This document shows positions 1 to 64,000 of a stretch of 64,000 bases of DNA, in pieces. The translations under genes were made by a program, and so were the position numbers. Where the stretch lies: positions 1 to 64,000 of the IMG/VR virus record IMGVR_UViG_3300044679_000029; one strand, given 5' to 3'. The notes beneath the pieces were generated by a model, which was not told where the DNA came from, made no database searches, and worked only from the letters and a program-made list of their open reading frames with translations. Each line of letters opens with the position of its first letter. Position 1 is the stretch's first letter. This DNA comes from an uncultured virus (IMG/VR IMGVR_UViG_3300044679_000029) (Duplodnaviria > Heunggongvirae > Uroviricota > Caudoviricetes).

Positions 1-184
1 ATATTTAAGGCTGCAGTTCCCAGTTCGGCAAAACCAGCAACTTTTAAAGCCAAATTTACACCAATAAGATATGCGGAGTTCATAGAGGCACCTCTGGTAA
101 ATTATAGTCATAACGGTAGGTACGCTAAATCAAAGTATTACGTGGTATAAGGATAAGTAATAAAACCACTATCTAAGGAGTAAC

Positions 185-361
185 ATGAATAATATTTTGA
201 AGTATGTTGCTGTCGCAGGCACCATCGGCGCTGCTTATGTCATAGGCGTTTTTTACAAGAGAACCGCGTTTAAGGTAGTCATCAAGCCTGAGGAAGCAAA
301 AGCCCTAAATGATACTATGAATCAGATTAACGAAGTCATTGCTGGTCTTAAGACTAAGTAA
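185..361 (+). CDS. small hydrophobic protein (58 aa, one TM segment); not in ORF track
   Basis: ATG at 185 after AAGGAG SD and TGGTATAAG (143-151); MNNILKYVAVAGTIGAAYVIGVFYKR...; stop TAA at 359-361. Confidence 0.7.
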   Translation: MNNILKYVAVAGTIGAAYVIGVFYKRTAFKVVIKPEEAKALNDTMNQINEVIAGLKTK

Positions 362-440
362 AACAACGTCAAAATGTGGTATAAGAAATAGAATAGGAAA
401 CAAACGCTTCCATTCAGGGAGCCAATAACTGGAGGTTATT

Positions 441-659
441 ATGGCGATGTTCAACAAGAAGGTCGACATGAAGAAGGTCTGCACCACGACTGCGCAGGTT
501 TCGTCAATCGTGTTAAACACCTCCGCTGCAGCGTTTATGGTTGTCGTCTTGACGAACAGCGTCATCGACTTCGTCAAGGACTTCAAGAGCGTGGTCAAGA
601 CGAAGAAGCCGGGCCACACGACGTACGCCGGCAAGACGCCGCTCTCAGCCGCAACGTAG
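441..659 (+). CDS. small protein with a hydrophobic segment
   Basis: GGAGG SD; preceded by TGGTATAAG at 377-385. Confidence 0.7.
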   Translation: MAMFNKKVDMKKVCTTTAQVSSIVLNTSAAAFMVVVLTNSVIDFVKDFKSVVKTKKPGHTTYAGKTPLSAAT

Positions 660-689
660 TCCTGAACTAGCCCTATCACGGCTGGGGCT

Positions 690-719
690 AAAAGAGAACG
701 CTAGTATAGGTTCTCTTTT
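690..719. terminator. bidirectional intrinsic terminator between convergent genes
   Basis: AAAAGAGAAC-N10-GTTCTCTTTT inverted repeat. Confidence 0.6.
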
Positions 720-1203
720 AGCTGTTATGAAACCTAGAAACGTTCTGGTATCCCGACGACAATTGACCGTAGCACGCTTCCATGTTCAACTGGGTCTTAT
801 ACATTTTAGCGGTAGACTTCCAGTCCGCCTTGATAGATTGTGCGAGCTGAAAGTAAATCTGGTTTTTATCGTCAATACCGATAGGCGCAATATCCCCGTC
901 CTGAACAGTCGCCTGGTTGCGAATCTGTAGAAAACTTTCAGATAACATTAGCCATGAGGCTACGCCAAGTATAAGTATGGACACGGGGATATTGCCATTC
1001 GTCGCGCCTGAGATCGGAGTCATTACGGCAAACTCATTCAAGGCCATCTGTGTAGCCATATCTAGCTCGGCGTCACTGAATTGAACTGTATCGAGTAGAA
1101 TATTAGACTGCGCACCGTAATCCCGGAGTAACATACGTATTTGATTACGACTTACGTAGAGAGGATTACCGGCTGTACTATTTGGCGTGGCTACAATGGG
1201 CAT
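718..1203 (-). CDS. putative head-completion/neck protein
   Basis: 161 aa at the end of the structural block; helical IRMLLRD...FSDAEL pattern resembles head-tail connector proteins. Confidence 0.5.
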   Translation of the reverse strand: MPIVATPNSTAGNPLYVSRNQIRMLLRDYGAQSNILLDTVQFSDAELDMATQMALNEFAVMTPISGATNGNIPVSILILGVASWLMLSESFLQIRNQATVQDGDIAPIGIDDKNQIYFQLAQSIKADWKSTAKMYKTQLNMEACYGQLSSGYQNVSRFHNS

Positions 1204-1223
1204 AATCTAATTATAGCCTTGTT

Positions 1224-2000
1224 TTAGTATAGTCCTGCGCAGCTCCAGTTTAGCTGAAGAACGTTAGTCGTGTTAGTAACGAAGAACGTCGCGCTGGTTT
1301 GAGTCAATGAATCATACTTAACAAAGCACTGCGATACGGTAGGCATGCTATTAGCTTCTATAGTACATGTACAAATCGGTAGCGGTGGACTGCCCGCGTC
1401 TAAACTATTAAAGTTTAGCGGAACAACAGAGCCGATAATAGACGGTACTGTTTCACCAACTTCGATAGCCCATGTAGTGTTAGATACACCGTTAACATAA
1501 GTTATAGCCGTACTGCTACCAGCGGGGCCCGGCGTGCCCTGAACGCTAACAACACCAGCGTCTACTACGACAGTTCCACCATCCGGAAGAACCAGTAATA
1601 CAGTTGCGCTGCCGTTAGGACCAGCGACACCCTGAATCCCCTGGGGACCCTGTAAACCTGTTAAACCAGTTGCGCCCGTCACACCTCGCGGGCCCTGTGG
1701 GCCCATATTTCCCTGAGGCCCAGCATCACCCTGAATCCCAGGAACACCCTGAGGCCCCTGTAGCCCTGTTAAACCCGTCGGTCCCTGAATCCCCTGTGGA
1801 CCAGTTGGCCCTGTGGCCCCAATCAAATCAAGATACGGTATAGAGATTAAATTATCGCTTGAGTCTGTAGCAACCAGTTGCCCTGGTGTTAGCGAGTTAT
1901 CTGTGATAGCCCCAGCATCAACATACGGCGCTAGAATATTTTGTGATAACGCGGTTGAAGCCAAAAATAAAATCGGAATAATAAATATTTTTAGGTTCAT
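1224..2000 (-). CDS. collagen-like (Gly-X-Y) protein with N-terminal signal peptide
   Basis: Long GXY run (GATGPTGPQGIQG...); likely start MNLKIFIIPILFLASTALS at 2000 overlaps the upstream stop. Confidence 0.75.
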   Translation of the reverse strand: MNLKIFIIPILFLASTALSQNILAPYVDAGAITDNSLTPGQLVATDSSDNLISIPYLDLIGATGPTGPQGIQGPTGLTGLQGPQGVPGIQGDAGPQGNMGPQGPRGVTGATGLTGLQGPQGIQGVAGPNGSATVLLVLPDGGTVVVDAGVVSVQGTPGPAGSSTAITYVNGVSNTTWAIEVGETVPSIIGSVVPLNFNSLDAGSPPLPICTCTIEANSMPTVSQCFVKYDSLTQTSATFFVTNTTNVLQLNWSCAGLY

Positions 2001-2617
2001 ACGGTAACCTCGATCACATCTGGGCCCCATTGTCCACTCAAAAAGAACTGTATAGCATAAGTATTACCGGACGGGACCATAATACTATCAGTCCAAGTAC
2101 CATCAGGGTTAGTGGTAGTTGTACCAAGGCAACCAGTTAATACAGCAGCATTATAATCCGCCAGGGTATACACGTTTATAGTAGCGCCACCAACCCCACA
2201 TCCATTTGGTTGAACATACTGCATGTTATTAGTTCCACCAGTATTTTGGTTTAATGCAGTAAACGTTGCGGCGTAATCCGCCGGTGTCATACCATCAAAA
2301 ATATAAATACTGTATGGAGTAGCGGCCGGAGTTACTACACTAGATAAAAGTTGAAAACTGGAGATCATGTAGTAGCCGTTAAACCACGCCGGTAGAGTTA
2401 TACCCAACGTCCATGACCATGTGTCAGTCGGTGTTGGTGTAGGAGTCTCAGTAAAATTGATAGCCGGAGCTACAGCAGCGCTAAGAGGTACGAAGGTTGA
2501 TGTAGACGTATCGTAATAATTACCTGTGGACACTTGGACGATATAGCTATAGAACCCGATACCAGGTTGAGCATAACTACTAGTTTGAACGAGAGATGCG
2601 GTTAAAGTCGATGGCAT
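1997..2617 (-). CDS. virion structural protein (beta-rich)
   Basis: T/S/Y-rich and low in charge; lies in the structural operon. Confidence 0.55.
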   Translation of the reverse strand: MPSTLTASLVQTSSYAQPGIGFYSYIVQVSTGNYYDTSTSTFVPLSAAVAPAINFTETPTPTPTDTWSWTLGITLPAWFNGYYMISSFQLLSSVVTPAATPYSIYIFDGMTPADYAATFTALNQNTGGTNNMQYVQPNGCGVGGATINVYTLADYNAAVLTGCLGTTTTNPDGTWTDSIMVPSGNTYAIQFFLSGQWGPDVIEVTV

Positions 2618-2626
2618 TTGAATGTT

Positions 2627-4078
2627 TTATTCGAAGTACCCGTTGATAAAGCAGACACCACGAATAACCTGTGAGGCAGTTGCGGTGCCAAGGAATTGTT
2701 TCATAATAACATGAAAATATTCACCGGCATTCACAACCAACGGGGATGAAAACTGTGTATCGATAGGGCCTGGTAGCGGCGCGGCACCAATCGCGGCACC
2801 AATCGCCCAAGATTGTATACCTAAAGCTACTCGCCGAACGATCTTAGCTCCGGCGCTATCTACAGTGCCTGCAAGTGTTACAGCAGTTGAGCCAGCGCTG
2901 CAACCCCACTGAAGTACAGTAGCTGTAGTAGCGACAGCAGCACCAGTATTTAACGAGTCGATGCGAATACCAGTTACGAATAGAGTTCTTCCAGGAACAG
3001 CCGCAGTGCCAGCCGGATTTAGGAACGCAAATAACGCGTAATCTGTTTCTGCCCCGGCAACGGTTGCAAACTGCCACTGACCACCCAGTGTGGCGTAACC
3101 AGCAGTGGTGTTACTTAGTGTAGCTGACGCAGGTGCCGTGGAATTTACATAACTGCTTGTCTGACCAGTAGTACCACCACCCACTGTATTCTGTATGGCG
3201 TTACCACCAGCGCCGACCATTGAATGTTCCCATCTACGGCTAGCACCACCGTCTAGTAGTGTTACCGCGCACGCACCAATCTTAAAGATGTTAGCAGTGC
3301 TCGGTACAGAACTGGTGTTGTAGATACGAAAACTTACAGGCTGCTCATAAGCAGCTGTAGTACTAGCACCGGCTGCGCCTACAGCAATCGTTGCTGCGAG
3401 GTTGTTGTTAATATAGAAATACGCGTTGTTTGCATTAACGACGATGACAGTATCGTATCGTGTCCCGGCTGCGGCTACAAACCCTAGATCTACGTAATTT
3501 TCAGTTCCGTTAAAGTTTGTTACAGCTAGGAAATCACCAGCACCGTTGATACGAAAGAACGCGCCGTCGGTAGGCGTAGCGTTTGTCGCCATAAAGCCGA
3601 AGCCCCACTCCATAACGGTGTTAGACTGCGGTACTTGGCTGAATTGCACTGCAGCTTCAAAGCGTAGCCCTAAGTCCTGGAATATAGGAAATGTTCTATA
3701 AGTCTTAGCGATAGCATAGGTGCTTGCAGTTGTGGTCGCGTTAGCATCAAGATTTAAGAAACCACCGGCAACCGTAATAGTCATCGTGGATGTACTCTGA
3801 TTCCACAAACTAAGATCTATGGCAGTACCAGAAAATGTACCGAGGAATTCTGGGACACAGGTAGCTGCTAGTAAACGATTAGCATCAGTCGATTCAATAC
3901 GTCTTACGGCGCGCGGAGCATTACTTGGATATACGATACCGTCACTAACAACTGTGCCGAGTGCCTCGTAGCCTGCTTGCGCAGCGACAGTAGGACCATT
4001 GGTATAAAGATTACCGTTAGCATCAACGTTAGCTAAGTTGCCAGTACTGCCACTTTGAATAGGAATTCCTGAGGCCAT
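2627..4078 (-). CDS. virion structural/fibre protein, possible lectin-like beta-sandwich
   Basis: 483 aa, A/T/G-rich; DGAFFR...YFYIN pattern resembles ConA-like domains. Confidence 0.55.
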   Translation of the reverse strand: MASGIPIQSGSTGNLANVDANGNLYTNGPTVAAQAGYEALGTVVSDGIVYPSNAPRAVRRIESTDANRLLAATCVPEFLGTFSGTAIDLSLWNQSTSTMTITVAGGFLNLDANATTTASTYAIAKTYRTFPIFQDLGLRFEAAVQFSQVPQSNTVMEWGFGFMATNATPTDGAFFRINGAGDFLAVTNFNGTENYVDLGFVAAAGTRYDTVIVVNANNAYFYINNNLAATIAVGAAGASTTAAYEQPVSFRIYNTSSVPSTANIFKIGACAVTLLDGGASRRWEHSMVGAGGNAIQNTVGGGTTGQTSSYVNSTAPASATLSNTTAGYATLGGQWQFATVAGAETDYALFAFLNPAGTAAVPGRTLFVTGIRIDSLNTGAAVATTATVLQWGCSAGSTAVTLAGTVDSAGAKIVRRVALGIQSWAIGAAIGAAPLPGPIDTQFSSPLVVNAGEYFHVIMKQFLGTATASQVIRGVCFINGYFE

Positions 4079-4096
4079 GATTCTCTCCTTTTAAAT

Positions 4097-4462
4097 TTAT
4101 GTCCAAGACCATCGGACTTGAAATGTATTGCTAATACTCCAACCGCTACTAGCATAGATAGTAAAACCAGTACCAGGAACTATAGCACCAGCTACGAGTT
4201 GCATAGGCGCAAGTTGGTGGATCATCTCGTTGTTATCTACCGTACTATCAGCCATGACGCAAGCTATAATCGTCGATGTAGATAAAATCTGCGTTTGTCC
4301 CGTGACCACAACCGACGCGAATGTGTTGCCAGGAGCAACACCAAAGTTTAGCGTTGCAATGCCACAAGTAGTATCGGCGCCAGCAGGCCCGGTAGGACCA
4401 GTGGCTCCGGTAGGACCAGCGGGCCCGACAAGATTTGGATTAACTAGTTGCTGTAAGGACAT
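4097..4462 (-). CDS. short collagen-repeat structural protein
   Basis: GPAGPTGATGPTGPAG followed by a beta domain. Confidence 0.65.
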   Translation of the reverse strand: MSLQQLVNPNLVGPAGPTGATGPTGPAGADTTCGIATLNFGVAPGNTFASVVVTGQTQILSTSTIIACVMADSTVDNNEMIHQLAPMQLVAGAIVPGTGFTIYASSGWSISNTFQVRWSWT

Positions 4463-4463
4463 A

Positions 4464-4802
4464 TTAGGTTACCTGAACACCAAATACAGAAAAGCTTACG
4501 TTAGCGACATCGGAATAGCAGCGGAGAACATCGCCCGAGGCCATAGATATACCAGTAGTTATTTCCATCATATTTTCAGCCGTCAGAGACGCATAACAAA
4601 AGTATTGTGCTCCAGGAAATCCTGTATCAGACGCCCCTCCCACACCTATAGACATACGCACGTTTGCTGCCGAACTACTGTTCTGGTTGCAAATTATAAT
4701 AGACGATAGCGCAGCGCTCGTCGATCCAGGAACAGTATAGATAGCAGTAAGCGTAGCCGCAGTTGGCATGGCTTGCGCGAGGTTTTGTAGTGTCTCCGCC
4801 AT
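4464..4802 (-). CDS. small virion structural protein
   Basis: IYTVP...SSIIICNQ...SFSVFG pattern is common in phage structural clusters. Confidence 0.6.
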   Translation of the reverse strand: MAETLQNLAQAMPTAATLTAIYTVPGSTSAALSSIIICNQNSSSAANVRMSIGVGGASDTGFPGAQYFCYASLTAENMMEITTGISMASGDVLRCYSDVANVSFSVFGVQVT

Positions 4803-4810
4803 TTACTTTT

Positions 4811-5074
4811 TTACATGCCTCCGAAAAGAAATGAATTAGTAAACGTTGGTGTACTTCCACCCCCACCGGTATAGTTTGCATTACCGTATGACAATGTTAC
4901 GAAGTCTGCGCCGACGAGTGGACTAGCACCTCGAACATTAGCATAGTTAGTACCACCAGCTGATGTAGTCGCTGAAATGACCGAGCTTGAGACATTATTT
5001 AAACCAGGACCTGAGGGGCCGCCGATTTGAAAAAATGAATTTATAACTCCGGCTATTTTAGAAAATATACTCAT
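4811..5074 (-). CDS. structural protein; truncated paralog of 5078..5908
   Basis: First ~62 aa nearly identical to the adjacent gene. Confidence 0.7.
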   Translation of the reverse strand: MSIFSKIAGVINSFFQIGGPSGPGLNNVSSSVISATTSAGGTNYANVRGASPLVGADFVTLSYGNANYTGGGGSTPTFTNSFLFGGM

Positions 5075-5077
5075 AGT

Positions 5078-5908
5078 TTAGCTCAGTGCAGAAACGTATT
5101 GAACAGTGACAACCCCAGCGCCTGCGCCGGGTGAACCAGCCACAGACACTAGTACTTGGTACTGTGTACTTCCCCAACTAACGCGTGCCGCAGACTGATA
5201 ATCATCAACAGTCTGTGCGACGTTATCACCTGTTCCCATAAGTAGGGTCGTTGATCCTGTTTGCCCAACAGAAATAGTTGCACCACCAGAATAAGGAGTA
5301 GTGATCGTGACATCCGTTCGTAATACAACAGCATTAGCTGGAATATACGTTGTACTCGATTGACTCGCTGAAGTTCCAATCACGAAGTCTATCACATATA
5401 TAGCCCCGCTTACACTCGGACTAATGTTAGACCAAGCTGATCCTGTCCATACGTATTCCTGGTTGGCAGTAAATGTAAACGTTCCACCCGTTAGGGAAGT
5501 CGTTACGATAATCGACCCACCAGCGACAGGTGATATAATAGAGACGTTACCAGTGTTACTACCGTCGTCCCATAGGACAGCACCGGCTATATACGCCGCA
5601 GCCGCTCCAGATCCAGCGGTAGAAACTACGATATAGTGTTCGGTACTTGTGTTAGCTATTAGTGCTGATGCTGCGTTTGATTGCGCAGTAACGATCAGAG
5701 GCTTAAACGCCTCGTCAACGTAAGCTTTAGTCGTAAAGTCGGCGTCTACTAATGGTGTCGCGCCTCTAACGTTAGCGTAGTTAGTACCACCAGCGGAAGT
5801 AGTCGCAGAGATTACTGTCGTCGAAACGTTATTTAATCCAGGACCAGCAGGACCGCCAAGCTGGAAGAACGAATTAATTACGCCCGATAGTTTTGAAAAT
5901 AAGCTCAT
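5078..5908 (-). CDS. virion structural protein
   Basis: T/S/G/A-rich; ADFTTKAYVD motif typical of fibre/decoration proteins. Confidence 0.65.
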   Translation of the reverse strand: MSLFSKLSGVINSFFQLGGPAGPGLNNVSTTVISATTSAGGTNYANVRGATPLVDADFTTKAYVDEAFKPLIVTAQSNAASALIANTSTEHYIVVSTAGSGAAAAYIAGAVLWDDGSNTGNVSIISPVAGGSIIVTTSLTGGTFTFTANQEYVWTGSAWSNISPSVSGAIYVIDFVIGTSASQSSTTYIPANAVVLRTDVTITTPYSGGATISVGQTGSTTLLMGTGDNVAQTVDDYQSAARVSWGSTQYQVLVSVAGSPGAGAGVVTVQYVSALS

Positions 5909-5920
5909 AGTTCACTCCCT

Positions 5921-6511
5921 CTATTTTATACGATAAAATAATAGTCCAGCACCCTGTGTTGAGGCACCAGCGGTTATTGTTAAAATAAGATAGTCGTTTC
6001 GGCTCATCACGAATATCTCATTATTTATATTCTGCGTATCCTCAGTTACTACGGCGTCATCAGACCCAAATATTAGTTGAGGTGACGTAGCAGTGCCGAC
6101 ATATACGCTGGCACCCGAATCATTAAATGGCGTACTAACCATAACCACAACTGTATCAATAATTTGCCCGGTAGTTACAGCCTGAAGTACCATTGGTGAT
6201 GCTGATTGATAGGTAAATGAAACCGTTAAAATATCATCGCTGCTCGAAGGCGCAGGCGACCATTCAGCCCCATCGTACGTTAATAGTTCGCCAGTAGTCG
6301 GTACATCTGGTGACACCGGAACGCCTTGTAGACCGATTACAGTCGGATTGGGATAGAACCCAGTAAGATCTCCGCCTGCCGGTATATTTAGCAACCGGCG
6401 CGGATTTAATAATATAGTTTTCTCACTAGGTACTGAATAACCAGTAGTAGTAAGTGTATTAGGTCCGGTTTTTACCGGTGTAATAGGGTCTAATACAATT
6501 TGAGTAGCCAT
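5921..6511 (-). CDS. virion structural protein
   Basis: AGGDLTGFYPNPTV motif and GELLTYDGAEWSP fibre-type repeat. Confidence 0.65.
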   Translation of the reverse strand: MATQIVLDPITPVKTGPNTLTTTGYSVPSEKTILLNPRRLLNIPAGGDLTGFYPNPTVIGLQGVPVSPDVPTTGELLTYDGAEWSPAPSSSDDILTVSFTYQSASPMVLQAVTTGQIIDTVVVMVSTPFNDSGASVYVGTATSPQLIFGSDDAVVTEDTQNINNEIFVMSRNDYLILTITAGASTQGAGLLFYRIK

Positions 6512-6527
6512 GCAATAATAATAGGCC

Positions 6528-6815
6528 CTACTTCATAGTTCTCTTACGTGGGATAGCGCTACGCGGAGTAGTAGCTCCACGCTTAGGTGGGGCGGATTCT
6601 GCGGCGGGCTTAAAGGAGTCTGGCTGGACTTTTAAAAATCCCCTGGCTAAAAAAGATTGAATTTCAGGTAGTTCAATCTGTTCATCGGTTAGAACGACGG
6701 TATCAGATTCTATACCGCCTTCTCGCGGCCGGTCCTTGGGGCTCCACTTAGCCCTAAGGGCCGGTACATTAATTGATAGGCAACGATCTTCGCAAATATT
6801 TTGCACCTTAGGCAT
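6528..6815 (-). CDS. small protein downstream of the capsid gene (start re-called at MPKVQ)
   Basis: AAGGAAAG SD upstream of 6815; sigma70-type promoter at 6895-6923. Confidence 0.55.
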   Translation of the reverse strand: MPKVQNICEDRCLSINVPALRAKWSPKDRPREGGIESDTVVLTDEQIELPEIQSFLARGFLKVQPDSFKPAAESAPPKRGATTPRSAIPRKRTMK

Positions 6816-6894
6816 TTTTCTTTCCTTTATTGAGTAATGCTTGTTTTTGTTCGGTCGTCCAAAGATTATCACTCTTCTTCAGATTTTCTTGTAC

Positions 6895-6923
6895 AGTATA
6901 ACACGTAAAGAGTTAGTTGTCAA
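6895..6923 (-). promoter_or_regulatory. sigma70-type promoter TTGACA-17-TATACT
   Basis: Near-consensus -35/-10 with 17-bp spacer; same class recurs at 19281, 23860, 38862, 42908, 46717, 47288. Confidence 0.7.
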
Positions 6924-6935
6924 GTCTATACAAAT

Positions 6936-6964
6936 AAAAAAGCCACCCTTTCGAGTGGCTTCTT
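6936..6964 (-). terminator. intrinsic terminator after the capsid gene
   Basis: AAGCCAC-cctttcga-GTGGCTT hairpin with a U-tract on the minus strand. Confidence 0.7.
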
Positions 6965-6987
6965 AAAACTGCTATAGTTAGGCTGGT

Positions 6988-7890
6988 TTAGAGAACAACC
7001 CGAGTCATTGAAGCTGTATTTCCAATTCCAATCCCCGGAGCTGAATATGACCAGAAATTAATGATATCCGCTTCCTGCTTGATGAACAAGGTCGCGTCCT
7101 GTAAAAGGAAGAAATTTCCGAGGTAATTTTCTGGGCCAAATACCCATAGCTCGTTCGAGGGAAGAATATCGGTCTTGATGGTAGTCACGACTGGGATACC
7201 AAAGAGCTTCTCTTCGCTCTCGATACCGTTGTCGTAATGGCGAGATGCCACGTCATTACCAACCGCAGTAGCGGGGAGATTGAGCGCCTCGTAGTAAAGT
7301 TCCTTGGTCATAAGGATCTTACCAATCGGAATCTTACGGCTGATTAGGTTCTGGAACGCGGCCGAAAGATTTGCAGCATTAAGACCGCCGGACGGAGTTA
7401 GAACCTGCGATGCGTTAGCATTCGCAATGGCTAGGACGGTATCGTAAAACGCGATATCTTCCTGGTCGCTCATATCCTTAACAGAGTTGTCCGATAGAAT
7501 CTTACGGATATCGTTCTGGTAGGTCATGAGTTCGAACTTTGACTTGTTGAACCGCTGGCTCTCAACCTTACCGAAAAATACTTGGTAACGAGGTCCATGG
7601 AACCAAGTCCGCGGACCGGTTCCCTTAAAGGGAACGTAGGTCGCGACAGAGTCCGGCTCAATTTCGACAATTTTCTTGGGCAGGTCGGTGTTCACGTCGC
7701 GGTCGATCTCATCGTCGGCAAGCATAACCGGGGTGAGAATCTCACGAGCAAACGACTCCTGACGCATCTTGGCGCGGATGAAAGCCGAACCCTCAGCGGC
7801 AGCTTCCTTAGTCCGCCCGTCTTCGAGCTTGCGCACGAAGTTGCTGTTGAGCAACTGGGCTGAGACTTGCGTAGTTTCTGTTCTATACAT
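6988..7890 (-). CDS. major capsid protein (HK97 fold)
   Basis: 300 aa; FIRAKMRQESFAREILTP and EIEPDS segments, DQED helix, C-terminal GIGIGN; lies downstream of protease/scaffold genes and ends in a terminator. Confidence 0.8.
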   Translation of the reverse strand: MYRTETTQVSAQLLNSNFVRKLEDGRTKEAAAEGSAFIRAKMRQESFAREILTPVMLADDEIDRDVNTDLPKKIVEIEPDSVATYVPFKGTGPRTWFHGPRYQVFFGKVESQRFNKSKFELMTYQNDIRKILSDNSVKDMSDQEDIAFYDTVLAIANANASQVLTPSGGLNAANLSAAFQNLISRKIPIGKILMTKELYYEALNLPATAVGNDVASRHYDNGIESEEKLFGIPVVTTIKTDILPSNELWVFGPENYLGNFFLLQDATLFIKQEADIINFWSYSAPGIGIGNTASMTRVVL

Positions 7891-7936
7891 ATTATGCCTC
7901 CGGAAAAGTCCTTAAAGGGTTCGCGTCTAATTACTA

Positions 7937-8461
7937 TTAGCGGCTGATGAGATCCACTGTTAGAGTACCAGCGCCGTATACAGTCGAAGCAGCAGAGACG
8001 TTGTTGAATACAACCACACCAACAGTCTGGAAGTCTGCGGAAGCGCCAGTCTTAAGAGTTAGGTAACCCTTAGTACCAGTAGGATCGCTAGCATCAGAGT
8101 TCGCGCCGTCAGAAACGGTTAGAAGTGCGCCAGGAACCAGGCTACCGTTATTCACGAATAGAGTAGTCTGAATCTGAACACGGTTGGCCTTGATGAGAGT
8201 CACGTTGCCGGTGGCAAGCGCGTCGAACTCATTAGAGGTATTACCCTCAACCACCAGCCAGAACGGGGTAGGACCAGTGTCCACGCCTTCGTTAGGAACG
8301 GTGCCGGCTAGCGCAGCAACAGGAGAGCCGCTTGAGTTAGTGACATAAACAAGCATGCCTTCCTGAAGAGTAGTGCTAGAAGCAGGCGGGATGTCGAGTT
8401 CGTCAACTGACTCTGACGGCCAACCACGAACAACATCGAATGAAGAAGCAAGTAATGACAT
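7937..8461 (-). CDS. capsid decoration/cement protein (putative)
   Basis: 174-aa beta-rich protein immediately upstream of the capsid gene. Confidence 0.55.
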   Translation of the reverse strand: MSLLASSFDVVRGWPSESVDELDIPPASSTTLQEGMLVYVTNSSGSPVAALAGTVPNEGVDTGPTPFWLVVEGNTSNEFDALATGNVTLIKANRVQIQTTLFVNNGSLVPGALLTVSDGANSDASDPTGTKGYLTLKTGASADFQTVGVVVFNNVSAASTVYGAGTLTVDLISR

Positions 8462-8476
8462 AGTTGTATCTCCTCT

Positions 8477-8833
8477 TTAACTAATAAGCCAGTTTTCAAA
8501 ATTCTTATCCGCAGCCGCAGAGGCTTCTTTTACTGAGCGCGGGGTTAAAGTTGAACCATCTTGACGATCACCAGCATCGCCTAGTTTATCGGCCGGAGCG
8601 TTAGCGCCAGCAATTTTTGTCAGAAGCGCGAGAACATCTTTGCTCTCAGCGAGCTTCTCTGCCATCTCTGCGGAGACTTCTTCACCAGCTAGAGCTGACA
8701 GGCTGGTTTGAATCTCGGTAGCTAACTTAATCTTAGCGTTCTTCTCGACCGAAGACTTCTCAGTCTCAACGGCCTCGATATAAGCAGCTGCCTTCTCAAG
8801 TACTTCGGCAGTCAATGTTAGAAGATCATTCAT
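8477..8833 (-). CDS. scaffold-like helical protein with K-x-A motifs
   Basis: A/E/K-rich; contains KLA, KIA, KEA. Confidence 0.55.
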   Translation of the reverse strand: MNDLLTLTAEVLEKAAAYIEAVETEKSSVEKNAKIKLATEIQTSLSALAGEEVSAEMAEKLAESKDVLALLTKIAGANAPADKLGDAGDRQDGSTLTPRSVKEASAAADKNFENWLIS

Positions 8834-8974
8834 TTAGGCAATCCACCGACGAAGAGTTTCGATACCGAGTGCAGCTGATGCAATCTTTTCTGCGGCCGTC
8901 TTACGTGAGGCAACAGCAATCTCAGCTTCCTTACGGAGGGTGGCTGCTAAGGTCTTTAGAGTCTCTGAGATCAT
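8834..8974 (-). CDS. 46-aa K-x-A protein missed by ORF track
   Basis: MISETLKTLAATLRKEAEIAVASRKTAAEKIAS...WIA*; fills the gap between its neighbours exactly. Confidence 0.7.
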   Translation of the reverse strand: MISETLKTLAATLRKEAEIAVASRKTAAEKIASAALGIETLRRWIA

Positions 8975-9181
8975 TTACTTAATGCTTTCTTTGACTTCAT
9001 CAACTGTTACGTCAGACTGTGCTGCTTTCAGTGCTTCTGCTACTTTGATTAACGACTGAGCTAATACTGATGTAATTGTAGGTTCGCTTCTTTTCTCTAT
9101 CAATTCGATATCTTTGCTAACTGCATCTCCCGCAGTCTTTATAAGGTCTTCAATAACACTATCTAGCTTTGACTTAATCAT
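8975..9181 (-). CDS. small K-x-A head protein
   Basis: Contains KTA and KVA; tightly packed in the operon. Confidence 0.6.
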   Translation of the reverse strand: MIKSKLDSVIEDLIKTAGDAVSKDIELIEKRSEPTITSVLAQSLIKVAEALKAAQSDVTVDEVKESIK

Positions 9182-9192
9182 TAGTTAATTCT

Positions 9193-9765
9193 TTATGCCT
9201 GCGCCCAAATGGCCTCAACAACAGCCCTTGCGTCGTTGTAGCCGCGATCAAAACAATCCGAAGCGGTCTTCTCGATCTCCTTCATCGTATCGTTGTAACC
9301 AGCGGCAGCAGACTTGAGGAATTCTGGGTCCTGTGCGAGATTCTCAACGGCGTTATTATGGCCAAATTCAATGGCCTGCTTAACGAGTTCGGGGTATGCA
9401 GCAGCCAGCTTCTCAATCGAATCGACTTCGACAGCAGCGGTCTTGGTGCTTTCCTGGAACTGTGATAGGCGAGCAACGAAACCATCTGCTACGCAACTTC
9501 CATATAATTCAGCTTCCTTTCGGAGAGCCGCATCTTTAGCATCAGCTAGATCAGAAGCAATCTTATTTAGTTCTGAAACGGCCGGCTTCGCCCCAGCGGT
9601 CTTCGCAGATGCGGACTTAGTAGCTTCTTTTGCGCGTTCGAGAGCACCCATTAAGTCGGCTCTGGCGGCCTCTGACTTAGTGGCCTCAGAAGCGGTCTTA
9701 GTTACGCCAGCATCCTCAACGGATTGTAAATCTGAAAGAATTGATTCAAGAGTTAAACCGGCCAT
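9193..9765 (-). CDS. scaffold/internal head protein
   Basis: Repeated KTAS/KTAG/KIAS/KQA; GGAG SD supports a start at MAGLTL. Confidence 0.6.
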   Translation of the reverse strand: MAGLTLESILSDLQSVEDAGVTKTASEATKSEAARADLMGALERAKEATKSASAKTAGAKPAVSELNKIASDLADAKDAALRKEAELYGSCVADGFVARLSQFQESTKTAAVEVDSIEKLAAAYPELVKQAIEFGHNNAVENLAQDPEFLKSAAAGYNDTMKEIEKTASDCFDRGYNDARAVVEAIWAQA

Positions 9766-9810
9766 ATAGTATTGCTCCTTCAAAATGAGCTACTGTAAAT
9801 ATAGTAGATA

Positions 9811-11760
9811 CTAACTGCGCTTCACAACCTCAGATAGGGCTAAAATGCCATCACCAATGAATTCAGCGAACTTCATAATATCTAGTTCTGGTACTTCGAC
9901 ACTATCGTACGAACCAGCCTTAATTAAAGTCTCTGGAACAGCGGCCGAACCGGTCATAGCAGCATGTCCAGCAGCGAGTAGAAGTAGCCCGGAAATAAAG
10001 GCTAAAGCTGGGTGCGCAAACGCAAGCTCGGCTATAGATCGTTTTCTCTCTGGAGTATCTAGATCGCCAAAATTTGTAGCGTGTGCGTGCGCTTGCCCTA
10101 GTAAAGTAAGCATCGCTGCTGTAGCAATTCCTGCTATCGGTGCTGAAGATACTTTACGCATTTCAGAGTTAATCGGAACAGTTAATTCTTCACCACTCCC
10201 ACCAGTCGGTTGGTACTCAGGAACGTGTTGTAAGTTCCAAGCGGCTGTTCCGCCTAAGGCGCCTAGCGCCGGAAATGCGAGCGCTGCGGTCGGATGCCCC
10301 ATAGCACGAGTAATGCCGTAACCCAGAGCGCTTAGCCCACCAATGCCTGCGGCCGTTATGAGTTGGCGTTTAACATTGGAATTATTCGCCATATCAGTAG
10401 CACCGCGTGTAGTTTGATATGGCTGCCCAGTCTGTGGATCTGTAGTTTCTACTTGATCCCACCGACCAGGTTCATTAGGTCTAAAAAGCTCTGGCATAGC
10501 ATTCATATAAAGATAACGCTTTAGATTAGAACGCTTTTCCATCCACGGTTCTAGCTGGTCTGCTAACTTTTGGTTAAAGTGTTCTTCAGATAGTTTCGTC
10601 CAAGGAAGTTGATCAAGCGCAGCCGTAAGAACGGGGTCTTCGGCAGCAAGTTTAATCAAAGCGAACGAAACTATATCAGCAGCAACTTTTACTTCTTCCG
10701 GAATTTTCATGCCGGGATTTAATTTCTTACCAACGATAGAAGTCATCTCTCCAGCAGTCGGGTCGAGACCCATTCGCGACATAGTAGACAGGATTTCTTC
10801 GGTGGAGAATTCATCGGTAGCTTTGTCTAAAGTCTTCTCGTCAAACTCAGGACGGTTCTTTAGGATATCTGGAAGTGAGTGTTGAATAAACCCGCGATTA
10901 ACCATTTCTTCCGCTTTTGGCATATTACTGGTTTCAATCGGCTCGCCTTTTACTTGCTTGACCATGTCCGAGATTTTGCGGATAGCGGCCATCTTATTAT
11001 CTAGGGCAGCAACTTTTTCACCGAGTTCTGCGGAAGTAATCTCGGCTTTTATAGCTGTAGATTCGTGAGCTACTTTTTTCATCATGAAGGCAATCTTATC
11101 CGCAGGGCGCATAACGAAACTTATATCAAATAGCCGCGGCGACGGGTTCCAACAAAAACATCTTCGCCCGTCAGGAAGAATCTCATTCATCGAGTACTTT
11201 AAGTGGTCACAATAATCTGCTCTAGTCTTAGCGGCGTTTCCACAAACGTCACAGAAATCCCTGTCAATTTTACATCCCATCGACACGGCGGGGAATTTTC
11301 CAGCATCAATGTCAGCAATAATGTTAGCTGCTTTTACGTTATCTACTCGTAACAAAAGTTCTACTCGGTGCATGTCCCAGTTATAAATGGCCTTCATCAC
11401 ATCGCCACACGATTTGGTGGGGTCTTTATTAGCATGGTGCTGGTATACCTTAGCTAACTTCTCAAATGAACCGACGTGTTCCGGTAGTGTCTCCCCGGCC
11501 TTGACACGCCCAAGTACAGGCTTCTCCGCGAAGGCATCGCCATTGCGGTTAGGGCCATAATATTCCCCCGCGGACATCGCTAATACGAGAATTATGGCGG
11601 AACCCTCAATAGGCTTTACATTCTTAATAAAGTCGGTTGCTTCAGACGCAAGTTTAACGCCTTCGGCCCTAGCACCAGGACGAATAATTTGTACGCATGG
11701 TTCGTTGGTCTTTGGGAATAAACCTTCGAACTGAAAAATCTTTGAAAAGTCCTTGGACAA
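9811..11760 (-). CDS. prohead maturation protease with Zn-binding insert and long C-terminal extension
   Basis: NRNGDAF, HHANKD, VSMGC (catalytic Ser), CDVC...CDH, DISFV.RPAD: HK97-type (S78-like) protease motifs. Confidence 0.75.
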   Translation of the reverse strand: MSKDFSKIFQFEGLFPKTNEPCVQIIRPGARAEGVKLASEATDFIKNVKPIEGSAIILVLAMSAGEYYGPNRNGDAFAEKPVLGRVKAGETLPEHVGSFEKLAKVYQHHANKDPTKSCGDVMKAIYNWDMHRVELLLRVDNVKAANIIADIDAGKFPAVSMGCKIDRDFCDVCGNAAKTRADYCDHLKYSMNEILPDGRRCFCWNPSPRLFDISFVMRPADKIAFMMKKVAHESTAIKAEITSAELGEKVAALDNKMAAIRKISDMVKQVKGEPIETSNMPKAEEMVNRGFIQHSLPDILKNRPEFDEKTLDKATDEFSTEEILSTMSRMGLDPTAGEMTSIVGKKLNPGMKIPEEVKVAADIVSFALIKLAAEDPVLTAALDQLPWTKLSEEHFNQKLADQLEPWMEKRSNLKRYLYMNAMPELFRPNEPGRWDQVETTDPQTGQPYQTTRGATDMANNSNVKRQLITAAGIGGLSALGYGITRAMGHPTAALAFPALGALGGTAAWNLQHVPEYQPTGGSGEELTVPINSEMRKVSSAPIAGIATAAMLTLLGQAHAHATNFGDLDTPERKRSIAELAFAHPALAFISGLLLLAAGHAAMTGSAAVPETLIKAGSYDSVEVPELDIMKFAEFIGDGILALSEVVKRS

Positions 11761-11762
11761 GA

Positions 11763-12938
11763 TTAAATGCTTTCTAGCGCGACCAACCCCTTAGCAATCC
11801 TAGCCTTTTCCGATCGCACAATATAGGCATCAGAGGCGATCTTTGCTACAGCATTGGCGATAGTAACTTCATCTTTGCCGACCAGTGAAGCAGCAATTTT
11901 GTGAAGCTGACCAGAACGGAAATATACTGCTGACTTGGGGTCTAATATAGAAGCCATTTTGTGCTCCTTAGAAGGAATTTCTTTATCTGTCGCCTTACCA
12001 TTTACGAGACGATGGAGTAGCCGTCCAGCACCGTATCCTAAAGCACCGCCTGCCACTCCTGCTATAGCTCCGCGCCCTAGAACTCCACCCGCACCTATTT
12101 GTCCTGTAAAAGCGGGTTTTAGACTAGATAGCCCCGAGGCCATAAGCCCCAACCCAATCCCAGCTAATTCTCCGCGGCGCCCCGCGTGCTGTGCGCGTTC
12201 ATTTTCGGTCTCCGCTGCTTTTAAAAATGACGCCATTTTATTCTCCTCAGCGATCTTGCCAATGTTACCTAATCTACTTCTAATACTAGAAAAACCTCTA
12301 CCTAGTCCACGAGCAATTTGTCCAGGCGCATTCGCGATACCCTGACTGATGTCTTTACCAACCTGTCCAACTGGCGTACTCCTATAGTCTAATACTTTAC
12401 GTCCGATATTGTTTGCTTCTGTCGGTATACTCGCTGCGAAATTTTTGTATTTCGCAGAAGTAGGCGCAATATGTTCCGCGATAGTCTTAAGTGGTCCTAG
12501 ATGATTTACAGCCGGCGCGATCCAATCTTTTCCGATTTCTTTATCGGCGGCTAAGTTATGCATACTCTTAAGTCCTCCGGGTCCTAACTGTGCACCAAGA
12601 GCATGCATTTTCTTCATATTCTCGGCTACTTCATAATCTCCCGCTAAACTTGCTACATTATGAAACATCGGAGATGCACCAGGCAACCCTTTAGCACCAG
12701 TACGAAGTGCGGAGCCGGTGAACTCACGAGTAACAGCCTGACCGAATCTAGTAGGACTAATATACTTTTTTATTCCATTAACAATACTTCCCTTTCCTAA
12801 TGCACCAATACCCAGTAATGCTTCAGGACTGTAGTTACTAAGATGACTCGCTTGATGAGCTATATGCCCCGCCCATTGTGCCAGCATGGCAGGGTCTAAA
12901 GCTTCTTTATCAAGAGCAGCTATTTTTTTATTCGCCAT
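11763..12938 (-). CDS. internal virion protein with Gly-zipper segments
   Basis: Gly/Ala-rich hydrophobic helices; KIA/KEA/KMA motifs. Confidence 0.5.
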   Translation of the reverse strand: MANKKIAALDKEALDPAMLAQWAGHIAHQASHLSNYSPEALLGIGALGKGSIVNGIKKYISPTRFGQAVTREFTGSALRTGAKGLPGASPMFHNVASLAGDYEVAENMKKMHALGAQLGPGGLKSMHNLAADKEIGKDWIAPAVNHLGPLKTIAEHIAPTSAKYKNFAASIPTEANNIGRKVLDYRSTPVGQVGKDISQGIANAPGQIARGLGRGFSSIRSRLGNIGKIAEENKMASFLKAAETENERAQHAGRRGELAGIGLGLMASGLSSLKPAFTGQIGAGGVLGRGAIAGVAGGALGYGAGRLLHRLVNGKATDKEIPSKEHKMASILDPKSAVYFRSGQLHKIAASLVGKDEVTIANAVAKIASDAYIVRSEKARIAKGLVALESI

Positions 12939-14175
12939 CGGGATTCTCTTTTAGATGACTAAAGATATTTTTGATATCCTTCACCCTTTGAAGATTTTTA
13001 TCTATAGTTTCGGACGACGGTATAAACGGTGCCACAACATTGCCGACATCCTTAGCCGCACCGGCGACATCCCTTACAGCCTGGACGCCTTTACTGACAG
13101 CCTCGCCACCGCGCCCAACGCTTTCAACGCCGTTCTGTACTGCTGTAGCTACTCCCTTTGCGCCCCTAACACCTTTGCTTAAAAGACCCTCTGGTTCAAT
13201 GAACTGGTGACCTAACGCAGCACCACCAACACCACCCACGACCGCTCCGCCTAGAGCGCCCTTTACAGCGTTATGTAATCTGGCATGGGGGACTGTCATA
13301 TCCTCATTCGGGTTAGTGCTCAAAGAACCTGCAACACCACCTAGAGTCCCACCAGCTGCTGCACCAAGTAAACCACCGCGTACAGCGGGAATCCTACCAA
13401 GTTGTGTAATCTTAGAAAGTGCCTCATCAGCGAAACCTGCTTGCTTTTTACTTCCACCACCATGCCCAGCAACGCTCTGCTCAGCTTTGGCTAAGTTAGC
13501 AAGTGTGCTAAAGTCCGGACCGGCGCCCATCGTAAGAGCCTCACGAAGATAACTACGAGTTGCATTTAGATCGGTTGATAGTGTCGGTGCGAACCGCTTG
13601 AAACTAATGTAGGCCTCCATAACGCGGGTTGGATTAGCACGTGAAATAATCGGGTCATCGGCCATCAGATGCTTCAAAATCGTGGTTGCACTGGGCTGTG
13701 TAAGATGCTCGATTAAAGACTTAATCCCAAGACCAAGCCCAGCAATGCTAGCACCAGCGACAGCTCCACCTACAGCCTTCCCGGCGCCGGACATAAAGTT
13801 TTGTCCAAATGAACCAGCCCCGCCAAAACCACCAGCAATCTTGGTAGTTGCACTCTGGACTGCTAATTTTCGCAGTTCACTATTCTTAGAAAAATCACCC
13901 ATCTCTGAACTCCTTCCAAGTGCTTCCTGGTTATTCCATTTAGCTGCGTTTTGATCTCGCATTGCTGATCTATCAAACTCTAAGGCGGCTATAGGAATTG
14001 TAGTTCCCACAGCCAGATATGGTAGGGCAGGACTTTTGAGTAGCGCCTTTATACCCTTTTTCAGGATGAACCTCGGCGTTGTTACTTGACTAGCCAAACT
14101 ACTCCCGACATTACCGATAGCATTAGCCGCCGGCGCCAGATTTTGACGTAGTAAATGTAATAACGCCGCATTCAT
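12928..14175 (-). CDS. internal virion protein with Gly-zipper segments
   Basis: GGLLGAAAGGTLGGVAG and GALGGAVVGGVGG segments; KIA/KQA motifs. Confidence 0.5.
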   Translation of the reverse strand: MNAALLHLLRQNLAPAANAIGNVGSSLASQVTTPRFILKKGIKALLKSPALPYLAVGTTIPIAALEFDRSAMRDQNAAKWNNQEALGRSSEMGDFSKNSELRKLAVQSATTKIAGGFGGAGSFGQNFMSGAGKAVGGAVAGASIAGLGLGIKSLIEHLTQPSATTILKHLMADDPIISRANPTRVMEAYISFKRFAPTLSTDLNATRSYLREALTMGAGPDFSTLANLAKAEQSVAGHGGGSKKQAGFADEALSKITQLGRIPAVRGGLLGAAAGGTLGGVAGSLSTNPNEDMTVPHARLHNAVKGALGGAVVGGVGGAALGHQFIEPEGLLSKGVRGAKGVATAVQNGVESVGRGGEAVSKGVQAVRDVAGAAKDVGNVVAPFIPSSETIDKNLQRVKDIKNIFSHLKENPDGE

Positions 14176-14951
14176 TAAATAAGTCCGTTCTCCCGCAACT
14201 TTTTATTTAGCTTACCATTAGCCACTGCTAACTTGATACAGGTGTTGTAAGCCTCAAGTGCCTGATTTGCAAGTTTAAATATTGGATTACTTGTATCTAC
14301 AACTTCTGCCTGCTTTACCAACCCAACCGGCTTAGCAAGTCGCGCTCGCGTAGACACGTCAACTAGTAAACACTCAGCAGTCTTACCAAGCACAGAATGA
14401 ATATCAGCTATAAGTGCTGGCGCTTCAGCAGCGTCAAATTTACGAACCTCTGTCGCCATCTTTTCGACAAAAAGCTTATAGACTTCTTTCGCCTCTAGAA
14501 GTTTGCCTTCCATCTCTGAAGCAATCTTACGTACAGCAAGACGGTTCTTAGAGTCAGCAAATGTTAGAGTAGCGTACTCGTCGTACTTTGGAACTTCGGT
14601 CCAAGATGCGGTCTTGTCAAAGCTAGCATTCTTTTCTGGTAGCGGAGTGCCGAAGTCAAGAGTCGAGTCGTCCGGATTACTTACTGCTGGCGGCTCACCG
14701 TAAAACTCTTGAAGAATCGCATCCGGGTCGGCAACGGGAAACTCAACTATCTTGTCGGCCGACTGCTTCTCGAATAACTCTAGGTGCGTACGAACGTTAG
14801 TGATTCGTGTTAGCTGACGAATTTGGTCTGGGTTAAGATGAAGTTCATGCGCCACCTTAATAACACCTTTGGCTAATTCGGTGCCGTTCTTCAGGAAGTC
14901 TCCTGAAATAGAATCAGCCAATTTTTCAAACTGTGACTCGGATAGGATCAT
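14175..14951 (-). CDS. putative virion protein
   Basis: KTAS/KIAS/KQA motifs; coupled to the operon. Confidence 0.55.
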   Translation of the reverse strand: MILSESQFEKLADSISGDFLKNGTELAKGVIKVAHELHLNPDQIRQLTRITNVRTHLELFEKQSADKIVEFPVADPDAILQEFYGEPPAVSNPDDSTLDFGTPLPEKNASFDKTASWTEVPKYDEYATLTFADSKNRLAVRKIASEMEGKLLEAKEVYKLFVEKMATEVRKFDAAEAPALIADIHSVLGKTAECLLVDVSTRARLAKPVGLVKQAEVVDTSNPIFKLANQALEAYNTCIKLAVANGKLNKKLRENGLI

Positions 14952-14960
14952 ACATTCTCC

Positions 14961-15641
14961 TTAATGAACAAGTTCATCTAAATTAACGGCGACCTGCTCC
15001 GTCGTGGTCTGGTCGATAGCCTTTAGAACCAACTCGAACTCGTCTTTAACAGCTTCGGTGGCTGGCTTAACGCTGACATACGCGACCATGGCTTTGATAG
15101 CAGCATCCATCCAATGACGCGCTTCTTTGGTGGATTCTGAATCCAGTGGATTAAGTCTTGCGGCTCGCGACAAAAAACTAGCATTGGCAATCATCTCGTT
15201 TAGTGAAGTCGTAATATCGATAGTAATAGGACCACGGCTAAAACGGTACTTCATGTAATTTAAACCCAATGTTAATGCACAACATTTTAAGTCGTGCCCC
15301 CAAGAAGTAGGGGTCTTCGGGTAAGTTTGGGCGTATGCCTCTACGTCTAACTCATCTTTGAATACCGACGTGTCGAAGAATAGATTGTGGTAAACCTTAG
15401 TAACTTCTTTTGGAATTTTTAGAGTATTCCAGATATCGTCTTCTGTAGCTTTAGCAAGCACAAACGCTTCTAAAACTTCACGCTTAAAGTTATCACTGAA
15501 AATGTTATAGGCATAAGTCACCGTCTCATCCGCAGTGACTCCGTTAGTCAATAACTCAACTAGACTCTTTTCGGAATCATTAGCAGGAAGTTCGCCTGAC
15601 TTAAGTTCGTGGAACCTGTGATTAAGTGATATTGTGGGCAT
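14961..15641 (-). CDS. hypothetical protein
   Basis: 226-aa ORF in the operon. Confidence 0.6.
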   Translation of the reverse strand: MPTISLNHRFHELKSGELPANDSEKSLVELLTNGVTADETVTYAYNIFSDNFKREVLEAFVLAKATEDDIWNTLKIPKEVTKVYHNLFFDTSVFKDELDVEAYAQTYPKTPTSWGHDLKCCALTLGLNYMKYRFSRGPITIDITTSLNEMIANASFLSRAARLNPLDSESTKEARHWMDAAIKAMVAYVSVKPATEAVKDEFELVLKAIDQTTTEQVAVNLDELVH

Positions 15642-15840
15642 GAATACGCTCTATGTGTGCTAAAAATTCTTCACCAGACATCTCACGTTTAGCGTAATTA
15701 CAGGTGTGGCAGCACGTTTGGCTCTCGCCCCCACAAATACGACACCCTGCTATCCAAGTAGTTCTTCCTAATTTAGTTTTATTCCCAACTCTTATTACTA
15801 CTCGGTTGCCGAATATTTGACCTGTATAATTTTTATACAT
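15622..15840 (-). pseudogene. internally deleted HNH homing-endonuclease remnant
   Basis: N-terminal TGQIFGNRVVI...W..GCRICG joined directly to C-terminal CCHTCNYAKREMS.EEF..HI.RI; the central HNH segment is missing. Confidence 0.55.
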
Positions 15841-18536
15841 TAATTAGTACTCGCTAATTCTGGTGATTGCTGCGTCGTGTCAAAGGCTCCACGCTCTATT
15901 CGTAGTAAGAGTTCACCGAAGCCCTTGAACGTAGCCCTGATACGATCCTCAAAATCACTATAGGCCTGGTCGCCTAGAGCAGGCTTCAAGTCAGCAGACT
16001 CCACCCAGAACGAAAGTAGGATTCGGCCGAGATGGTCTAGACCTTGTTCAAGTGTCGGCATGTAATTAGACACTAGATCGTGTAGTTTACTATGGTCAAC
16101 GACAGAAGCAATGGCCGCTGTATCGAATGCCTGCGCGTCGTTAGTTCCTGCGGCTGATTGCATGGCTGCTGGATCCACCCCGCTATGCGAGTCCTGTGTG
16201 TCTTCTAGAGATTGAATTGCCTGTGACTGTTCCTTGGGGATACCTTGCGATAATTCCTGCATTCTTTGGGTAATCGATTGCATCGCCGCCATCTGTGTTT
16301 CAAGCGCCTTCTGTTTATTGGATAGCTCAGCAATGTTCATCTCCATCGACTTCTGAACAGTGTCTTGAACTTCCTGAATGGCCTGTTGCATCAGCTGTCC
16401 AGGATCTGGCTGAGCTGGTTGTTGAGAAGGATCTTGTGATGGGTCCATCGCACCATTAGCCTGCATCTGTGCCATAGCTTGCGCATGCGGGTCTTGCTGC
16501 TCTTGTCCGGCGTCTGCCTCAGCCTTTGGCTTACTATCTCCCGCTAATTTTGGCTGAATGTTCTCAGCGCCAATACCGAGTAGATTGCCCATTTTAACCT
16601 GATCGAGCATACGCCCCAATAGCGGCTTTCCCGGATTATTCCCAGGAAGATAACCAAGAATTCCACGAGTGACTGGTTTCGCCGTATTAATATCACCGCC
16701 AGCGGCTGTTAAACTAGCAATCTTCTTCATCTCTTGCCCGAGTGCTTCAAAGGCGTCGGCAGGAATAAGCATGAACTCAACTGAACCGTTATCTTCTGCG
16801 GCCTTAACTAGCTCAACACAGGTCGGAACGCGCAAATCGAGTTCTTTAGCCATACCGACAATAGTCTCAACGCGATCACCGACAAAAGAACCGTTAACGT
16901 AGAACGAGCCGTCTGATGCTTCTTTGATAGTAACAGGATGTGCACCAATACCCCTAAAGTGATCCAAGAACATAGAAGTTATGTCTTTTGGGTTACGTAA
17001 GAACCTACTGGGCTCTGTTTCTCGCTTAACTCGATAGGCAGAGAAATCAGCCGGGACATAGGCAATATTAGAACCTTCTGGAACCGTAATCTTCATCACC
17101 GGTGACTTAGGATCTGTTACGACAGTAAGACCTTGGCCCCACTCGTCGCAGCTAATCCTACGAGTACCCATAGAGTCGGTAGCAGTGCTAGTAACCTTAA
17201 CTGGTAAGGTGGCCTCAAACCGCTGTCCACGCTTACGGAGGAATAGAACTTCGTTGCCCCCTTGTGGACTGTCGCCCTTCTCACCAAACATTTTAGCTAG
17301 ATCGGTCCCCATCACTTCTTGTGAAGTTGCGGGACTGCCGACCAACGGATGCTCCGTTGTGAAGAATTTACGGTCGCCAGTAATACAGAGATACTGTTGT
17401 TCTGGAAGATTATCGCTAGGATGAAAACTACGGTCACCTTGCCAGGTAGGATTTTCGTTCTTAGGTTCTAGTCCGTCGTCGCCAAAACGATTACGACCAC
17501 CTGCCCGAGCATTACCAGGACGAGTATCATAACGGAAACCATTAGTACCACCCATCCCATGACCGTCTGATTTAAGATTAATTGGATTTACTACAACGAG
17601 AACAGTCTCAGACTTTCCATCAGATGTAAAGACCTTATAGAATCCGTTTAACTTAGCTTCAGTTAGACGAAGTTGCTCTTCAGTATTAACGGCTTGATTA
17701 GTCTTTTTACGTCCGTCTTTGGAGTAGAAACCTTCCATCGCAAGGCCGCGCATTACCGCCGGGGTCTCGTCACCGAAGATCTCTTTGAAGTTGGCCTTGT
17801 CCGACTTACCGTCGACGATATACAAGGCGCCAGTAGATGTCATATGACCACCGTAGTCGGCGGTCTTTTCAGTTCTCGGAGTAAGACCGTGCTTGATAGT
17901 CTCATAGCCGTAAATATTCGAAGCGGTCTTTAGAAGATCTGGATGGGCTAGGAATGTGTTACGTAGAAGCGCGCGTTCATGATTACCACACTCTTCTAGA
18001 AATTTAGGAAGACGAAGATTATCAGCAGATGCAAAGCTATATCTGCCTGTAGTGGGCGGAACCACAAGATTTCTGATATCTTGGTCGGTGGTCAAACTCT
18101 GGGGAGTTTTGACACCAACTCCTAGTTGAGGAACTTTATTGTTAGAAACCTCATCTATCCACCCGTCACTAAGGGGTAAAAACATATCCAAGGCCTTAAC
18201 GTACATCAGTTCCATCGGCTTAAGCGAATTCTCGGCCAAAACTGCCGGAACGTAAATAATCTGGTTATTAACCTTTAGTACGAAAGAACCAACGGCAATC
18301 CCCTTATCGATATCTGCGTTTAAAACTTTGAATGTAATGACATCTTGTGCGAGTTGTGGATGCTTATTAAGTAACATCTGTTGGGCTGACTGTGAGAAGG
18401 TCTGCTCGAATGCAGCGTCCTCATCACCACCGCCCTGACCTTGCTGGGGTTGAGCCTGTGGTTGTCCTTGCTGTCCTTGACCCGGTTGGGGAAAGGAACC
18501 GGCACTCTGGTCTGTTTGTGGCGCACCGAATGGCAT
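15840..18536 (-). CDS. large virion/internal protein (~900 aa)
   Basis: Q-rich termini; KTA/KEA/KIA/KLA motifs; GAGG SD supports a start at MPFGAPQ. Confidence 0.6.
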   Translation of the reverse strand: MPFGAPQTDQSAGSFPQPGQGQQGQPQAQPQQGQGGGDEDAAFEQTFSQSAQQMLLNKHPQLAQDVITFKVLNADIDKGIAVGSFVLKVNNQIIYVPAVLAENSLKPMELMYVKALDMFLPLSDGWIDEVSNNKVPQLGVGVKTPQSLTTDQDIRNLVVPPTTGRYSFASADNLRLPKFLEECGNHERALLRNTFLAHPDLLKTASNIYGYETIKHGLTPRTEKTADYGGHMTSTGALYIVDGKSDKANFKEIFGDETPAVMRGLAMEGFYSKDGRKKTNQAVNTEEQLRLTEAKLNGFYKVFTSDGKSETVLVVVNPINLKSDGHGMGGTNGFRYDTRPGNARAGGRNRFGDDGLEPKNENPTWQGDRSFHPSDNLPEQQYLCITGDRKFFTTEHPLVGSPATSQEVMGTDLAKMFGEKGDSPQGGNEVLFLRKRGQRFEATLPVKVTSTATDSMGTRRISCDEWGQGLTVVTDPKSPVMKITVPEGSNIAYVPADFSAYRVKRETEPSRFLRNPKDITSMFLDHFRGIGAHPVTIKEASDGSFYVNGSFVGDRVETIVGMAKELDLRVPTCVELVKAAEDNGSVEFMLIPADAFEALGQEMKKIASLTAAGGDINTAKPVTRGILGYLPGNNPGKPLLGRMLDQVKMGNLLGIGAENIQPKLAGDSKPKAEADAGQEQQDPHAQAMAQMQANGAMDPSQDPSQQPAQPDPGQLMQQAIQEVQDTVQKSMEMNIAELSNKQKALETQMAAMQSITQRMQELSQGIPKEQSQAIQSLEDTQDSHSGVDPAAMQSAAGTNDAQAFDTAAIASVVDHSKLHDLVSNYMPTLEQGLDHLGRILLSFWVESADLKPALGDQAYSDFEDRIRATFKGFGELLLRIERGAFDTTQQSPELASTN

Positions 18537-18584
18537 AATTAGACCTCTAATGTTGATATTCAATTATAGTATCTGAGACTAATA

Positions 18585-19271
18585 CTACTGCTCTTTGTAA
18601 TGTGGGTTGTCAGAGAACGCAATCTTACATCCTCTGGACATATTTTCGGACCCCCACTCTGGGCGGTGATTTGTATAATGACAGACTTCTCGCTGCTGTG
18701 CGGGGTCATCCAGGTTATCAAACGCGGCAAATGGTTTAATATGATCGTCATGCCACGCTGTTCCTTGGTTTTCCCAGGTCATTCCCGGTTTAAATAACGA
18801 TTCTATATAGGTATGGAAAAACTCAGCAGTGCAGCCTAGAAGTTCAAGAGTTTTAGCTGATTTTGTGTGGCCTTTTAGGGCTTCCAGTGTACGCGTGCGT
18901 AAATTGCGTATTAATTTAAACAGTGGGTCAGTATCTAGTTTAAATCTAATTCTTGCGCAGGATTTACGTATCAATTCTTCGCGGTTTGTATTATAATATT
19001 CGGCCTTATTAGAGGATACCTTATCTGAGTTTGCTGCTTGCCACGCCTTACTGCTAGCTATTGCTTTTTCTGGATTCGCTGCGTACGACGCCTTATGTCT
19101 ATCGCGGTCACATGTAAGACATATAGTGTTCAAACCATCTTTAGACGCACGCTGCTTGCTAAAATTTATATATGGAACTAGGTGTTTCGGTTGATTCCCG
19201 AAACCCCTACATTCTTTCTCCCACGAATTTGAAACAAAATTAAAAACTCTTAACGCTGGTTTACCTGTCAT
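18585..19271 (-). CDS. free-standing HNH-type homing endonuclease
   Basis: CLTC Zn motif, basic linker, WEN.G..WH.DHIKP...CHYTN.RP.W..EN C-terminus; own promoter at 19281-19309. Confidence 0.75.
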   Translation of the reverse strand: MTGKPALRVFNFVSNSWEKECRGFGNQPKHLVPYINFSKQRASKDGLNTICLTCDRDRHKASYAANPEKAIASSKAWQAANSDKVSSNKAEYYNTNREELIRKSCARIRFKLDTDPLFKLIRNLRTRTLEALKGHTKSAKTLELLGCTAEFFHTYIESLFKPGMTWENQGTAWHDDHIKPFAAFDNLDDPAQQREVCHYTNHRPEWGSENMSRGCKIAFSDNPHYKEQ

Positions 19272-19280
19272 ATCAGTTAT

Positions 19281-19309
19281 AGTATAACAATCTCGCGGCT
19301 ATTTGTCAA
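19281..19309 (-). promoter_or_regulatory. sigma70-type promoter TTGACA-17-TATACT
   Basis: Consensus spacing, directly upstream of the HNH gene. Confidence 0.7.
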
Positions 19310-19310
19310 C

Positions 19311-19335
19311 AAAAAAGCCATCTCAAAGAGATGGC
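19311..19335 (-). terminator. intrinsic terminator
   Basis: GCCATCTC-aaa-GAGATGGC hairpin with U6 on the minus strand. Confidence 0.7.
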
Positions 19336-19364
19336 CCATTTGCTAGTGCACCTGCTTGGGAATT

Positions 19365-20726
19365 TTATCGGCGTGATAATGCGGCGAGGCCCCTAAGAAT
19401 GTCTGAGGCGGAACGGCGGTCATCAACTGAGGCTTTCTTATCGAGCATCCTGCCCGCTAATTTTGGCTGAATGTTCTCAGCGCCAATACCGAGTTGCTGA
19501 CCAAGTACATTTTTCCAGTTTTCACCATGCTGCGCTTGTAATGCTTTTATATTAGCGTTATTGGGATCAAACGTCATCCCGATTAGATTGCCCATTTTAA
19601 CCTTATCGGCTTTGTTGTCTTTATTTTCGGACCTAGACTCTTCTTTCTTACACTCACAAGGCTCTTTGGAACATTCCTTACAGGCATCAGCGGCTTCTTT
19701 CTTAGCCTCAGACTTGCCCTTGGCCTCATCGTCTCTCTTTTCTTTATGTTCTTCCTTTACAGAAGGGAGATGTCCATGATGTGCCTCTTCATCCTTGGCG
19801 AGTTCCTTTAGCTTATCGGACTCTTCGGCTAGCTTTTGAACAAATACTTCTTGCTCTTCCGGCTCAAATCCCATAAGAGTCTTAATCGCAGCAACTTTTT
19901 CATAATCATCTAGGCCAGACGGTAGTTTAGAAAGAAACTCGGTAGCAGTAATTTCGAACAGATTCACGTACGCAGCACTCTTAACAGCATTTGACTTCGG
20001 AGCCTCTGCGCCGTCATGCTTCCTTTCCTGACCTACAGCGCCCGGATGAGTATGAAGCTCGGTCTTACCCACACCAGTTAGATGCTCTTTCACGGAACGA
20101 TTCTGAAGATCTAATTTTGCCTCAGCATTAGGAGACTGGCCGGGCTTATTTTCGTGTCTGGAATCATCCTTGCTAATAGTCGAACCAGGAACCGAAGAAG
20201 CCATCTTCTTAACGATATCAGTTAGAGAGGCCATCTTGTCCGGCTCTTTACCGGCATGAAGATCTTCCTCACCGACACGACCCTTCTCCTTCGGCATATC
20301 AGACTTGCCGACGCCGGCAACGCCCTTAGCAGCGTACGGTTCAGGACGGGTCTTTAGATCCATCTTGGCCTCAGCATTAGCTGATTGTGACTCATGATTT
20401 TCTTGTTCGGGCTTATCGCCTGTAATAGTAGAACCAGTCTCAGCCGCAGTCTTTGCCGGAGGAGGACCACCTGCGCCTGCGCCTGCGCCACCTGCGCCAC
20501 CTGCGCCGCCAGGAATAAGACCCTTCTCAGCAGCAAGGGCTAGCAAAGCCTCAAGCAACTCCTGAGTTGCAGCAGGATCCATAGCTCCAGCCTGCGGTTC
20601 CGGATTTAGGCGTGGGCCTACCTCATCGGCGAGGCCGGCAGCCTCACCCTCAGCGCACTTGATAAGACCAGCGTCTAGAAGTAACTGGGTGCAACCGCGT
20701 GCGTAAGCTTGCTTGAATAAACTCAT
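19365..20726 (-). CDS. scaffold/internal head protein, low complexity
   Basis: Many K-x-A sites; internal duplication (GSTI...ENK...NAEAKxDL...GVGK). Confidence 0.6.
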   Translation of the reverse strand: MSLFKQAYARGCTQLLLDAGLIKCAEGEAAGLADEVGPRLNPEPQAGAMDPAATQELLEALLALAAEKGLIPGGAGGAGGAGAGAGGPPPAKTAAETGSTITGDKPEQENHESQSANAEAKMDLKTRPEPYAAKGVAGVGKSDMPKEKGRVGEEDLHAGKEPDKMASLTDIVKKMASSVPGSTISKDDSRHENKPGQSPNAEAKLDLQNRSVKEHLTGVGKTELHTHPGAVGQERKHDGAEAPKSNAVKSAAYVNLFEITATEFLSKLPSGLDDYEKVAAIKTLMGFEPEEQEVFVQKLAEESDKLKELAKDEEAHHGHLPSVKEEHKEKRDDEAKGKSEAKKEAADACKECSKEPCECKKEESRSENKDNKADKVKMGNLIGMTFDPNNANIKALQAQHGENWKNVLGQQLGIGAENIQPKLAGRMLDKKASVDDRRSASDILRGLAALSRR

Positions 20727-20809
20727 TTGGTGCTCTCCTTAAAAATAGGACAATACTACGAAATCTTGAGCTGAAGTAATTATATGTTCCTCTGTAGCAG
20801 TAGTCAACC

Positions 20810-21484
20810 TTACTTTCCTAACATTCTCTGGACTACAGTTCCATGCTGCGCAGCAGGTTTTCCGGGCAAAGGCGGCGGTATCATACCAGGCACAGTTGGA
20901 CCCGAATTAAACGACGGCTTCAGATTCGCCTTAGGAATCGGTGGTACACCTTTAGACCCCAAAAGATTACGTGCCTCGACGTTACCCATAGTAGCTAGTC
21001 TGTTGGCTCCGACCGAGAACGGTGCTATAGGCTTACCGGTACTCATAATTTCTTTTCCGGTAACAGCTAGCGGTTTAAGTTGATTTCTGATACCGCTGAC
21101 GATCTCGCTACCAGGACGGCCTTTTAGAGCTTTCATAGCCGATAAGAATTCTTGTGCATTCAAAGCTAACTTGTCAAAAGCAATTTTCTTTAATCCTGGG
21201 ACCTTTGTCATCTCTCGCATCTCTGGTGCTTTAGCTATAGACGTAACAGGACCAGAATGAGGGATAGGCATAAGAACTGGTGCTGCGTTCGCAGGCGTCT
21301 TCATGCCGGCGATCTTTGGCATCGTAGCCGCTGAAGGCCCCATGTTCGCTGCGGGGATTGTTGGTTTAGCTGCCATTTGTCCCATACCAGGGATGGGCGG
21401 TAACTTGGGCATCAGAGTCGACGCTGGTTTAGGCTGAGAGGCCTTAAGCGGGTTGAATCCAATATTTGCGTACTTAGGCATCAT
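20810..21484 (-). CDS. Pro/Lys/Met-rich virion peptide precursor
   Basis: KYA, KIA, KLA motifs; CTATATTT motif just before the start. Confidence 0.5.
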   Translation of the reverse strand: MMPKYANIGFNPLKASQPKPASTLMPKLPPIPGMGQMAAKPTIPAANMGPSAATMPKIAGMKTPANAAPVLMPIPHSGPVTSIAKAPEMREMTKVPGLKKIAFDKLALNAQEFLSAMKALKGRPGSEIVSGIRNQLKPLAVTGKEIMSTGKPIAPFSVGANRLATMGNVEARNLLGSKGVPPIPKANLKPSFNSGPTVPGMIPPPLPGKPAAQHGTVVQRMLGK

Positions 21485-21499
21485 CAGAATAAATATAGT

Positions 21500-23287
21500 T
21501 TAATACTGCCCGTCTTCGCCTTCGCCAAATTCTGTACCAATCGCAAGCGGCCCCATAGGATTAAGCGAGTGACCGTTTCCTATTGTTCCTTCCTCGGCGC
21601 CATGAATGATAGACTCGCGAAGGAATCTATGCCCTAATTTGCCAAGCCAATCTGGAAATAGTAACGGCCCTTGAGCTGCGGGCTTCATAATATAGCTAAC
21701 TTGTGGCGGGTTAACAGCAACCTTAACGTGGTCAAAACCATTGCGTGACAATAATTTTATAACACTAGGAGTAATGGTTGTCCCGGCAGTAAAATGTAAA
21801 TAGTCTTCGCCTAGAACCTTACCGTCTGCATCCTTGATAGCAGTAGAACGGGCGCCCTCACGTAGTCTATCGCGAAGATGGTTGATATCAATAATGTCGC
21901 CCGGCGTGTTCGCTCCAGACGGGTCGTGTTCAATCACACCGAACCGAATAGCCGACCGAGCAGCAAGTTCAAGATGCCGTGGGTCAATAGAAATACCGTT
22001 CGCCTTATACGCATGTATGAGATTATCGGCGAGGTTCTTACGGCCTGCACCAATACCCTTATACTTCACGATTTCGTTAGGCTTTAAAATACCTTCAGAT
22101 AGCGCATCACCAGGTTCCATAACGTCATGTTTCTTAACAGTGACTTCTCGGTCTGGTGGTACGTAGTGTCCTTCAGCCTCCACGAATACGTATTTACCAC
22201 CCTGCGGCGCCGATTCGATATTTGTAATCTTGCCATGAAGTTTAGATAAGATAGCCCCGAAGGCGAACGACTCTGGTACCTCAAACAACTGTCGAATGCT
22301 CTTAACCCCCGACGGCGTAGACTTACTGGATAATAGTTTAACAGAGTGCTTTGAGGATAGCTGCGTCTGTACGATCGGTTCAGTAATAGCCTGAGCGGAC
22401 TGTACTCCTAGATTCGTACCCACTTGAGGCGGTTGAGAGCGTTCGTCTAGTCCCCAACACTTCTGGCATATGCCTGGTGCAGTACAAGTTATGGGTGAAC
22501 GCACGACAATAGGTTTATCTAGCTTCTTAAGGTGCATCGCTATATCGTGTGTAATTAGCGACCCTGCCTTATACTTGCCGGCGTCATGCGCTAGGTAGCG
22601 ATCTACAATCCATGAGTCGTGTGGGTCTTGTACAATACCGTTATTAGTTCCGCAATCGATATGGGAAACTACTTGGTTGTTCATACTGGCAGTTATTAGC
22701 TTATTGAGCTCACCGGGTAGTGACACAGCCAATTTCCCTTGTATAGCGTTTTGGCGAGATTCGTTCATAGCGGCAAACGAGTCAGCTGGGCTAATACCCT
22801 CAGAGTACGACTTACTGATTAGCCATGGAATTGGGTTGCCAGAAGCGTCTGTAGCTAAAACAGGCGTAGAATTTATCTTCATTAATTGCGCAAACGACCC
22901 GCGGCCACCAGACCTCGCCATAAGCTGCATATCATTTTTATGGTTTTGTGTAACTTCTAACATTTTTTCTTGGGCTTCTCCCAAGATTTTTCTTTTTTCA
23001 GACGCGGTTTCGGCCTTATCAAATCTGTGAATAAACGGAGCAAGCGCTCGCTCTTTCCCTGACGCCGGAGATATATCGTCCAAACCAACGGATATACCAG
23101 AGTCTGTAGCTACAGCATCGCCAAACCGCTTGAGTTTAGTTACGCATTCCACATACGCTGAAGGGTCATTCTTAGCAATATCTAATAGAACGCGCCTAAG
23201 CTCTTTCGCATCCACCGGGCCATCATGGAATTTGTAGCCCCTAGGTAAGCACGACTGGACAAGAGCTTGTCCGAGTGTATTAGCCAT
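21500..23287 (-). CDS. multisubunit RNA polymerase beta' C-terminal portion
   Basis: SGGRGS (cf. SGARG), SYSEG, DCGT, VRSPITC...GICQKCWG, AQAITEP.VQ..L..KH trigger loop, HLELAAR; start re-called at MANTLG. Confidence 0.88.
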   Translation of the reverse strand: MANTLGQALVQSCLPRGYKFHDGPVDAKELRRVLLDIAKNDPSAYVECVTKLKRFGDAVATDSGISVGLDDISPASGKERALAPFIHRFDKAETASEKRKILGEAQEKMLEVTQNHKNDMQLMARSGGRGSFAQLMKINSTPVLATDASGNPIPWLISKSYSEGISPADSFAAMNESRQNAIQGKLAVSLPGELNKLITASMNNQVVSHIDCGTNNGIVQDPHDSWIVDRYLAHDAGKYKAGSLITHDIAMHLKKLDKPIVVRSPITCTAPGICQKCWGLDERSQPPQVGTNLGVQSAQAITEPIVQTQLSSKHSVKLLSSKSTPSGVKSIRQLFEVPESFAFGAILSKLHGKITNIESAPQGGKYVFVEAEGHYVPPDREVTVKKHDVMEPGDALSEGILKPNEIVKYKGIGAGRKNLADNLIHAYKANGISIDPRHLELAARSAIRFGVIEHDPSGANTPGDIIDINHLRDRLREGARSTAIKDADGKVLGEDYLHFTAGTTITPSVIKLLSRNGFDHVKVAVNPPQVSYIMKPAAQGPLLFPDWLGKLGHRFLRESIIHGAEEGTIGNGHSLNPMGPLAIGTEFGEGEDGQY

Positions 23288-23289
23288 GA

Positions 23290-23592
23290 TTAAACGTTTC
23301 CGAGATGTCCCAACATCATGGGGTCGTAATTTAGATCGCTTTGGCGAGAAAGTGCGTCCATGCCCGAGGGGTCTGTTGGCTTTCCCCACATGCTCTGCTC
23401 ACGATCCTTAGAATCTTCTTTCGTCTTATTATCAGGACCAGCATGAATATCCATTTTATGCTGCTTAAACAAACTCGCTAGCGCCGAAGCTGAATCCTTA
23501 CTCTGCGCGGGCCTGTTGCTAAAGGCGCGGATATCCACGCCTGCAGCGGTCTTAGCAGCCATCGATCCAATGACGTAAGCGAGCTTATTCAT
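23290..23592 (-). CDS. hypothetical protein with KLA/KTA motifs
   Basis: Coupled to the operon. Confidence 0.55.
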   Translation of the reverse strand: MNKLAYVIGSMAAKTAAGVDIRAFSNRPAQSKDSASALASLFKQHKMDIHAGPDNKTKEDSKDREQSMWGKPTDPSGMDALSRQSDLNYDPMMLGHLGNV

Positions 23593-23595
23593 TTA

Positions 23596-23841
23596 TTATG
23601 GTTCTCGGATAGGAGCAGCAGCAGGATGAAGCGGAAACTTAATCGCCGCTGTAGACTGCGGGCTATCAATATGCTGCACGACTGAAAGTACGCCGAGTAC
23701 CTTCTGAAGAGCGGCAATAAAACCACTCGCCTTAGGGTAGTTAGACAGGCCAGTTACAATACTAGAAACACAAACAACCGCGATCGGTAGCCAAATAGCT
23801 AGATTCGTGGTCAGGTCATTAATCAACACAGTTGGATTCAT
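23596..23841 (-). CDS. small membrane protein, holin-like
   Basis: Two hydrophobic segments; TTGACA-17-TATACT promoter at 23860-23888. Confidence 0.5.
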   Translation of the reverse strand: MNPTVLINDLTTNLAIWLPIAVVCVSSIVTGLSNYPKASGFIAALQKVLGVLSVVQHIDSPQSTAAIKFPLHPAAAPIREP

Positions 23842-23889
23842 ATACTTCCTTTCTGCTGTAGTATAACGTACTACGCAGCAGATGTCAAG

Positions 23890-24105
23890 TTATTTTAGTC
23901 CGGCAGCCCTTAAGGCTAATTCTTTACCAAAGACGAAAGCGGCTTCTTTCTTAGTTTCTTCGGGAAGATAATTATAAGATTTTGAACCTTTATTGTGGCT
24001 TACATACTCTTTAGCCTGGGCCTTGGTAGGACCATCTTTTTGAGACAGTCCGCCATGTGCCGCAGCCTGCATAAACCTAAATTGGGCTTTTGATTTGGCT
24101 GGCAT
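23890..24105 (-). CDS. small basic protein
   Basis: MPAKSKAQFRFM N-terminus is a recurrent phage motif; KEA site. Confidence 0.65.
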   Translation of the reverse strand: MPAKSKAQFRFMQAAAHGGLSQKDGPTKAQAKEYVSHNKGSKSYNYLPEETKKEAAFVFGKELALRAAGLK

Positions 24106-24145
24106 TGGGGTGGCACCTCTAATAGAGTAATTATAGACCAGTTTG

Positions 24146-24154
24146 TGGTATAAG
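24146..24154 (+). promoter_or_regulatory. TGGTATAAG promoter motif (one of 8 copies)
   Basis: Identical 9-mer at 143, 377, 24146, 24480, 32162, 32351, 36248, 54135; all intergenic and upstream of plus-strand units. Confidence 0.75.
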
Positions 24155-24189
24155 ATAATGATACTAAAACCACCCTAACGGAGGCTAGT

Positions 24190-24408
24190 ATGAAATACTT
24201 GGTCATCGTCCTGCTGCTTGTTGCTTGCGGTTTCTGCACGTTGCACGGGGGCGCCGGGTATCTCGCTGTTCCGGTAATCCTCTTCATCTACTACACAATA
24301 ATGGCCACTGTCGCCTTTGTCGCCGGGTATCTCGCTGTTCCGGTAAGCCTCTTCATCTACCACACGTTGGCGAGGATTATATGCTCGACAAGAAAAGTTA
24401 AACCCTAA
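24190..24408 (+). CDS. small membrane protein with an internal duplication
   Basis: AGYLAVPV(I/S)LFIY occurs twice; GGAGG SD; terminator follows at 24439-24464. Confidence 0.65.
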   Translation: MKYLVIVLLLVACGFCTLHGGAGYLAVPVILFIYYTIMATVAFVAGYLAVPVSLFIYHTLARIICSTRKVKP

Positions 24409-24496
24409 AACCCTGAGCTGTGACACAGGGTTTATGAGAGCCCGGTGTATACCGGGCTTTCTTTTAATTCTAATAAAGCTGGTATAAGAGTTTACT

Positions 24497-25154
24497 ATGC
24501 TAACAGTCAGATGTTCAAATAATAGATACGCGCCAGACGCCTGGTACAGTATATATGACAGATCTACTTCTATGTTTGTTTTACAAAAATTCGTTGAGTT
24601 TAATGATGGGAAGGAGTCTGAAGAGTATTGCAAAGCTATAACTGAGATGTGGCAGATGTTATACCCTACTTACAATAACCTACGGAAGGACATCTTTATT
24701 TTAATATGAAAACAATTTATATAGTGGATACGTCCGATTTCGGCGTATATTACAACCTATGGGAACGAGACCACCAGGGCGTCCACAACTTTGCATCACA
24801 CCAAGATATCAACAGTGTCACAGTTAAATTTTTGAATACAAATTCTGCGCACAAATACCGCACATTAATTATGGAAGTACTTACTCGAATTTACGCAAAT
24901 TTTGACGTCGCTGGAGTTATACTTTTAAAATGAAAACATTGTTTTGTACTAATACTAGCCTCTATGTGTTTTGGAATTTATACACCAGACCAGATATACC
25001 ACCATACGCTAACGGTCATTCGGATAACTATGAAGGCTGGATTAGGTTTGAAAGTGACATAGACGCGGAAAGATATTCAACCATATCAAATATCATGTTT
25101 CGTGAGATTTATACTGAGTTATGTACAGACAAACGGCTACTGGTATTTAAATGA
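24497..25154 (+). CDS. three tandem small ORFs (24497-24709, 24706-24933, 24930-25154), probable paralogs
   Basis: ATGA overlaps; shared [VI]xF-x8-Y-x11-Y spacing; AT-rich. Confidence 0.6.
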
Positions 25155-25173
25155 AAATTACGATGGAGTTAAT

Positions 25174-25584
25174 GTGAACGTCAAACAAGTCATAGTAATA
25201 CGAAAAGATCTAAAAATGAGACGCGGTAAGGAAATCGCACAGGGCGCGCACGCAGCTACAGCGTGGATGGTCGGGCCAATGCGTTCAAACCACGAAGAGG
25301 CTGTGTGTTCATCACCCGGCGATCCACCAAGCGGTGTATACCGCACAGATGAAGAGATTCACTGGTTGGTAGCGAGCCAAGCCAAAATCTGTTGCCAAGT
25401 AAGTTCAGAAGCTGAGTTGCTTGCCTTAGACGTCGCAGCGAAGGCGAAGGGCCTGAAATCATTTTTGATTCTAGATGAAGGCCGTACAGAATTCGGCGGT
25501 GTACCGACGTATACGTGCTTGGCTATTGGCCCAGACGAGTCTGAGAAGATTGACGAAGTTACTGGAAAATTGGAGTTGTACTAA
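25174..25584 (+). CDS. pth2: peptidyl-tRNA hydrolase, Pth2 type
   Basis: KQVIVIRKDLKM.RGK..AQ.AHA, Q.KI, DEGRTE, T.LAIGP motifs; GTG start after GGAG. Confidence 0.92.
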   Translation: MNVKQVIVIRKDLKMRRGKEIAQGAHAATAWMVGPMRSNHEEAVCSSPGDPPSGVYRTDEEIHWLVASQAKICCQVSSEAELLALDVAAKAKGLKSFLILDEGRTEFGGVPTYTCLAIGPDESEKIDEVTGKLELY

Positions 25585-25585
25585 A

Positions 25586-27826
25586 ATGAAATACGCTGTC
25601 GCCGCGCCAATGGATCAAACCATCGTGTATATACAGATTTCTTTCCCAGACTGTAATTCATATGCAGATACTACGTCACATAAATTCGCAAAGTTATTTG
25701 ATACGTATGAAGACGCGTATATCGCAACAGTTGTATACGACCACACACTACACCATAAATTCCGCGATCTCTGGTCGTCATATATTGAAGAGGTCCCAGA
25801 CGAAGTTGAATTTCGTAGTAGAGAGGACACGTGGTAAATGGAGCTTCTAATCTCAGCCATCCAAACCAGACTGCAGTCTGGTCATAATCAGACGTGCGTA
25901 ATTCTGACGTCTGAGGGCAAGACACCATGTAATTGTGGACACAAAGCCCTCGCCGACGCGTTGTTTAAGTTTAGAGAAGGAAAGGATAATACGAAATGAG
26001 TACCTTACCGACAGACTTCTTTACACCTCCAGCAAACTTGATTCATGACTGGAGTATGCAAGTAGGCGTGCCAACAACACCCGAGCAAGAACAAGAGTTT
26101 AGCAATCTATTACGACTAACGATTTGGCGCAAAATTGGAATGACGTGTAGTAGAGCCGGCGCCGGATGTGATAAGTTATTTCCAGTCAGTCAAATTCGTG
26201 AAGAAATGATTGGCCGGTTTGATAATATAGCGGATCAACATATTAAGATAGTTGATGCATTTATTGACTGGCTGAAGACCGTCGGGGAATACAAGGCCGC
26301 CTGGGGCACAATTAAGTATAACTCGTGCGCGAATGATATTGAGTTTATTCCACGAGAGAAGGGTAACACCAATGGTTAAACATCGAAAAGTAGGTGACTG
26401 GGTGTGGCTTAAGTCATATGCTGGTTTCATAGCATCAAACGCACCAATGTACGCACAGATCCAAAATGACGGCGGCAACGGTTGGTGCTTCAAGGAAAAC
26501 TGTGATCCTACTTGCTACGAGTGGGCCACATTACATACTGATAAAGGCGAAATGCTTTGTCATGTGAACGAGCGTGACATGTTTGATACTGAGGCCGAGG
26601 CTATAGCCGCGGAAGGAAAGTGATATGCCATTCAAAAAGATAGCAGATCTACCGAAAATTTGTCATGATCCAGGACACAATCCGCCAGGGATGATTGTAT
26701 TACCAGACGGCGTTTATGAGTATAGCTGCCCGAGTTGCGGTCGAGTCACAACGTTTACAGTCGCATCGCCAACTCTAAACGGTGGATGTTATGTTAGATC
26801 ATGGAAGTGTGATGTTTCTGATGTTCAACGGTGGACGGAGTAATATGAACAGCGATAATTTCTTCTCTATGGTTATTGGTCTTCTATGCGCATCGGTGCT
26901 ATGGCTTCTGGTTTTAATGGACCACGGACGGAATAAGACAGTAGTATTTCGTTGCGGTGACGCACAGTCTCCTATCGATGTATCGTCAAACGAATCACCA
27001 GACGGTATGGCTATACAATGTCCCAGTCATTCACACGTTACGGGTATTATATTAGACGCGCATGAAAGTATGATTGGTGACCGGTCCCGAGTTGTTTGTG
27101 AGTGTGATAAGTGAAGAAAATTGATGTCGGCTTTTGGGTCGTTATTACAGGATTCCTAATCTTATTTCTATCGCTACCGTTTATCGGGTATGAAATAGGA
27201 CTAACATACAATAAACCAGAGGAAGAAGCCCCAAATTATGAGAAGTGGTACGGTGAATGTAATACTCTTTTGACTTATTGTGTCTATACATTAGGTACAG
27301 AGAGACAGATGAAAGAGCATTTGCAAGAAACTTGTACGTGTGACGAAGATGGCGGTGAATAGATGTCTATACCACATTCAGAAGACGAAGCAATTATGCT
27401 CGAAGAAATCGAGTCTGCGAACTCCAAGAAAGAAATGTTAGCGGAGCTAAAGGCCGCTTACGACGAAGCTACCAGGTGGGTTGGCTGCGGTGACAATTCC
27501 TGTATGTTCGTTAAGCCTACAGGCATGGCGACTAATGGCGGTTGTAGGTGTCTAGGTCGTGACGGCTGCGCCCCAGGTATCCCTCGGTCGCTGGCCAAGT
27601 TGTATAAAGCAGCTAAGAAGTTGATCGAGGATAATAAGTGAAAAAGCAAACCAGTAAAACTAAGCAACTCAAAAACAAATTAGTTAAACTTCAACAGCAA
27701 CTTAAGGTAGCAGCCACCAAGTCTAAAAGATGGGCCCAGAAACTTGGGCCTTCTTTTTTAGCCTACTTCGACAGGATCTCCAAGCTGTGTTGTACCTCTG
27801 GCATACGAAGCTTTAGCGTCCTCTAA
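25586..27826 (+). other. cluster of small hypothetical ORFs (25586-25837, 25996-26379, 26372-26623, 26625-26843, 26845-27114, 27111-27362, 27363-27641, 27638-27826)
   Basis: Tightly packed or overlapping; several are Cys-rich (CPSCG; CGDNSC...GCRC) or have one TM segment. Confidence 0.55.
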
Positions 27827-30800
27827 GTTCTTAAACTTTGTGGTTCGTTTACCCGATTCGTGTTCGCACGTCGCTTTATAAACGCCAATTACAGCCTCAT
27901 GCGAGGGCTGGACCATTAGTCCTTTTGTGCGGTTATGGAGAATAAGATTACTCGTCGTCATACGTTTGGCCTCTTCGACGGCTGCGGGTGTTACGGGAAC
28001 ATGTAGAGAAACTGCGTCACCATCATAATCCATCGACATACCAGCATCGGCCCAACCGCTAGGGACCCTAACCGTCTTACCAGAAATGGGTATAGCCCAG
28101 TTTCCGATTATATTATATTTATGCAAAGATGGTGCGCGGTTGAATAGTACTGGCCGCTCCTTTGTTTCCGCTATCAGCGCGTTTCTAGCCGCGGGGTGTT
28201 GGTCTTCAATCATTTTTTTAGCTTCAAGAGCCGTACGCCCACCTCGAATAAGTCGGCGGCTTATAAAGGGTTCCATCATGCCCCACAACATTTGTTCCGG
28301 AACCCCGAGTTCGTCCATACCCAGTTGATTGTCAGGGGCTACTGTAGCTCGCCCGCTTAGATCTAGATTCTTCTTAATTATTTTTGACTGAAAGAAGCCA
28401 TACTTTGGCGAGCCCTGTCCGGCGATTAAACTCAAAAAACCCTTAACACCGCGAGACGCGTTCTGCGGACTTACGGGTTCTCGTAAACCAAATAGAGCCG
28501 CTACACTATGGTCTAAATGTTCACGGGCATTTTCTTTATCTTTATCGGTTAAATCTTTCGACGCAACTAAAGCGTCATTGGCCAAGAACACATCTCTATA
28601 AAGACTATTAGCGTCTGAAATCTGCATACGTCCGCCATGTCCGGGTAGTATCGGCCTCATGATAGGCGGAATAACTGGAATTTTACGCATGATATACGCC
28701 TTGTCAGGAGTAAGATTATTTTCCTTCAAGGCATTAATGTATTTCAGTTGCTTTACAGCATCATCGAATTTTGTACCCTTAAGACCGGGAAGTTGAAGTT
28801 TTAGTGATCTGGACCGGGAACTTAAATCGATATCACTTAATAGCTTTTCGACATGCTTAGCGCCGTGTTCTTTCAGCATTGCGTCCATGCCGCCGGAAGT
28901 AAGTCCAAGAAATCGGCGGGCTGAATCATGAAATACAGGATTTAGTATGGGCTCTGATAATTGTATGTGTGACCACTTGGTGCCGCTTAGACCACCAGTT
29001 GTGTTAGGGTCAAAGAAACCACCTTCTTCTGGTTTTAAATCTTTTGCACGAACGAAATCTTGCGTAGTAATTTTACCTGAGGATAATTCATTAACGTCAT
29101 TATCCGTCATAGGTGATAGTAATAGATTATCATCTGTTTTATTTACCTTAATTCCAGCGCCCTGTAACATCGCGATAAACTTATTATACGCAAACGAAGA
29201 CTTCAGTTGTGGTAGTGGGAGTCCAAGACGATAGCGCTGCCAAAAGTCGTCATTCTTTTGGCTCCTGAGGACGGCGTTTTCCTTTAATATATTTCTGGCG
29301 TTATGGGCCAATAAACAACTTACCTCCATACGCCCCAACCCCTTAGAACCCTCTTCACCACCACGAAGCGGTTGCTCATTAACATCATATCCTGGTCCAA
29401 TACCGTGCGCGCTATAGTTACTCTTTGTTGTTTTAAAAAGTTTGAACATATACATGGGACCTACATTGATGCCAGGAATCTTCTTATCTGTAACAGGATC
29501 GTATATAGTTTCTTTATCTGATAATCCCTGTTCACGCAAAAGTCTCTTGGCGTACTCGACGTTATCTTTGCCGGAGAAACTCTCGACAGCGATAGGCTTA
29601 CCTTTAGCTTGAGCAGCTTTGGCTACGGCCATCTCTATAACCTGTGCTGGATTAATACGCGAGATGACGCCTGCTGATGTCAAAAGAACATCTATAGGAT
29701 TACCTTTAGCATCACGTGGCATACGATCGTCTGGTATAATAGCAGAGATAACACCTTTGTTCCCGAATCTCCCGGAAAGCTTATCACCGAGCAACATCGG
29801 CTCTTCAGTCGAGACTGTAATCATTGTTCGCTTTGGGTCTTTTTTAACATCGATGATTTTGGCTGGAAATTCTCCGTCCCACGTTAAAGACGCATCTCGA
29901 TACGGCTTTAGCAAGGACTTACTAAGCTTACCCAACATGGCTTCTTGCGGCGATGGTTCTTTCTTACTCAAACTAACAAGCAGGGGGTCACCTGGTTGAA
30001 TAATTTTACCCTTTTTAATCACACCATCGTCGTCTAACGAATCGTAATTATCGGCCGTATACTTATTACCAAAGTAAGCCTTATGGCTATTCTTGCCAGC
30101 GCGCGTATTCGCGTCTGCTTCAAAGACGTGTTTGTACATACCCAACGAGGTTAGTTTTTTAGCCGCACCCTCTGATATAACGATACCGTCATTTGAGTTC
30201 AGTCCGTTGTAGGCCATGAACGCAACGTTCATATTTTTACCTAATGCTAACTTACCGTCTTTAGTAAAGTTAGATTCACCAAGTTGTTGGTTCTCCTCAA
30301 CGTGGTCGCCCTCTTTAACTATAAGATCGTGGTGTAAATAGGTCTTAGACGCGAGCGGGAAATCTGTATAATACGGGACTTTAACCAATTCTTCTTTTTT
30401 ACCCTCAGCGCCATGTTTGACGTGTGACGGAGCTATATAGATAAAGTCTTTATCGATCTTAGTGATCTTACCTTTGACCGGAGAGTTTGGTGTAGCTTGT
30501 TCGCCAAGCTCACCTTCCATCGTCCGACCTTTACGCCATGAAGCAACTTGCACCAAAGGCTGCTCGCGCTCTTTCAGCGGCAATGCCTGAGACACCATTT
30601 TGCTACCCATGATAAGACGGTTACCTTGCGACGATTCCGGAAAAGGTACAAGATTAGTCGCTGTGCTGTAAAGGAAATTAGAATGTGGAATTATAAATTC
30701 TACTTCTGAGACGGGCTTTGAATAAATAACGCCTTTATGTAGCACATCCACTTTACCACTCTTGGGAAAGTCTTTCTTTGGGAACGCAACCGCGTGCTTA

Positions 30801-32125
30801 TATAACTCAGCAGCCGAGATGTGTTCGAGCTTGCCGGTTTTCCGATTGAGGACCACAGTATACAAATTACCAGCATCATCTCTGAAAGCACTAATGGTAG
30901 CACGAATATCTACACCAACTTTTCCGGATTCTGGGGTACGTATAGGGTCAAGAATACCAAACTGCGTAGGATGTAACTCACGGACTTCGTCTGGCACAGC
31001 AGATTCAGATGCGATGCCACCTTCACCCATTAGAGTTACGCGATTAGCCGTGTCGGATATCTCCATGGGGTTGATCTGAGTTGGGATACTTGACACATCA
31101 GACGTAGTAATGAAACTACGAATGTGATCTGTGAACATAGACGGAGGTACTACTTTAGAGATAACCGGGTCATGACCGGCGTGGTCTAATTTAAACGCGA
31201 TCTTTCTTTTTAGTTCTTTAGCAGCGAATCCAAGATTTTCGCGTAAAAAATCTGTCCCACTATGGTAAGTCTTAAACGCGATAGAATTTCTATCGTCGAT
31301 TTCTTCTGCGTTTTTAAAGATATTTAGAAGTTTGTGCGATGCCTTAAGCATGACTTCGGGCGTTACTTTATCAGCAGGAATACCCAAAGTAGTCTGATTA
31401 ACCTCTGGATCCATCACGGTTCTACTGTAATACTCTTTTATAGCTGCTATCTTACCGGCGTGGTCTAGCGGCTCTTGCGCGAAATCTGGAATTAGTTTTT
31501 CGTAAAGTTTGGTAATTACGCCTTCAGTCTTCTTGCCGTGTTTTTCGTTATTCTTATCTGCCAGAGCAGCGCCCCATGCTTTAGCGATGTCTGCGTGCGG
31601 TACGCCTAAGGACGTTAATATGGGGTACAGCGGAATCTTAGATGTTTGAAACTCAACATTAAATACGCCTGATTCAGGTTCCATGCCAATACGGAAGTTA
31701 CGACCTTTTGCAAGATTGAAACTCGACTCTAATTCTTCATTCCCGCGTCTACGTGAATAAACACCGGACTTAAGACGCAGCTGATTAGCGACTGAATATT
31801 CGTTACCCCCTACTACGTAAGTTTGTCTTTCAGTCATCCACGGAGCGTTTAATACTGTAACCTGTTTTGAGCGCTCTAAGACTTTACCGTCCTTATCCTT
31901 TAGAATTAGATTAGCTTTAATGGGCTCATAAAGTGAACCGCCAGACAAAAGAGCATCCTTCTGTTCGGATGTACTAAAGTCCTTTTCATGTACAGTAGGA
32001 TTTTCTAGGTGAATGCTAAACTTGGAACCAGCAATAGGAAAAGCTGCCTGGATACCCTCCAGGAGTTTTGTTCTTAATTGCTTGCGGTGTTCTTCGGCCG
32101 GAAGAGATAGGGCTTCGAGAATCAT
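27758..32125 (-). CDS. multisubunit RNA polymerase: beta subunit fused to N-terminal/catalytic beta'
   Basis: RELHPTQFG.LDP..TPES, NRLIMGSKM..QA, GDKLSGRFGNKG, SRIN..Q, GRMEV; then GFFD, IPVIPP..RP, NRAPSLH, SMDYDGD. Confidence 0.95.
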   Translation of the reverse strand: MILEALSLPAEEHRKQLRTKLLEGIQAAFPIAGSKFSIHLENPTVHEKDFSTSEQKDALLSGGSLYEPIKANLILKDKDGKVLERSKQVTVLNAPWMTERQTYVVGGNEYSVANQLRLKSGVYSRRRGNEELESSFNLAKGRNFRIGMEPESGVFNVEFQTSKIPLYPILTSLGVPHADIAKAWGAALADKNNEKHGKKTEGVITKLYEKLIPDFAQEPLDHAGKIAAIKEYYSRTVMDPEVNQTTLGIPADKVTPEVMLKASHKLLNIFKNAEEIDDRNSIAFKTYHSGTDFLRENLGFAAKELKRKIAFKLDHAGHDPVISKVVPPSMFTDHIRSFITTSDVSSIPTQINPMEISDTANRVTLMGEGGIASESAVPDEVRELHPTQFGILDPIRTPESGKVGVDIRATISAFRDDAGNLYTVVLNRKTGKLEHISAAELYKHAVAFPKKDFPKSGKVDVLHKGVIYSKPVSEVEFIIPHSNFLYSTATNLVPFPESSQGNRLIMGSKMVSQALPLKEREQPLVQVASWRKGRTMEGELGEQATPNSPVKGKITKIDKDFIYIAPSHVKHGAEGKKEELVKVPYYTDFPLASKTYLHHDLIVKEGDHVEENQQLGESNFTKDGKLALGKNMNVAFMAYNGLNSNDGIVISEGAAKKLTSLGMYKHVFEADANTRAGKNSHKAYFGNKYTADNYDSLDDDGVIKKGKIIQPGDPLLVSLSKKEPSPQEAMLGKLSKSLLKPYRDASLTWDGEFPAKIIDVKKDPKRTMITVSTEEPMLLGDKLSGRFGNKGVISAIIPDDRMPRDAKGNPIDVLLTSAGVISRINPAQVIEMAVAKAAQAKGKPIAVESFSGKDNVEYAKRLLREQGLSDKETIYDPVTDKKIPGINVGPMYMFKLFKTTKSNYSAHGIGPGYDVNEQPLRGGEEGSKGLGRMEVSCLLAHNARNILKENAVLRSQKNDDFWQRYRLGLPLPQLKSSFAYNKFIAMLQGAGIKVNKTDDNLLLSPMTDNDVNELSSGKITTQDFVRAKDLKPEEGGFFDPNTTGGLSGTKWSHIQLSEPILNPVFHDSARRFLGLTSGGMDAMLKEHGAKHVEKLLSDIDLSSRSRSLKLQLPGLKGTKFDDAVKQLKYINALKENNLTPDKAYIMRKIPVIPPIMRPILPGHGGRMQISDANSLYRDVFLANDALVASKDLTDKDKENAREHLDHSVAALFGLREPVSPQNASRGVKGFLSLIAGQGSPKYGFFQSKIIKKNLDLSGRATVAPDNQLGMDELGVPEQMLWGMMEPFISRRLIRGGRTALEAKKMIEDQHPAARNALIAETKERPVLFNRAPSLHKYNIIGNWAIPISGKTVRVPSGWADAGMSMDYDGDAVSLHVPVTPAAVEEAKRMTTSNLILHNRTKGLMVQPSHEAVIGVYKATCEHESGKRTTKFKNLEDAKASYARGTTQLGDPVEVG

Positions 32126-32214
32126 GACTAATTATAGCCTTGGTCGGATAAGGGTGGAATGTGGTATAAGAGATATGGTATACTGCAATATAACCATTCA
32201 CCAAGGAGAATGCA

Positions 32215-33011
32215 ATGTATTTTACTCTCGTAGCCTGTGTTGCTGTTGGCTGTCTTCCTGTAATCTGTGAGGGCATCAAGTGGTATTGGAAAACCGGTTT
32301 TGCCTATATCTTCGACGGATTCGGCGATTAAGCAATTAATCACCGTTTTATGGTATAAGATATAGACATCTAAACCCCCATTTTCAGCCGGAGACCCCAA
32401 ACATGGAAAAGCTCAAGAAGGCAGTCAACCGAACGGTTCGCGCGGCCCTGTTCACAATAGCGTTTTACACAATCTCATTCGGAGTAGCGTACGCTGTAAC
32501 TGCGGCGTATGACAAACTATTCACCCCCAAATCCAAGGATAAGGAGAGCCGAAAATGATGAAGCTCGCAGATGCAATAGTCAAGACAGCCGTTGACACGT
32601 TGTGTCTGATCGTCGCTGGCGCTTTCGTAATTGCACTCCTTGATTCTGAGGAAACAGAAGAAGATTCTTCTCCAGCCAAGCCGGAGGTTCATTAACATGC
32701 AATACCAGGGTTGGAATGACTACTGGGTCATTCAGAGAAATCGCAAGTTCACGCAGTGGCTAAGCATTCTTCTTGCGGTCATTGCGCTGGTCATGTGCGC
32801 GTTTGTAGCAAAGCGCGCACGCGCAGCAGAACCAGATGCCGCCGTAATGTTGCGACCTTGGCAATTCTGCCGTCGTCGCGTCGACAAGTATTCTCACAGG
32901 CGAAAGTGGTGCTGGAACACCGACATCTGCTATAAATCACGCCAGATCTGCAACCGCTCTTTGACCGAGCAACTGCAATTTGAGCGTAGTACGGGTGCCA
33001 AAACCAGGTGA
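32215..33011 (+). CDS. four small single-TM proteins (32215-32331, 32403-32558, 32555-32695, 32697-33011)
   Basis: Each has an SD and one hydrophobic stretch; TGGTATAAG at 32162 and 32351. Confidence 0.6.
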
Positions 33012-34036
33012 ACCCTCAACCAGGAGTACACTTGAAAAGATCAATACATAGCAGAGCAGAAGTGGATGAAATCATCGTTAGAACGTGTCGCATGGAATCA
33101 CAGGTAGAACTGTTGGTGATCCAAATTGAGGAAGCCAAAATAGAACTACCATTCTTGCCGCCGATGCTACAGGCGAGAACCCTCCAAAATATCATTCAAT
33201 GGCAGAGTGCTATTTCGGATGTAGAGCGAACCATTGCTCGGGCAAAAAAGGCGCTAGTAATGATAATAGCGTCGAACAAGGACGTAGCGCGCGCATGAGT
33301 AGAAGCAGTCGAAAGAAAGAAGATGCGAAGGTTCTTTGTTGGTACGTTCGGAGGCACCTCGGACGGAAGCACGATACCGACCTGTATATAAGAGCGGTAT
33401 TTGCCATCCACGAGTTCAGGGCTAAGTACCCTGAAGTTCGTGTTGAGGAGATAGCTAAGTATGGCGACAAAGCTGGCAGTTAACGTACACGACGACAGCT
33501 GTATTTCCTGCAAGAAGCCCGTCGATCCCTCGAAGCAACGACAGGCTTTCATCCACGATCACTGCGAGCCAATTCAATTTTGGCCAAAGTGGCGGCGAGA
33601 GCAGGTTTTCGTAGACCGCGAGAAGGTTCTCGCCAATCGGGCGAAGAAGCTCGCTTCAGCAGAGGCATCTCGGTAGATGTGGGTGAGGACGCTGTGGGTC
33701 TTTGCGTCCCATCCTGTTTCAAAGAAGTTACTTCTCGTGCTCGGAACTGCGACGAAAAAGGCGCTCGGGTTCTGAACACACTGGTAGCAAACCCCAATCG
33801 GGAAGGCATTTATGGGCAGAAAGCTTTTGAGGTTTCTCGACGAGTTGAACGCAAAATCAGCGGACCGTCTCCCCGAACACACGATAGCAAGATTCATCCG
33901 GGAAGCAGTTGGGACTGATTCACCCGTCGATAATGCAGAGCTTGATGCACAGCTGGATCAGCTGATTGGGCTTGCAAAGCAGGCCCGAAATCAGCTGAAA
34001 TCTAAGCACAAGGAAAACGCAGAATATGAGAATTAG
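33008..34036 (+). other. small hypothetical ORFs (33008-33298, 33295-33483, 33461-33676, 33812-34036)
   Basis: Overlapping start/stop junctions lead into rpsL. Confidence 0.5.
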
Positions 34037-34439
34037 TCAGTTGGTCCGTTTGGGCCGAAAGAAAGTCCACAAGAAGAGCAAGTCGCCTGCATTGATGGGC
34101 AGCCCACAACTCAGCGGGACTGTTCTCCAAAGCAAGGTCATGAAGCCAAAGAAGCCGAATAGCGCAAATCGTCACATCGCGCGCATCCGACTGAGTAATG
34201 GCCGTGAAGTCACCGCTTACTGCGGTGGAGAGAACTCCAACGTGCAAGAGCACGCTCACGTTCTCGTTCGCGGTGGCCGAGTCCCGGATTTGCCGGGTGT
34301 GAAGTATCACATCGTACGCGGCGCTTTGGATTATTCCGGCGCCAATTGCATGAGCAAGTGCACCGCTGAACCCGGCAACGCTGGTGACAAGAAGATGCGT
34401 AACCAGGGCCGGTCGAAGTACGGTGTGAAGGCTCATTAA
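34026..34439 (+). CDS. rpsL: ribosomal protein uS12, divergent
   Basis: [73 protein letters not shown]. Confidence 0.95.
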
Positions 34440-34444
34440 CAGAT

Positions 34445-34499
34445 TGACAAACAAGCGGACCGTAGGCTTAGAAGTAGCCATCGGTCCGCTTGTTTGTCA
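34445..34499 (+). other. perfect 18-bp stem-loop directly after rpsL
   Basis: TGACAAACAAGCGGACCG ... CGGTCCGCTTGTTTGTCA. Confidence 0.75.
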
Positions 34500-34849
34500 T
34501 GTTGTCTTGTGGACACACTAACCAAGGAATAGCAATATGTCAACCAAAGTAATCGAAGCCGAGATAGTACAACCGTCGTAAAGCCGGAGTTGATCGACAA
34601 CCGCGTGACGCGAGGCAAGCTCGGAGCGTTCAAGAACAGCCTCAAGGGTGGCGCCGCGCAGTTGGCACTTCCTCCCGCGAAGAAGAACAAGAAGACTAAG
34701 TAACACCTTGTGGGCACACCAGAAACAAACTAGACCACTTGGGGATGAGTCGGCTAATCCATAGCGTCTATCTCGCATCTGGTCATTTAAAGTGCTGGTC
34801 ACTGCCCCACGTTTTATGCCCCGTCGTAACACCAACCAAGGAGAACACA

Positions 34850-35062
34850 ATGTCGCTAGACACAGAGCCACTCGTATTCGATGTGCTTGGCCCGGATGGC
34901 GAGCCAGTTCAATTCGAAAGAGCACATAGCATTCCGCTGCGCGTCACTGAGAATGAATTGACGTGGCTGTTTGCTGTCGTGAAGAAGCACGATCCAAAAG
35001 GGCAAATGGAGAGCATCCATGAGCAGCTCTTGGCTCAACTCACAAGGTGGTCGAGCCTGTAA
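34850..35062 (+). CDS. hypothetical protein
   Basis: AAGGAG SD before MSLDTEP. Confidence 0.6.
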   Translation: MSLDTEPLVFDVLGPDGEPVQFERAHSIPLRVTENELTWLFAVVKKHDPKGQMESIHEQLLAQLTRWSSL

Positions 35063-35070
35063 TTAAGGTC

Positions 35071-35157
35071 GGGCCTGTGGCGAAACTGGTAGACGCACTG
35101 GACTCAAAATCCGGCGCCCTTCGATAAGGCATCTCGGTTCGAGTCCGAGCGGGCCCA
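35071..35157 (+). tRNA. tRNA-Leu (CAA); CCA end not encoded
   Basis: Acceptor stem GGGCCTG/CGGGCCC-A, D-loop TGGTAGAC, anticodon arm CTGGA-CT CAA AA-TCCGG, long variable arm, T arm GGTTCGAGTCC. Confidence 0.93.
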
Positions 35158-35169
35158 TAAGGAGATAAC

Positions 35170-35466
35170 ATGCAACAAGTTTTCATCGTAATTGGTTCTA
35201 CCGGCGAGTATGACGACCATACTGAATGGACGGTAGCGGCGTACGCGACGGAGATCGAAGCAACTTGGCATGCGCGCAAAGCTGAGATGTGGGCGGATGC
35301 TAATGCGGAACAGTTTAGGGAACATAGTTGCTCTTGTAGTCCACTAGTAAATCCGTACGACGAGGATATGCAAATGGATTACAGCGGCACTAGCTATTCT
35401 GTTCAGGGGCCGCTCGCTATTCTAACGCGGAAACAAACTGAGGACCGCGTTAAGGGAATAACATGA
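35170..35466 (+). CDS. hypothetical phage protein
   Basis: AAGGAG SD; VFIV.GSTGEYDD..EW.V motif. Confidence 0.65.
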   Translation: MQQVFIVIGSTGEYDDHTEWTVAAYATEIEATWHARKAEMWADANAEQFREHSCSCSPLVNPYDEDMQMDYSGTSYSVQGPLAILTRKQTEDRVKGIT

Positions 35467-35599
35467 AAATCATCTGCGACAGGAACACGAAATGACAACG
35501 GTAGAAATAACAAAAACGACATCGAAGTCGCTCTGAGCAGGGCCACCGAAGGAAACGTTACAATTTATGTCGACGATCTTGTTCGACTAGGAGACTAAA

Positions 35600-36232
35600 A
35601 TGAAATGGTTCTCAGAAGTAAAACCACTCGGGGACATTCGTCTCCCGGCTTTCATGGGTATCAGAATTCAGATGATGCCCGTGATTCTGGGCTACATGGA
35701 TAGCATTCCGTACGAGCTTCGGCACTTTCGAGAGACCATTCTCAGAATATTCTGCTTGATGGATCAGAAGCACATCGGACAGACTGGCTACTTGACCATC
35801 GATGAGAAGTTCGTCAGATTCGGTCAATTCCACCGGCGGTCGGGTTTGCACGTCGATGCTGGTGGGTGGGGTGGCAGTGGACCAAGGCATCCCGCCGCGA
35901 GCGCAGACAATGGCATGATCGTGACGCAGAGCCACGAGCACACTGTTGCCTACCACCAAGCATTCGAAGGTGAGATTGGTGAAGAGGGTGATTGCAAGTG
36001 TTTGCGTCGACAGGCAATAGCACCGAATCCTCTCAAGGCTTTCAAAGCCTACTGGCTCAGTGGGCTGACAGTCCACGGACACATCTCGCCAATGCTTCAA
36101 GACACAGCACGGCAATTCGTGCGACTGAGTTTGCCGTCTGACGCGCCGTGGTTTGACGGCTACACCGAAAACCCTTTGGGCGTCAAACCTACAGGTCCGG
36201 TGCTACCAAGACGCAAGTTCATGGATTTGTGA
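35600..36232 (+). CDS. 2OG-Fe(II) dioxygenase-like protein
   Basis: HRR.GLHVD (HxD), a distal His (VHGH) and RQFVRL; jelly-roll-like spacing. Confidence 0.6.
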   Translation: MKWFSEVKPLGDIRLPAFMGIRIQMMPVILGYMDSIPYELRHFRETILRIFCLMDQKHIGQTGYLTIDEKFVRFGQFHRRSGLHVDAGGWGGSGPRHPAASADNGMIVTQSHEHTVAYHQAFEGEIGEEGDCKCLRRQAIAPNPLKAFKAYWLSGLTVHGHISPMLQDTARQFVRLSLPSDAPWFDGYTENPLGVKPTGPVLPRRKFMDL

Positions 36233-36261
36233 TTTCGGGTCAAAATCTGGTATAAGATATT

Positions 36262-36911
36262 GATCCGCGAATCATCGCTTCGCGATGCATGAGGCGGTAG
36301 ATCAATCCTGGTCTGGATAGTTCCAGGACCTTGGGTCTATCGCCTCACGTTAACTCTGGGCCTGTAAGCGTGTGTGCCAGCACAGTATGAGAACATCCGG
36401 TCGTTACAGCCGGTTAGGGACCAGTGACCCCCGGACATTGGTCCGGGGATAGGCCTGATGTAACCTCCGTCGCTGGCTTGGCGACGAACCTGAAATGCGT
36501 GCTCATTTGTGGGCCGCTGATTGTAAGGGACAAGTCAAACCACTTGGCTGCGGGTCGCCACCGCGGTGTTTCGAGAATTATAAGTGGGCCAGGGTTTCTC
36601 GTTACCTGGCACTTTTCAAACTGCCCGGCCGAAACGAGACCGGTTTAAAGTGTTCGCGAACTTCAGATCAGTTGGGACTGAACTAGTTCCCAGGTCAAGT
36701 CGCGATCTAAAAATCTCCTACAAAAAGCCCGATCCTGCAAGACCGGGTAATAAAAAGGAGTAGCCTTGCAGGGCGTTTAACGGGATGACGTAAATCGGGC
36801 GCGCGAGGCTGATACCTTGCGATGCTGACAGAATACGAAAACTCTCGTCAGGTTTGTGCTCTGGACCCATGGGTGGACGCCGGGGCACAAACCTGCTGTG
36901 TTCTTCGCAGC
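36262..36911 (+). ncRNA. putative large structured non-coding RNA (~650 nt)
   Basis: Starts just after TGGTATAAG (36248); no credible ORF; at least 12 hairpins with G-U pairs on the plus strand. Confidence 0.65.
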
Positions 36912-36941
36912 ACAAACCCGTAGCAAGAAAGAGGCAATCAC

Positions 36942-37127
36942 ATGAGAACCGTTGAGTACTACTCCAAACTGAACGCGATCTGTGCTGAGTACTGCCCCAA
37001 GCTGGACGCGTGCGACGCTGAGTCCTGCTCCAAACTGAACGCGCTCAAAGCCGAGTTCAAGTCCAAGCTGGACGCGCTCGACGCTGAGTCCCACCTCAAC
37101 CAGCCCGCCGTCAGCACAAACCCGTAG
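36942..37127 (+). CDS. 11-residue-repeat mini-protein 1 (61 aa)
   Basis: GAGG SD in the linker; SKLnAl.AEy. repeats. Confidence 0.65.
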   Translation: MRTVEYYSKLNAICAEYCPKLDACDAESCSKLNALKAEFKSKLDALDAESHLNQPAVSTNP

Positions 37128-37145
37128 CAAGAAAGAGGCAATCAC

Positions 37146-37382
37146 ATGAGAACCGTTGACAAATTCAATTCCAATGAGTACTGCTCCAAGCTGGACGCGA
37201 TCAATGCTGAGCGCGACTCCAAGCTGGACGCGATCAATGCTGAGTACTTCTCCAAGCTGGACGCGATCAATGCTGAGCGCGACTCCAAGCTGGACGCGAT
37301 CAGTGCTGAGCGCGACTCCAAGCTGGACGCGCTCGACGCTGAGTACCACCTCAACGAGCCCGCCGTCAGCACAAACCCGTAG
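37146..37382 (+). CDS. 11-residue-repeat mini-protein 2 (78 aa)
   Basis: SKLDAINAERD repeats. Confidence 0.65.
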   Translation: MRTVDKFNSNEYCSKLDAINAERDSKLDAINAEYFSKLDAINAERDSKLDAISAERDSKLDALDAEYHLNEPAVSTNP

Positions 37383-37400
37383 CAAGAAAGAGGCAATCAC

Positions 37401-37817
37401 ATGAAAACCTTTGTTGACGAAATCAAGTCCAAGATGAACGCGTTCAGTGCTGAGTACTTCTCCAAGCTGGACGCGCGCGACGCTGAGTACAAGTCCAGGC
37501 TGGACGCGATCAGTGCTGAGTACAAGTCCAAGGCTGAGTTCAAGTCCAAGCGGAACGCGATCAATGCTGCGTACGACTCCAAGCGGAACGCGATCAACGC
37601 TGGGTACTTCTCCAAGCTGAACGCGTTCAGAGCCGAGTGCAGGTCCAAGCTGAACGCGCTCAGTGCTGAGTACGACTCCAAGCTGAACGCGATCAACGCT
37701 GGGTACTTCTCCAAGCTGAACGCGTTCAGAGCCGAGTGCAGGTCCAAGCTGAACGCGCTCAGTGCTGAGTACTTCCCCAAGCTGGAAGCGCTCATTGCTG
37801 AGTACCACCTCAACTAG
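37401..37817 (+). CDS. 11-residue-repeat mini-protein 3 (138 aa)
   Basis: About 11 repeat units. Confidence 0.65.
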   Translation: MKTFVDEIKSKMNAFSAEYFSKLDARDAEYKSRLDAISAEYKSKAEFKSKRNAINAAYDSKRNAINAGYFSKLNAFRAECRSKLNALSAEYDSKLNAINAGYFSKLNAFRAECRSKLNALSAEYFPKLEALIAEYHLN

Positions 37818-37859
37818 CCCGCCGTCAGCACAAACCCGTAGCAAGAAAGAGGCAATCAC

Positions 37860-38024
37860 ATGAGAACCGTTGACAAATTCAATTCCAAGCTGTACGCGCT
37901 CGGTGCTGAGTACGACTCCAAGCTGTACGCGATCAACGCTGAGTACAGATCCAAGCTGAACGCGATCAATGCTGAGTACTTATCCAAGCTGAAAGCGCTC
38001 GACGCTGAGTCCCACCTCAACTAG
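37860..38024 (+). CDS. 11-residue-repeat mini-protein 4 (54 aa); not in ORF track
   Basis: MRTVDKFNSKLYALGAEYDSKLYAINAEYRSKLNAINAEYLSKLKALDAESHLN*. Confidence 0.65.
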   Translation: MRTVDKFNSKLYALGAEYDSKLYAINAEYRSKLNAINAEYLSKLKALDAESHLN

Positions 38025-38066
38025 CCCGCCGTCAGCACAAACCCGTAGCAAGAAAGAGGCAATCAC

Positions 38067-38348
38067 ATGAGAACCGTTGACAAATTCAATTCCAAACTGA
38101 ACGCGATCAGTGCTGAGTCCAGGATAAACGCGATCAGTGCTGAGTACGACTCCGAGCTGAACGCGATCAATGCTGAGTACTGCTCCAAGATGAACGCGCT
38201 CAGTGCTGAGTACTGCTCCGAGCTGGACGCGTGCGACGCTGGTCACTGCTCCAAACTGAACGCGCTCAAAGCCGAGCTCAAGTCCGAGCTGGACGCGCTC
38301 GACGCTGAGTCCCACCTCAACCAGCCCGCCGTCAGCACAAACCCGTAG
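38067..38348 (+). CDS. 11-residue-repeat mini-protein 5 (93 aa)
   Basis: Same unit; its 3' part closely matches mini-protein 1. Confidence 0.65.
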   Translation: MRTVDKFNSKLNAISAESRINAISAEYDSELNAINAEYCSKMNALSAEYCSELDACDAGHCSKLNALKAELKSELDALDAESHLNQPAVSTNP

Positions 38349-38362
38349 CTCAAACCGGAGGT

Positions 38363-38572
38363 GTGCAAGTGATAATCAAGCCGAATCAGTTGACTCCCAT
38401 CCCAGAGGGCATCAAGATCAAGAAGATTTCGGCAGGCGAAACCAGCGGAGTCTTCTTTGTGATCAGCCACATCACAAGGTTCATGTCGCGGGAAAACAAG
38501 AATTCGCGGCGTAAGCCAGACCAGTATCAGCCCAGAAATCTCTCGGGCTTCGATCCGGTCGAGAGCGAATAA
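38363..38572 (+). CDS. hypothetical basic protein
   Basis: GGAGG SD precedes GTG codons. Confidence 0.45.
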   Translation: MQVIIKPNQLTPIPEGIKIKKISAGETSGVFFVISHITRFMSRENKNSRRKPDQYQPRNLSGFDPVESE

Positions 38573-38724
38573 TCTTCTAGACTTTCTCCCGGGCTAAGGT
38601 CATGCCTGGTAATGGCCCTAATTAGTCAATGCGGGCTAGAAAGCGGGAATCCCATGAAGTGGACCTAGCGATCCGACAATCTAATGCATAGATTAGCACT
38701 AGAATAACTCTGAGAAAACTGTGA

Positions 38725-38837
38725 GCCCACAAGAAGATATCTTCTTGTATATACGTTTATAACCCCCCAATCTGACAGAAATTGTCGGAACGGCAATGGG
38801 AATAAACGTGTATACGTGAGGATATCTTCTTGTGGGC
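38725..38837. repeat. long imperfect inverted repeat containing a 20-bp palindrome
   Basis: GCCCACAAGAAGATATC...GATATCTTCTTGTGGGC arms; ACAAGAAGATATCTTCTTGT palindrome at 38729-38748. Confidence 0.85.
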
Positions 38838-38936
38838 AATTAAGATTTGTCGGTTTTTAGGTTGACTTCCTATAACATCTGAATTATACTAGACATGATT
38901 AGCGGAACTATAATTTAGTACTAGGAAGACAAACTA

Positions 38937-40688
38937 ATGCCTTTATATACCGACGCAGTTCAAGGGAGCTTATTTCCCTCTAGTAACAGTCAACCCAATC
39001 CTTTATTTACTTATCTCCAGGGGTTTATTCCCAGAAAACTCAAGGACCTATTTAGGTGGTTGGAATATCTATCCTATAACTCAACGCATATCTATGCCGG
39101 ACTATATAAGCTCGCGGATTATTCGGTTACAGACGTTCAATACTTAACCGATTCCACCCAGGAAAAAACTCGGCATAAAGATTTACTTGAGAAGACGTTA
39201 CACATTAAATCGTTACTTAAAGCAGCGTCACGCGACCGCCTTATATACGGAAATAGTTTCATATCTCTATACATGCCGTTTATCCGCAATATGGTGTGCA
39301 CTGGTTGTAAGATTAAGCGCAATATAGATACTGTCGACTATAAGTTTAAGTGGAAGAATCTTACGTTTAACTGGCTTTGCAAGGAATGCGGCCAATCAAA
39401 CATGACTGGCGTCGACGATTTTGAGGATATCAAAGTCCCCAACCATAAGCGTATTAACGTTATCCGGTGGGACCCCAAGCTGATAGACATCGATTATAAT
39501 CCCCTAACCGGTGAAAGCACAATCTACTACACGATTCCAAAAGAAGTTAAGGAGAAGATTCGTGCTGGTAATAAGCATCTTCTAAATTCGATGCCTGTTG
39601 GATTTTTAAAGGCCGTCAAAGAAGATCGTCTATTTAAGTTCGACAGAGGTCAAGTCTTCCATATGAAGATCGATGCACCAGCCGGTATCGATTCTCAGTG
39701 GGGCTTCTCACCGTTACTAGCAACTATTCCTAGCTTCCTGTATGTGGCCGTATTACGTAAGGCCAACGAAGCCATCGCATTAGATTTCGCTGTACCTCTT
39801 CGTATTCTTCACCCGGCACAATCGTCTTCTAACGCTGATCCGGTGTCGACTATTAACTTAGGTAACTGGACTGAGAAGACACGCGAAAATATTCGTAAGT
39901 GGCGTCGAGACCCCTTGCACATCATGTTTGCGCCTGTGCCATTAGGAATAACTCAGATGGGTGGGACTGCAAAATTGCTCTTAACTGCAACTGAGATTCG
40001 TGACGTAGAGGATAACATTATTACTGCTCTAGGTATTCCTCGTGAATTTATTTACGGCGGGATGACTATGACCGGGTCTAGCGTAACACTACGCATGTTA
40101 GAGAACCAACTTCTAACTCAGACCAAAGATCTAGAAGACTTAATGGGTTGGATTGACGACAAGTGTGCGACATTCTTAGGGTGGGGTAAGATACATACTG
40201 AGCTACTGCCGTTTAAACTTGTGGACGATGTTGCGCAAAAAAATGTTCTAGTTCAAATTAATCAAGTTAAACCGATTATTTCTGATACTACAATCGCAGA
40301 AGTCTTCGGCTACGATCTTAAGAAAGAGCGAAAGCTTAGAATGCAAGAAGCATTGGACGAGGCGCGCTTCCAGATGGAAATGCAGAAGAGCGTTTCTGAT
40401 ATACAAAATAACCTTGGCCAGCAAGCACGGACACAAGCGGGATCCGCACCGCCATATAATCCTCAGCAGATTGTACAACAGGCTGATCAACTCGTACAAC
40501 AGTTATCGGGACTCGATCACGGTTCCCGCAAATCTGAACTAGATAAACTAAAAAAAGAAGACTTCGTTCTATACGCGGTAACAGCGAAACGTCTTGAGGA
40601 CTATAACAATACTCAAACTCAGGCAGCCAAAAGTCAACAAACAGGTGGCGGACAACCGGCACCGCAACCGTCGGGCGGAGCAAAGTAG
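38937..40688 (+). CDS. portal protein with Zn-ribbon insertion
   Basis: D.LIYGNSF, RWDPK.I.I, WG.SPL..., I.ALGIP.EFI.GG portal-like motifs; CTGC/CKEC insert; Q-rich C-terminus. Confidence 0.75.
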   Translation: MPLYTDAVQGSLFPSSNSQPNPLFTYLQGFIPRKLKDLFRWLEYLSYNSTHIYAGLYKLADYSVTDVQYLTDSTQEKTRHKDLLEKTLHIKSLLKAASRDRLIYGNSFISLYMPFIRNMVCTGCKIKRNIDTVDYKFKWKNLTFNWLCKECGQSNMTGVDDFEDIKVPNHKRINVIRWDPKLIDIDYNPLTGESTIYYTIPKEVKEKIRAGNKHLLNSMPVGFLKAVKEDRLFKFDRGQVFHMKIDAPAGIDSQWGFSPLLATIPSFLYVAVLRKANEAIALDFAVPLRILHPAQSSSNADPVSTINLGNWTEKTRENIRKWRRDPLHIMFAPVPLGITQMGGTAKLLLTATEIRDVEDNIITALGIPREFIYGGMTMTGSSVTLRMLENQLLTQTKDLEDLMGWIDDKCATFLGWGKIHTELLPFKLVDDVAQKNVLVQINQVKPIISDTTIAEVFGYDLKKERKLRMQEALDEARFQMEMQKSVSDIQNNLGQQARTQAGSAPPYNPQQIVQQADQLVQQLSGLDHGSRKSELDKLKKEDFVLYAVTAKRLEDYNNTQTQAAKSQQTGGGQPAPQPSGGAK

Positions 40689-40728
40689 CATTTGAAAGTA
40701 TTACGTACCACCAACAAGAGAGTAAATC

Positions 40729-41076
40729 ATGCCTCGAAGACCAAAAACAGATCCTAATACAGACTTCGCTAATTTAGTTAACGAGATTAGTAATGCTAAT
40801 ACTGAAATAGATTTGGCACCAGCGCACCCTACACAGAATCAATCGGCGTCATCTGACTTGCTAGACGACCATTTTACATACACGTGTAAGGTCGAGCGAT
40901 TTGAAATTGGTACCGATAATAGTAAATACGAACAATTAATGACGGATGGCGTAAACGGTAAGATTAATATTATTCGTGAGCGGTTTGTTGATACTAAGGA
41001 AGGCAAAACGTTTTGTGTCCTCGTGTATCTTGTTCCGAAGCCGAAGCTCCTGAAGCCTGCTCCTCCGCCGCTATAA
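40729..41076 (+). CDS. hypothetical protein
   Basis: Coupled to the operon. Confidence 0.55.
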   Translation: MPRRPKTDPNTDFANLVNEISNANTEIDLAPAHPTQNQSASSDLLDDHFTYTCKVERFEIGTDNSKYEQLMTDGVNGKINIIRERFVDTKEGKTFCVLVYLVPKPKLLKPAPPPL

Positions 41077-41091
41077 GATAAATATCAAATC

Positions 41092-42873
41092 ATGACAGCA
41101 ACCCTGGAATTAAAATTCGCAGGTGCACTACCTCTATTGTCTCTGCCAGCAAGCACGCCTGGTGCCGACAGAATCTTTGGGGCACAATTATCTAAAGATA
41201 AAACGAAATTTCTGTACCCAGGTTTTTTCCCACAGCATGAAATAGTTATTAGCGATATAAAAACCAGCGAATTGAACGTAATCATTCCTGAAAACGTGGC
41301 TAATCATATTACACAGGAGAGTAGTCATAAGGATCTAATTTTAGACCCAAACTTCCAATTTATCACTAAACCATTTGACCATCAAATTGAATCGCTAAAG
41401 TACTGCATTAGCCGGTTGCGTAGCGCACTTTTATTAGACTGTGGTTTGGGAAAATCTAAAGTCGCAATAGACATGTTGCGCTACCAAAAGTTTATCGGTA
41501 AGCCATGCAAGACTATTGTTGTGTGCCCGAAAACTGTGTTGTTTAGTTGGGAAAACGAGATAGCTAAACATAGCGGAAATGAACTAACAACTACTGTTAT
41601 AGATGGTACGCCTAAGAAAAAATTAGAGTTACTTAACAAGGATACCGACGTCTATCTTATTACATATAGCGCTCTAGCCAAAAAAGAATTTCTTAAAACT
41701 GTAATCGATATTATTCCCTATGATACAGTTATATTGGACGAGAGTCACAACCTACAAAGTCCGTCTTCGCAGAAGACTAAAGCGTGTTTAGCCCTATGCC
41801 AAAAAGCAGCCAGACGCGTTATTATGAGCGGGACCGTAACTTTTGGGTCGCCCATTCATCTATATGGTCAATTAAAATTCCTTGGTAATTTTCTAATACC
41901 GGAAGGCGATTCGTGGAAGTTTTGTAATCGATTCGTTAACTACGGACAAAAGTTTAATCATAAGGTTATTGTCGGATATAAGAATACTGACGTACTGGAG
42001 AAGCGCCTTTCCAGTGTTAGTGTGAAATACACGAAGGAGGTTTGCTTAGATTTACCTGAACGGTACATAATCGATGAGCCGTATCAGGTATCAGAAGAAC
42101 AAAAACAAGAATATAATGCATTCATAGAAGCGCCCATGCAAGAAGTTGCCTCGCGTTTAAACGTAAGTAATGACGCGGCGGCGGCAGTACGACTAATAAA
42201 GTTAACACAAATTCTATCTGGCTTTCGAATAGAAAGCAATAAAGACCATAAAATTTGTGATAATTGCGAGTTCGTAAATGGGTGTGTTGAGAATAAAATT
42301 CTACCGTATACCAACGATTGTCAAAAAATAAAAATATCTCCCCCAGACACAATTCATAAATATCCAAATCCCAAACTAGATCGAGCCGAGAACTTATTAA
42401 CTAGTATTCTCTCTGAGCCGACTTCAAAAGTGGTGGTATGGTACCATTACAAACTGGAGCTGGAGTCTATAGAAATGATGTTGCACGCCTTGGGCGTGCA
42501 GGAGATTATAATAAATGGCAGTAAAGATTCAAGAAGTATTAGAACTGATATTGAGCGGTTTGAAACGGATCCAGGAGTTAGGGCCTGCGTTTGCCAAGTT
42601 GGTTGCTCTAGCGGTTTCACTATTTGTAGAGCTAACTACGTTATCTACTACGGTGTAGATTTCTCGCTGGCTAACTACCTCCAGAGTATCGACAGGAATT
42701 ACCGCATCGGTCAAGACCGTAAAGTAATTTGCTATAGATTGTACGCACCAGGATCGGTAGAAGAATTGATCTTCAAAGCTCTAGATAGCAAAGAAGAAAT
42801 CAAGAACGCCCTTATGGGCAAAACCGAAGTCTCTGAGATGCTACGATATATAGTTAGACCGAAGCCGCTATAA
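41092..42873 (+). CDS. SNF2-family helicase
   Basis: DCGLGKS, VCP, ILDESH, MSGT, QSIDRNYRIGQ motifs; Cys-rich insert. Confidence 0.92.
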   Translation: MTATLELKFAGALPLLSLPASTPGADRIFGAQLSKDKTKFLYPGFFPQHEIVISDIKTSELNVIIPENVANHITQESSHKDLILDPNFQFITKPFDHQIESLKYCISRLRSALLLDCGLGKSKVAIDMLRYQKFIGKPCKTIVVCPKTVLFSWENEIAKHSGNELTTTVIDGTPKKKLELLNKDTDVYLITYSALAKKEFLKTVIDIIPYDTVILDESHNLQSPSSQKTKACLALCQKAARRVIMSGTVTFGSPIHLYGQLKFLGNFLIPEGDSWKFCNRFVNYGQKFNHKVIVGYKNTDVLEKRLSSVSVKYTKEVCLDLPERYIIDEPYQVSEEQKQEYNAFIEAPMQEVASRLNVSNDAAAAVRLIKLTQILSGFRIESNKDHKICDNCEFVNGCVENKILPYTNDCQKIKISPPDTIHKYPNPKLDRAENLLTSILSEPTSKVVVWYHYKLELESIEMMLHALGVQEIIINGSKDSRSIRTDIERFETDPGVRACVCQVGCSSGFTICRANYVIYYGVDFSLANYLQSIDRNYRIGQDRKVICYRLYAPGSVEELIFKALDSKEEIKNALMGKTEVSEMLRYIVRPKPL

Positions 42874-42957
42874 TGAGACGGAGGGTTGTATCAACCCTGT
42901 CTCACACTTGACTTTAAGCAGTACAACGGTTATACTAAAACACGAAAGGACGTTAAC

Positions 42958-43176
42958 ATGGCAAAAACAGAATTCAAGGCAGGGGACAAAGTCCACCACA
43001 AGACTGGTTCGCCACAGATGGTAATCGCCTCTATAAATAACGCGGGCGCAATTAGGTGCACGTGGTTCATCGGGTGGTATAGACAGGATGAAACATTTAC
43101 AGCAGCCGAATTGGAACTATCTGACCCTCGGGCTATAAATGTTGATACGTTGCTTGTTATGGAACAATTGGACTAA
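42958..43176 (+). CDS. YodC/DUF2158-like small protein
   Basis: FKAGDKV.HKTGSPQMVI...CTWF...F...EL; promoter TTGACT-17-TATACT at 42908-42936. Confidence 0.7.
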   Translation: MAKTEFKAGDKVHHKTGSPQMVIASINNAGAIRCTWFIGWYRQDETFTAAELELSDPRAINVDTLLVMEQLD

Positions 43177-43179
43177 TTC

Positions 43180-43677
43180 ATGCGTATTATATTATCTCCA
43201 GAAGACGTTAATCTCTACTTGTCTGAGATGCTTAACCAGGCGGGCATGACGATTGATGGTACGATCGAATGGACTTGGGATGAAGATGTTGGTCCAAGCG
43301 CGGTTGTAACTCTCGGAGCACCAAAGCCAGTGCCTGCTGCGGTGCCGCAACCATTTGTAGAACCACCGAAACCGCGCGTTGATAAGGTTACAGTTAAGTT
43401 ACCAAGTCGGCCTGTAGAAGAACTAGAAGAACTAACACTCGCCAATGTTGGCAACTTACCAGAAAGTAATACAGAAATGCCGAAGACAAAGAAGAAAACT
43501 CGTGGTCCAGGAAAGAAAACGCTTACTAAGCCGAGTTCACAACTTAATGTAACGCCTCGTGTTAGAGCGTACCAAGAAGAGGTAGCGAAGAATGCTAAAT
43601 TGCTGATTCACCCGCTTACGGGGGATGTGGTTAACGGGTCGGCTGCGTCGAGTACGGAATATCCTGCTAAGGAATAA
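43180..43677 (+). CDS. hypothetical protein
   Basis: Coupled to the operon. Confidence 0.55.
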   Translation: MRIILSPEDVNLYLSEMLNQAGMTIDGTIEWTWDEDVGPSAVVTLGAPKPVPAAVPQPFVEPPKPRVDKVTVKLPSRPVEELEELTLANVGNLPESNTEMPKTKKKTRGPGKKTLTKPSSQLNVTPRVRAYQEEVAKNAKLLIHPLTGDVVNGSAASSTEYPAKE

Positions 43678-44646
43678 ATGAGCGATAAACTGAAGGTATT
43701 TGGTAATGCTATAGAGCTTGCCGATACGCCAAAACCGACAACCAGAATCGCTTGGTTGGACGACATCGGCGGCGGTAATCCTTATCAAGATGGTGTAGAA
43801 AAATTAATTAGCGAAGGCAAGATTAAACGTAGCGAGTTTACTTTGCCGTTGCCGTATCTATCTGTGAGCCAAGTAGAACAATATTTGAAGTGCCCAAAAC
43901 AGTATGAATTTAGATATGTGAATGGAATCAAGTCTCCTCCCGGTATCGCGATGGTCCAGGGCAGTACAGTTCATAAAGGACTTGAGGCCGGCTATAAGTA
44001 CATGAAGAAAAATAAGATCGTTCCGCCGCTGGAAATGATTCTAGATGAATACTCTGGCGAGTTTACGAAGAATCTAACCGGCGATATTGTGTTAGGAGAG
44101 GGCGAGACCGAAGCTGCAACTAGGGCCCAGGGTGAAGCCTTAATCAAGAAGTGGCACGAAACTAAGGCACCCCTAATAAAGCCCGTTGCTATAGAATCTA
44201 AATTCATTGCCGAATTTGGTGGCGTGCCTGTAGTAGGTGCCTTAGACCTAATCGACCGTGTTGACATTCCATTGTCCGAATCGCAGCGTTGGGAAAACAA
44301 GACGGATGACAGCACGAATCCGATGCTTGATATGATCGTCGATAATAAGGTCGTGGCTAAGACGTATTCGCAGGCCGACGTAAACAATTCATTGCAAATG
44401 AGTTTGTATGCTTATGCTACTGGTATACCACGCCAACGATATGATTTATATGTTAAATCTAAAGTACCCAAACTCGAAGAAATGCTTACCGGCCGTGATG
44501 AAAAAGCTATTAAGTGGGCAGCTAAGATCTTTAATAATGTAGCACGACAAATTTCCCAGGGTAACTTTCCAGAATGTAGTCCATCGTCGTGGTGTTGTAA
44601 CGCCAAGTACTGCGGTTATTTTTATTCCTGTAGAGGTAAGGAATAA
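43678..44646 (+). CDS. PD-(D/E)xK (RecB/Cas4-like) nuclease
   Basis: LS.SQ...Y.KCP, G..VH, G.LDLID, IVDNK, QMSLYA; C-terminal Cys cluster. Confidence 0.85.
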   Translation: MSDKLKVFGNAIELADTPKPTTRIAWLDDIGGGNPYQDGVEKLISEGKIKRSEFTLPLPYLSVSQVEQYLKCPKQYEFRYVNGIKSPPGIAMVQGSTVHKGLEAGYKYMKKNKIVPPLEMILDEYSGEFTKNLTGDIVLGEGETEAATRAQGEALIKKWHETKAPLIKPVAIESKFIAEFGGVPVVGALDLIDRVDIPLSESQRWENKTDDSTNPMLDMIVDNKVVAKTYSQADVNNSLQMSLYAYATGIPRQRYDLYVKSKVPKLEEMLTGRDEKAIKWAAKIFNNVARQISQGNFPECSPSSWCCNAKYCGYFYSCRGKE

Positions 44647-44763
44647 AAGATATGGAAAGCCCCGCGGCTGGTTATGCAACGACCACAATAATGCCCTAGG
44701 TAAACTCGGTGATAACGTTACTGGTGTAGAAGCAGTACTAAATTATTTAGAAAGATACAAATA

Positions 44764-45330
44764 ATGGGTCCATTACAATATTTAATAAATGCGTTGATTA
44801 GTATGTTTAGTAAGAAGCAGGTAGTTGATGAGAACCCACTAATTACTACTGCCCCACCATCTGACTCCCCAAACGGAGTACAGTTAGACGCGCTCATAAC
44901 AAAACACGAGGGTATTCGTCTAAACGTGTATAAAGACCAATACGGCAATCCGACTATTGGGATAGGACACAATCTCAATGCTTCACCACTTCCGGTGGGA
45001 TGGACAACGCCATTAACGGTTCAACAGGCGCAATCACTATTACAGAATGACGTCTGTGTTGTTGGTGACAAACTATCGGCCTCGTTATCGTGGTTCGAGG
45101 AGCTTGAAGACTCAGATCAAGTTCGTGCAGCTGTGTTAGTGGACATGGGCTTTAATATGGGTGTCGCAGACTTACTGACATTCAAAACGTTCTTGTCTCT
45201 GGTATCAGCAGGCGAATACGACAAAGCAGCAGATGATTTAACGAATACGTTGTGGGCGAAGCAGGTGCCTGTAAGAGCAGCCGAAGATATACAGATGATT
45301 AGAACTGGGCAGTGGCCCGAAGGAATTTAA
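44764..45330 (+). CDS. lysozyme/endolysin (T4-like, GH24)
   Basis: HEG.RL.VYKD..G.PTIGIGH catalytic E-D-T triad; M.FN.G; WAKQV..RA. Confidence 0.9.
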   Translation: MGPLQYLINALISMFSKKQVVDENPLITTAPPSDSPNGVQLDALITKHEGIRLNVYKDQYGNPTIGIGHNLNASPLPVGWTTPLTVQQAQSLLQNDVCVVGDKLSASLSWFEELEDSDQVRAAVLVDMGFNMGVADLLTFKTFLSLVSAGEYDKAADDLTNTLWAKQVPVRAAEDIQMIRTGQWPEGI

Positions 45331-45677
45331 TGTCTAAAAAGATAAAGACCAAAAAAGAAAGAATTAATTGTGCTGTGTCATTAGCCGATTGTGGTGACCC
45401 AGATCAGTGGAGTGGTGATTTTTCGAGATTGCCGCCAAATAAGGTATATAACCTAAGAATCGATTACCCGTGCACACCAACGATCTTCGCTATCAAGACA
45501 GGTAAGAAGGGCCTTAGTCTGATAAATTTGATGCACAAGATAATCCTTTCATACGGTAAGATTTACGATAATGTCGATAAATACAACGTATGGGGACACG
45601 ATATGGACGACTTGGTTATTGCTGAAATAGAGGTAAACCATAAAACTAAGACTATTAGTCTTGGAGTTGATTCATAA
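45330..45677 (+). CDS. hypothetical protein
   Basis: IDYP...VWGHDMDDL motif; ATG overlaps the lysozyme stop. Confidence 0.6.
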   Translation: MSKKIKTKKERINCAVSLADCGDPDQWSGDFSRLPPNKVYNLRIDYPCTPTIFAIKTGKKGLSLINLMHKIILSYGKIYDNVDKYNVWGHDMDDLVIAEIEVNHKTKTISLGVDS

Positions 45678-45847
45678 TGATCGAAAAACTAGGCGTCGTA
45701 GTAAATCCAGAACCCGATAAGACGGCATCGTCTGAATCGGAAAAGACTTGTCCGAATTGTTTGATTCTATTAAGCACTGATACGAATGTTAAGTGTTGCC
45801 CAAATTGCGGGACTAACCCCTTCGAAAGCAGAGATGAATCTAATTAA
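45677..45847 (+). CDS. small Zn-ribbon protein; not in ORF track
   Basis: MIEKLGV...KTAS...CPNC...CPNCGT.PFE. Confidence 0.65.
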   Translation: MIEKLGVVVNPEPDKTASSESEKTCPNCLILLSTDTNVKCCPNCGTNPFESRDESN

Positions 45848-46671
45848 TCTAAATCGAGTAAGTCATCTGATGAATTAATCCCATTATATTCGAGATATTT
45901 CTTAATCTGTGCTAGTGCCCGAAGCTTTATTTGACGAACCCTCTCGCTCGATATGCCCAGCACCGCAGCTATTGATTTTAAACTTAAGGGAGGGTCAGAC
46001 ACCATTCCCATATATCCCATTATGACAAAACGCTCCCTTACAGGGAGCATACTAATAACGTACTCCATATAAGCCGCGCCCGACCGGTTTGTCACTGAAC
46101 GCTCTATGTTTTCCTCGTTGGCTGGCGCGTGAACAAGAGCATCTATTGAGCAAACTTCCACGTGTTCGGCCAAGAGCCTCTCAACCTGTTTCACTGACAT
46201 GCCGGTCGATTTCGACAGTTCAAGTGACGTAGGTTCGCGACCAAGCTCTTTGCGTGACTTCTGTAAAGTATTATTGAGCTTACGTAAAGCCTTCTTGCGA
46301 CCAAGCTGTATGGTCACGACGGAGTTTTTATGTAACTCTTCGCGTATGCTTAACAGAACCCACCAAGCAGCATATGATAACAACCGTGTACCGTGGGTAG
46401 TCTCGTACCGGTCGAGGGCGATCAATAGCCCTTCGTTACCTGCTGATATCAAAAGTTGTTGTAAGTCGAAGTTCTGTCCAGCATAAGACCGCGCGACCTT
46501 AACTACGAAACGAAGTCCAGATTCTATGAGTCTCCGCTTAGCATCCAAATCGCCAGTTTTCTTATATAGCCTGAAAAGCTTCTTCTCTGTCTTAGCGTCT
46601 AAGATGATTACTTTTGACAGGTCATTAGCGTATATAGCAGCACTGTCGATTGAATTAAGCGGTTTCGGCAT
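45844..46671 (-). CDS. sigma70-family RNA polymerase sigma factor
   Basis: LIESGLRFVVKVAR.Y, GNEGL..A.DRY, SYAAWW (region 2); LGREPT (region 3); LGISSERVRQIK.RAL (region 4.2); promoter at 46717-46745. Confidence 0.93.
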   Translation of the reverse strand: MPKPLNSIDSAAIYANDLSKVIILDAKTEKKLFRLYKKTGDLDAKRRLIESGLRFVVKVARSYAGQNFDLQQLLISAGNEGLLIALDRYETTHGTRLLSYAAWWVLLSIREELHKNSVVTIQLGRKKALRKLNNTLQKSRKELGREPTSLELSKSTGMSVKQVERLLAEHVEVCSIDALVHAPANEENIERSVTNRSGAAYMEYVISMLPVRERFVIMGYMGMVSDPPLSLKSIAAVLGISSERVRQIKLRALAQIKKYLEYNGINSSDDLLDLD

Positions 46672-46871
46672 ATGGTAGGACCTCAGGATTTCAGTTAGTT
46701 ACGGCTGTTCATTGAAGTTATAATGGGTATGTAATAGTTTGTCAAGTAAATATAAATGTAAGAAGTGCGGCATTAAAAAGAAACACAACAGATTTCCTAT
46801 AAAGTACGATGGAACTGGCAGAATGTCGACTTGTTATAACTGTCAAGACCAGAAAGTAATAGGTAAATTAA

Positions 46872-47591
46872 TTGAAACTCACCTGTCCAAAGTGTCCTAA
46901 ACACCACCAGAAAACATTCACCGGCGAAGCTCTAAGTTCAGAATACTGGACAATGGATAAAGATGGTGAATGTGTTAATATGGATGGCGGTGAAGTATAC
47001 AAACCACCAGAAGTCTACTTCTGCGATGTATGTGGTACACAAGCTGAGAAGTCTTAATGTATATCCTAACAGTAACATACACACCCGAAGAACTACCCGA
47101 CTATGAATTTGATGTTAGCCTGGATGATTTGGTCGGTATCGAACATAAATCATGTAACTTTAAAAATGGTATTCGCCAGATTTGTTGGCGGTTTGAATCT
47201 GAGAAGCAAGCGAAGTCGGCAAGCCGAAAGCTTAAAAAGTTCGATTCGCCGTTGAAGTTAAAAGTAGAAGTTTGTGAAGAAGAATAGTTGACAAGCAACA
47301 CTAACGCAGTTATACTGTAACACAAGGAGCAACGTGGATAATACAAAGCAATTAACATACGAAGATATTAAGAAGGTTGAATACAAGTTATACGTACTAG
47401 GTTCGTTATTAGCCGATAAGCTTGAAGAGGCAGACGGCGAAGGTATAAGTTTAACTTGGGCGGAGACACAAGTAATAACAGATAGCATCTGGGAAAGCCA
47501 TGAGCATCTAGCTTCATTCGATCCTGTCAAGGTTATCGTAGACCACGACCACATTGAACCGGTTAAGCTTAAGCCTGTAAATAACAACTAA
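46872..47591 (+). other. three small hypothetical ORFs (46872-47057 Zn-ribbon, 47057-47287, 47334-47591)
   Basis: CPKC...CDVC in the first; promoter TTGACA-17-TATACT at 47288-47316. Confidence 0.55.
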
Positions 47592-47680
47592 AGTAGTTGC
47601 ATTTTTCCACCGAAGCATTATACTGTAAGTGCGACCGATGTTGTCTCGCATTACTAAATAACTAAGGAATAAATTAAAAT

Positions 47681-48511
47681 ATGAGTTCAGAAATCGTAAA
47701 ATTATTCAAGTCAGCAGATATCACTGTTCCATCCGATGCGATGGATAAGTACACTACACTGTTCAAGCAGATGACTGGTGAGAGTACCTCTATTGCTCTA
47801 TCAGAAGTCGGTAGTACCTGGCGCCCGGCGCAGTTAAAGCTAGTGCATCCAGTCACCGATGATCAGATGAAGCCAGACTCCGCTAAGACTGGAGATTTCT
47901 ATTGGACCGGTGGTCTAGTAAAGCGTCCACTACACGTTCTCGTTGCTTATGCGTATCCTACGCGCGCACGATTCCTCAAGGGTGTAGACAAGTCACCGTC
48001 TTGCCGTTCGGAGAACGTAGACATGAAGGGACGTGGTAAGTTTGATAAGTCAAAGTCCGTGTATGGTGATTCATGTGCGGCCTGTCCTTATAACGACCAG
48101 CCGTTTACTAACGGTAAGCAGACTAATTGCGTAGACCAAATGAATGTTGTTTTAGTTCCCGAGGATCTTAGTACGGTCTTCATCATGACGTTTAAGTCGT
48201 CTTCCGCGCAGATTGGACGTCGACTTATCGATATGATTCGTAGCACACCGAGTCCGTGGAGCCGGTTCTACGCTATTGATAGCGAGACCAAGAAGCGCGA
48301 CACTGGTGGTGTGTACGCTGTTCCTACTGTCACACCTGTAGCCGATAAGGCAGTTCCTGCACACCTAGCTAAGTTCGCTAGTGATATTGTTTGTGCTCAG
48401 GTTCATTCGGCTCGTCTGGAAGCTAAGGATATTCAGCTCCAACGCCAAGAAGCGGTCGCATCTGTTCTTGGTAAGGTTACTGACGAAGGTTCCGTCCGAG
48501 ATAGTATGTAA
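47681..48511 (+). CDS. putative ssDNA-binding/annealing protein
   Basis: Conserved Cys (CRS...C.ACPY...C); lies in the replication module; strong SD and promoter. Confidence 0.45.
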   Translation: MSSEIVKLFKSADITVPSDAMDKYTTLFKQMTGESTSIALSEVGSTWRPAQLKLVHPVTDDQMKPDSAKTGDFYWTGGLVKRPLHVLVAYAYPTRARFLKGVDKSPSCRSENVDMKGRGKFDKSKSVYGDSCAACPYNDQPFTNGKQTNCVDQMNVVLVPEDLSTVFIMTFKSSSAQIGRRLIDMIRSTPSPWSRFYAIDSETKKRDTGGVYAVPTVTPVADKAVPAHLAKFASDIVCAQVHSARLEAKDIQLQRQEAVASVLGKVTDEGSVRDSM

Positions 48512-48594
48512 TAATCAATAGTATAAACGAGAGCATCTCTCGTCTATACTGCACAGCTATATTATGAGCGAAGCATACTACAGCGGACTAAAAA

Positions 48595-49425
48595 ATGTCT
48601 GATATATTAAAGAAATATGCCCCCTGGAGCTTATCAAAAGCACAGATGGCTAGTCAATGCACTCTTAATTTTAAGTTCACATATATAGATAAACTACCAA
48701 GGCATACCACCACCGGTTCAGCAGCACGGGTCGGTTCGGCGGCGCATAAGTGTCTCGAACTTTTACTTAAGGGTGAAAATATAAATCGTGCAATAAACGT
48801 TGGAGCGGTCGATAACAAATTAGTCTATAACGAAATTGAAGAATTAGCATGCATGAAAGACGGCATGCTCGATTTTATTAATCGACTAGCCAGGTGGAAG
48901 TCTACTCACCCCGTCGAGAAACAGTTCGTCGAAATGAAGTTTGGTATCAATGAAGATTTTAAGCCAACTGGGTTCTGGGATAAGGACGCCGTATTCCGTG
49001 GCGCTTTCGACCTTGGAATGAAAACACAGAAGAACGGGTTGGTTATTATCGACCATAAGTCCGGAACAGAAAAGGCCATATCGGCCTATAAAGACCAGTT
49101 AAATTGCTACGCTCTATCCGGGCAAATTCTATTTCCAGAAATTACTGGTGTTGACACAGCGGTTCATTATATTCAGTCTAAAAATATTGTCTGGGGTGAC
49201 TACATCCCCTCCGAAAAAATTAAGTCTGAGCTATTTCCGTGGCTTGTTGCATTTCTTGAGCAAGCGACTTATAACGTAGATAGTGAAATAGCGAAACCAA
49301 CAAAGGGTTGGTTCTGTAATTTTTGTAGTTATAAACCGATTTGTCCCGCCTGGAATGATACCAAGGTTGCAACCCCAATTGAAGCCGACGTCCCACTAGC
49401 AAAAAACGATCCCTCAAATATATGA
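48595..49425 (+). CDS. PD-(D/E)xK (RecB/Cas4-like) nuclease
   Basis: WS.SK, G.AAH..LE, VE.KFG, RG.FDL, IIDHKSG, QL..YA, C.FC.Y...C. Confidence 0.88.
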   Translation: MSDILKKYAPWSLSKAQMASQCTLNFKFTYIDKLPRHTTTGSAARVGSAAHKCLELLLKGENINRAINVGAVDNKLVYNEIEELACMKDGMLDFINRLARWKSTHPVEKQFVEMKFGINEDFKPTGFWDKDAVFRGAFDLGMKTQKNGLVIIDHKSGTEKAISAYKDQLNCYALSGQILFPEITGVDTAVHYIQSKNIVWGDYIPSEKIKSELFPWLVAFLEQATYNVDSEIAKPTKGWFCNFCSYKPICPAWNDTKVATPIEADVPLAKNDPSNI

Positions 49426-52109
49426 ACACGTGGTTGTCTGGTACCAAATTAACATTTTTAGCTGAGAGTCCGTCGTACGCTTCCACCAGGGGTAAGGACC
49501 CGTTGACGCCGACTGGTGATGGTATGAAGCGCCTGATTTCAAACATCGCAGCTCGTCTAGCTGTTCAATACGAGAAGCCAGGATTCGTGCTAGAGTACAA
49601 TACTGCGTACGCCGTCGATAGGGTTGGCAAGCCATCTGCCAAACTAATTGAAGAGCATCGTAATGTTTGGCAACAAGAGTGGTCTGATAATACTGCTGGC
49701 GACCAAGTTATTATCGCCTTCGGTATGGCTGCGGTTAAGAGTCTTGGTATTAAGGCGCGCAAGATAAAAGATATCCGCGGAACAGTAATGAAGGCTGTTA
49801 TAAATGGGCGAGAAGTTACTGTAGTACCAACTTTATCTTTTTCGCACGTATACTTGCAGCCTGGTCTTATTAATATATTCCTCCGCGACATAACTCTAGC
49901 AGCTAAAGTTGCTTATTTTGGTGAGACTGTAAAGCCAAAGACTATCGGGGAACTTAGTAAGGACTATATCTACCCCAAGTCTGTTCAAGAGGTTTCAGAC
50001 CTGGTTGATATGATTCTTGCGTATAAAGACCCCGCGAAGATGGACGACGCGGATAAGTGGCCTATCTCTATCGATACGGAAACCAATACACTTAAGACGT
50101 ATAAGCCAGGTGCGAAAGTAATCGTTGTTTCGACCGCGTGGGATAGTGGTAAGGCTGCTGCGATTATTCTTGACCACGACCAAGCGCCGTATGATCCCCG
50201 GGAAGCGTGGGTTCATGTTAAGCGCCTGTTAGAATCGCCTAAGCCGAAGATATTCCACAATGCCAAGTACGACCTGACTATGCTAGAATTAGTATCTGGT
50301 TGTAAAGTTAATAATGTATATTGGGATAGCCTTTGCGCTGAACATTTTTTAGACGAAGATAAAAAAGGTTTTTACGGCTTAAAGAATCTAGCACCATTTT
50401 ATACCCCCGAACTTTCTGGCTACGAGGACGATCTCCATGAGCAACTGCACAAGCAAGAGATTGAGGATGATGAGGCAGAAGACGATGCGGGCGAGGATGC
50501 TGAATTCGAGGAGTATAAGGAAGAAGACGACGGTAAAGCTAAGCCTCAAGAAGACGGAGCCTTTGAGCGCGTCGATCTTAACATCCTGCTACCCTACGCT
50601 GCGGCCGACGCTGACGTTACCAGAGAACTCTGTCGAAATCAATTCCGTACAGTTCTTAGACGAAAAGAAGATACAGACGCCCACAAGGTAATGGACGATC
50701 TGTATATTCCTGGCTCGCGTACACTCGGACGCATGGAACATCGCGGCTGTAAGATTGATTTAGCATTACTATCTGAGTATGAAACTGCATTGACTAAACT
50801 TATTTCCGAAACTAAAACTGAAATCTTTAGACTCGCGGGTAAGGAATTCAATATTAACGCAGCTAAGCAAATCTCAGATACACTGCTGAATCTTAACTTC
50901 GAACTATTTAAGCAAACTAAGAAGGGCAAGATCTCAACAGACAAATCTGTATTTGTTTCGTTACAGGCGAAGTATGTTAGTAATAAAAACCAACCAGATT
51001 TTATTGCCGGCGCTATTACTGACGGCGGAAGACTTCGATTAGTCGAGGCGTTGCTACTATATAAATCAGTCACTAAGATGAAGACGTCGTTCATCAAGAA
51101 TATCAGAAACTATACGGCGATCGACGGCAGACTTCATACATCGTTTAATCTCAATGGAACAGCTACGGGAAGACTATCATCTTCTAGACTAAATCTACAG
51201 AATCTACCGCTCTATATGTGTCGTATTCTGCGGCCGGATGGTTCAGTTGTGTATGCCGGTTTCAATGTTAAATCACTTATCGTACCGGATACGGACAACG
51301 AGGTATGGTTTAATCTCGATATCAAGTCGGCTGAGCTGCGAGTACTAGCGTATTACACACAGGACGCGGAACTTATCAAGAACCTTCGTCCAGATGAAAA
51401 CGGTAAGTTATTAGACGTTCATACGTACTTCATGGCAAAGATTTTGAATCCTGGTGTTGCCGGTGATGAAATTCTTGAGAAATACCGAGAACTAAAGACT
51501 AGGTTAGATGGTGGGGATGATGATTTAAAATTATTTAGAGTAGCCATTAAAAAGACCGTCTTTGGGACACTCTACGGGGCTGGAGGAGCGAAGATAGCTC
51601 AGCAGTTAGGTGATGTTACACCAGAATCAATAAACCAAGCCAAGAAAACGATTGCTGATTTGTTCGCGGCGTTTCCAACGTTGAAGAACTACATCGATAG
51701 CACGCATACCGACGTTAATCGTTATGGAGAAGTTAAGACTGTGTTTGGTCGTCGGCGTAGATTCGGACTAATGGAAACTGGAAGTCAGATGCGGTCGGCA
51801 GCACAACGTGAAGCAGTTAACTTCAAGATTCAATCGACTAGCAGTGACCTTGTAGCTTCTCAGTTGGTTGAAATAGAAGCTCATGCACACGAGATTGGTG
51901 CGAAGGCATTACTTACAGTTCACGATAGTATCAGTGGAACTATACAGAAAAGCCGAGTCAAGGAACTAAAGCCATTCCTGGACAAATATATGATTGACCG
52001 AATCAAAGAAAAATTTCCTTGGTTGCCGGTTGATTTTAGTTACGATTTAGAAATAGGTAAAAATTATGGTCAGCATATTCAGTATTCTGAATATATAAAA
52101 GGATTATAG
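49422..52109 (+). CDS. DNA polymerase family A with 3'-5' exonuclease and N-terminal UDG-like domain
   Basis: DTET, HNAKYD, YAAADA exonuclease motifs; TATGRLSS, D.KSAELR, K...FG.LYG, NF.IQS, VHDS. Confidence 0.95.
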   Translation: MNTWLSGTKLTFLAESPSYASTRGKDPLTPTGDGMKRLISNIAARLAVQYEKPGFVLEYNTAYAVDRVGKPSAKLIEEHRNVWQQEWSDNTAGDQVIIAFGMAAVKSLGIKARKIKDIRGTVMKAVINGREVTVVPTLSFSHVYLQPGLINIFLRDITLAAKVAYFGETVKPKTIGELSKDYIYPKSVQEVSDLVDMILAYKDPAKMDDADKWPISIDTETNTLKTYKPGAKVIVVSTAWDSGKAAAIILDHDQAPYDPREAWVHVKRLLESPKPKIFHNAKYDLTMLELVSGCKVNNVYWDSLCAEHFLDEDKKGFYGLKNLAPFYTPELSGYEDDLHEQLHKQEIEDDEAEDDAGEDAEFEEYKEEDDGKAKPQEDGAFERVDLNILLPYAAADADVTRELCRNQFRTVLRRKEDTDAHKVMDDLYIPGSRTLGRMEHRGCKIDLALLSEYETALTKLISETKTEIFRLAGKEFNINAAKQISDTLLNLNFELFKQTKKGKISTDKSVFVSLQAKYVSNKNQPDFIAGAITDGGRLRLVEALLLYKSVTKMKTSFIKNIRNYTAIDGRLHTSFNLNGTATGRLSSSRLNLQNLPLYMCRILRPDGSVVYAGFNVKSLIVPDTDNEVWFNLDIKSAELRVLAYYTQDAELIKNLRPDENGKLLDVHTYFMAKILNPGVAGDEILEKYRELKTRLDGGDDDLKLFRVAIKKTVFGTLYGAGGAKIAQQLGDVTPESINQAKKTIADLFAAFPTLKNYIDSTHTDVNRYGEVKTVFGRRRRFGLMETGSQMRSAAQREAVNFKIQSTSSDLVASQLVEIEAHAHEIGAKALLTVHDSISGTIQKSRVKELKPFLDKYMIDRIKEKFPWLPVDFSYDLEIGKNYGQHIQYSEYIKGL

Positions 52110-52110
52110 C

Positions 52111-52212
52111 GTGAAACTCACACAGTCTGATAAAATACGATTCGAGGAAAAATACACACCTGAGCCAAACTCTGGTTGCTGGTTATGGGTTCACCTATTC
52201 AAGAAAAAATAA
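52111..52212 (+). pseudogene. HNH endonuclease N-terminal remnant
   Basis: RFEEKYTPEPNSGCWLW followed by a premature stop. Confidence 0.6.
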
Positions 52213-52524
52213 ATGACTGAACTCTGGGCCATAGTAACTAGTGTACCCGGTACCTATATCATAGGCGACATCGCTTATGGTTTCGGGTATCAGTACGGGA
52301 ATCAAACTATAACACTAAATGAGCCGCTAGTCATTAAAGTTAAAGGCACAAAATTAGTTATAGAAGAATACGACGCGCTAGAAGGCAACGTAACCTTTCC
52401 GTTATCTAACTCCCCGGTAGGTAAACTTAAGAAAAGCTTATACGCCCCAGTAATTCAATACCGGGAGCTTAAAGCGTCTGGTAAGAGCTTTGAGGAAATG
52501 GCGAAGGATATAAGTGAAGATTAA
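52213..52524 (+). CDS. hypothetical protein
   Basis: Coupled to the operon. Confidence 0.55.
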   Translation: MTELWAIVTSVPGTYIIGDIAYGFGYQYGNQTITLNEPLVIKVKGTKLVIEEYDALEGNVTFPLSNSPVGKLKKSLYAPVIQYRELKASGKSFEEMAKDISED

Positions 52525-52538
52525 TCTGGTGTAATTTT

Positions 52539-54095
52539 TTAGTATACATCGAATTTACCGAGTTGCGTCATCGCAGCCAGTTGGGCAAACGTTAAACTAT
52601 ATAAACTATCATCCGGCAATAGTGGAGATCGTTTCCATAATTTACGATTTGAATTCTCGCTAATCTCTTCAAAATCAGCGAGCACATCATCAAACATAAC
52701 TTTACACTGTTGTTCTTTCGGGAATATCCAATCGCCGCGTTTTACAGATAGCATAAACGTGTCGACCACAGTAGTTTTGTCTGCTATATAACGGTCTTGC
52801 TGATTCCACCTCAGAGGTTTTGCTTGACTCCCCAACTGTACCTGAAAAATAGTATTAGCTGGTAAATTTTCTTTAAGGAGGCTATTCGGGACAGCGCCAC
52901 CGCCGGCATCGCAAAAACATATAGACGGGCCATAACGTCGAAGTATATCAGTCACCTGACGCACTTCCTCACTCGGTGAGATACCTGACGCGAAGATCTT
53001 ATGATGAATAACTCGGTATCGACCGTCATGCGTAATTCCTACTACAGTACAGGCGGTACGAGACATGGCGTTTGGACCAGTAGAGCCGCCAGACCAGTCG
53101 ATGCCTGCGACAATACCTTGGTACTTCTTTTTTTCGATCATCTGAAAGCCGGCATTAATATCTAGCGTTGGGTCACAAAGTGCCTTAAGATCTTCCAAAC
53201 CAACTAGACGTGTGCCTAATGAATCTGATACACCGAGCACTTCGTTCAAGAAAGAACTGGGAGAATACAGTTCCATTTTCTCCAAGATACGTGCCCAGCG
53301 CGACGGACTTTCGCTATTAAGCGGAAGAATTAATTGGCTAATGTGATAACCTTTTATTCGAGCGGTCGGTTTAAGATCGACCCACTTACCACTTCGTGCG
53401 TGAAGCGTATGACCGCAACTAGCGCAGATAATCCCCTTAAGACCAATCGAACGCACTGAATCAATAAAATTTGATTTATTACAACCGTCGCACTTCATCA
53501 CCCACTCGGATGAAGTTGACTGATCAAACAACCATTGTATACCGTTATCGTTAGTTTTAGGTGTACCAGTATATAATATATAACCGTAAGGGCTGTTAGC
53601 TGAACACTCCTTAATAATCGGGAGTAGAGAGATAACATCTAGATCCTGGACCTCGTCCAAGAAGATTCGATCAGCTGAAATACCTCGGATACGATCTGCG
53701 TCTTCCTGCGCGTATGACAAAGCAATTTCCGACCCGTTGGACATAATCTTTAAGAACACGTTTGCAGTAGATCCATAACCACAAAAATTACGACGCACCA
53801 GCGGGGAGTAATTCAATGTCTTAGACAGACGCGTAGTACTAAATTTTGAAGTCTGGTTCTCCGACGGCGACACGTATAACGTCTTCCAGTGTGCTCTAGC
53901 TATACTCTCTGAGATAATGAAGTTTGAGGCCATCGTAGACTTGGAGCACTGACGACCAGATTTAACAATAATTTCTGGCGCGTTACGATCATATATGTCG
54001 TAGGCCCACGGGTAGTCGCGTAAAGATACTGGTTTCCCGTCTAAGTATAATAGACTTTCAACCAGCCTAGATTTGGTTACATTGTACCGGCTCAT
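52539..54095 (-). CDS. terminase large subunit
   Basis: GRQCSKST Walker A, IFLDEVQD Walker B, TGTP motif III, CxxC pairs, GIDW RNase H-like nuclease. Confidence 0.9.
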   Translation of the reverse strand: MSRYNVTKSRLVESLLYLDGKPVSLRDYPWAYDIYDRNAPEIIVKSGRQCSKSTMASNFIISESIARAHWKTLYVSPSENQTSKFSTTRLSKTLNYSPLVRRNFCGYGSTANVFLKIMSNGSEIALSYAQEDADRIRGISADRIFLDEVQDLDVISLLPIIKECSANSPYGYILYTGTPKTNDNGIQWLFDQSTSSEWVMKCDGCNKSNFIDSVRSIGLKGIICASCGHTLHARSGKWVDLKPTARIKGYHISQLILPLNSESPSRWARILEKMELYSPSSFLNEVLGVSDSLGTRLVGLEDLKALCDPTLDINAGFQMIEKKKYQGIVAGIDWSGGSTGPNAMSRTACTVVGITHDGRYRVIHHKIFASGISPSEEVRQVTDILRRYGPSICFCDAGGGAVPNSLLKENLPANTIFQVQLGSQAKPLRWNQQDRYIADKTTVVDTFMLSVKRGDWIFPKEQQCKVMFDDVLADFEEISENSNRKLWKRSPLLPDDSLYSLTFAQLAAMTQLGKFDVY

Positions 54096-54185
54096 AGTAT
54101 AATAATAGACTGATTTATATTTTAGCTAAAAATCTGGTATAAGAACTTGCTTCTAAAGCATTCATGCTTAGATGGGAGAACAAAA

Positions 54186-54442
54186 TGGCAAAGCTAATAA
54201 ACGAGAATATGTTTGAGTTGGATGACGGTCGTGTCGCTTGTTTTGTCTTTGGGCAGAAGTACGCCCTCAAAGACGGCCGAGTTGGTGAGTACACTGGGTG
54301 TTGTGGCTCCGATATCGAACTGTCTATTGGCGCTGGATCCGCTGGCGGGGTCTACATCATCACGGTTACCGCTGAGGACGTTGAGGACACAGATATCGTT
54401 ACCTTTAAATCCGAGCACCGGAAGTTCAGTTATGAGAACTAA
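54186..54442 (+). CDS. hypothetical protein
   Basis: Follows TGGTATAAG (54135) and GGGAG SD. Confidence 0.6.
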
Positions 54443-54473
54443 AGCACTCATGCTTAGAATGAGGAGATAAATA

Positions 54474-54860
54474 ATGAACTTCAACGCCGGCCGTATTTTG
54501 CTAGGAACATTTAAGCAACATATTACGCGGCTTAATAGTACTACCAAAAAGTACAATGTCACTGGAAGTCGAGATGCTAACTCAATATGTATTACACCAG
54601 TTGACAACCAAGAGTATGAAGTAAAGATATCTATTTATGGTCACGTAGACACTGGTGTAATGTTTCTACGTTTGGGCTTTATACGTACGCCTAAAATTGC
54701 CTGCGCAGATACATTTTCGTTCAAAACTGATTTTAAGCAAGACGAGCTAGCTGAACTTTTAGACACCGTCGACAGAATATTCGCCGGTGAGCTTACAGGA
54801 ACTAATTCACTCGACAAACTTTTAAATGAATGCTATAGTAAAAATATTACTGTAGCTTAG
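54474..54860 (+). CDS. hypothetical protein
   Basis: GAGGAG SD. Confidence 0.55.
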   Translation: MNFNAGRILLGTFKQHITRLNSTTKKYNVTGSRDANSICITPVDNQEYEVKISIYGHVDTGVMFLRLGFIRTPKIACADTFSFKTDFKQDELAELLDTVDRIFAGELTGTNSLDKLLNECYSKNITVA

Positions 54861-54868
54861 GATATAAC

Positions 54869-55275
54869 ATGACAAAACCAAATTCAGATTTTTATTTTGG
54901 TATCTACAAGAAGGTACTGGACCGTGTGTACTTAGTGTCATAGATAAGTCTTTCTGGGATACGAACCACACGCTTAAAAGCACCGGTATTGTCGACGATG
55001 ACACCAAGGATAAAATTGATAATGATTTTCTAAAGCAGAATTGTAGCAACTCGACCTGCAGTAGTAGTACGTGGTTTCCTGGAAAACGGGTTGATACTAC
55101 TTATGCTAAGTCATGTAGGGACTACCACAATAGTGAATTTAAGACTGAAGAAACCGCGTCTTCGCCGTCAGAAGTACGCAAGATTGTGGAACAGCACGGG
55201 TTTAAGTATAATCAAGATATATCAGATCTTGTGCGAGCCGCAACTGATAAAGCCATGGAGTTGCTAAATGGATAA
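54869..55275 (+). pseudogene. frameshifted hypothetical gene
   Basis: MTKPNSDFYFGI stops after 24 codons; the -1 frame stays open to TAA at 55273. Confidence 0.5.
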
Positions 55276-55380
55276 AATTTTTGGCTTGTTCGATGGCTGG
55301 AAAGTAACAGTAACGCCTAGCAAGACCCCGTAGCGAATAGCAGTACAGAGTGCATCATTCTATAACAAGGATTCAAATAT

Positions 55381-56625
55381 ATGTCAAAGACTACAGCAGA
55401 GAGCCCAGATACTAATAAGCAGGCGGATGTTGAGCAGTTCAAGTTGATGAAGATGCAGTGGGGCGATCCGGCGTTCGTGAAGGCACACATTAAGGCGTGC
55501 ATGGATACGAATGAGGTCGCCGGAGTCATTGGTAAGGCCGGTATCGGTAAGACCGATATCGTTCAGCAGCTCGTGAAGGAATTGTCCGAGAGTACGGGCA
55601 AGACGTGGGGATGTCGTGTTATCCAACTCCAGCATTTGGAGAAGGAGGACATCGCGGGATTTCCGTTCCCAGATCCTGATAACAGTCACAGCGTGGTGAT
55701 GCGTCTTCTGAAGCGGTTGCCTCGCGAAGGTGATTGTGAGGAGTGTGGCATTATCTTCTTCGATGAGTTCAATCGAGCAGATAAGTCAGTCACGAATGCT
55801 GTCTTCCCCGTCATGGAGGAGCGTCGTATCGGTGACTGGTACGTTCCAAAGGGTTGGCACGTTGTTCTCGCTGGTAACGTCTCTGATGACGCCTACGCGG
55901 TGAATGAGGCGGAGAAGGATCCCGCTATTCGTCGCCGTGTGTGCTGGGTCGGTGCTGTGTGCAATAGCCGTCAGTGGTTGGAGTATGCGCGGTCTGTCGG
56001 TATGCACCAGTCTGTGATCGAGTTCATCGCTGCAAATCCCCCGGCTCTGTACGATGACACCGCGCATCGCAATGGTGCGATTGGTGCTTCTCCTGCGTCT
56101 TGGGAGAAGGTTTCCAAGTCGATGCACGCTGCCGGAAAGAATGGAAAGGCTGTCCTCAGCAAGATCGCCGGAAACATTGGTCTTCCGCGGGCGCTCGATT
56201 TCGTTAAGTTCGCCGAAGAGATCAGCAATAAGCCACCTCCACCGCTTGAAATTCTCTTGAATTTCACTACGGATGAGAATCTACAGCGTCGAGTCAAGAT
56301 GCTGGAGCCGGGTGAGACTGCAAACCTCAGTTCGTCCGTCTTGCACGCTCTCAACGAGTTGAGTGCAGACGCCGATCAGAAGGTCGTTGAGACCAATCTG
56401 GCCGAGTATCTGAATACTCTCACGAGCGACGGGTTCGCCAACTTCATCGAGTTGGTGGTTCAGTCGGTGGCAACTAACATGTCACCGATTGCGGCGAGCG
56501 TGTTGGAGAGCATGTCGCAGGACAAGAAGTATAAGGCTCGCGCCAAGAAGGTCCAGAAGTCGATTGCCTCGTTGAACGGCAAGTCGGTGGTATTGACTGA
56601 TGGCGATAAGACGGTGACAGTCTAG
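55381..56625 (+). CDS. MoxR-like AAA+ ATPase
   Basis: GKAGIGKT, IFFDEFNRA, LAGN, DPAIRRR, SPASWE. Confidence 0.88.
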   Translation: MSKTTAESPDTNKQADVEQFKLMKMQWGDPAFVKAHIKACMDTNEVAGVIGKAGIGKTDIVQQLVKELSESTGKTWGCRVIQLQHLEKEDIAGFPFPDPDNSHSVVMRLLKRLPREGDCEECGIIFFDEFNRADKSVTNAVFPVMEERRIGDWYVPKGWHVVLAGNVSDDAYAVNEAEKDPAIRRRVCWVGAVCNSRQWLEYARSVGMHQSVIEFIAANPPALYDDTAHRNGAIGASPASWEKVSKSMHAAGKNGKAVLSKIAGNIGLPRALDFVKFAEEISNKPPPPLEILLNFTTDENLQRRVKMLEPGETANLSSSVLHALNELSADADQKVVETNLAEYLNTLTSDGFANFIELVVQSVATNMSPIAASVLESMSQDKKYKARAKKVQKSIASLNGKSVVLTDGDKTVTV

Positions 56626-57476
56626 ATTAGACTGTTACAAGCAGTTGTGTAGGACGTAAGACAGTCCAGCAAGTGGTTCTCCACAGAGGCTAATTTGCCT
56701 AGTTGGATGTCTAACGGGGTCTCAGAGAAGGTGGTAGTAGTGAGGTCGTTCTTGTTCGTCTCCGACCAAGCTGCTACCACCTCTTCTGTTGACAGCCCTG
56801 TTCCATTGCGATTCAAATATTTAAGTTCTTCGGCAGCAAAAGTTAATACATCTGGACATACAAGCATACCATATTCATGTAGACATCCAGCCGTGTATAC
56901 GCGCGGTTCTCTGTCTAACGTGGTACCAAAAGCGCCGGTATTTTCTAAGACAAAATCGGCCTCGATACACGCCCAGGCTAAATATGCTGGAGTTACCGGG
57001 CGTAAGATTTCTGTGTCAGGAATTTCTCCGGCAAATGCGGCAACCGTTGTAGCGAAGACATTAGCGTCCATTAAGAATACTGGCATATCAATGAGAAGCA
57101 TCGCGGATAGGAGTTTATTCCTATTTTCATGGGATAAGTCTATATCATGCTCATCAGCTAGTGTATGCCAGATAGTATCTGGGTCAAAAGTAGTTATTAA
57201 TGGGCCTAAAACATTCGTGGCTGCAAGCAAGACTAAACTGGCATTAGTGTCGGGGTTAGCCAATAAAACCTTACTACGGGTCTGCCAGGCCCCCGTACCA
57301 GTCTTATAGTTAATAGTCCTATCCTCATAATGACCCGCGATCTCAGATTGATTACGTTTGCAGGCCGATGCTGCAGCATCAAATGCTGCCTTGGCTTTTA
57401 TAATTGCTTTATTTAGGGCTGGGCTATTCTTAGTGCGCCCAATAGGATCTAAGGCATACGGTTCTTCGATTGTCAT
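56622..57476 (-). CDS. hypothetical protein, likely virion-associated
   Basis: 284-aa ORF co-oriented with 57481..58467. Confidence 0.55.
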   Translation of the reverse strand: MTIEEPYALDPIGRTKNSPALNKAIIKAKAAFDAAASACKRNQSEIAGHYEDRTINYKTGTGAWQTRSKVLLANPDTNASLVLLAATNVLGPLITTFDPDTIWHTLADEHDIDLSHENRNKLLSAMLLIDMPVFLMDANVFATTVAAFAGEIPDTEILRPVTPAYLAWACIEADFVLENTGAFGTTLDREPRVYTAGCLHEYGMLVCPDVLTFAAEELKYLNRNGTGLSTEEVVAAWSETNKNDLTTTTFSETPLDIQLGKLASVENHLLDCLTSYTTACNSLI

Positions 57477-57480
57477 ATCT

Positions 57481-58467
57481 TTATCGTCTATACCCGAGAT
57501 TATCGACTAAGATATTTTGAAGATCACGAGGCATGCCAGGTAACTCTCGGCCTAACGCGTCCGGGTCCAAATCGCCGTCTGGTGCCACGGAATTCTGAAA
57601 ATCTTCTCCGAAAATATCGCCGTACAGTTCAGGTGGTGAACCAAGTAATCTAGACATACCCACGTCTCGACCACCCACATTAACTTGCTCTTCCGCCAAT
57701 TTTGAAGTATTAAAAATAGTTAATACCGCATCCGGAATTGAGTGGCCATAAAACCTTTCAACTTCTGACTTTTCGTCTAGTTCTGAGATACTCTGAGCCA
57801 GCTTAACAAGGGACTTGCGATCGTGACTTTCAGTAATTTTAACGCTAGCTAGTTTATCTGCCATATCGCGATAGGCTATTGAATTAGCCTCGTTGTTGGC
57901 AATCATAGACCTTACCTCAAGCCAGTCTCTCACGGCTGTGAGATCTGAACGGACGCATCCTGACAACTTCTCCACAGCAACATTTACTGGCACATTCAAC
58001 TGTGCAGCCTTCGTCATTAGTCGAACGGCCGCCTGAACTCGTTGCGCGACTGGCATCGTAGTGGCTTCCGCGATAGCCTCAGAAGCTAGCTTAACGGTTT
58101 CAGCGTCCTTAACAGCCCAACGCTTTTCATCTGGCAGCAAATAAAATTTATCATCTATAGCAGCAGCAGTTTTAATAGTTGGGATTGCAATACCGTAAAT
58201 ATCGCAGGCTTCCTTTACGGCAAGCTTAATAGAATCCGGAACAGACGGGTCAGTCGCATACAAATATGACAGGGCGGCGTGCGCTGATTCATGAATAGGA
58301 AACTTACGACCATTCTGGTCGGCGAATGCGGAATCAGGTAAATTATCATATTCATCTGGTCCGACAGAAGCTGTCTTAATAAGTTCGCTAGCATCGGGAT
58401 AAGACTTAAGTAAAGATGCTAACCGACGAAAACTGGGGTCTGAAAACTGATCTGTTAGATTAGGCAT
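57481..58467 (-). CDS. putative head-associated protein
   Basis: LPDSAFA...RKFPIH motif; KTAS/KTAA/KLAS sites; CTATTATT upstream. Confidence 0.55.
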   Translation of the reverse strand: MPNLTDQFSDPSFRRLASLLKSYPDASELIKTASVGPDEYDNLPDSAFADQNGRKFPIHESAHAALSYLYATDPSVPDSIKLAVKEACDIYGIAIPTIKTAAAIDDKFYLLPDEKRWAVKDAETVKLASEAIAEATTMPVAQRVQAAVRLMTKAAQLNVPVNVAVEKLSGCVRSDLTAVRDWLEVRSMIANNEANSIAYRDMADKLASVKITESHDRKSLVKLAQSISELDEKSEVERFYGHSIPDAVLTIFNTSKLAEEQVNVGGRDVGMSRLLGSPPELYGDIFGEDFQNSVAPDGDLDPDALGRELPGMPRDLQNILVDNLGYRR

Positions 58468-58566
58468 TTAAGGCTCCTTACAACGATATACAATAATAGG
58501 ATGTAGGTATCACAGGTATTATGGCCCCGTTTCGAACAGAAGTCAACTAATAACAAAGGTATTTTA

Positions 58567-60048
58567 ATGGCAGACGAAAAGACAGATATTGTTGTAGCAC
58601 CGCCACAAGAAGAGACTAAGATCGACCATGGGGATATGCCAACCATCCATGATATTCTTGGATATCTCATTATGACCCGCGGAAACGAGTCTTTCTACGC
58701 AAATATGCTCAGCCGATTGAAGATTCGCGAAGAGCGACAAATCCCTTCGATCATGGGTGTTTCGTGGGAGGGTAATGGATACTGCCTTCTGTATAATCCA
58801 GACTATCAGGCTACCGAAGTTATGACTATGCAGCCGGGTGAGCGCCTGACTTATCTGAAGAGTGTAGTCGCGCACGAAGCCATGCATATTCTGCTGAACC
58901 ACATTCCTCGTATGGCTCGGATGGCATCGATTTTGCCGACAGCCAAGTCACGTACATTGTTTGCGCCAACCGTTCCTGATCGTAGTGGAAAACCGACGTA
59001 TACGATTCAGAACATTGCAACGGACGCAGCGGTCAATGAAAATCTTGCTCCGTCTTTCCCGAACATTGGAAATAGTAAACAGGGCTGGGTTCTTCCTGGA
59101 ACTATTGGTGCGCCTGAGAAGTGCACCGCTGAACAATATGCCGAACTTCTTTTGTCTAAGACTCCGTCGATGACTACGCAGCAGCTTGCGCAGATGATTC
59201 AGGACGCTCTGGAACGAAAGAAAAATAAGGCCAACGGGCAGGGTAAGGGGCAGCAGGGTAAGGGTGATAAGCAAGGGCCGCCACAGAACGGTAAGGGCCA
59301 GCAGGGTGGAAATGGTCAGGGCGGCTTCGACGTATCTCACGAAGGAGCGCACGACGATTGGGCGTCAAAGCTCGATGAAATGACTCCTGAAGAGCTAGAG
59401 AATATGGCCCAGACTCTCGAACAAGAGTCGCAGCGTCTTGTTAACGAGGTTGCTCGTACGTGCGGCAATATTCCTGGGGAGATTCAGGAAATCTTGTCGC
59501 GGCTCGAAAAGGCCGGAGAAGTTCCGTGGCACCGGCTGCTCAAAAATCAGATCGTCAATAAGATCCAGTCCAAGAAGAAGCGCAGTCTACAACGTAGTAA
59601 CCGCCGCAGTGGCAGTGGCGGAGGTTGTCTATACCCCGGGCGAGTTCCTGAGTTTAACTTCAGGATCAAGTGGGGCGTAGATGAATCTGGCTCAATGTCC
59701 GATACTGCTTTGGCAGCCGGTCTTGTCGAAATGCAGAATTTGATTCGACAATTTCCTGGTGTTGAAGTCGAGGTCGTTGAGTTTGACTGTAAGATTGATC
59801 GTATTTATACGGTCAATAAGAAGTCTGAAATTAAGTATGACGCGATGGGTAGAGGTGGAACTAGCTTCGACCCGTTCTTTGAGTATGTTGCCGAAAAAGG
59901 CGGTGCCGATTTCGTTGTCATATTCACTGATGGTTTTGCACCTGCGCCACAAACTCGCCCAAAAGTCCCGCTGATTTGGTGTCTCACAGCCAATGGGGAA
60001 TGTCCCTGCCCAGAGTACGGGAAGCAAATTCGTATCAGCGAGGGTTAA
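58567..60048 (+). CDS. metallopeptidase-like (HExxH) + vWA domain protein
   Basis: HEAMH, NIATDAAVN, DESGSM MIDAS, GGTSF, FTDG. Confidence 0.88.
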   Translation: MADEKTDIVVAPPQEETKIDHGDMPTIHDILGYLIMTRGNESFYANMLSRLKIREERQIPSIMGVSWEGNGYCLLYNPDYQATEVMTMQPGERLTYLKSVVAHEAMHILLNHIPRMARMASILPTAKSRTLFAPTVPDRSGKPTYTIQNIATDAAVNENLAPSFPNIGNSKQGWVLPGTIGAPEKCTAEQYAELLLSKTPSMTTQQLAQMIQDALERKKNKANGQGKGQQGKGDKQGPPQNGKGQQGGNGQGGFDVSHEGAHDDWASKLDEMTPEELENMAQTLEQESQRLVNEVARTCGNIPGEIQEILSRLEKAGEVPWHRLLKNQIVNKIQSKKKRSLQRSNRRSGSGGGCLYPGRVPEFNFRIKWGVDESGSMSDTALAAGLVEMQNLIRQFPGVEVEVVEFDCKIDRIYTVNKKSEIKYDAMGRGGTSFDPFFEYVAEKGGADFVVIFTDGFAPAPQTRPKVPLIWCLTANGECPCPEYGKQIRISEG

Positions 60049-60060
60049 TAAAACCAGATG

Positions 60061-60097
60061 AAAGCTGGCGGTGGTAATAATACTGCCGCCAGCTTTT
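60061..60097 (+). terminator. intrinsic terminator
   Basis: AAAGCTGGCGG...CCGCCAGCTTTT. Confidence 0.65.
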
Positions 60098-60465
60098 CGT
60101 CTACAACTAGCGAGGTACATTTCATCGTGAGTGGAGAAATCCACAATCATAGTAGCATTACTGTAACAACGAATATCCCTAAGCCGATGTATAATCGATT
60201 TCGCGTCTTAGTATTCAAGGCAAAAGTAGAAGGCTGGAAGTCTGTTTATGGGCTACCAGCAGAAGCAGTTTCTGATACTCAAAAGTATGAGTATGTTCAT
60301 AAGAAGCTCTGCTTTTATCAAAAGCTCAACCCAGAATCTAGAAAGATTGCCAGGATGCTGGCTAAGGTTGAAGCGACTAAGCCCAACGAGGGCTAAAAAG
60401 CTAAAAAGCCCGGAGACCTTAAATGGTCTCTGGGCTTGGAAGCTTTCAGGATTAATTTTTTTAGA

Positions 60466-61425
60466 TTAACTTAGGGTAGTACCAACATTGGTTACTAGAC
60501 CCCAAACCAGTCCGCTGGACTTACTAATTGCCTCTAGAACAACAAACTGTCCGACAGCAGTGAAATCGATATGAGTATGTGCGTTATCGAACTCTGCGGC
60601 GACAGTAACAGTCCGAGTTCCAGAGCCAACTGTATTTGCGCTAATAATCATCTTCTGACCGATAAACGTGGGAATCGCCAGAGTATTAGTTTCTGGTCCT
60701 GCGGAACCGATTGTGAGAGCAACGTTAGCAGAACGAGTTACACCGATTGCTGCGCCAGTCCCTGGGTCTGCGAGTGTTAGCGGGATATAGTGCTTAAGAG
60801 CGTCAATGCCAGCCTGAACTGTGGACGGGCTGCCGACCGAGGCAACGAAGGTGGTGTCGTTATATGTGGTGCCTGCAGCAGAAGCAGAGGTAGCGGTCTG
60901 AGTAAAAGTTAGATTGGTAGTACCAACCACAATCGGATTCTTTGTGGTTAGAAGCCACTGAGTTCCAGCATACGTAGTGCCTTCCATAACAGTTACAGTC
61001 TCACCTGCAGATACTGAACTCTCACCGTTAGGACCGACAAGTCGTGTCCAGGTTCCGGTCGAGGCGACGTAAAGACCATTGGCTGGAGCGGAAGCCTGAT
61101 CTGTTAGAAGAACGATATCACCAGCCGCGATAGCACCAGTATCGACGGCGGAAAGCCCGTTGGTAGCAAGATTGATTGCGGCGGCGGCTACATACCTGGC
61201 TACGTAAGCGGTACCTGAGCTGGTAAAGTAGTCGATCGTGCCGGCAGCGGCTAGAGCATCTAGACCGCCCTGCATATTAGCGAAAGTCGCCTCTGTGAGT
61301 GGTGTAGAAACAGTAGTACTAGCGGGAACAGTAATTACTGTCGCTGTCTGGTCATACCCGGTCGGGTCCGATACGACAACTTCCGATGTCGCTAGGTTCT
61401 TAATAAATAAGGTAGTAGTGGACAT
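60466..61425 (-). CDS. virion structural/fibre-related protein
   Basis: GD.VLL.DQ....NGLY.....WTR...V.EGT..AGTQW motif common in tail-fibre/decoration proteins. Confidence 0.7.
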   Translation of the reverse strand: MSTTTLFIKNLATSEVVVSDPTGYDQTATVITVPASTTVSTPLTEATFANMQGGLDALAAAGTIDYFTSSGTAYVARYVAAAAINLATNGLSAVDTGAIAAGDIVLLTDQASAPANGLYVASTGTWTRLVGPNGESSVSAGETVTVMEGTTYAGTQWLLTTKNPIVVGTTNLTFTQTATSASAAGTTYNDTTFVASVGSPSTVQAGIDALKHYIPLTLADPGTGAAIGVTRSANVALTIGSAGPETNTLAIPTFIGQKMIISANTVGSGTRTVTVAAEFDNAHTHIDFTAVGQFVVLEAISKSSGLVWGLVTNVGTTLS

Positions 61426-61494
61426 AAGGCGTGCTCCTCCAAAAGACTTTGTACATTAAATTTAGGATAGGCTGGTTTCTTAGCCAACTACCTT

Positions 61495-62619
61495 TTAACT
61501 AAGGCTAGCTGCTGGATTACCAGGATCAAAATCTGGGCAAACTGCTACTACAGCCGCTAACGCCGAGTTAGCCATATTTTGAGCTGCTATAAGATTCTGG
61601 GCTGTTATAGCGGCATTAGCAGCGGCCGAGTTAAAACTATTGGTCGTAGACTGTACAGCAGACTGGGCTGCCTGGATAGCCGTTGTTACGGCCGTGGTAG
61701 CTGGAATGAACGGCGTAGCCGGAAAAGCAGCGTCTAATACTTTATAGAGATTTACAATCGTTGTCGACCCGCCTGCGGGCTGAAAAATCTGCAATGCATT
61801 AGAAAGATCAGTCTGTGCCGGAGACGTAGGAAAATTCGGTAAATCCTGTATGACACTATACATAAACGTTGCTAATTGACTAAATAAATCAGTACCTACG
61901 CGCGTAGATACCGTAACAGGAAATCCGGCCGGTGGCGTGCCCAGGTCGGCTAACGCAGCTGTTATCTGTGTCTCTAGTTCTTCCTGGTTATCTAGGAGTG
62001 CGGTCGCTGCTGCGGACAATGGTGCAACGACATTCGTATTTATATTCGTTACTACACTAAGTAAATTCTGTGCATTAGTTAAATTAGATTGACTTTGTGC
62101 CAAGGTAGCCGCCGCAGTCGTAGCAGACGTCTGTGCTGTAACTACACTATTCTGAGCAGTTTGCCAAGTAGTAATAAGACCAGATAAGATCGACGGGTCA
62201 GATGTTGGATAGTAAACTGTAGAGGGTGTAAGAGTCTGAAACGAAGTAGAGAATGCCTCATAAGCGTTGACTAACGCATCAATATTATTGTTTAAGCTAG
62301 TCTGTCCAGCCGTAGCAGTATTTACGTCGTTAAACGTAATAGTCATCTGTGGCGTACGATAATACGTTTGTCCTGCCGCTATAGCGTTCCAGCGGCTTAG
62401 ACCGTATCCGCCACTAGTAATGGCACCGTAATCTGATAGCGTTGCGACTCGTGTAAACGTATCTGTTGTTGGGTCAGCATTAGCACCGATCTGATACAGA
62501 AAAAATCCGTTATCCGGAAGTGTTCCGGCGTTAGTAACGACCGCCACTATTTGAAGCAGTGTTCCATTTACGCCGGCTATAGCCGTTCTAGTTTGTGATA
62601 CTGTAGCAGAGCTTGACAT
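61495..62619 (-). CDS. virion structural protein with coiled-coil segments
   Basis: A/T/Q-rich heptads; N-terminal domain similar to 62622..62975. Confidence 0.55.
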   Translation of the reverse strand: MSSSATVSQTRTAIAGVNGTLLQIVAVVTNAGTLPDNGFFLYQIGANADPTTDTFTRVATLSDYGAITSGGYGLSRWNAIAAGQTYYRTPQMTITFNDVNTATAGQTSLNNNIDALVNAYEAFSTSFQTLTPSTVYYPTSDPSILSGLITTWQTAQNSVVTAQTSATTAAATLAQSQSNLTNAQNLLSVVTNINTNVVAPLSAAATALLDNQEELETQITAALADLGTPPAGFPVTVSTRVGTDLFSQLATFMYSVIQDLPNFPTSPAQTDLSNALQIFQPAGGSTTIVNLYKVLDAAFPATPFIPATTAVTTAIQAAQSAVQSTTNSFNSAAANAAITAQNLIAAQNMANSALAAVVAVCPDFDPGNPAASLS

Positions 62620-62621
62620 GA

Positions 62622-62975
62622 TTAACCTGAATACGTGTTTGTTAGGGTGCCGGGGAATGTACCGGCAGCTTCGGTATATAAGTCTACAAGGCTTGCTACC
62701 CGCTGCTGCATGGCTGTGATATTATTTTCTGCGTCTTGAAGATTAGAGAATACTTGGGTTACTGTGGATAGGCGATAATAACCTTGCCCTGGTGTTGGGG
62801 ATGTTGGAAAATTATTTACATCGAATAAAGTTGAAACATGCCAGAACTTATTCGTGGTGTAATCAAACGTAAAGATCTGGGGCGGCATAGAACTATCTGG
62901 TGACGTAGCTGTACTAACTGTTTGATAGCCGCCAGCAATTATCGTATTTACTTGGACTAAAGTAATTTCAGCCAT
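62622..62975 (-). CDS. virion structural protein
   Basis: F.(H/R)V.TL.D...YYR motif shared with the downstream gene. Confidence 0.55.
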   Translation of the reverse strand: MAEITLVQVNTIIAGGYQTVSTATSPDSSMPPQIFTFDYTTNKFWHVSTLFDVNNFPTSPTPGQGYYRLSTVTQVFSNLQDAENNITAMQQRVASLVDLYTEAAGTFPGTLTNTYSG

Positions 62976-62977
62976 GA

Positions 62978-63889
62978 TTAACTTCCAGAGAGATTATAGC
63001 CAGTGACGCCTAGAAGACTGCCGCCGCCCACGAGCAAAGATTGTGATTCCTGATTGAGTAGCGAACTAACTAGAGACTGGACAGATATAGAGTGTGCTAA
63101 AGCCGAATTAGCGGAACTGTAGTAGCTACAGAAATTCGAGTCTAAGAATATAGTACTGTTGCCATAGTCGCTGCGGGTGATAACAGCGTCAGTAATCGTA
63201 TTAACGCCACCATTCCAGGTTAACTTTGAACCAGTAGCATCCGGGCTTGACCAAACACTAATATCGGTTGGAAATGGGGAAGACGAAGTTATGAACGGAA
63301 TTGAGCTAGATAGGGTTGTTGAGGCTGAAGCGGTGCCTTGAGCAGATAAGTTCATTCCTGATACTGAAGTTGGGGGTGGAATATTTAGAATACAAGATGG
63401 AAAAAAGCTCGCCCCAACACGGCCGCCAACAGGCCCAAATTGCGGTATGATTTGGGTAGCCGGGCTATAGGATAATACATTGAATGTATCCTGATACGAA
63501 ATTATACCGGTCGTCCGTGGCGCTAGTGTTCCCTGATACGCGTAGGGCAGATCTGATGGAGTCCCGATCGAATACGTTACTGTTTGTCCGGTTTCAGTTG
63601 GACCGAGAGGAAAGTAGTTTGGGGGTGCTAGATTAATAGCATTGGCAAGCGATAGCGAATTTGTCGCGATAGGAATTAGTAGTGGACTACCAGAATTGTA
63701 TGTTCCGTAGCCACCAGTAATTTTAATAAACGCGTTAGTGGGTATAACGAGACTATTTAATGCACCAGCCTGATCAGTAAATTTTGTGGCGTTTAATATT
63801 GAATTCCATGTCGCTGGGTATGTATTAAACTTTATGGATGCTGGTGTTAAACTTGCGGCATACAAATATTGCCACGCTGAAGACGCCAT
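62978..63889 (-). CDS. virion structural protein
   Basis: S/T-rich; lies in the structural operon. Confidence 0.5.
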   Translation of the reverse strand: MASSAWQYLYAASLTPASIKFNTYPATWNSILNATKFTDQAGALNSLVIPTNAFIKITGGYGTYNSGSPLLIPIATNSLSLANAINLAPPNYFPLGPTETGQTVTYSIGTPSDLPYAYQGTLAPRTTGIISYQDTFNVLSYSPATQIIPQFGPVGGRVGASFFPSCILNIPPPTSVSGMNLSAQGTASASTTLSSSIPFITSSSPFPTDISVWSSPDATGSKLTWNGGVNTITDAVITRSDYGNSTIFLDSNFCSYYSSANSALAHSISVQSLVSSLLNQESQSLLVGGGSLLGVTGYNLSGS

Positions 63890-64000
63890 TGCGTTTAGAG
63901 GATTAGGATTTAGAACATTTAAGTCGTTAGGAGAAGCTATTCGGAGTAGAACTTCTATTGGTCCGTCTACACTTCCAGTCCTTAGAATAACGAAGCTATT

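Follow-up and report, generated by a model that had tools for sequence, protein, structure and literature searches.

The 64,000-nucleotide stretch of DNA analysed here (the window; positions 1 to 64,000 of an IMG/VR virus record of 117,101 bp, with a CheckV completeness of 65%) carries an intact, bacterial-type gene for ribosomal protein uS12 that is owned by a phage and lies on a bona fide viral genome. In bacteria, uS12 sits at the decoding centre of the ribosome, helps set translational accuracy and bears the classic sites of streptomycin resistance. We consider it moderately probable that the gene encodes a functional, phage-owned uS12, belonging to a lineage of phage genomes and accessory in this one, which is built into the 30S subunit and gives it a modified decoding centre. 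The gene and the parts of it that bear on this reading are as follows.

34026..34439, plus strand: uS12 (rpsL-like) gene of a phage-specific lineage, 137 aa, bacterial type (TIGR00981, PF00164, AlphaFold, Foldseek, tree)
34146..34175, plus strand: decoding loop, residues 41-50 (column counts in 35 phage-group and 109 cellular rows)
34284..34286, plus strand: codon CCG for Pro87, at the position of E. coli K88 (sequence; offset from alignments)
34332..34397, plus strand: variable C-terminal loop, residues 103-124, which holds a 16-aa insertion with Cys108 and Cys112 (motif spacing, model, identity)

The reading frame is intact from ATG to TAA, and analysis of its product confirms the family: it scores 150.6 bits against TIGR00981 (NCBIfam rpsL_bact), above the curated cutoff of 112.95, and 100 bits (E 7.9e-29) against PF00164, for which the cutoff is 22.3. 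The AlphaFold model (mean pLDDT 75.9) has a confident OB-fold core, with core blocks at 82-93 and low confidence in the C-terminal inserted loop; its extended N-terminal tail and OB fold can be superposed on solved uS12, and the top 50 structures found with it by Foldseek are uS12 chains without exception (E 2e-11 to 1e-9; TM 0.54-0.62, normalised by query length). The phage protein thus has in common with bacterial RpsL both a family score above cutoff and an OB fold with N-terminal tail, and it keeps the PKKPNSA loop, H76, R85, D88, P90 and the C-terminal RSKYG; its identity to any cellular uS12 found is at most about 59% among the matches listed. The preliminary description of this DNA had likened a ten-residue motif to mitochondrial S12, but in whole-protein comparison with solved structures the mitochondrial uS12m chains (101-106 bits) score below chloroplast and Thermus chains (126 bits), and a mitochondrial affinity of the whole protein was dropped.

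In the bacterial str operon, rpsL comes first in the order rpsL-rpsG-fusA-tuf, and rpsG follows directly behind rpsL in all 80 bacterial genome loci among the matches listed. The phage gene, in contrast, has phage surroundings with no rpsG or fusA downstream, and tblastn detected no homologue of S7 or EF-G in the whole 117,101-bp genome; the gene is therefore, as had been proposed, an intact phage-borne rpsL outside any str operon. The same genome encodes a large terminase subunit (phrog_675, 4.4e-61), a DNA polymerase and a phage-type multisubunit RNA polymerase; across 95-99% of its length, the polymerase shows 34-35% identity to its counterparts in Salmonella phage Arash and Vibrio phages D181, D148 and D69. 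Lysozyme and terminase families are among the 25 of 41 Pfam families listed for its 132 ORFs, a tally that excludes the border-spanning ORFs at 62978-64099 and 81724-84489. A chimeric assembly, which the preliminary description had regarded as fatal to its proposal, is ruled out because both junctions of the gene are spanned by contigs assembled from three further samples: X3 (32567-34209) and X2 (34037-35306) have 0 differences and X5 (33915-34371) has 3. The only variant codon in another sample is N72G. A metatranscriptome contig spanning 33716-34193 includes the uS12 start, a weak hint that the region is expressed, since this RNA-library contig could stem from DNA in the library. Another RNA run (X12) spans the window region in parts.

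A uS12 phylogeny, the building of which the preliminary description had suggested, groups the window copy with stand-alone viral uS12 genes and apart from cellular rows. The phage rows join the cellular tree through one branch only, which parts 35 phage-group rows from 109 cellular rows with a length of 0.42 and an SH-aLRT of 99 (87, not starred, when the insertion columns are left out). The 35 rows consist of the window, all seven stand-alone genes from IMG/VR, among them that of locus L003 on a 442-kb contig, and 27 proteins of unknown context. The window copy falls in the most derived subclade, which is marked by SANRH, YCGGENS, RVPDLPG, the longest loop and Cys in the loop. Of the 14 uS12 loci found in IMG/VR, the seven others comprise four host str operons (L006, L007, L010, L012), which were set aside, two loci too short to judge (L011, L013) and a weak partial match (L014). 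A metagenome contig without S7 within 2.5 kb (L065) was treated as cellular; it has the canonical motif spacing and groups with Krumholzibacteriota and Fibrobacterota. INPHARED gave 15 tblastn hits, every one below 54% identity, and those among them that are annotated or lie on long records of bacterial appearance seem to stem from host str operons; Arash, D181, D148 and D69, the cultured kin phages, are not among the hits.

The metagenome and genome scans returned at least 592 and at least 600 stretches, of which the best 80 were kept; the close relatives P0002-P0004 lie outside the matches listed, to which no weight is attached. Phage-context relatives reach 88% identity to the window protein, and the viral uS12 loci with DNA lie at 53-61%. 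The best cellular match, at about 59% among the matches listed, stands so far below the phage-context relatives that recent capture from a host is excluded; the top cellular identities listed are spread over Lentisphaerota, Verrucomicrobiota and Planctomycetota (PVC), Omnitrophota and Gemmatimonadota. The preliminary description had also named absence from all relatives as a way for its proposal to fail. Close relatives do carry the gene, and with a conserved core: P0002 matches the window protein at 71/75 core and 14/22 C-terminal loop positions, and P0004 at 63/75 and 2/22. By protein comparison, the core is conserved, the loop variable and the functional residues invariant. Together, the sequences suggest a uS12 lineage of phage genomes that is characterized by a C-terminal insertion and by apparently faster sequence change than in cellular uS12.

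The insertion distinguishes the phage copy from bacterial uS12. The spacing from the PGV.YH..RG motif to RS.YG is 29 in the window protein, 19-23 in all seven viral stand-alone genes, and 13 in 75 of the 80 bacterial loci among the matches listed, with two others at 18 and 21 and three that missed the motif. All eight group members of known context, the window included, have the insertion at one shared C-terminal site, between the RGA.D..G segment and RNQ.RSKYG. An insertion of about 14 aa with Cys had been described; the insertion and its cysteines (Cys108, Cys112) are there, and its size is corrected to 16 aa. A third unusual cysteine, Cys66, lies outside it, at a position where 109/109 cellular rows have Ile.

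The decoding loops combine strict conservation with unusual substitutions. PKKPNSA (residues 41-47), R49, H76, D88 and P90 are present in 35/35 phage-group rows and in at least 108/109 cellular rows; Asp88 is a site of methylthiolation in E. coli uS12. SANRH replaces the cellular SALRK, so that N48 stands in place of Leu (103/109 cellular rows) and H50 in place of Lys (109/109). Compared with cellular uS12, the phage copy and its subclade have replaced six residues fixed in 109/109 rows (C33V, V36S, K50H, I66C, H71S, L73V), in addition to T40K, L48N and K88P; T40K, L48N and K50H flank the PNSA loop, and G70N, H71S and L73V fall within the GEGHNLQEH loop. In RVPDLPG, Pro87 is followed by D88, L89, P90 and G91 and aligns to E. 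coli K88 (start Met counted; K87 of the mature protein), the one-residue offset being taken from the alignments. This position and K42, which the window protein keeps, are the two classic streptomycin-resistance sites. The K88 column holds K in 25, P in 9 and H in 1 of the 35 phage-group rows, and K in 89, R in 14 and other residues in 6 of the 109 cellular rows; the Lys that the window protein lacks is thus also missing from 20/109 cellular rows, and the site is no strict family marker. Because Pro also occurs there in cellular uS12 (Verrucomicrobiota genome L096 and the 1.6-Mb contig P0052), K88P is not a phage invention, nor does it have to be an adaptation of the phage. The motifs given in the preliminary description (PKKPNSA and DLPG retained, ALRK changed to ANRH, RVKDLPG to RVPDLPG) are all read in the sequence; its view that decoding-centre residues are altered is upheld for changes at or beside such positions, with K88P not being unique to phages.

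From these residues, we infer how the phage protein would act. During infection it would be built into 30S subunits, replacing the late-binding host uS12, and for this it would rely on its conserved N-terminal tail and on the OB-fold core and decoding loops. Ribosomes made in this way would carry changes at the decoding centre (T40K, L48N, K50H; G70N, H71S, L73V; K88P), and these would be expected to affect how accurately or how fast the ribosome decodes, or how it responds to factors or aminoglycosides, to the advantage of the phage. Against this mechanism, uS12 lies buried in the ribosome and is not known to be one of the exchangeable proteins; its only way in would be with newly assembled 30S subunits, and many phages shut that assembly down.

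In published surveys, the passages that bear on the question describe ribosomal proteins encoded by viruses as peripheral components that can be exchanged, and uS12 differs in belonging to the decoding centre. Mizuno 2019 (PMC6375957) names viral bS21, bL12, bL9, bL31, bL33, bS6, uS9 and uS15 and stresses dynamic, exchangeable surface proteins; uS12, S12 and rpsL are absent from its main text, and its supplementary tables list 14 proteins. Al-Shayeb 2020 (PMC7162821) names phage S1, S4, S21 and L7/L12, and its main text contains only two 'S12' strings, both in reference DOIs. Like the cases described there, the window gene is a single phage-carried ribosomal gene of bacterial origin, intact and presumed to replace a host protein; unlike the surface proteins of Mizuno 2019, its product is a core decoding-centre protein. 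As far as these main texts go, they bear out the earlier remark that such a protein is unexpected in a phage. In 30S assembly, uS12 counts among the late-binding proteins (PMC10931766). To judge from the phage gene, some phages may alter the host ribosome at its core, beyond its loosely attached surface proteins. If a conserved, phage-specific and mobile uS12 lineage is real, phages would be able to reach into the functional core of the ribosome, and the lineage would provide natural variants at positions invariant in sampled cellular uS12; it then becomes a question whether a late-binding core protein can be replaced during infection, and how the substitutions and the loop act on accuracy, speed and drug response.

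Downstream of uS12, the plus-strand island in which it lies, whose codon usage is unusual, includes the following genes.

35071..35157, plus strand: tRNA-Leu(CAA), 630 nt downstream of uS12 (ARAGORN; Rfam RF00005, 53 bits)
35600..36232, plus strand: gene for a 210-aa Fe(II)/2-oxoglutarate oxygenase-like protein (structure comparison)

An ncRNA locus 1.8 kb downstream of uS12 is covered to a depth of 105 in one of the RNA libraries, compared with about 5 for its neighbours; the uS12 protein is tied to it by position only. This neighbourhood gives some interest to an extra-ribosomal role, in which the protein would be an RNA chaperone or assembly helper that folds phage RNAs (the ncRNA, introns, tRNAs) or speeds or diverts host 30S assembly without staying in the subunit. 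uS12 is reported to promote splicing of phage T4 group I introns in vitro and to be a chaperone on nascent 16S rRNA (PMC10931766), and both a tRNA and the strongly covered ncRNA lie close by. Chaperoning, however, would not need the invariance in 35/35 rows of residues that serve decoding only (the PNSA loop, H76, D88, P90). The Rfam search of the 117 kb at gathering thresholds gave the tRNA-Leu only, with no group I or II intron for such a chaperone to act on, and the ncRNA neighbourhood is not common to the other phage uS12 loci, in which no shared flanking genes turned up. We regard this role as unlikely.

The oxygenase-like protein enters a more elaborate form of the ribosomal reading. Its model is confident (pLDDT 91), the 50 structural matches listed belong without exception to the Fe(II)/2OG oxygenases (VIA-align, Z of 8.1-9.4 for 155-177 residues), and across 36 homologues its residues H84 and D86 never vary and H159 hardly does; searches of Pfam and of PDB sequences found nothing for the ORF. 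In eukaryotes, OGFOD1/Tpa1 modifies a decoding-loop proline of uS12. By analogy, the oxygenase-like protein might modify the decoding-loop proline of the phage uS12, as one part of an arrangement in which a phage-only uS12 lineage, carried as a cassette between unrelated large phages, makes 'phage-edition' ribosomes with a re-tuned decoding centre; in the subclade of the window, K50H, H71S, L73V, K88P and the Cys loop would alter accuracy and the response to aminoglycosides or factors. A link between the oxygenase-like gene and uS12 is speculative: tblastn of this protein, the 74-aa ORF described below and the other small island ORFs against loci L001-L009 found no uS12-linked homologue, the sole hits being to a DNA polymerase of L001 and to a helicase of L008. 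This full arrangement seems to us rather improbable.

The substitutions themselves could instead point to a resistance or decoy device, with ribosomes made insensitive to aminoglycosides or to a defence or toxin directed at the decoding centre, or with a host uS12-binding factor soaked up by the phage protein. It would account for Pro in place of Lys at a classic streptomycin-resistance site and for the change, by K50H and H71S, of residues fixed in 109/109 cellular rows. Because Pro occurs at the K88 site in only 9/35 phage-group rows and Lys in 25/35, resistance at this site cannot explain the whole lineage, and K42, the other classic site, is unchanged. Streptomycin sensitivity is dominant in cells with both types of ribosome, so that partial replacement would protect poorly, and no host defence directed at uS12 is known to us. 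A device of this kind is therefore distinctly unlikely, and we return to a uS12 that is built into the 30S subunit as the reading to be preferred.

Within that reading the gene is accessory. Among phage records that are distant kin by their large terminase (TerL), 0/5 have uS12, including 0/2 complete genomes, and the GC3 of the uS12 gene, 0.65, lies well above the mean for the genome (0.434, sd 0.064; z 3.4). Because two complete kin phages are without the gene and its GC3 is an outlier, uS12 is a mobile accessory gene rather than a core gene in this phage. The same two facts might be taken as signs of a passenger without a role (a recent host capture, a decaying copy or mis-assembled host DNA), a reading that is largely refuted and to which we give hardly any credence, in view of the junctions bridged independently in three other samples, the 88% identity of phage-context relatives against at most about 59% for cellular uS12 among the matches listed, the intact frame and the functional residues kept across a deep clade.

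The island also offers candidate signals for expression of the gene, and a small ORF that overlaps its start.

32162..32170, plus strand: TGGTATAAG motif, candidate promoter at the head of the rpsL plus-strand island, with a second copy at 32351-32359 (motif count)
33812..34036, plus strand: 74-aa orphan ORF whose last 11 nt coincide with the start of rpsL (ORF list)
34010..34015, plus strand: putative Shine-Dalgarno-like AAGGAA, 10 nt before the ATG (sequence reading)
34446..34498, plus strand: long hairpin (18-bp stem) that begins 7 nt past the uS12 stop (RNA folding)

The window has eight exact copies of the motif, each of them on the plus strand, where 0.39 are expected and 0/100 shuffles reach eight; the motif may be a promoter. 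The region 34430-34520 folds at -45.4 kcal/mol (z -8.1; 0/200 shuffles as stable), and the hairpin within it, which a simple terminator scan did not list, is likely to be a terminator or an RNA-stabilising element. The window is without the upstream partner gene of loci L001, L003, L004 and L008, having a different orphan ORF that overlaps the uS12 start. The partner family (profile A3, built from these four loci) and the 74-aa ORF are unrelated (hhalign probability 0.3%), and the profile has no match in the whole genome at E up to 1; by eye, the partner ORF is also absent from L002, L005 and L009. The 74-aa ORF has no Pfam or PHROG family, and its one homologue among 5.8 billion proteins (P0242) is 91% identical and lies on a contig of 929 bp, which is also the length of the contig that carries P0002, the closest relative of the uS12 protein.

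The gene analysed here is a virus-encoded ribosomal protein gene, but one for a core protein of the decoding centre, of a phage-specific lineage in which this copy occupies the most derived branch:

34026..34439, + strand: rpsL-like uS12 gene, intact ORF of 137 aa

The product matches Pfam family PF00164 (E 7.9e-29) and scores 150.6 bits against the bacterial uS12 equivalog model TIGR00981 (curated cutoff 112.95), while falling far under the cutoffs of the archaeal and eukaryotic uS12 models. In an AlphaFold model built from 38 sequences, the OB-fold core is predicted confidently (pLDDT blocks 82-93) and residues ~105-137 are poorly defined; when the model was compared with the PDB by Foldseek, each of the top 50 matches was a uS12 chain from a bacterial or organellar ribosome. 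The main text of Mizuno 2019 (PMC6375957) mentions S12, uS12 or rpsL nowhere, although its supplementary tables may list uS12, and the sole 'S12' in the text of the study's 2017 preprint is a figure number. Passages of Al-Shayeb 2020 (PMC7162821) name S4, S1, S21 and L7/L12 as phage ribosomal proteins, in contrast to the decoding-centre core protein uS12 of this phage, and L7/L12 is the only one reported in passages of a 2026 jumbophage paper (PMC13573597). Full-text searches for uS12 (or S12) in connection with phages or viruses returned nothing on topic, though supplementary tables may still list uS12. The preliminary description had called a core decoding protein unexpected in a phage; uS12 is named neither in that main text nor in those passages of PMC7162821.

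The IMG/VR virus record is one linear contig of 117,101 bp, of which the window covers the first 64 kb. CheckV puts its completeness at 65%, and it encodes:

117-kb contig: large terminase subunit (phrog_675, 4.4e-61)
117-kb contig: family A DNA polymerase (phrog_17, 2.7e-104)
117-kb contig: helicase and exonuclease
117-kb contig: multisubunit RNA polymerase, including a 1455-aa subunit

Along 95-99% of its length, the 1455-aa subunit shares 34-35% identity with genes of Salmonella phage Arash and Vibrio phages D181, D148 and D69. In all 80 of the best bacterial genome matches listed, rpsG lies immediately 3' of rpsL; tblastn of the whole contig with S7 and EF-G of a bacterial locus detected no rpsG or fusA. 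The complete ORF, the TIGR00981 result and this negative search bear out the description of an intact rpsL among phage genes. Concern over a chimeric assembly was dispelled by contigs from other samples that bridge both gene ends: the same DNA is present in public peat, freshwater and lake metagenome runs, in contigs of 1643 nt (X3, 32567-34209, 0 differences), 1270 nt (X2, 34037-35306, 0 differences) and 457 nt (X5, 33915-34371, 3 differences, two of which change Asn72 to Gly, the residue of the relatives P0002, P0004 and P0006).

Pfam families of the contig (132 ORFs; 25 of 41 families listed) include two sigma-70-like proteins, lysozyme, peptide deformylase, Pth2, T4-type RNA ligase and ThyX. 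The sigma-70-like proteins accompany the phage's own multisubunit RNA polymerase. Other translation-related genes, at window positions 25102-25584 and elsewhere in the genome, are a Pth2-type peptidyl-tRNA hydrolase (PF01981, 7.5e-30), the peptide deformylase (PF01327, 1.8e-43), the RNA ligase and the contig's two tRNAs, Leu(CAA) and Ile(UAU). The latter (L176, genome 90379-90451, past the window) was called by ARAGORN and missed by the Rfam tRNA model at its gathering threshold in a whole-genome scan.

Intact, conserved uS12 genes are owned by phages. The nearest relatives in a collection of 5.8 billion proteins are 88% (P0002), 72% (P0004, on a 98-kb contig), 70% (P0003), 65% (P0006) and 64% (P0007) identical, and no match listed from cellular genome and metagenome loci exceeds ~59% full-length identity. 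Fourteen IMG/VR loci were found, four of them ordinary host str operons and seven (L001-L005, L008, L009) with a stand-alone uS12, their contigs being 11-442 kb long; flanking genes match phage families in L001, L005, L008 and L009, and the two flanking proteins tried in L003 and L004 matched no family. An insertion at one shared site, between the RGA.D..G segment and RNQ.RSKYG, is present in all seven stand-alone genes. The spacing of these motifs is 29 in the window and 19-23 in the stand-alone viral genes; among 80 bacterial loci it is 13 in 75, 18 and 21 in two (one a Lentisphaerales genome), and the motif was missed in three. In a tree of 144 rows, one branch (SH-aLRT 99, length 0.42) parts 35 phage-group rows (the window, the seven viral genes and 27 insertion-bearing proteins without known context) from 109 cellular or str-operon rows, and removing the insertion columns gives the same split with support 87 (not starred).

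PKKPNSA, R49, H76, D88 and P90 are kept in all 35 phage-group rows. The window departs at six positions identical in all 109 cellular rows (C33V, V36S, K50H, I66C, H71S, L73V), and at two where the cellular residue is nearly constant (T40K, Thr in 107/109; L48N, Leu in 103/109). Within the subclade, its core (residues 28-102) is identical to P0002 at 71/75 positions and to P0004 at 63/75, compared with 14/22 and 2/22 in the inserted loop (residues 103-124), as expected of a constrained body with a surface loop free to vary. Conservation does not extend to the two cysteines of the loop, and the loop of P0004 contains no cysteine at all. Absence from all relatives, which the preliminary description named as grounds for refutation, is not what was found: close relatives carry the gene (P0002 at 88%) and the core is conserved. 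That it is a passenger gene is largely excluded.

Conservation of the N-terminal tail, and of residues whose only sensible role is at the decoding centre, favours a role in which phage uS12 would replace the host protein during 30S assembly, and such subunits would decode differently. uS12 is not known to be an exchangeable ribosomal protein, which counts against incorporation; entry would therefore need new 30S assembly during infection. One rival reading is extraribosomal, in which phage uS12 would act as an RNA chaperone. Passages of PMC10931766 document that uS12 can act in this way on T4 introns, but Rfam found no intron on the 117-kb contig; the same passages describe uS12 as late-binding, in favour of 30S incorporation. 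A resistance or decoy role is weakened. The RVPDLPG of the preliminary description is present, its Pro87 aligning with E. coli K88, a classic streptomycin-resistance site, but this column holds K in 25, P in only 9 and H in 1 of the 35 phage-group rows (cellular: K 89, R 14, other 6). Since direct reading of the sequences also shows Pro in L096, a Verrucomicrobiota genome, and in P0052, on a 1.6-Mb contig, K88P is a trait of the subclade, neither lineage-wide nor unique to phages. The sequence observation is confirmed and its interpretation supported in part.

uS12 is here an accessory, mobile gene. Its GC3 is 0.65, against 0.434 ± 0.064 in 55 long ORFs (z 3.4), and its island neighbours are likewise high. 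Five IMG/VR records whose terminase is related to that of this phage (38-43% identity) lack it, and two of these are complete genomes (190 and 179 kb); Arash, D181, D148 and D69 gave no uS12 match, and uS12-bearing phages have little else in common with this one.

The start of uS12 is overlapped by 11 nt by a 74-aa orphan ORF with a single homologue (91% identical, on a 929-bp contig, as long as that of P0002). In four of the seven stand-alone viral loci a partner ORF family (22-35% identity; a V.N motif, then a helix-like stretch) overlaps the uS12 start:

L003, 9670-10026: partner ORF
L004, 9720-10013: partner ORF
L008, 9757-10029: partner ORF
L001, 2093-2362: partner ORF

No member occurs in this genome, and the partner is not universal because the window's 74-aa ORF is unrelated to it. 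A hairpin starts 7 nt past the uS12 stop codon (18-bp stem, -45.4 kcal/mol, z -8.1). An RNA-library contig spans 33716-34193, only a weak hint of uS12 expression because DNA carry-over is possible. A strain-level insertion or deletion lies upstream of rpsL in the island: one contig of the X2 run has 178 additional letters between 32995 and 32996. Two further elements of the window are:

143, 377, 24146, 24480, 32162, 32351, 36248 and 54135, + strand: TGGTATAAG motif, 8 copies (0.39 expected)
36248-38850: non-coding locus

All eight copies in the window are on the plus strand, two at the start of the island holding rpsL, and TGGTATAAG is a candidate phage promoter at the head of plus-strand islands. 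The ORF at 35600-36232 (210 aa) is covered by no Pfam family, yet it has 182 homologues, a good many of them on contigs 100-550 kb long, and so represents a widespread family that lacks annotation. Its fold is that of an Fe(II)/2-oxoglutarate oxygenase (VIA Z 8.1-9.4, the 50 matches listed all being such oxygenases), with H84-x-D86 invariant and H159 nearly so. Any functional tie to uS12 would be only a guess. Rfam has no family for the non-coding locus. A metatranscriptome (X12) contig covers 36272-36499 at depth 105, whereas other phage contigs nearby reach only ~5 in that library. This is consistent with a phage non-coding RNA that is strongly expressed and begins just past the TGGTATAAG copy at 36248.

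Follow-up and report, generated by a model that had tools for sequence, protein, structure and literature searches.

Among the poxviruses, K3L provides an example of a gene accordion. Poxviruses are reported to undergo adaptive amplification and contraction of genes ('genomic accordions', PMC3953438), and in phages G and 121Q more than 30 similar genes are reported to lie in tandem (Hua et al. 2017, PMC5646251). The window analysed here, a stretch of 64,000 nucleotides from an uncultured virus (IMG/VR record IMGVR_UViG_3300044679_000029), contains a locus of a comparable kind. With moderate confidence, it can be read as an accessory coiled-coil mini-gene whose tandem copies have recently grown and shrunk in number, and which is expressed from a phage promoter via a long structured leader.

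Organization of the cassette array

The array consists of five paralogous open reading frames (ORFs) of 54-138 aa, all located on the plus strand and built from 33-nt units, 31 in total. Five such mini-ORFs with 4-11 units each had been described in an earlier note on this DNA, and they were borne out. Cassette 1 (36942..37127) encodes 61 aa in 4 units, cassette 2 (37146..37382) 78 aa in 5 units (pI 4.5), cassette 3 (37401..37817) 138 aa in 11 units and a truncated one (pI 9.35), cassette 4 (37860..38024) 54 aa in 4 units, and cassette 5 (38067..38348) 93 aa in 7 units; cassettes 3 and 4 stop at an early TAG. The five ORFs can be aligned with conserved heads and tails, and each is preceded by a Shine-Dalgarno (SD) sequence, AAGAGG, 7 nt upstream of its own ATG. 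Contigs of X2 and X3 match cassette 4 exactly; how many cassettes there are, and in which order, is known from the original assembly, since public contigs end at every junction.

All four internal junctions (37102..37149, 37357-37404, 37816-37863, and 38023-38070, plus strand) share an identical 48-nt block that comprises the tail codons, TAG, the SD sequence, and ATG, with near identity extending over ~85 nt. The identical linker reported earlier, with its SD and occasional stop, is therefore real in its identity, SD, and TAG, but longer than the 42 bp given for it. The junctions fold weakly and lack a conserved fold, their SD and AUG being mostly unpaired. A 17-nt core, CAGCACAAACCCGTAGC (family D4), occurs in six copies at 100% identity, is absent elsewhere in the contig, and brackets the whole array: its first copy (36908..36924, plus strand) marks the left border and coincides with the joint site of a contig without cassettes, and its last copy (38333..38349, plus strand) marks the right border.

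Duplications of single units are visible within cassettes. Units 2.1/2.3 and 3.6/3.9 are identical at 33/33 positions, and units 1.3/5.6, 1.4/5.7, and 3.5/3.8 match at 32/33; the last three units of cassette 1 are near-copies of those of cassette 5. The presence of invariant junctions beside variable bodies is well enough explained by a recent duplication of cassettes that overlays older unit variation. One mini-gene would have been duplicated in tandem recently to form the array, and expansion and contraction could proceed at two levels, presumably by homologous recombination or slippage between the identical junctions of 48-85 nt and between the 33-nt units.

The five ORFs share a single frame (36909-38369), which contains eight TAG codons as the sole separators and no TAA or TGA. 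The codon preceding the tail is CAG, GAG, or TAG depending on the cassette, whereas the tail DNA remains constant. Both properties would suit a polyprotein of ~480 residues, produced by suppression or recoding of the in-frame TAGs. However, every cassette possesses a strong SD and ATG, and TAG is a common stop, ending 25 of the 121 long ORFs, including the portal gene. The longest ORFs gain no length when TAG is read through, and the contig encodes only tRNAs Leu-CAA and Ile-TAT, with no suppressor tRNA. TAG is a normal stop in this phage genome, without recoding, and a polyprotein is very unlikely. As the units are 33 nt long and the junctions are copies of each other, the common frame amounts to approximately one 1-in-3 event.

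Variation among the units

In comparison with the unit consensus, the frequency of change per site equals 28.7% at A, 23% at T, 5% at C, and 2.8% at G, with 89 of the 159 changes falling at A positions. The plus frame contains 11 synonymous and 114 non-synonymous codon changes. Among the distinct variants, 4 of 34 are synonymous, which is below random placement but not significantly so (P=0.075), and no frame displays the synonymous excess that accompanies purifying selection.

The prevalence of non-synonymous changes and their peak at A might reflect targeted hypermutation of the units by a diversity-generating (DGR-type) mechanism. However, T changes are almost as frequent, no template/variable repeat pair was found, and the near-identical unit pairs point to duplication, not mutagenesis. 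The contig (117 kb) is only ~65% complete, which limits every enzyme absence in it: reverse transcriptase (PF00078) gave no match at E<=1 (control positive in 4/14 genomes), and neither tyrosine recombinase (PF00589; control positive in 14/14) nor serine recombinase (PF00239) was matched. Hypermutation of this type is exceedingly improbable.

The G and C positions of the units hardly vary, third codon positions included (2.8-5% vs 23-29% at A/T). This property, the lack of a frame with synonymous excess, a perfect 14-nt palindrome (I7) present in some units, and the location of the array directly upstream of the portal gene could all be expected if the repeats acted at the DNA level, as binding sites for a protein involved in replication, partition, or packaging, with incidental ORFs. 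Such a role is nevertheless very improbable: every cassette is headed by SD and ATG and tailed by a stop, the plus frame matches natural 11-residue-repeat proteins in register and gives a confident helix model, and there are relatives devoid of the array, as would hardly be expected of an origin or a pac site.

Two antisense ORFs in the same frame, of 360 aa (36777-37859) and 111 aa, raise the question of a real gene on the minus strand. The long open frame crosses three junctions, a terminator-like hairpin with a T run lies beyond the ORF (36747-36728, minus strand), the first positions of the plus-strand codons are the most variable, and the leader also folds on the minus strand (z -5.5). 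However, the antisense frame is codon-aligned and owes its openness simply to the avoidance of TTA, CTA, and TCA in the units; it is broken at the sole TTA (37980). Its GTG lacks an SD, its profile match is marginal (E 3.3e-4 vs 1e-46 for the plus frame), and the neighbouring genes, like the promoter motif, lie on the plus strand. A minus-strand gene has hardly any likelihood.

Promoter, leader, and closing region

At 36248, where a promoter had been noted earlier, the promoter motif TGGTATAAG was confirmed (36248..36256, plus strand), which is of the extended -10 type TGnTATAAG. It occurs in 8 copies in the window vs 0.39 expected, a number reached in 0 of 100 shuffles, and the 117-kb contig contains 13 copies, all on the plus strand. 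The other copies are mostly situated 30-70 nt upstream of an SD-ATG. The excess of the motif suggests that it acts as a phage-wide extended -10 promoter.

The leader that follows (36257..36941, plus strand, ~685 nt) folds better than shuffled sequences (z -3.9 on the plus strand). It contains no conserved ORF: indels of 1, 2, and 8 nt in relatives, at 36284-36579, disrupt every small ORF there. The earlier description of hairpin-rich non-coding DNA thus holds, except that its ~650 nt should read ~685 nt. Known large structured RNAs in Rfam include GOLLD, ROOL, HEARO, and group I/II introns. None of the known large structured RNAs matched 36248-36941, for which only chance-level rows were obtained at E<=10; over the whole window, tRNA-Leu alone passes the gathering score of Rfam 15, so that the leader belongs to no known family.

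The leader is present in contigs from two RNA libraries. One of its sub-stretches (36272..36628, plus strand) was assembled as a single contig of an RNA library, with a sequencing adapter on either end (X3 record 13), and has a depth of 30.5 vs 4 for the upstream gene. Its predicted fold is a closed domain with multiple branches (z -3.5), and the whole hints no more than weakly at a discrete RNA species. Upstream of the first core, a GC-rich 15/16-bp hairpin (36849..36895, plus strand; inverted repeat I6 and MFE fold) is followed by a U-rich stretch and is a possible leaky terminator. Its arms carry GGTTTGTGC (36851) and GCACAAACC, the latter common to every core. Both regulation of its own unit and a separate RNA product are possible roles of the leader RNA.

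The array is followed by a small closing ORF (38363..38572, plus strand), which has 69 aa when read from GTG 38363. A start at GTG 38369, giving 67 aa, is more likely, as it is located 7 nt downstream of GGAGG (38357-38361). A single homolog was found among 5.8 billion proteins (P0121, 67 aa, 97% identity), and the AF2 model is poor (pLDDT 68). Next comes a hairpin-rich non-coding spacer of 364 nt (38573..38936, plus strand; fold z -9.05), in which a 36-nt inverted repeat (38725-38760/38802-38837) is followed by a sigma-70-like promoter for the portal gene (38862-38890, plus strand). The short ORF and the folding of the sequence behind it had been recognized before, although the latter had been estimated at ~270 nt. 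A resemblance of the spacer to mir-1277 (36.8 bits vs a gathering score of 81) merely reflects the long hairpin and was rejected.

In what would be a large lytic-type phage, the leader, the mini-genes, and the small orphan ORF may form a single transcription unit, in which the extended -10 promoter would be followed by ~685 nt of folded leader, a variable number of mini-genes (0, 1, or 5 seen), and the orphan ORF.

Copy number among relatives

Two relatives differ from the window in the number of cassettes. In a freshwater DNA contig (X5), position 36907 is joined to 38333 at the 17-nt core and no cassette is present; the joint has a side of 114 nt, 17 shared nt, and flanks with 0 and 2 differences, and its depth equals that of neighbouring contigs. 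A soil RNA-library contig of 654 nt (X10) spans 36650-38408 with ~350 nt between the cores, which corresponds to approximately one cassette. The zero- and one-cassette forms rest on one contig each, with depths of 3.7 and 3.1, respectively. The array flanks are 95-100% alike among the 0-, ~1-, and 5-cassette forms, and the closing ORF is kept in all three. That the array is expandable, as supposed earlier, is therefore upheld by cassette numbers of 0 (X5), ~1 (X10), and 5 (window), as well as by unit duplications within cassettes.

The array, the leader RNA, and the upstream genes were found at none of the 80 related IMG/VR loci, and neither the array nor the leader RNA in any of the 5 complete related genomes; as a control, the same profile gives 8 matches in the phage's own contig. 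To judge from these distributions, the array appears dispensable and lineage-specific.

The earlier note went further and coupled the array to the non-coding RNA in a new system, in which the structured RNA might guide gain, diversification, or linker processing. Several observations are in line with this proposal. The leader is unusual, the copy of the promoter at 36248 being the sole one of 13 that precedes ~685 nt without a gene, and it is strongly folded. The GGTTTGTGC arm of its hairpin is complementary to GCACAAACC in all cores, the junctions are identical over 48 nt, and RNA-library contigs cover the leader, the cassettes, and the closing ORF. However, contig X5 has both the RNA and the closing ORF but no cassette, an outcome that the earlier note itself had named as refuting; the variation in cassette number that it had suggested looking for (0, ~1, 5) was found. 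Contig X10 lacks the hairpin with the complementary arm (it skips 36835-36886) and still keeps a cassette. Moreover, the ~65% complete contig has no match to a reverse transcriptase or recombinase, the junctions have no conserved fold, the leader RNA is missing from the 80 loci and 5 genomes mentioned above, and the variation is not adenine-specific. The cassettes themselves are ordinary SD-ATG genes for a recognizable 11-residue-repeat helical protein type. Since the RNA is present in a relative that has no cassette, the idea of a dedicated cassette system coupled to it finds no support, and its probability is low. The relatives with one copy or none argue instead for the ordinary amplification of an accessory gene, not for a new kind of genetic system.

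The cassette proteins

The 11-residue unit has the consensus S-K-L-[N/D]-A-[I/L/F]-x-A-E-[Y]-x. A phmmer search against 1.84 billion representatives gave 80 matches at E<=1e-3, 7 of them at E<=1e-10 and the best at 8e-19, E-values that are inflated for repeat proteins. In 72 of the 80, a self-repeat with a period of 11, 22, 33, or 44 was detected, and 12 align in register with cassette 3 (x-A-[ILV]-x-A-[DE]-[YWF]-x-x-[KR]). For cassette 5, a search of 5.8 billion proteins of comparable length brought up no relative. By sequence, the cassette proteins appear to belong to a broad unnamed class of 11-residue-repeat helical proteins, whose members may be linked by common descent or by convergence.

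The AF2 model of cassette 3 is all-helical (helices 2-40 and 44-137; pLDDT 92.2), and the ESM Atlas contains this protein letter for letter (pLDDT 0.82). Cassette 2 was modelled as an antiparallel homodimer with a score of 0.55 vs 0.02 for the best control; no alignments went into the model, and coiled coils are readily modelled. This mark is attained by 21 of 30 proteins solved as one-chain pairs, but by none of the 23 that were solved as single chains. Between runs, at least 71% of contacts are in common, the partner pLDDT is at least 81, and the interface is formed by K2/L3/I6/N7/E9/x10 of each unit. On the basis of this model, the cassette proteins might dimerize in vivo.

Each mini-gene is probably translated separately, from its own Shine-Dalgarno site and ATG, into a single-helix protein of 54-138 aa. 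In an 11/3 helix, L3, I6, and Y10 would constitute one hydrophobic stripe, pairing the helices as an antiparallel coiled coil, while S1, A5, and A8 would form a small-residue stripe on the opposite face, and positions 4, 7, and 11 a single exposed, highly variable stripe. The products are probably accessory and dispensable, and the variable stripe would serve to bind a partner from the host or the phage.

A bolder interpretation regards the cassettes as free-standing decoy stalks, whose repeat helices would co-assemble with, and poison, a protein of the host or of a rival phage that has a repeat of the same kind as its oligomerising stalk. An arms race would then drive fast change in the exposed 4/7/11 stripe and in the cassette number. 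The 685-nt leader would found a new class among large structured phage RNAs, timing or dosing the unit, and the locus would constitute a natural, RNA-led gene accordion for anti-defence proteins. This is unlikely, and amplification of an accessory mini-gene remains the preferred reading.

If the latter is true, the locus shows a wild-phage accessory gene caught at 0, 1, and 5 copies, growing at two nested scales (the 33-nt unit and the whole gene) via its own identical junctions alone, and it could serve as a simple model for the growth of paralog arrays in large phages. It also brings to light a widespread, unnamed, and unstudied 11-residue-repeat helical module, here free of other domains, and an unstudied leader RNA of ~685 nt without a family.

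Comparison with known systems

The locus shares with integron and CRISPR arrays the alternation of short identical stretches and variable bodies downstream of a single promoter. The exclusion of both in the earlier note was right. An integron is rejected by the lack of a match to tyrosine recombinase (IntI, PF00589) in the contig and of inverted-repeat or palindromic attC-like ends at the cassettes, the junctions being weakly folded. A CRISPR array is rejected because the bodies (165-417 nt) are mutually homologous and coding, so that they do not behave as unrelated spacers of fixed length between repeats.

At the protein level, the closest resemblance is to metagenomic 11-residue-repeat proteins (P0122, P0127, P0136, P0141, and P0146; D-A-[DE]-Y-x-x-K-R-x-A-L), with which the cassettes share the period, the register, and the conserved Ala, acidic, and aromatic positions. 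Most of those proteins also possess a globular domain at the N terminus (DUF7666 in P0127) and a short tail that contains Trp, whereas the phage cassettes consist of the repeat alone. Each of 10 members examined is a singleton and bears no informative name, Pfam has no family covering the 11-residue repeat, and a literature search found no paper on the repeat or on DUF7666. Amphipathic 11-mer helices (apolipoprotein A1/A4/E, PF01442) are similar in their 11-residue period, long single helices, and straight small-residue stripe, but the cassettes are not Ala-rich in composition; a direct assignment to PF01442 was rejected at 24.6 bits vs a cut-off of 90. Other helices with 11-residue repeats occur in LEA group 3 proteins and type I antifreeze repeats.

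On present evidence, the locus opens no new class of genetic system. It has the properties of a gene accordion: head-to-tail paralogs with near-identical junctions, and a copy number that differs among close relatives. According to Hua et al. (PMC5646251), the arrays of phages G and 121Q are likewise head-to-tail paralogs in a large phage and are attributed to tandem duplication of an existing gene. In contrast to them, the genes here are tiny (54-138 aa), consist of 33-nt repeats, and are joined in one frame by 48-nt identical junctions; the sequences are unrelated, and close wild relatives carry 0, 1, and 5 copies. The poxvirus cases (PMC3953438) are reported to have been demonstrated in evolution experiments that set the virus against a known host factor, whereas the recombination route is inferred here. 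Common to the poxvirus accordions and the phage array are a copy number of a dispensable gene that differs between near-identical genomes and the subsequent divergence of the copies.

Organization of the locus

All of the elements listed in the earlier note are present in the locus. A copy of the motif TGGTATAAG (36248) is followed by a folded leader of ~685 nt (36257-36941), five paralogous ORFs (cassettes 1-5: 36942-37127, 37146-37382, 37401-37817, 37860-38024, and 38067-38348; 61, 78, 138, 54, and 93 aa, respectively), and a closing ORF (from GTG 38363 or 38369 to 38572). The cassettes contain 31 recognisable 33-nt units, denoted here by cassette and position (e.g., 3.6 for the sixth unit of cassette 3). 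The four internal junctions between cassettes are identical over 48 nt and nearly identical over ~85 nt. Their 17-nt core also flanks the array, ahead of cassette 1 and behind cassette 5, and all six copies of the core lie within the locus.

The five ORFs share one reading frame with TAG as the sole separator, a point missed in the earlier note. Given a unit length of 33 nt and junctions copied from each other, essentially one chance event, at odds of 1 in 3, is enough to put all five in the same frame. Reassignment of TAG is ruled out by its use as the stop of 25 of the 121 long ORFs (portal gene included), by the length of the large ORFs, which does not increase when TAG is opened, and by the tRNAs present (Leu-CAA and Ile-TAT only). 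The codon ahead of the conserved seven-residue tail is TAG in two cassettes and CAG or GAG in the others, with identical DNA beyond it; it follows that either the tail can be dispensed with, or too little time has passed since copying for drift.

The closing ORF likely starts at GTG 38369, 7 nt after GGAGG, the same arrangement as in the metagenomic protein P0121, which is its only homolog among 5.8 billion proteins; the ESM Atlas contains nothing usable for it. The ORF is followed by a strongly folded 364-nt spacer (z -9.05) with a predicted sigma-70-like promoter for the portal gene and, between the closing ORF and this promoter, a 36-nt inverted repeat (38725-38837; 89% complementary, 41-nt loop).

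Coding strand of the cassettes

The substitution pattern of the units is not decisive for the coding frame. Compared with the unit consensus, the plus frame contains 11 synonymous and 114 non-synonymous codon changes, and in the other five frames 15-31% of the changes are synonymous. Among distinct variants, 4 of 34 plus-frame changes are synonymous versus 21 of 99 possible ones (P=0.075), while the per-site change amounts to 28.7% for A, 23% for T, 5% for C, and 2.8% for G.

The opposite strand contains a 360-aa ORF (36777-37859) running through the array and its junctions, and a 111-aa ORF (37980-38315) in the same frame. What keeps this codon-aligned reverse frame open is the avoidance of TTA, CTA, and TCA in the units, and a lone TTA interrupts it; such antisense ORFs are an easy wrong pick for a gene caller. 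A profile of the cassettes scores E 3.3e-4 on the minus strand versus 1e-46 on the plus strand. Coding in the plus frame is favored by a strong Shine-Dalgarno sequence 7 nt upstream of every cassette ATG, within weakly folded junctions, by the all-helical AlphaFold2 model of cassette 3 (pLDDT 92.2), and above all by the register shared with a large class of natural 11-residue-repeat proteins. A homology search with the plus-frame translation returned 80 matches at E<=1e-3 (best 8e-19), 72 of which have a self-repeat period of 11, 22, 33, or 44. All 18 matches examined individually are repeat proteins, and 12 align column by column with cassette 3.

Predicted structure and family of the cassette proteins

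The unit consensus, S-K-L-[N/D]-A-[I/L/F]-x-A-E-[Y/S/R/C]-x, was placed on a calculated helix of 11 residues per three turns (98.2 degrees per residue). In this geometry, unit positions 6, 10, and 3 are adjacent and would form a hydrophobic stripe, with positions 8, 1, and 5 (Ala, Ser, and Ala) forming a stripe on the opposite face. Positions 9 and 2 (Glu and Lys) are predicted to occupy one flank and the three most variable positions (7, 11, and 4) the other. Net charge across the cassettes ranges from -7.4 to +6.6.

The two-copy model of cassette 2 scores 0.55, versus 0.02 for the best control, and passes a mark reached by 21 of 30 proteins solved as one-chain pairs and by none of 23 solved single chains. 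At least 71% of contacts agree between the dimer runs, with a partner pLDDT of at least 81, and the modelled interface is antiparallel, along the L/I/Y stripe. The modelling supports, though it does not prove, pairing of the cassette proteins as an antiparallel coiled coil.

The cassette proteins belong to no Pfam, PHROG, NCBIfam, or PADLOC family, the NCBIfam matches being sub-threshold coiled-coil rows. When the cassette 3 model was compared with PDB by Foldseek, nothing matched at E<=0.001 and generic long helices alone were retrieved; Atlas structure matches are likewise generic. In the literature, supplements aside, no paper was found on the repeat string, DUF7666, or tape-measure 11-residue repeats, and nothing relevant on hendecads in combination with bacteriophages. 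Several of the remote repeat proteins from metagenomes (P0122, P0136, P0141, and P0143) have in common an N-terminal domain that lacks annotation (MC.F.SW ... GHG ... ECTDFS.P.NFP) as well as a tail that ends in AW[KR], and look like an undescribed family. One of them is named Gam by JGI, with a sub-threshold match to Mu Gam (27.9 bits versus a cut-off of 28.3).

Several functional candidates were set aside. The repeat regions of P0127, P0129, P0133, and P0143 match PADLOC models of the ZorA tail weakly (12-17 bits, E 5e-4 to 1e-2). A role as Zorya mimic was dropped, as the window's own proteins have no PADLOC ZorA match and those of the remote homologs are weak only. An array of RiPP precursors was discarded, there being no modifying enzyme nearby. 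A possible resemblance to T4-type capsid-targeting heads and a motif like that of ice-binding helices were likewise set aside.

Variation in cassette number

The earlier note had proposed that the array is expandable, and comparison with wild relatives supports this: the number of cassettes is zero in one relative, one in another, and five in the window. Parts of the stretch occur in 24 public sequencing runs, four of which were compared with the window (X2, peat DNA; X3, peat RNA library; X5, freshwater DNA; X10, soil RNA library). In X5, a single contig of 382 nt passes straight from 36907 to 38333, so that in this relative no cassette separates the leader from the closing ORF. The two sides of the joint share just the 17-nt core, a length that a 31-mer graph could not bridge, and the junction was therefore presumably carried by reads. 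The depth of this contig equals that of its neighbours, and X5 has no array contigs. In X10, a 654-nt contig spans 36650-38408 with ~350 nt between the outer cores, equivalent to one cassette, whose units are 14-16% divergent from their best fits in the window; the contig is devoid of 36835-36886, a hairpin ahead of the first core.

Exact matches to parts of cassettes 1, 3, 4, and 5 occur in X2 and X3. As each junction interrupts the contigs of these two runs, the order and number of the five cassettes are those of the original assembly. Both runs also contain a contig of other sequence that shares only the 33-nt unit at 37048-37080 and is unlike the window on both sides, which indicates that an unrelated organism or element in the peat samples carries a matching unit.

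Recent duplication is visible at two scales, unit and cassette. Units 2.1 and 2.3 are identical, as are 3.6 and 3.9; the latter pair, together with 3.5 and 3.8 (one base apart), indicates duplication of a 99-nt block inside cassette 3. Cassette 1 ends in three units that are near-copies of the final three of cassette 5, matching them at 27, 32, and 32 of 33 positions. The contrast between invariant linkers and variable bodies, which the earlier note had pointed out, thereby ceases to be a paradox: the bodies differ mainly in being different selections of older, already diverse units. The 117-kb contig (~65% complete) yielded no reverse transcriptase and no tyrosine or serine recombinase, and the mutation pattern is not adenine-specific. 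Gain and loss of cassettes is therefore attributed to ordinary processes, and would proceed through slippage or homologous recombination, both from one identical junction to another and from unit to unit.

Promoter motif and leader RNA

The motif TGGTATAAG, usually extended to TGGTATAAGATA, is probably an early or middle promoter of the phage. The window contains eight copies (143, 377, 24146, 24480, 32162, 32351, 36248, and 54135, all on the plus strand) versus 0.39 expected, and all 13 copies in the 117-kb contig are on the plus strand. A Shine-Dalgarno sequence and ATG mostly follow 30-70 nt downstream of the other copies, while the copy at 36248 is followed by ~685 nt without a gene.

This leader folds more stably than shuffled sequences (z -3.9 on the plus strand, -5.5 on the minus strand) and matches no Rfam family. 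Indels of 1, 2, and 8 nt at 36284-36579 in X5 and X10 disrupt every small ORF there in both relatives, in support of a non-coding leader. Contigs from two RNA libraries represent the leader. An X3 contig covering 36272-36628, a segment with a closed-domain fold, has adapters at both ends and a depth of 30.5 versus 4 for the upstream gene. Since contigs cannot show ends, strand, or level, these data are no more than hints of a discrete RNA species. The portal gene is uncovered in X3 and X10, whose contigs stop at 38699 and 38408, respectively, which is not evidence of a transcript end.

Among the listed substitutions of X5 and X10, four break a pair of the MFE fold, five keep one, and one is unpaired; 21 further differences lie outside this list. 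Within 36640-36907, X5 differs at 0 of 268 positions and X10 at 0 of 185 over its covered part (36650-36834); special conservation is not claimed, a 244-nt part of the portal gene in X5 being equally difference-free. The minus strand of the leader contains a terminator-like hairpin with a T run (36728-36747). On the plus strand, the loop of this hairpin, CCTGCAAG, is able to pair with CTTGCAGG 35 nt downstream, a possible pseudoknot.

Genomic setting and distribution

The window is the first 64 kb of a viral contig of 117,101 bases (estimated to be ~65% complete) with genes for a multisubunit RNA polymerase and for a DNA polymerase; complete relatives measure 185-198 kb. The 583-aa protein encoded at 38937-40688 is matched by the portal protein annotated in Salmonella phage Arash and has more than 879 metagenomic homologs. 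The closest of its relatives are P0001 (92% identity) and P0002 and P0003 (84% each), P0003 being encoded on a 98-kb contig. G+C content reaches 50-55% across ~33-38.6 kb, versus ~43-46% around it. This island contains, on the plus strand, a gene for ribosomal protein uS12 (34026-34439; PF00164, E 7.9e-29) and a tRNA-Leu(CAA) with a long variable arm (35071-35157), whose position beside the structured leader suggests a translation-related theme. Directly upstream of the promoter motif lies a phrog_8970 gene (35600-36232, plus strand), to which hypothetical proteins from Erwinia, Pseudomonas, Salicola, and Salmonella jumbo phages, and also from Rhizobium and Sinorhizobium phages, are 25-32% identical.

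None of 80 related IMG/VR loci (portal proteins ~46-53% identical) contains the array, the RNA, or the upstream genes, nor any comparable tandem repeat, and both the array and the RNA are absent from all five complete genomes of relatives. Together with the single homolog of the closing ORF, this absence indicates that the unit is a lineage-specific, dispensable insertion in a variable island. Other searches gave blanks, which are not evidence of absence: in IMG/VR with the portal protein alone, junction DNA, the leader stretch, a degenerate unit, and a cassette alignment; in JGI metagenomes with a portal alignment and a leader 22-mer; in GTDB genomes with remote-homolog and cassette alignments; and in GenBank phages with DNA and P0141. 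Cassette 3 gave one weak row in GenBank phages, from a Bacillus phage (E 7e-4). No second lineage with the leader RNA was found among the related IMG/VR loci, the five complete genomes, IMG/VR, or the JGI metagenomes (22-mer).

Comparison with known systems

The locus is neither a CRISPR array nor an integron, as the earlier note had argued, and lacks the defining features of both; the same holds for diversity-generating retroelements (DGRs), stop-codon recoding, and all Rfam families. It does possess the defining features of tandem gene amplification with copy-number variation. Phages G and 121Q, with their large tandem arrays (PMC5646251), and poxviruses, with adaptive gene amplification (PMC3953438), provide precedents. 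What is unusual is the combination: the mini-gene is built as a repeat in its own right, complete genes recur in one frame behind a 685-nt folded leader, and the repeat module is free-standing in the phage cassettes, whereas elsewhere it is attached to other domains.

Follow-up and report, generated by a model that had tools for sequence, protein, structure and literature searches.

Genes and features of the GC-rich insert

The stretch of DNA analysed here, called the window, runs from position 1 to position 64,000 of a virus record that is 117,101 bases long, is estimated to be 65% complete and belongs to an uncultured phage of peat and freshwater habitats. Its G+C content is 0.48-0.56 within ~32.1-38.9 kb and 0.40-0.46 in the surroundings. 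The genes and other features of this GC-rich insert are given in Table 1. The gene that follows the insert encodes a portal-like protein with 32% identity to the product of the annotated portal protein gene of a 181-kb Salmonella phage, and relatives at 84-92% identity are present in the protein collection (P0121-P0123, P0241). In distant kin, the portal gene is preceded by a short gap and then by a divergent gene, which in the nearest kin locus that was fetched (L042, 55%) encodes an SNF2-type helicase, like positions 41092-42873 of the window. Since distant kin have only this short gap before the portal gene, the whole insert looks particular to this phage. On its other side, both halves of a 1455-aa protein encoded on the minus strand (27758-32125) match PHROGs for the beta subunit of phage RNA polymerase, and the protein looks like a fused beta/beta-prime-like subunit; no close relatives of it were found in the viral contig collection.

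Within the insert, a homologue of ribosomal protein S12 (uS12) is encoded 630 nt upstream of a gene for tRNA-Leu(CAA). In the main text of a survey entitled 'Numerous cultivated and uncultivated viruses encode ribosomal proteins' (10.1101/174177), S12 appears only as a figure number. Most of the small ORFs in 32.4-35.6 kb are without a Pfam or PHROG match. The 210-aa ORF that comes next has a best non-self match of 51% identity, and its family shows invariant H84, D86, H159, R171 and R175; in relatives, another ORF lies directly behind this gene. The structural neighbours of the protein in the Atlas are JmjC, 2OG-Fe(II)-oxygenase and cupin clusters, with a TM of only about 0.5, and the position of the gene beside the uS12 gene recalls the ribosomal-protein hydroxylases. 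The stretch that is the subject of this work (36262-36911) begins 1.1 kb downstream of the tRNA-Leu gene, with two ORFs between them.

The locus is present, at least in part, in 24 sequencing runs from 21 studies of peat, freshwater, lake and soil, and seven of these runs are RNA libraries. The contigs of four of the 24 runs (X4, X5, X13 and X17) were compared in detail. Downstream of the stretch, the array of mini-genes holds 27 repeat copies in a 33-nt register. One copy of an identical 34-nt unit stands before each mini-gene (at 36908, 37112, 37367, 37826 and 38033), and the 17-nt core of this unit has six copies. The content of the array varies between samples, with a joint 36907>38333 in X5 and several joints in X13. 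The strand opposite the array is open for 360 aa, and the leader repeat of the mini-genes has no match in the viral contig collection. The space separating a 69-aa ORF (38363-38572) from the portal-like gene holds a 36-bp inverted repeat, the most extreme structure predicted anywhere in the record; with a z-score of -10.24 for 38575-38900, it ranks first of 974 windows on both strands.

Table 1. Features in and around the GC-rich insert, in coordinates of the window.
Feature	Position	Strand	Remarks
GC-rich insert	32130-38936		between RNA-polymerase gene and portal-like gene
Ribosomal protein S12 homologue	34026-34439	+	137 aa; Pfam PF00164, E 7.9e-29
tRNA-Leu(CAA)	35071-35157		Rfam cmscan and ARAGORN
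210-aa ORF	35600-36232	+	mainly viral family, 182 hits; phrog_8970, E 6.8e-27
Promoter-like motif	36242-36259	+	extended -10 type, core TGGTATAAGA; recurs in the phage
Discrete RNA species, ~357 nt	36272-36628	+	RNA-run contig ends against adapter
Composite hairpin	36290-36347	+	14-bp stem and two 4-bp apical stems; in 6 of 6 folds
8-bp hairpin	36429-36448	+	4-nt loop; in 6 of 6 folds
3+5-bp hairpin with bulge	36497-36517	+	in 6 of 6 folds
6-bp hairpin	36588-36610	+	GCCAGG/CCTGGC; kept in the three long folds
Second hairpin-rich leader segment	36629-36941	+	X4 RNA contigs; runs into first mini-gene
Terminator-like hairpin and T-run	36728-36747	-	8 pairs (5 G-C), 4-nt loop, T-rich tail
15-16-bp hairpin	36849-36895	+	inverted repeat I4, 88% complementary; in the three long folds
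First of five identical 34-nt units	36908-36941	+	with ribosome-binding site
Five mini-genes of 33-nt (11-residue) repeats	36942-38348	+	61, 78, 138, 54 and 93 aa
36-bp inverted repeat I1 (38725-38760 / 38802-38837)	38725-38837	+	89% complementary; end of unit
Portal-like 583-aa ORF	38937-40688		hundreds of relatives (contigs of up to 207 kb)

The stretch is non-coding and is transcribed

The original prediction for 36262-36911 was a densely structured non-coding RNA of ~650 nt. No ORF of more than 74 aa occurs in the stretch. Protein coding under another genetic code was rejected because no frame is open when TAA, TAG or TGA is recoded, the longest stop-free run being 126 codons (minus strand, TGA recoded). 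There are ORFs of 59-74 aa, and the 74-aa one has no relatives among 5.8 billion proteins. The indels listed in near-identical copies (about 98% identity) are +9 and +2 in X17, -1, +1 and +1 in X13, and +1 and -1 in X5; the two longest plus-strand ORFs contain frame-breaking ones (36499, 36506, 36509 and 36571), and no Shine-Dalgarno-like sequence was seen by eye before the ATG at 36495. The neighbouring 210-aa ORF provides a contrast, with five of its six listed substitutions at third codon positions. Given indels that are not multiples of three, the lack of an open frame and the lack of a protein relative, the stretch is non-coding.

The expected expression was found in RNA libraries of two studies, whose contigs cover the stretch and have adapter-flanked ends. 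The contigs of the RNA runs X4 and X17 start at 36272, directly after Illumina adapter letters, and the X4 contig ends at 36628, with adapter letters next. As contig-adapter junctions assemble only if many fragments end at that point, these ends are fixed, the first at 36272 or 36273 (the T at 36272 may be the last adapter base). The 5' end is the same in X4 and X17 although X17 has a 9-nt insertion 13 nt downstream. The contig depth of this 357-nt species is 30.5 in X4 and 105.3 in X17, against 4-12 in neighbouring contigs, a figure given once per contig rather than from raw reads, which cannot rank genes or gene parts and is taken as a hint only. With this reservation, the 357-nt contig is the deepest of the locus in X4, and also in X17 except for the tRNA bin, whose depth includes contigs of other organisms. 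Cover at the 4-kb scale is patchy in both RNA runs (21 and 18 of 30 bins for X4 and X17, respectively), which speaks against DNA carry-over because this would be even.

Transcript cover does not stop at 36628. Two X4 contigs, 36599-36937 (depth 10.6) and 36926-37089 (depth 8.93), continue it into the first mini-gene, and neither a terminator search nor inspection by eye gave a convincing plus-strand intrinsic terminator at 36628. In the X13 library, an RNA-run contig (36032-36640) crosses the promoter-like motif and there is no discrete 5' end; this contig could be read-through or DNA. Another X13 contig, of low depth, skips 36835-36886. The non-coding status, the transcription and the stable hairpins of the original prediction thus stand, but the RNA is not a single one of 650 nt: its ends delimit a discrete species of ~357 nt, and the remainder is leader that runs into the five mini-genes. 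The 650 nt are better read as this 5' species followed by a mini-gene operon leader of ~310 nt.

The strand can be approached from the adapters. By the adapter sequences given in 10.1101/2021.09.07.459340, read 2 meets the adapter whose letters follow 36628, and read 1 meets the one whose reverse complement stands before 36272. The first mate is thus a minus-strand read, and most stranded libraries yield such reads from plus-strand RNA. If the libraries are of this common type, the RNA would have plus-strand polarity, in agreement with the promoter-like motif. That the stretch gives instead a minus-strand RNA, or encodes one or more small proteins, seems to us extremely improbable. The minus strand, too, surpasses its shuffles in folding and carries a terminator-like site (36747-36728), and the ORFs of 59-74 aa do exist, but the way the adapters lie in two libraries and the presence of the motif on the plus strand argue for the other strand, and the broken frames, the missing protein relatives and the missing Shine-Dalgarno-like sequence argue against a protein. 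The minus-strand terminator-like hairpin itself could stop antisense transcription from the mini-gene array.

A promoter-like motif precedes the RNA

A 22-nt query made from the motif gave three matches with up to three mismatches in the window and none in 100 shuffles. A search of the 117-kb record for the 10-nt core TGGTATAAGA, with at most one substitution allowed, gives 17 plus-strand copies and no minus-strand copy, and several of the 17 stand at the heads of plus-strand gene blocks. Long gene blocks also run on the minus strand, and the plus-only core may mark one temporal promoter class. A twin of the motif, identical at 21 of 22 positions, is found at 89728-89749 of the genome and is followed by small ORFs and a tRNA-Ile(TAT) gene (L123 6379-6451). 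The motif upstream of the RNA is therefore a putative promoter, which would start transcription of the plus strand. Position 36272 lies 16 nt past the -10-like hexamer, an unusually long distance; given this spacing, the end at 36272 may be a processing site or may have been shortened by library construction.

Local hairpins are stable and the overall fold depends on the cut

All 11 pairs of hairpin arms listed in the original prediction are present, once each, at 36291-36895. On the plus strand, 36240-36920 has a minimum free energy (MFE) of -266.9 kcal/mol (z -4.40), and none of 20 dinucleotide shuffles folds as well. The same holds against 100 shuffles for 36263-36628 (z -3.53), 36272-36628 (-148.5 kcal/mol, z -3.72) and 36629-36941 (z -3.14). 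The minus strand departs from its own shuffles almost as far (z -3.62 and -3.24), and of the 17 kcal/mol by which the plus strand is the more stable, most is compositional, as the means of the shuffles differ by 14. Nor is there the bias towards G-U-compatible mismatches on the plus strand that had been read from the sequence: the MFE structure contains 24 G-U pairs on each strand.

The excess over shuffles was then set against the genome background. Random 357-nt windows have a mean z of -0.85 (sd 1.26), and one of the 58 drawn reaches -3.7. When 974 windows of 240 nt were ranked after regression on GC content, the stretch stood out at its 5' end only (36121 at rank 6 and 36241 at rank 16), and the windows from 36361 to 36721 rank between 119 and 180. 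The predicted superiority of the fold over dinucleotide shuffles is thus confirmed on the plus strand, with the qualifications that it is moderate relative to the genome and similar on the minus strand.

The 357-nt model has 118 pairs, of which 51-58 persist when the flanks are changed and 38 are found in all six folds. Local hairpins are therefore solid, and the overall architecture depends on where the sequence is cut. A closing helix that ends at 36628 was rejected as an artefact of the cut site, its probability being 0-0.25 once flanks are added. Three hairpins occur in every fold (Table 1), among them the composite one, which is the first hairpin of the original list. The 8-bp hairpin is altered in X13 by two changes, 36444 C>T, which turns a G-C into a G-U pair, and 36441 G>A, by which the loop-closing pair is lost. 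The hairpin with a bulge takes insertions in its bulge and loop (after 36499 in X17, after 36506 and 36509 in X13). For the 6-bp hairpin, the 3' arm pairs with 36374-36380 instead in the 357-nt fold. The leader segment contains four more of the listed hairpins (36673-36692, 36727-36800, 36802-36821 and 36825-36851), and the 15-16-bp hairpin stands just before the first mini-gene.

Variation among near-identical copies

The comparative data consist of near-identical copies only (about 95-99% identical). In the three contigs for which the list of substitutions is complete (X13-3, X5-23 and X17-9), there are nine substitution sites in 36272-36663, and seven of them fall in predicted pairs: two lead to G-U pairs, five break the pair and none is compensated. 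This is about what chance or unconstrained transitions would give. The density of sites, nine in 392 nt, is close to that of the adjoining third codon positions (five in about 140). RNA-level selection, which had been deduced from the G-U pairs, is accordingly not supported, the count being symmetric and none of the nine substitutions compensated. The indels lend the fold weak support at best: of the six listed sites, from an incomplete list, four are in unpaired parts of the 36272-36628 model and five in those of the 36263-36628 model (binomial estimates of about 0.1 and 0.02).

These patterns bear on the possibility that selection has not acted on the fold and that the stretch is a long untranslated 5' spacer, in which the hairpins are by-products, proposed to be repeat remnants or DNA-level palindromes, and the 357-nt species is a decay intermediate that persists because its hairpins are strong. 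The near-synonymous density of substitutions, the frequent indels and the mostly disruptive changes in stems are what such a spacer would show, as are the one random window in 58 that folds as well, the many unremarkable 240-nt windows and the restriction of the RNA to one phage species as far as searched. We nevertheless hold it to be rather unlikely, since the same 5' end recurs in two studies despite the nearby insertion in X17, no shuffle in 100 reaches the z of -3.7, and the indels are mostly in unpaired positions. Furthermore, the palindrome TTCGCGAA is not enriched (two sites against 1.37 expected), which also led us to reject a DNA operator on this palindrome.

Searches for relatives

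The RNA has no match among 4227 Rfam families, which include tmRNA, RNase P, GOLLD and ROOL. At the gathering score, cmscan reports only a tRNA in the whole window, and with E up to 10 it gives four unrelated weak matches of 16-19 bits in 36100-37050. Group I and group II introns, riboswitches, T-box and other cis-regulatory Rfam families gave no match. Likewise, the absence of tmRNA and RNase P signatures was borne out: ARAGORN finds no tmRNA in the window, Rfam gives no match to one, and there is no Rfam match to RNase P at E up to 10.

Homologues of the RNA were not found by a distant blastn search of 50,697 phage records, nor were exact patterns taken from it found in the viral contig and metagenome contig collections. 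Related loci were sought in viral contigs through the 210-aa ORF, the portal-like ORF, the RNA polymerase, an alignment of the mini-proteins and P0123, and none was found. When the RNA was compared by nhmmer and blastn with 39 + 80 loci of distant kin, there were just two chance matches (20-23 nt, E 0.75), and Rfam gave no match on the six of the 80 loci that were scanned. In 5 + 401 bacterial genomes there are only chance matches of 23-26 nt, in four of the 401. Thus no evolutionary support for a conserved fold or a function was found, and within the scope of these searches the RNA occurs in a single phage species.

Several specific roles were considered and rejected. For a retron, a diversity-generating retroelement (DGR) or a guide RNA, the reverse transcriptase family PF00078 is without a match in the 117-kb record (65% complete), and the test for a TnpB/IscB-type nuclease (PF07282) gave one sub-threshold match, 67 kb away. 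For an antisense regulator of phage genes, the complementary runs of 11-13 nt are of about the length estimated for chance. Mimicry of 16S rRNA is marginal: the stretch and one 16S gene have seven words of 9 nt or more in common, where shuffles have 3.2, and this is equalled by 44 of 1000 shuffles and 17 of 696 phage windows.

The same results weigh on the proposal of a stand-alone structured RNA of a new class that acts in trans, in a setting like that of GOLLD and ROOL, and in which the fold matters and not the position. A discrete species with fixed ends and the top contig depth (in X4, and in X17 except for the tRNA bin), a promoter-like motif of its own, folding beyond shuffles, no match to a known family and a place in the island that also carries tRNA-Leu and the uS12 homologue are all in its favour. 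Yet it has no homologue that we could find and no compensatory change, its global fold is unstable in silico, its complementarity to the phage genome stays within chance length, and transcription continues into the mini-genes. We therefore see this proposal as unlikely.

A proposed leader-derived RNA at the head of an accessory operon

The reading that we find best supported, with chances about equal for and against it, is that the stretch is the non-coding transcribed 5' part of an accessory operon in the GC-rich insert of an uncultured phage of ~180 kb, and that a stable RNA derives from the leader of this operon through an event in cis near 36628. A non-coding sequence covered by RNA contigs, with fixed ends and stable local hairpins, can be accommodated by the following scheme, which for promoter use, strand, processing or attenuation and any function is conditional throughout. 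Transcription of the plus strand would start within about 10-15 nt downstream of the putative promoter at 36242-36259. The first ~357 nt (36272/3-36628), with their very stable hairpins, would constitute the discrete species, and transcripts would also run through the leader (36629-36941) into the five mini-genes, as the cover suggests. In the mechanism that seems most likely, premature termination or endonucleolytic cutting near 36628 would release the 5' segment, which its hairpins would protect against decay. The same event may also set how much transcription, or how much mRNA, reaches the mini-genes.

A bolder claim would be that with the 357-nt RNA a new class of structured phage RNAs begins, and that this RNA is the working partner of its unusual neighbourhood, which comprises the uS12 homologue, the tRNA-Leu, the JmjC/2OG-oxygenase-like protein, the strain-variable array of mini-genes and the giant terminal hairpin. 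If true, the RNA would tune host ribosomes together with the phage uS12, or would control a new kind of variable mini-gene cassette. We find this quite improbable. On present evidence the RNA, confined to one phage species, is a lead and not a new RNA class. It is a real, expressed orphan, clearly novel as a sequence and with a predicted fold. Few large structured RNAs of phages have been described, mostly without an assigned function. An orphan with fixed ends whose expression can be seen in the peat metatranscriptomes of two studies is a concrete candidate, and behind it lies an odd operon, made up of repeat mini-genes that vary between strains.

Comparison with known systems

GOLLD and ROOL are large non-coding RNAs (10.1101/2024.12.08.627333, PMC5737381). 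The RNA of this phage resembles them in its setting only: it is large, hairpin-rich, non-coding and borne by a phage, as they are by phages or prophages. It differs in that it gives no match to their covariance models at E up to 10, has neither a family of homologues nor covariation here, and is co-transcribed with downstream genes. GOLLD and ROOL, whose function is unknown and which are often near tRNA genes, are also longer than the ~357-nt species.

The processed or terminated 5' leaders, such as riboswitches, T-boxes and attenuators, offer another likeness. Here too an operon begins with an RNA at its 5' end, the short species from this end is deeper than the run-on contigs, and hairpins precede the ribosome-binding site of the first gene. 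Unlike them, the stretch matches no cis-regulatory family of Rfam and has no clear plus-strand terminator at the 3' end of the RNA, and at 357 + 310 nt it is far longer than is typical.

Finally, the species 1 and 2 RNAs of phage T4 are stable RNAs of unknown function that are encoded by a phage near its tRNA genes. They are much smaller and are processed from tRNA precursors, whereas the RNA described here has the tRNA-Leu gene 1.1 kb upstream, with two ORFs in between, and is preceded by a promoter-like motif of its own.
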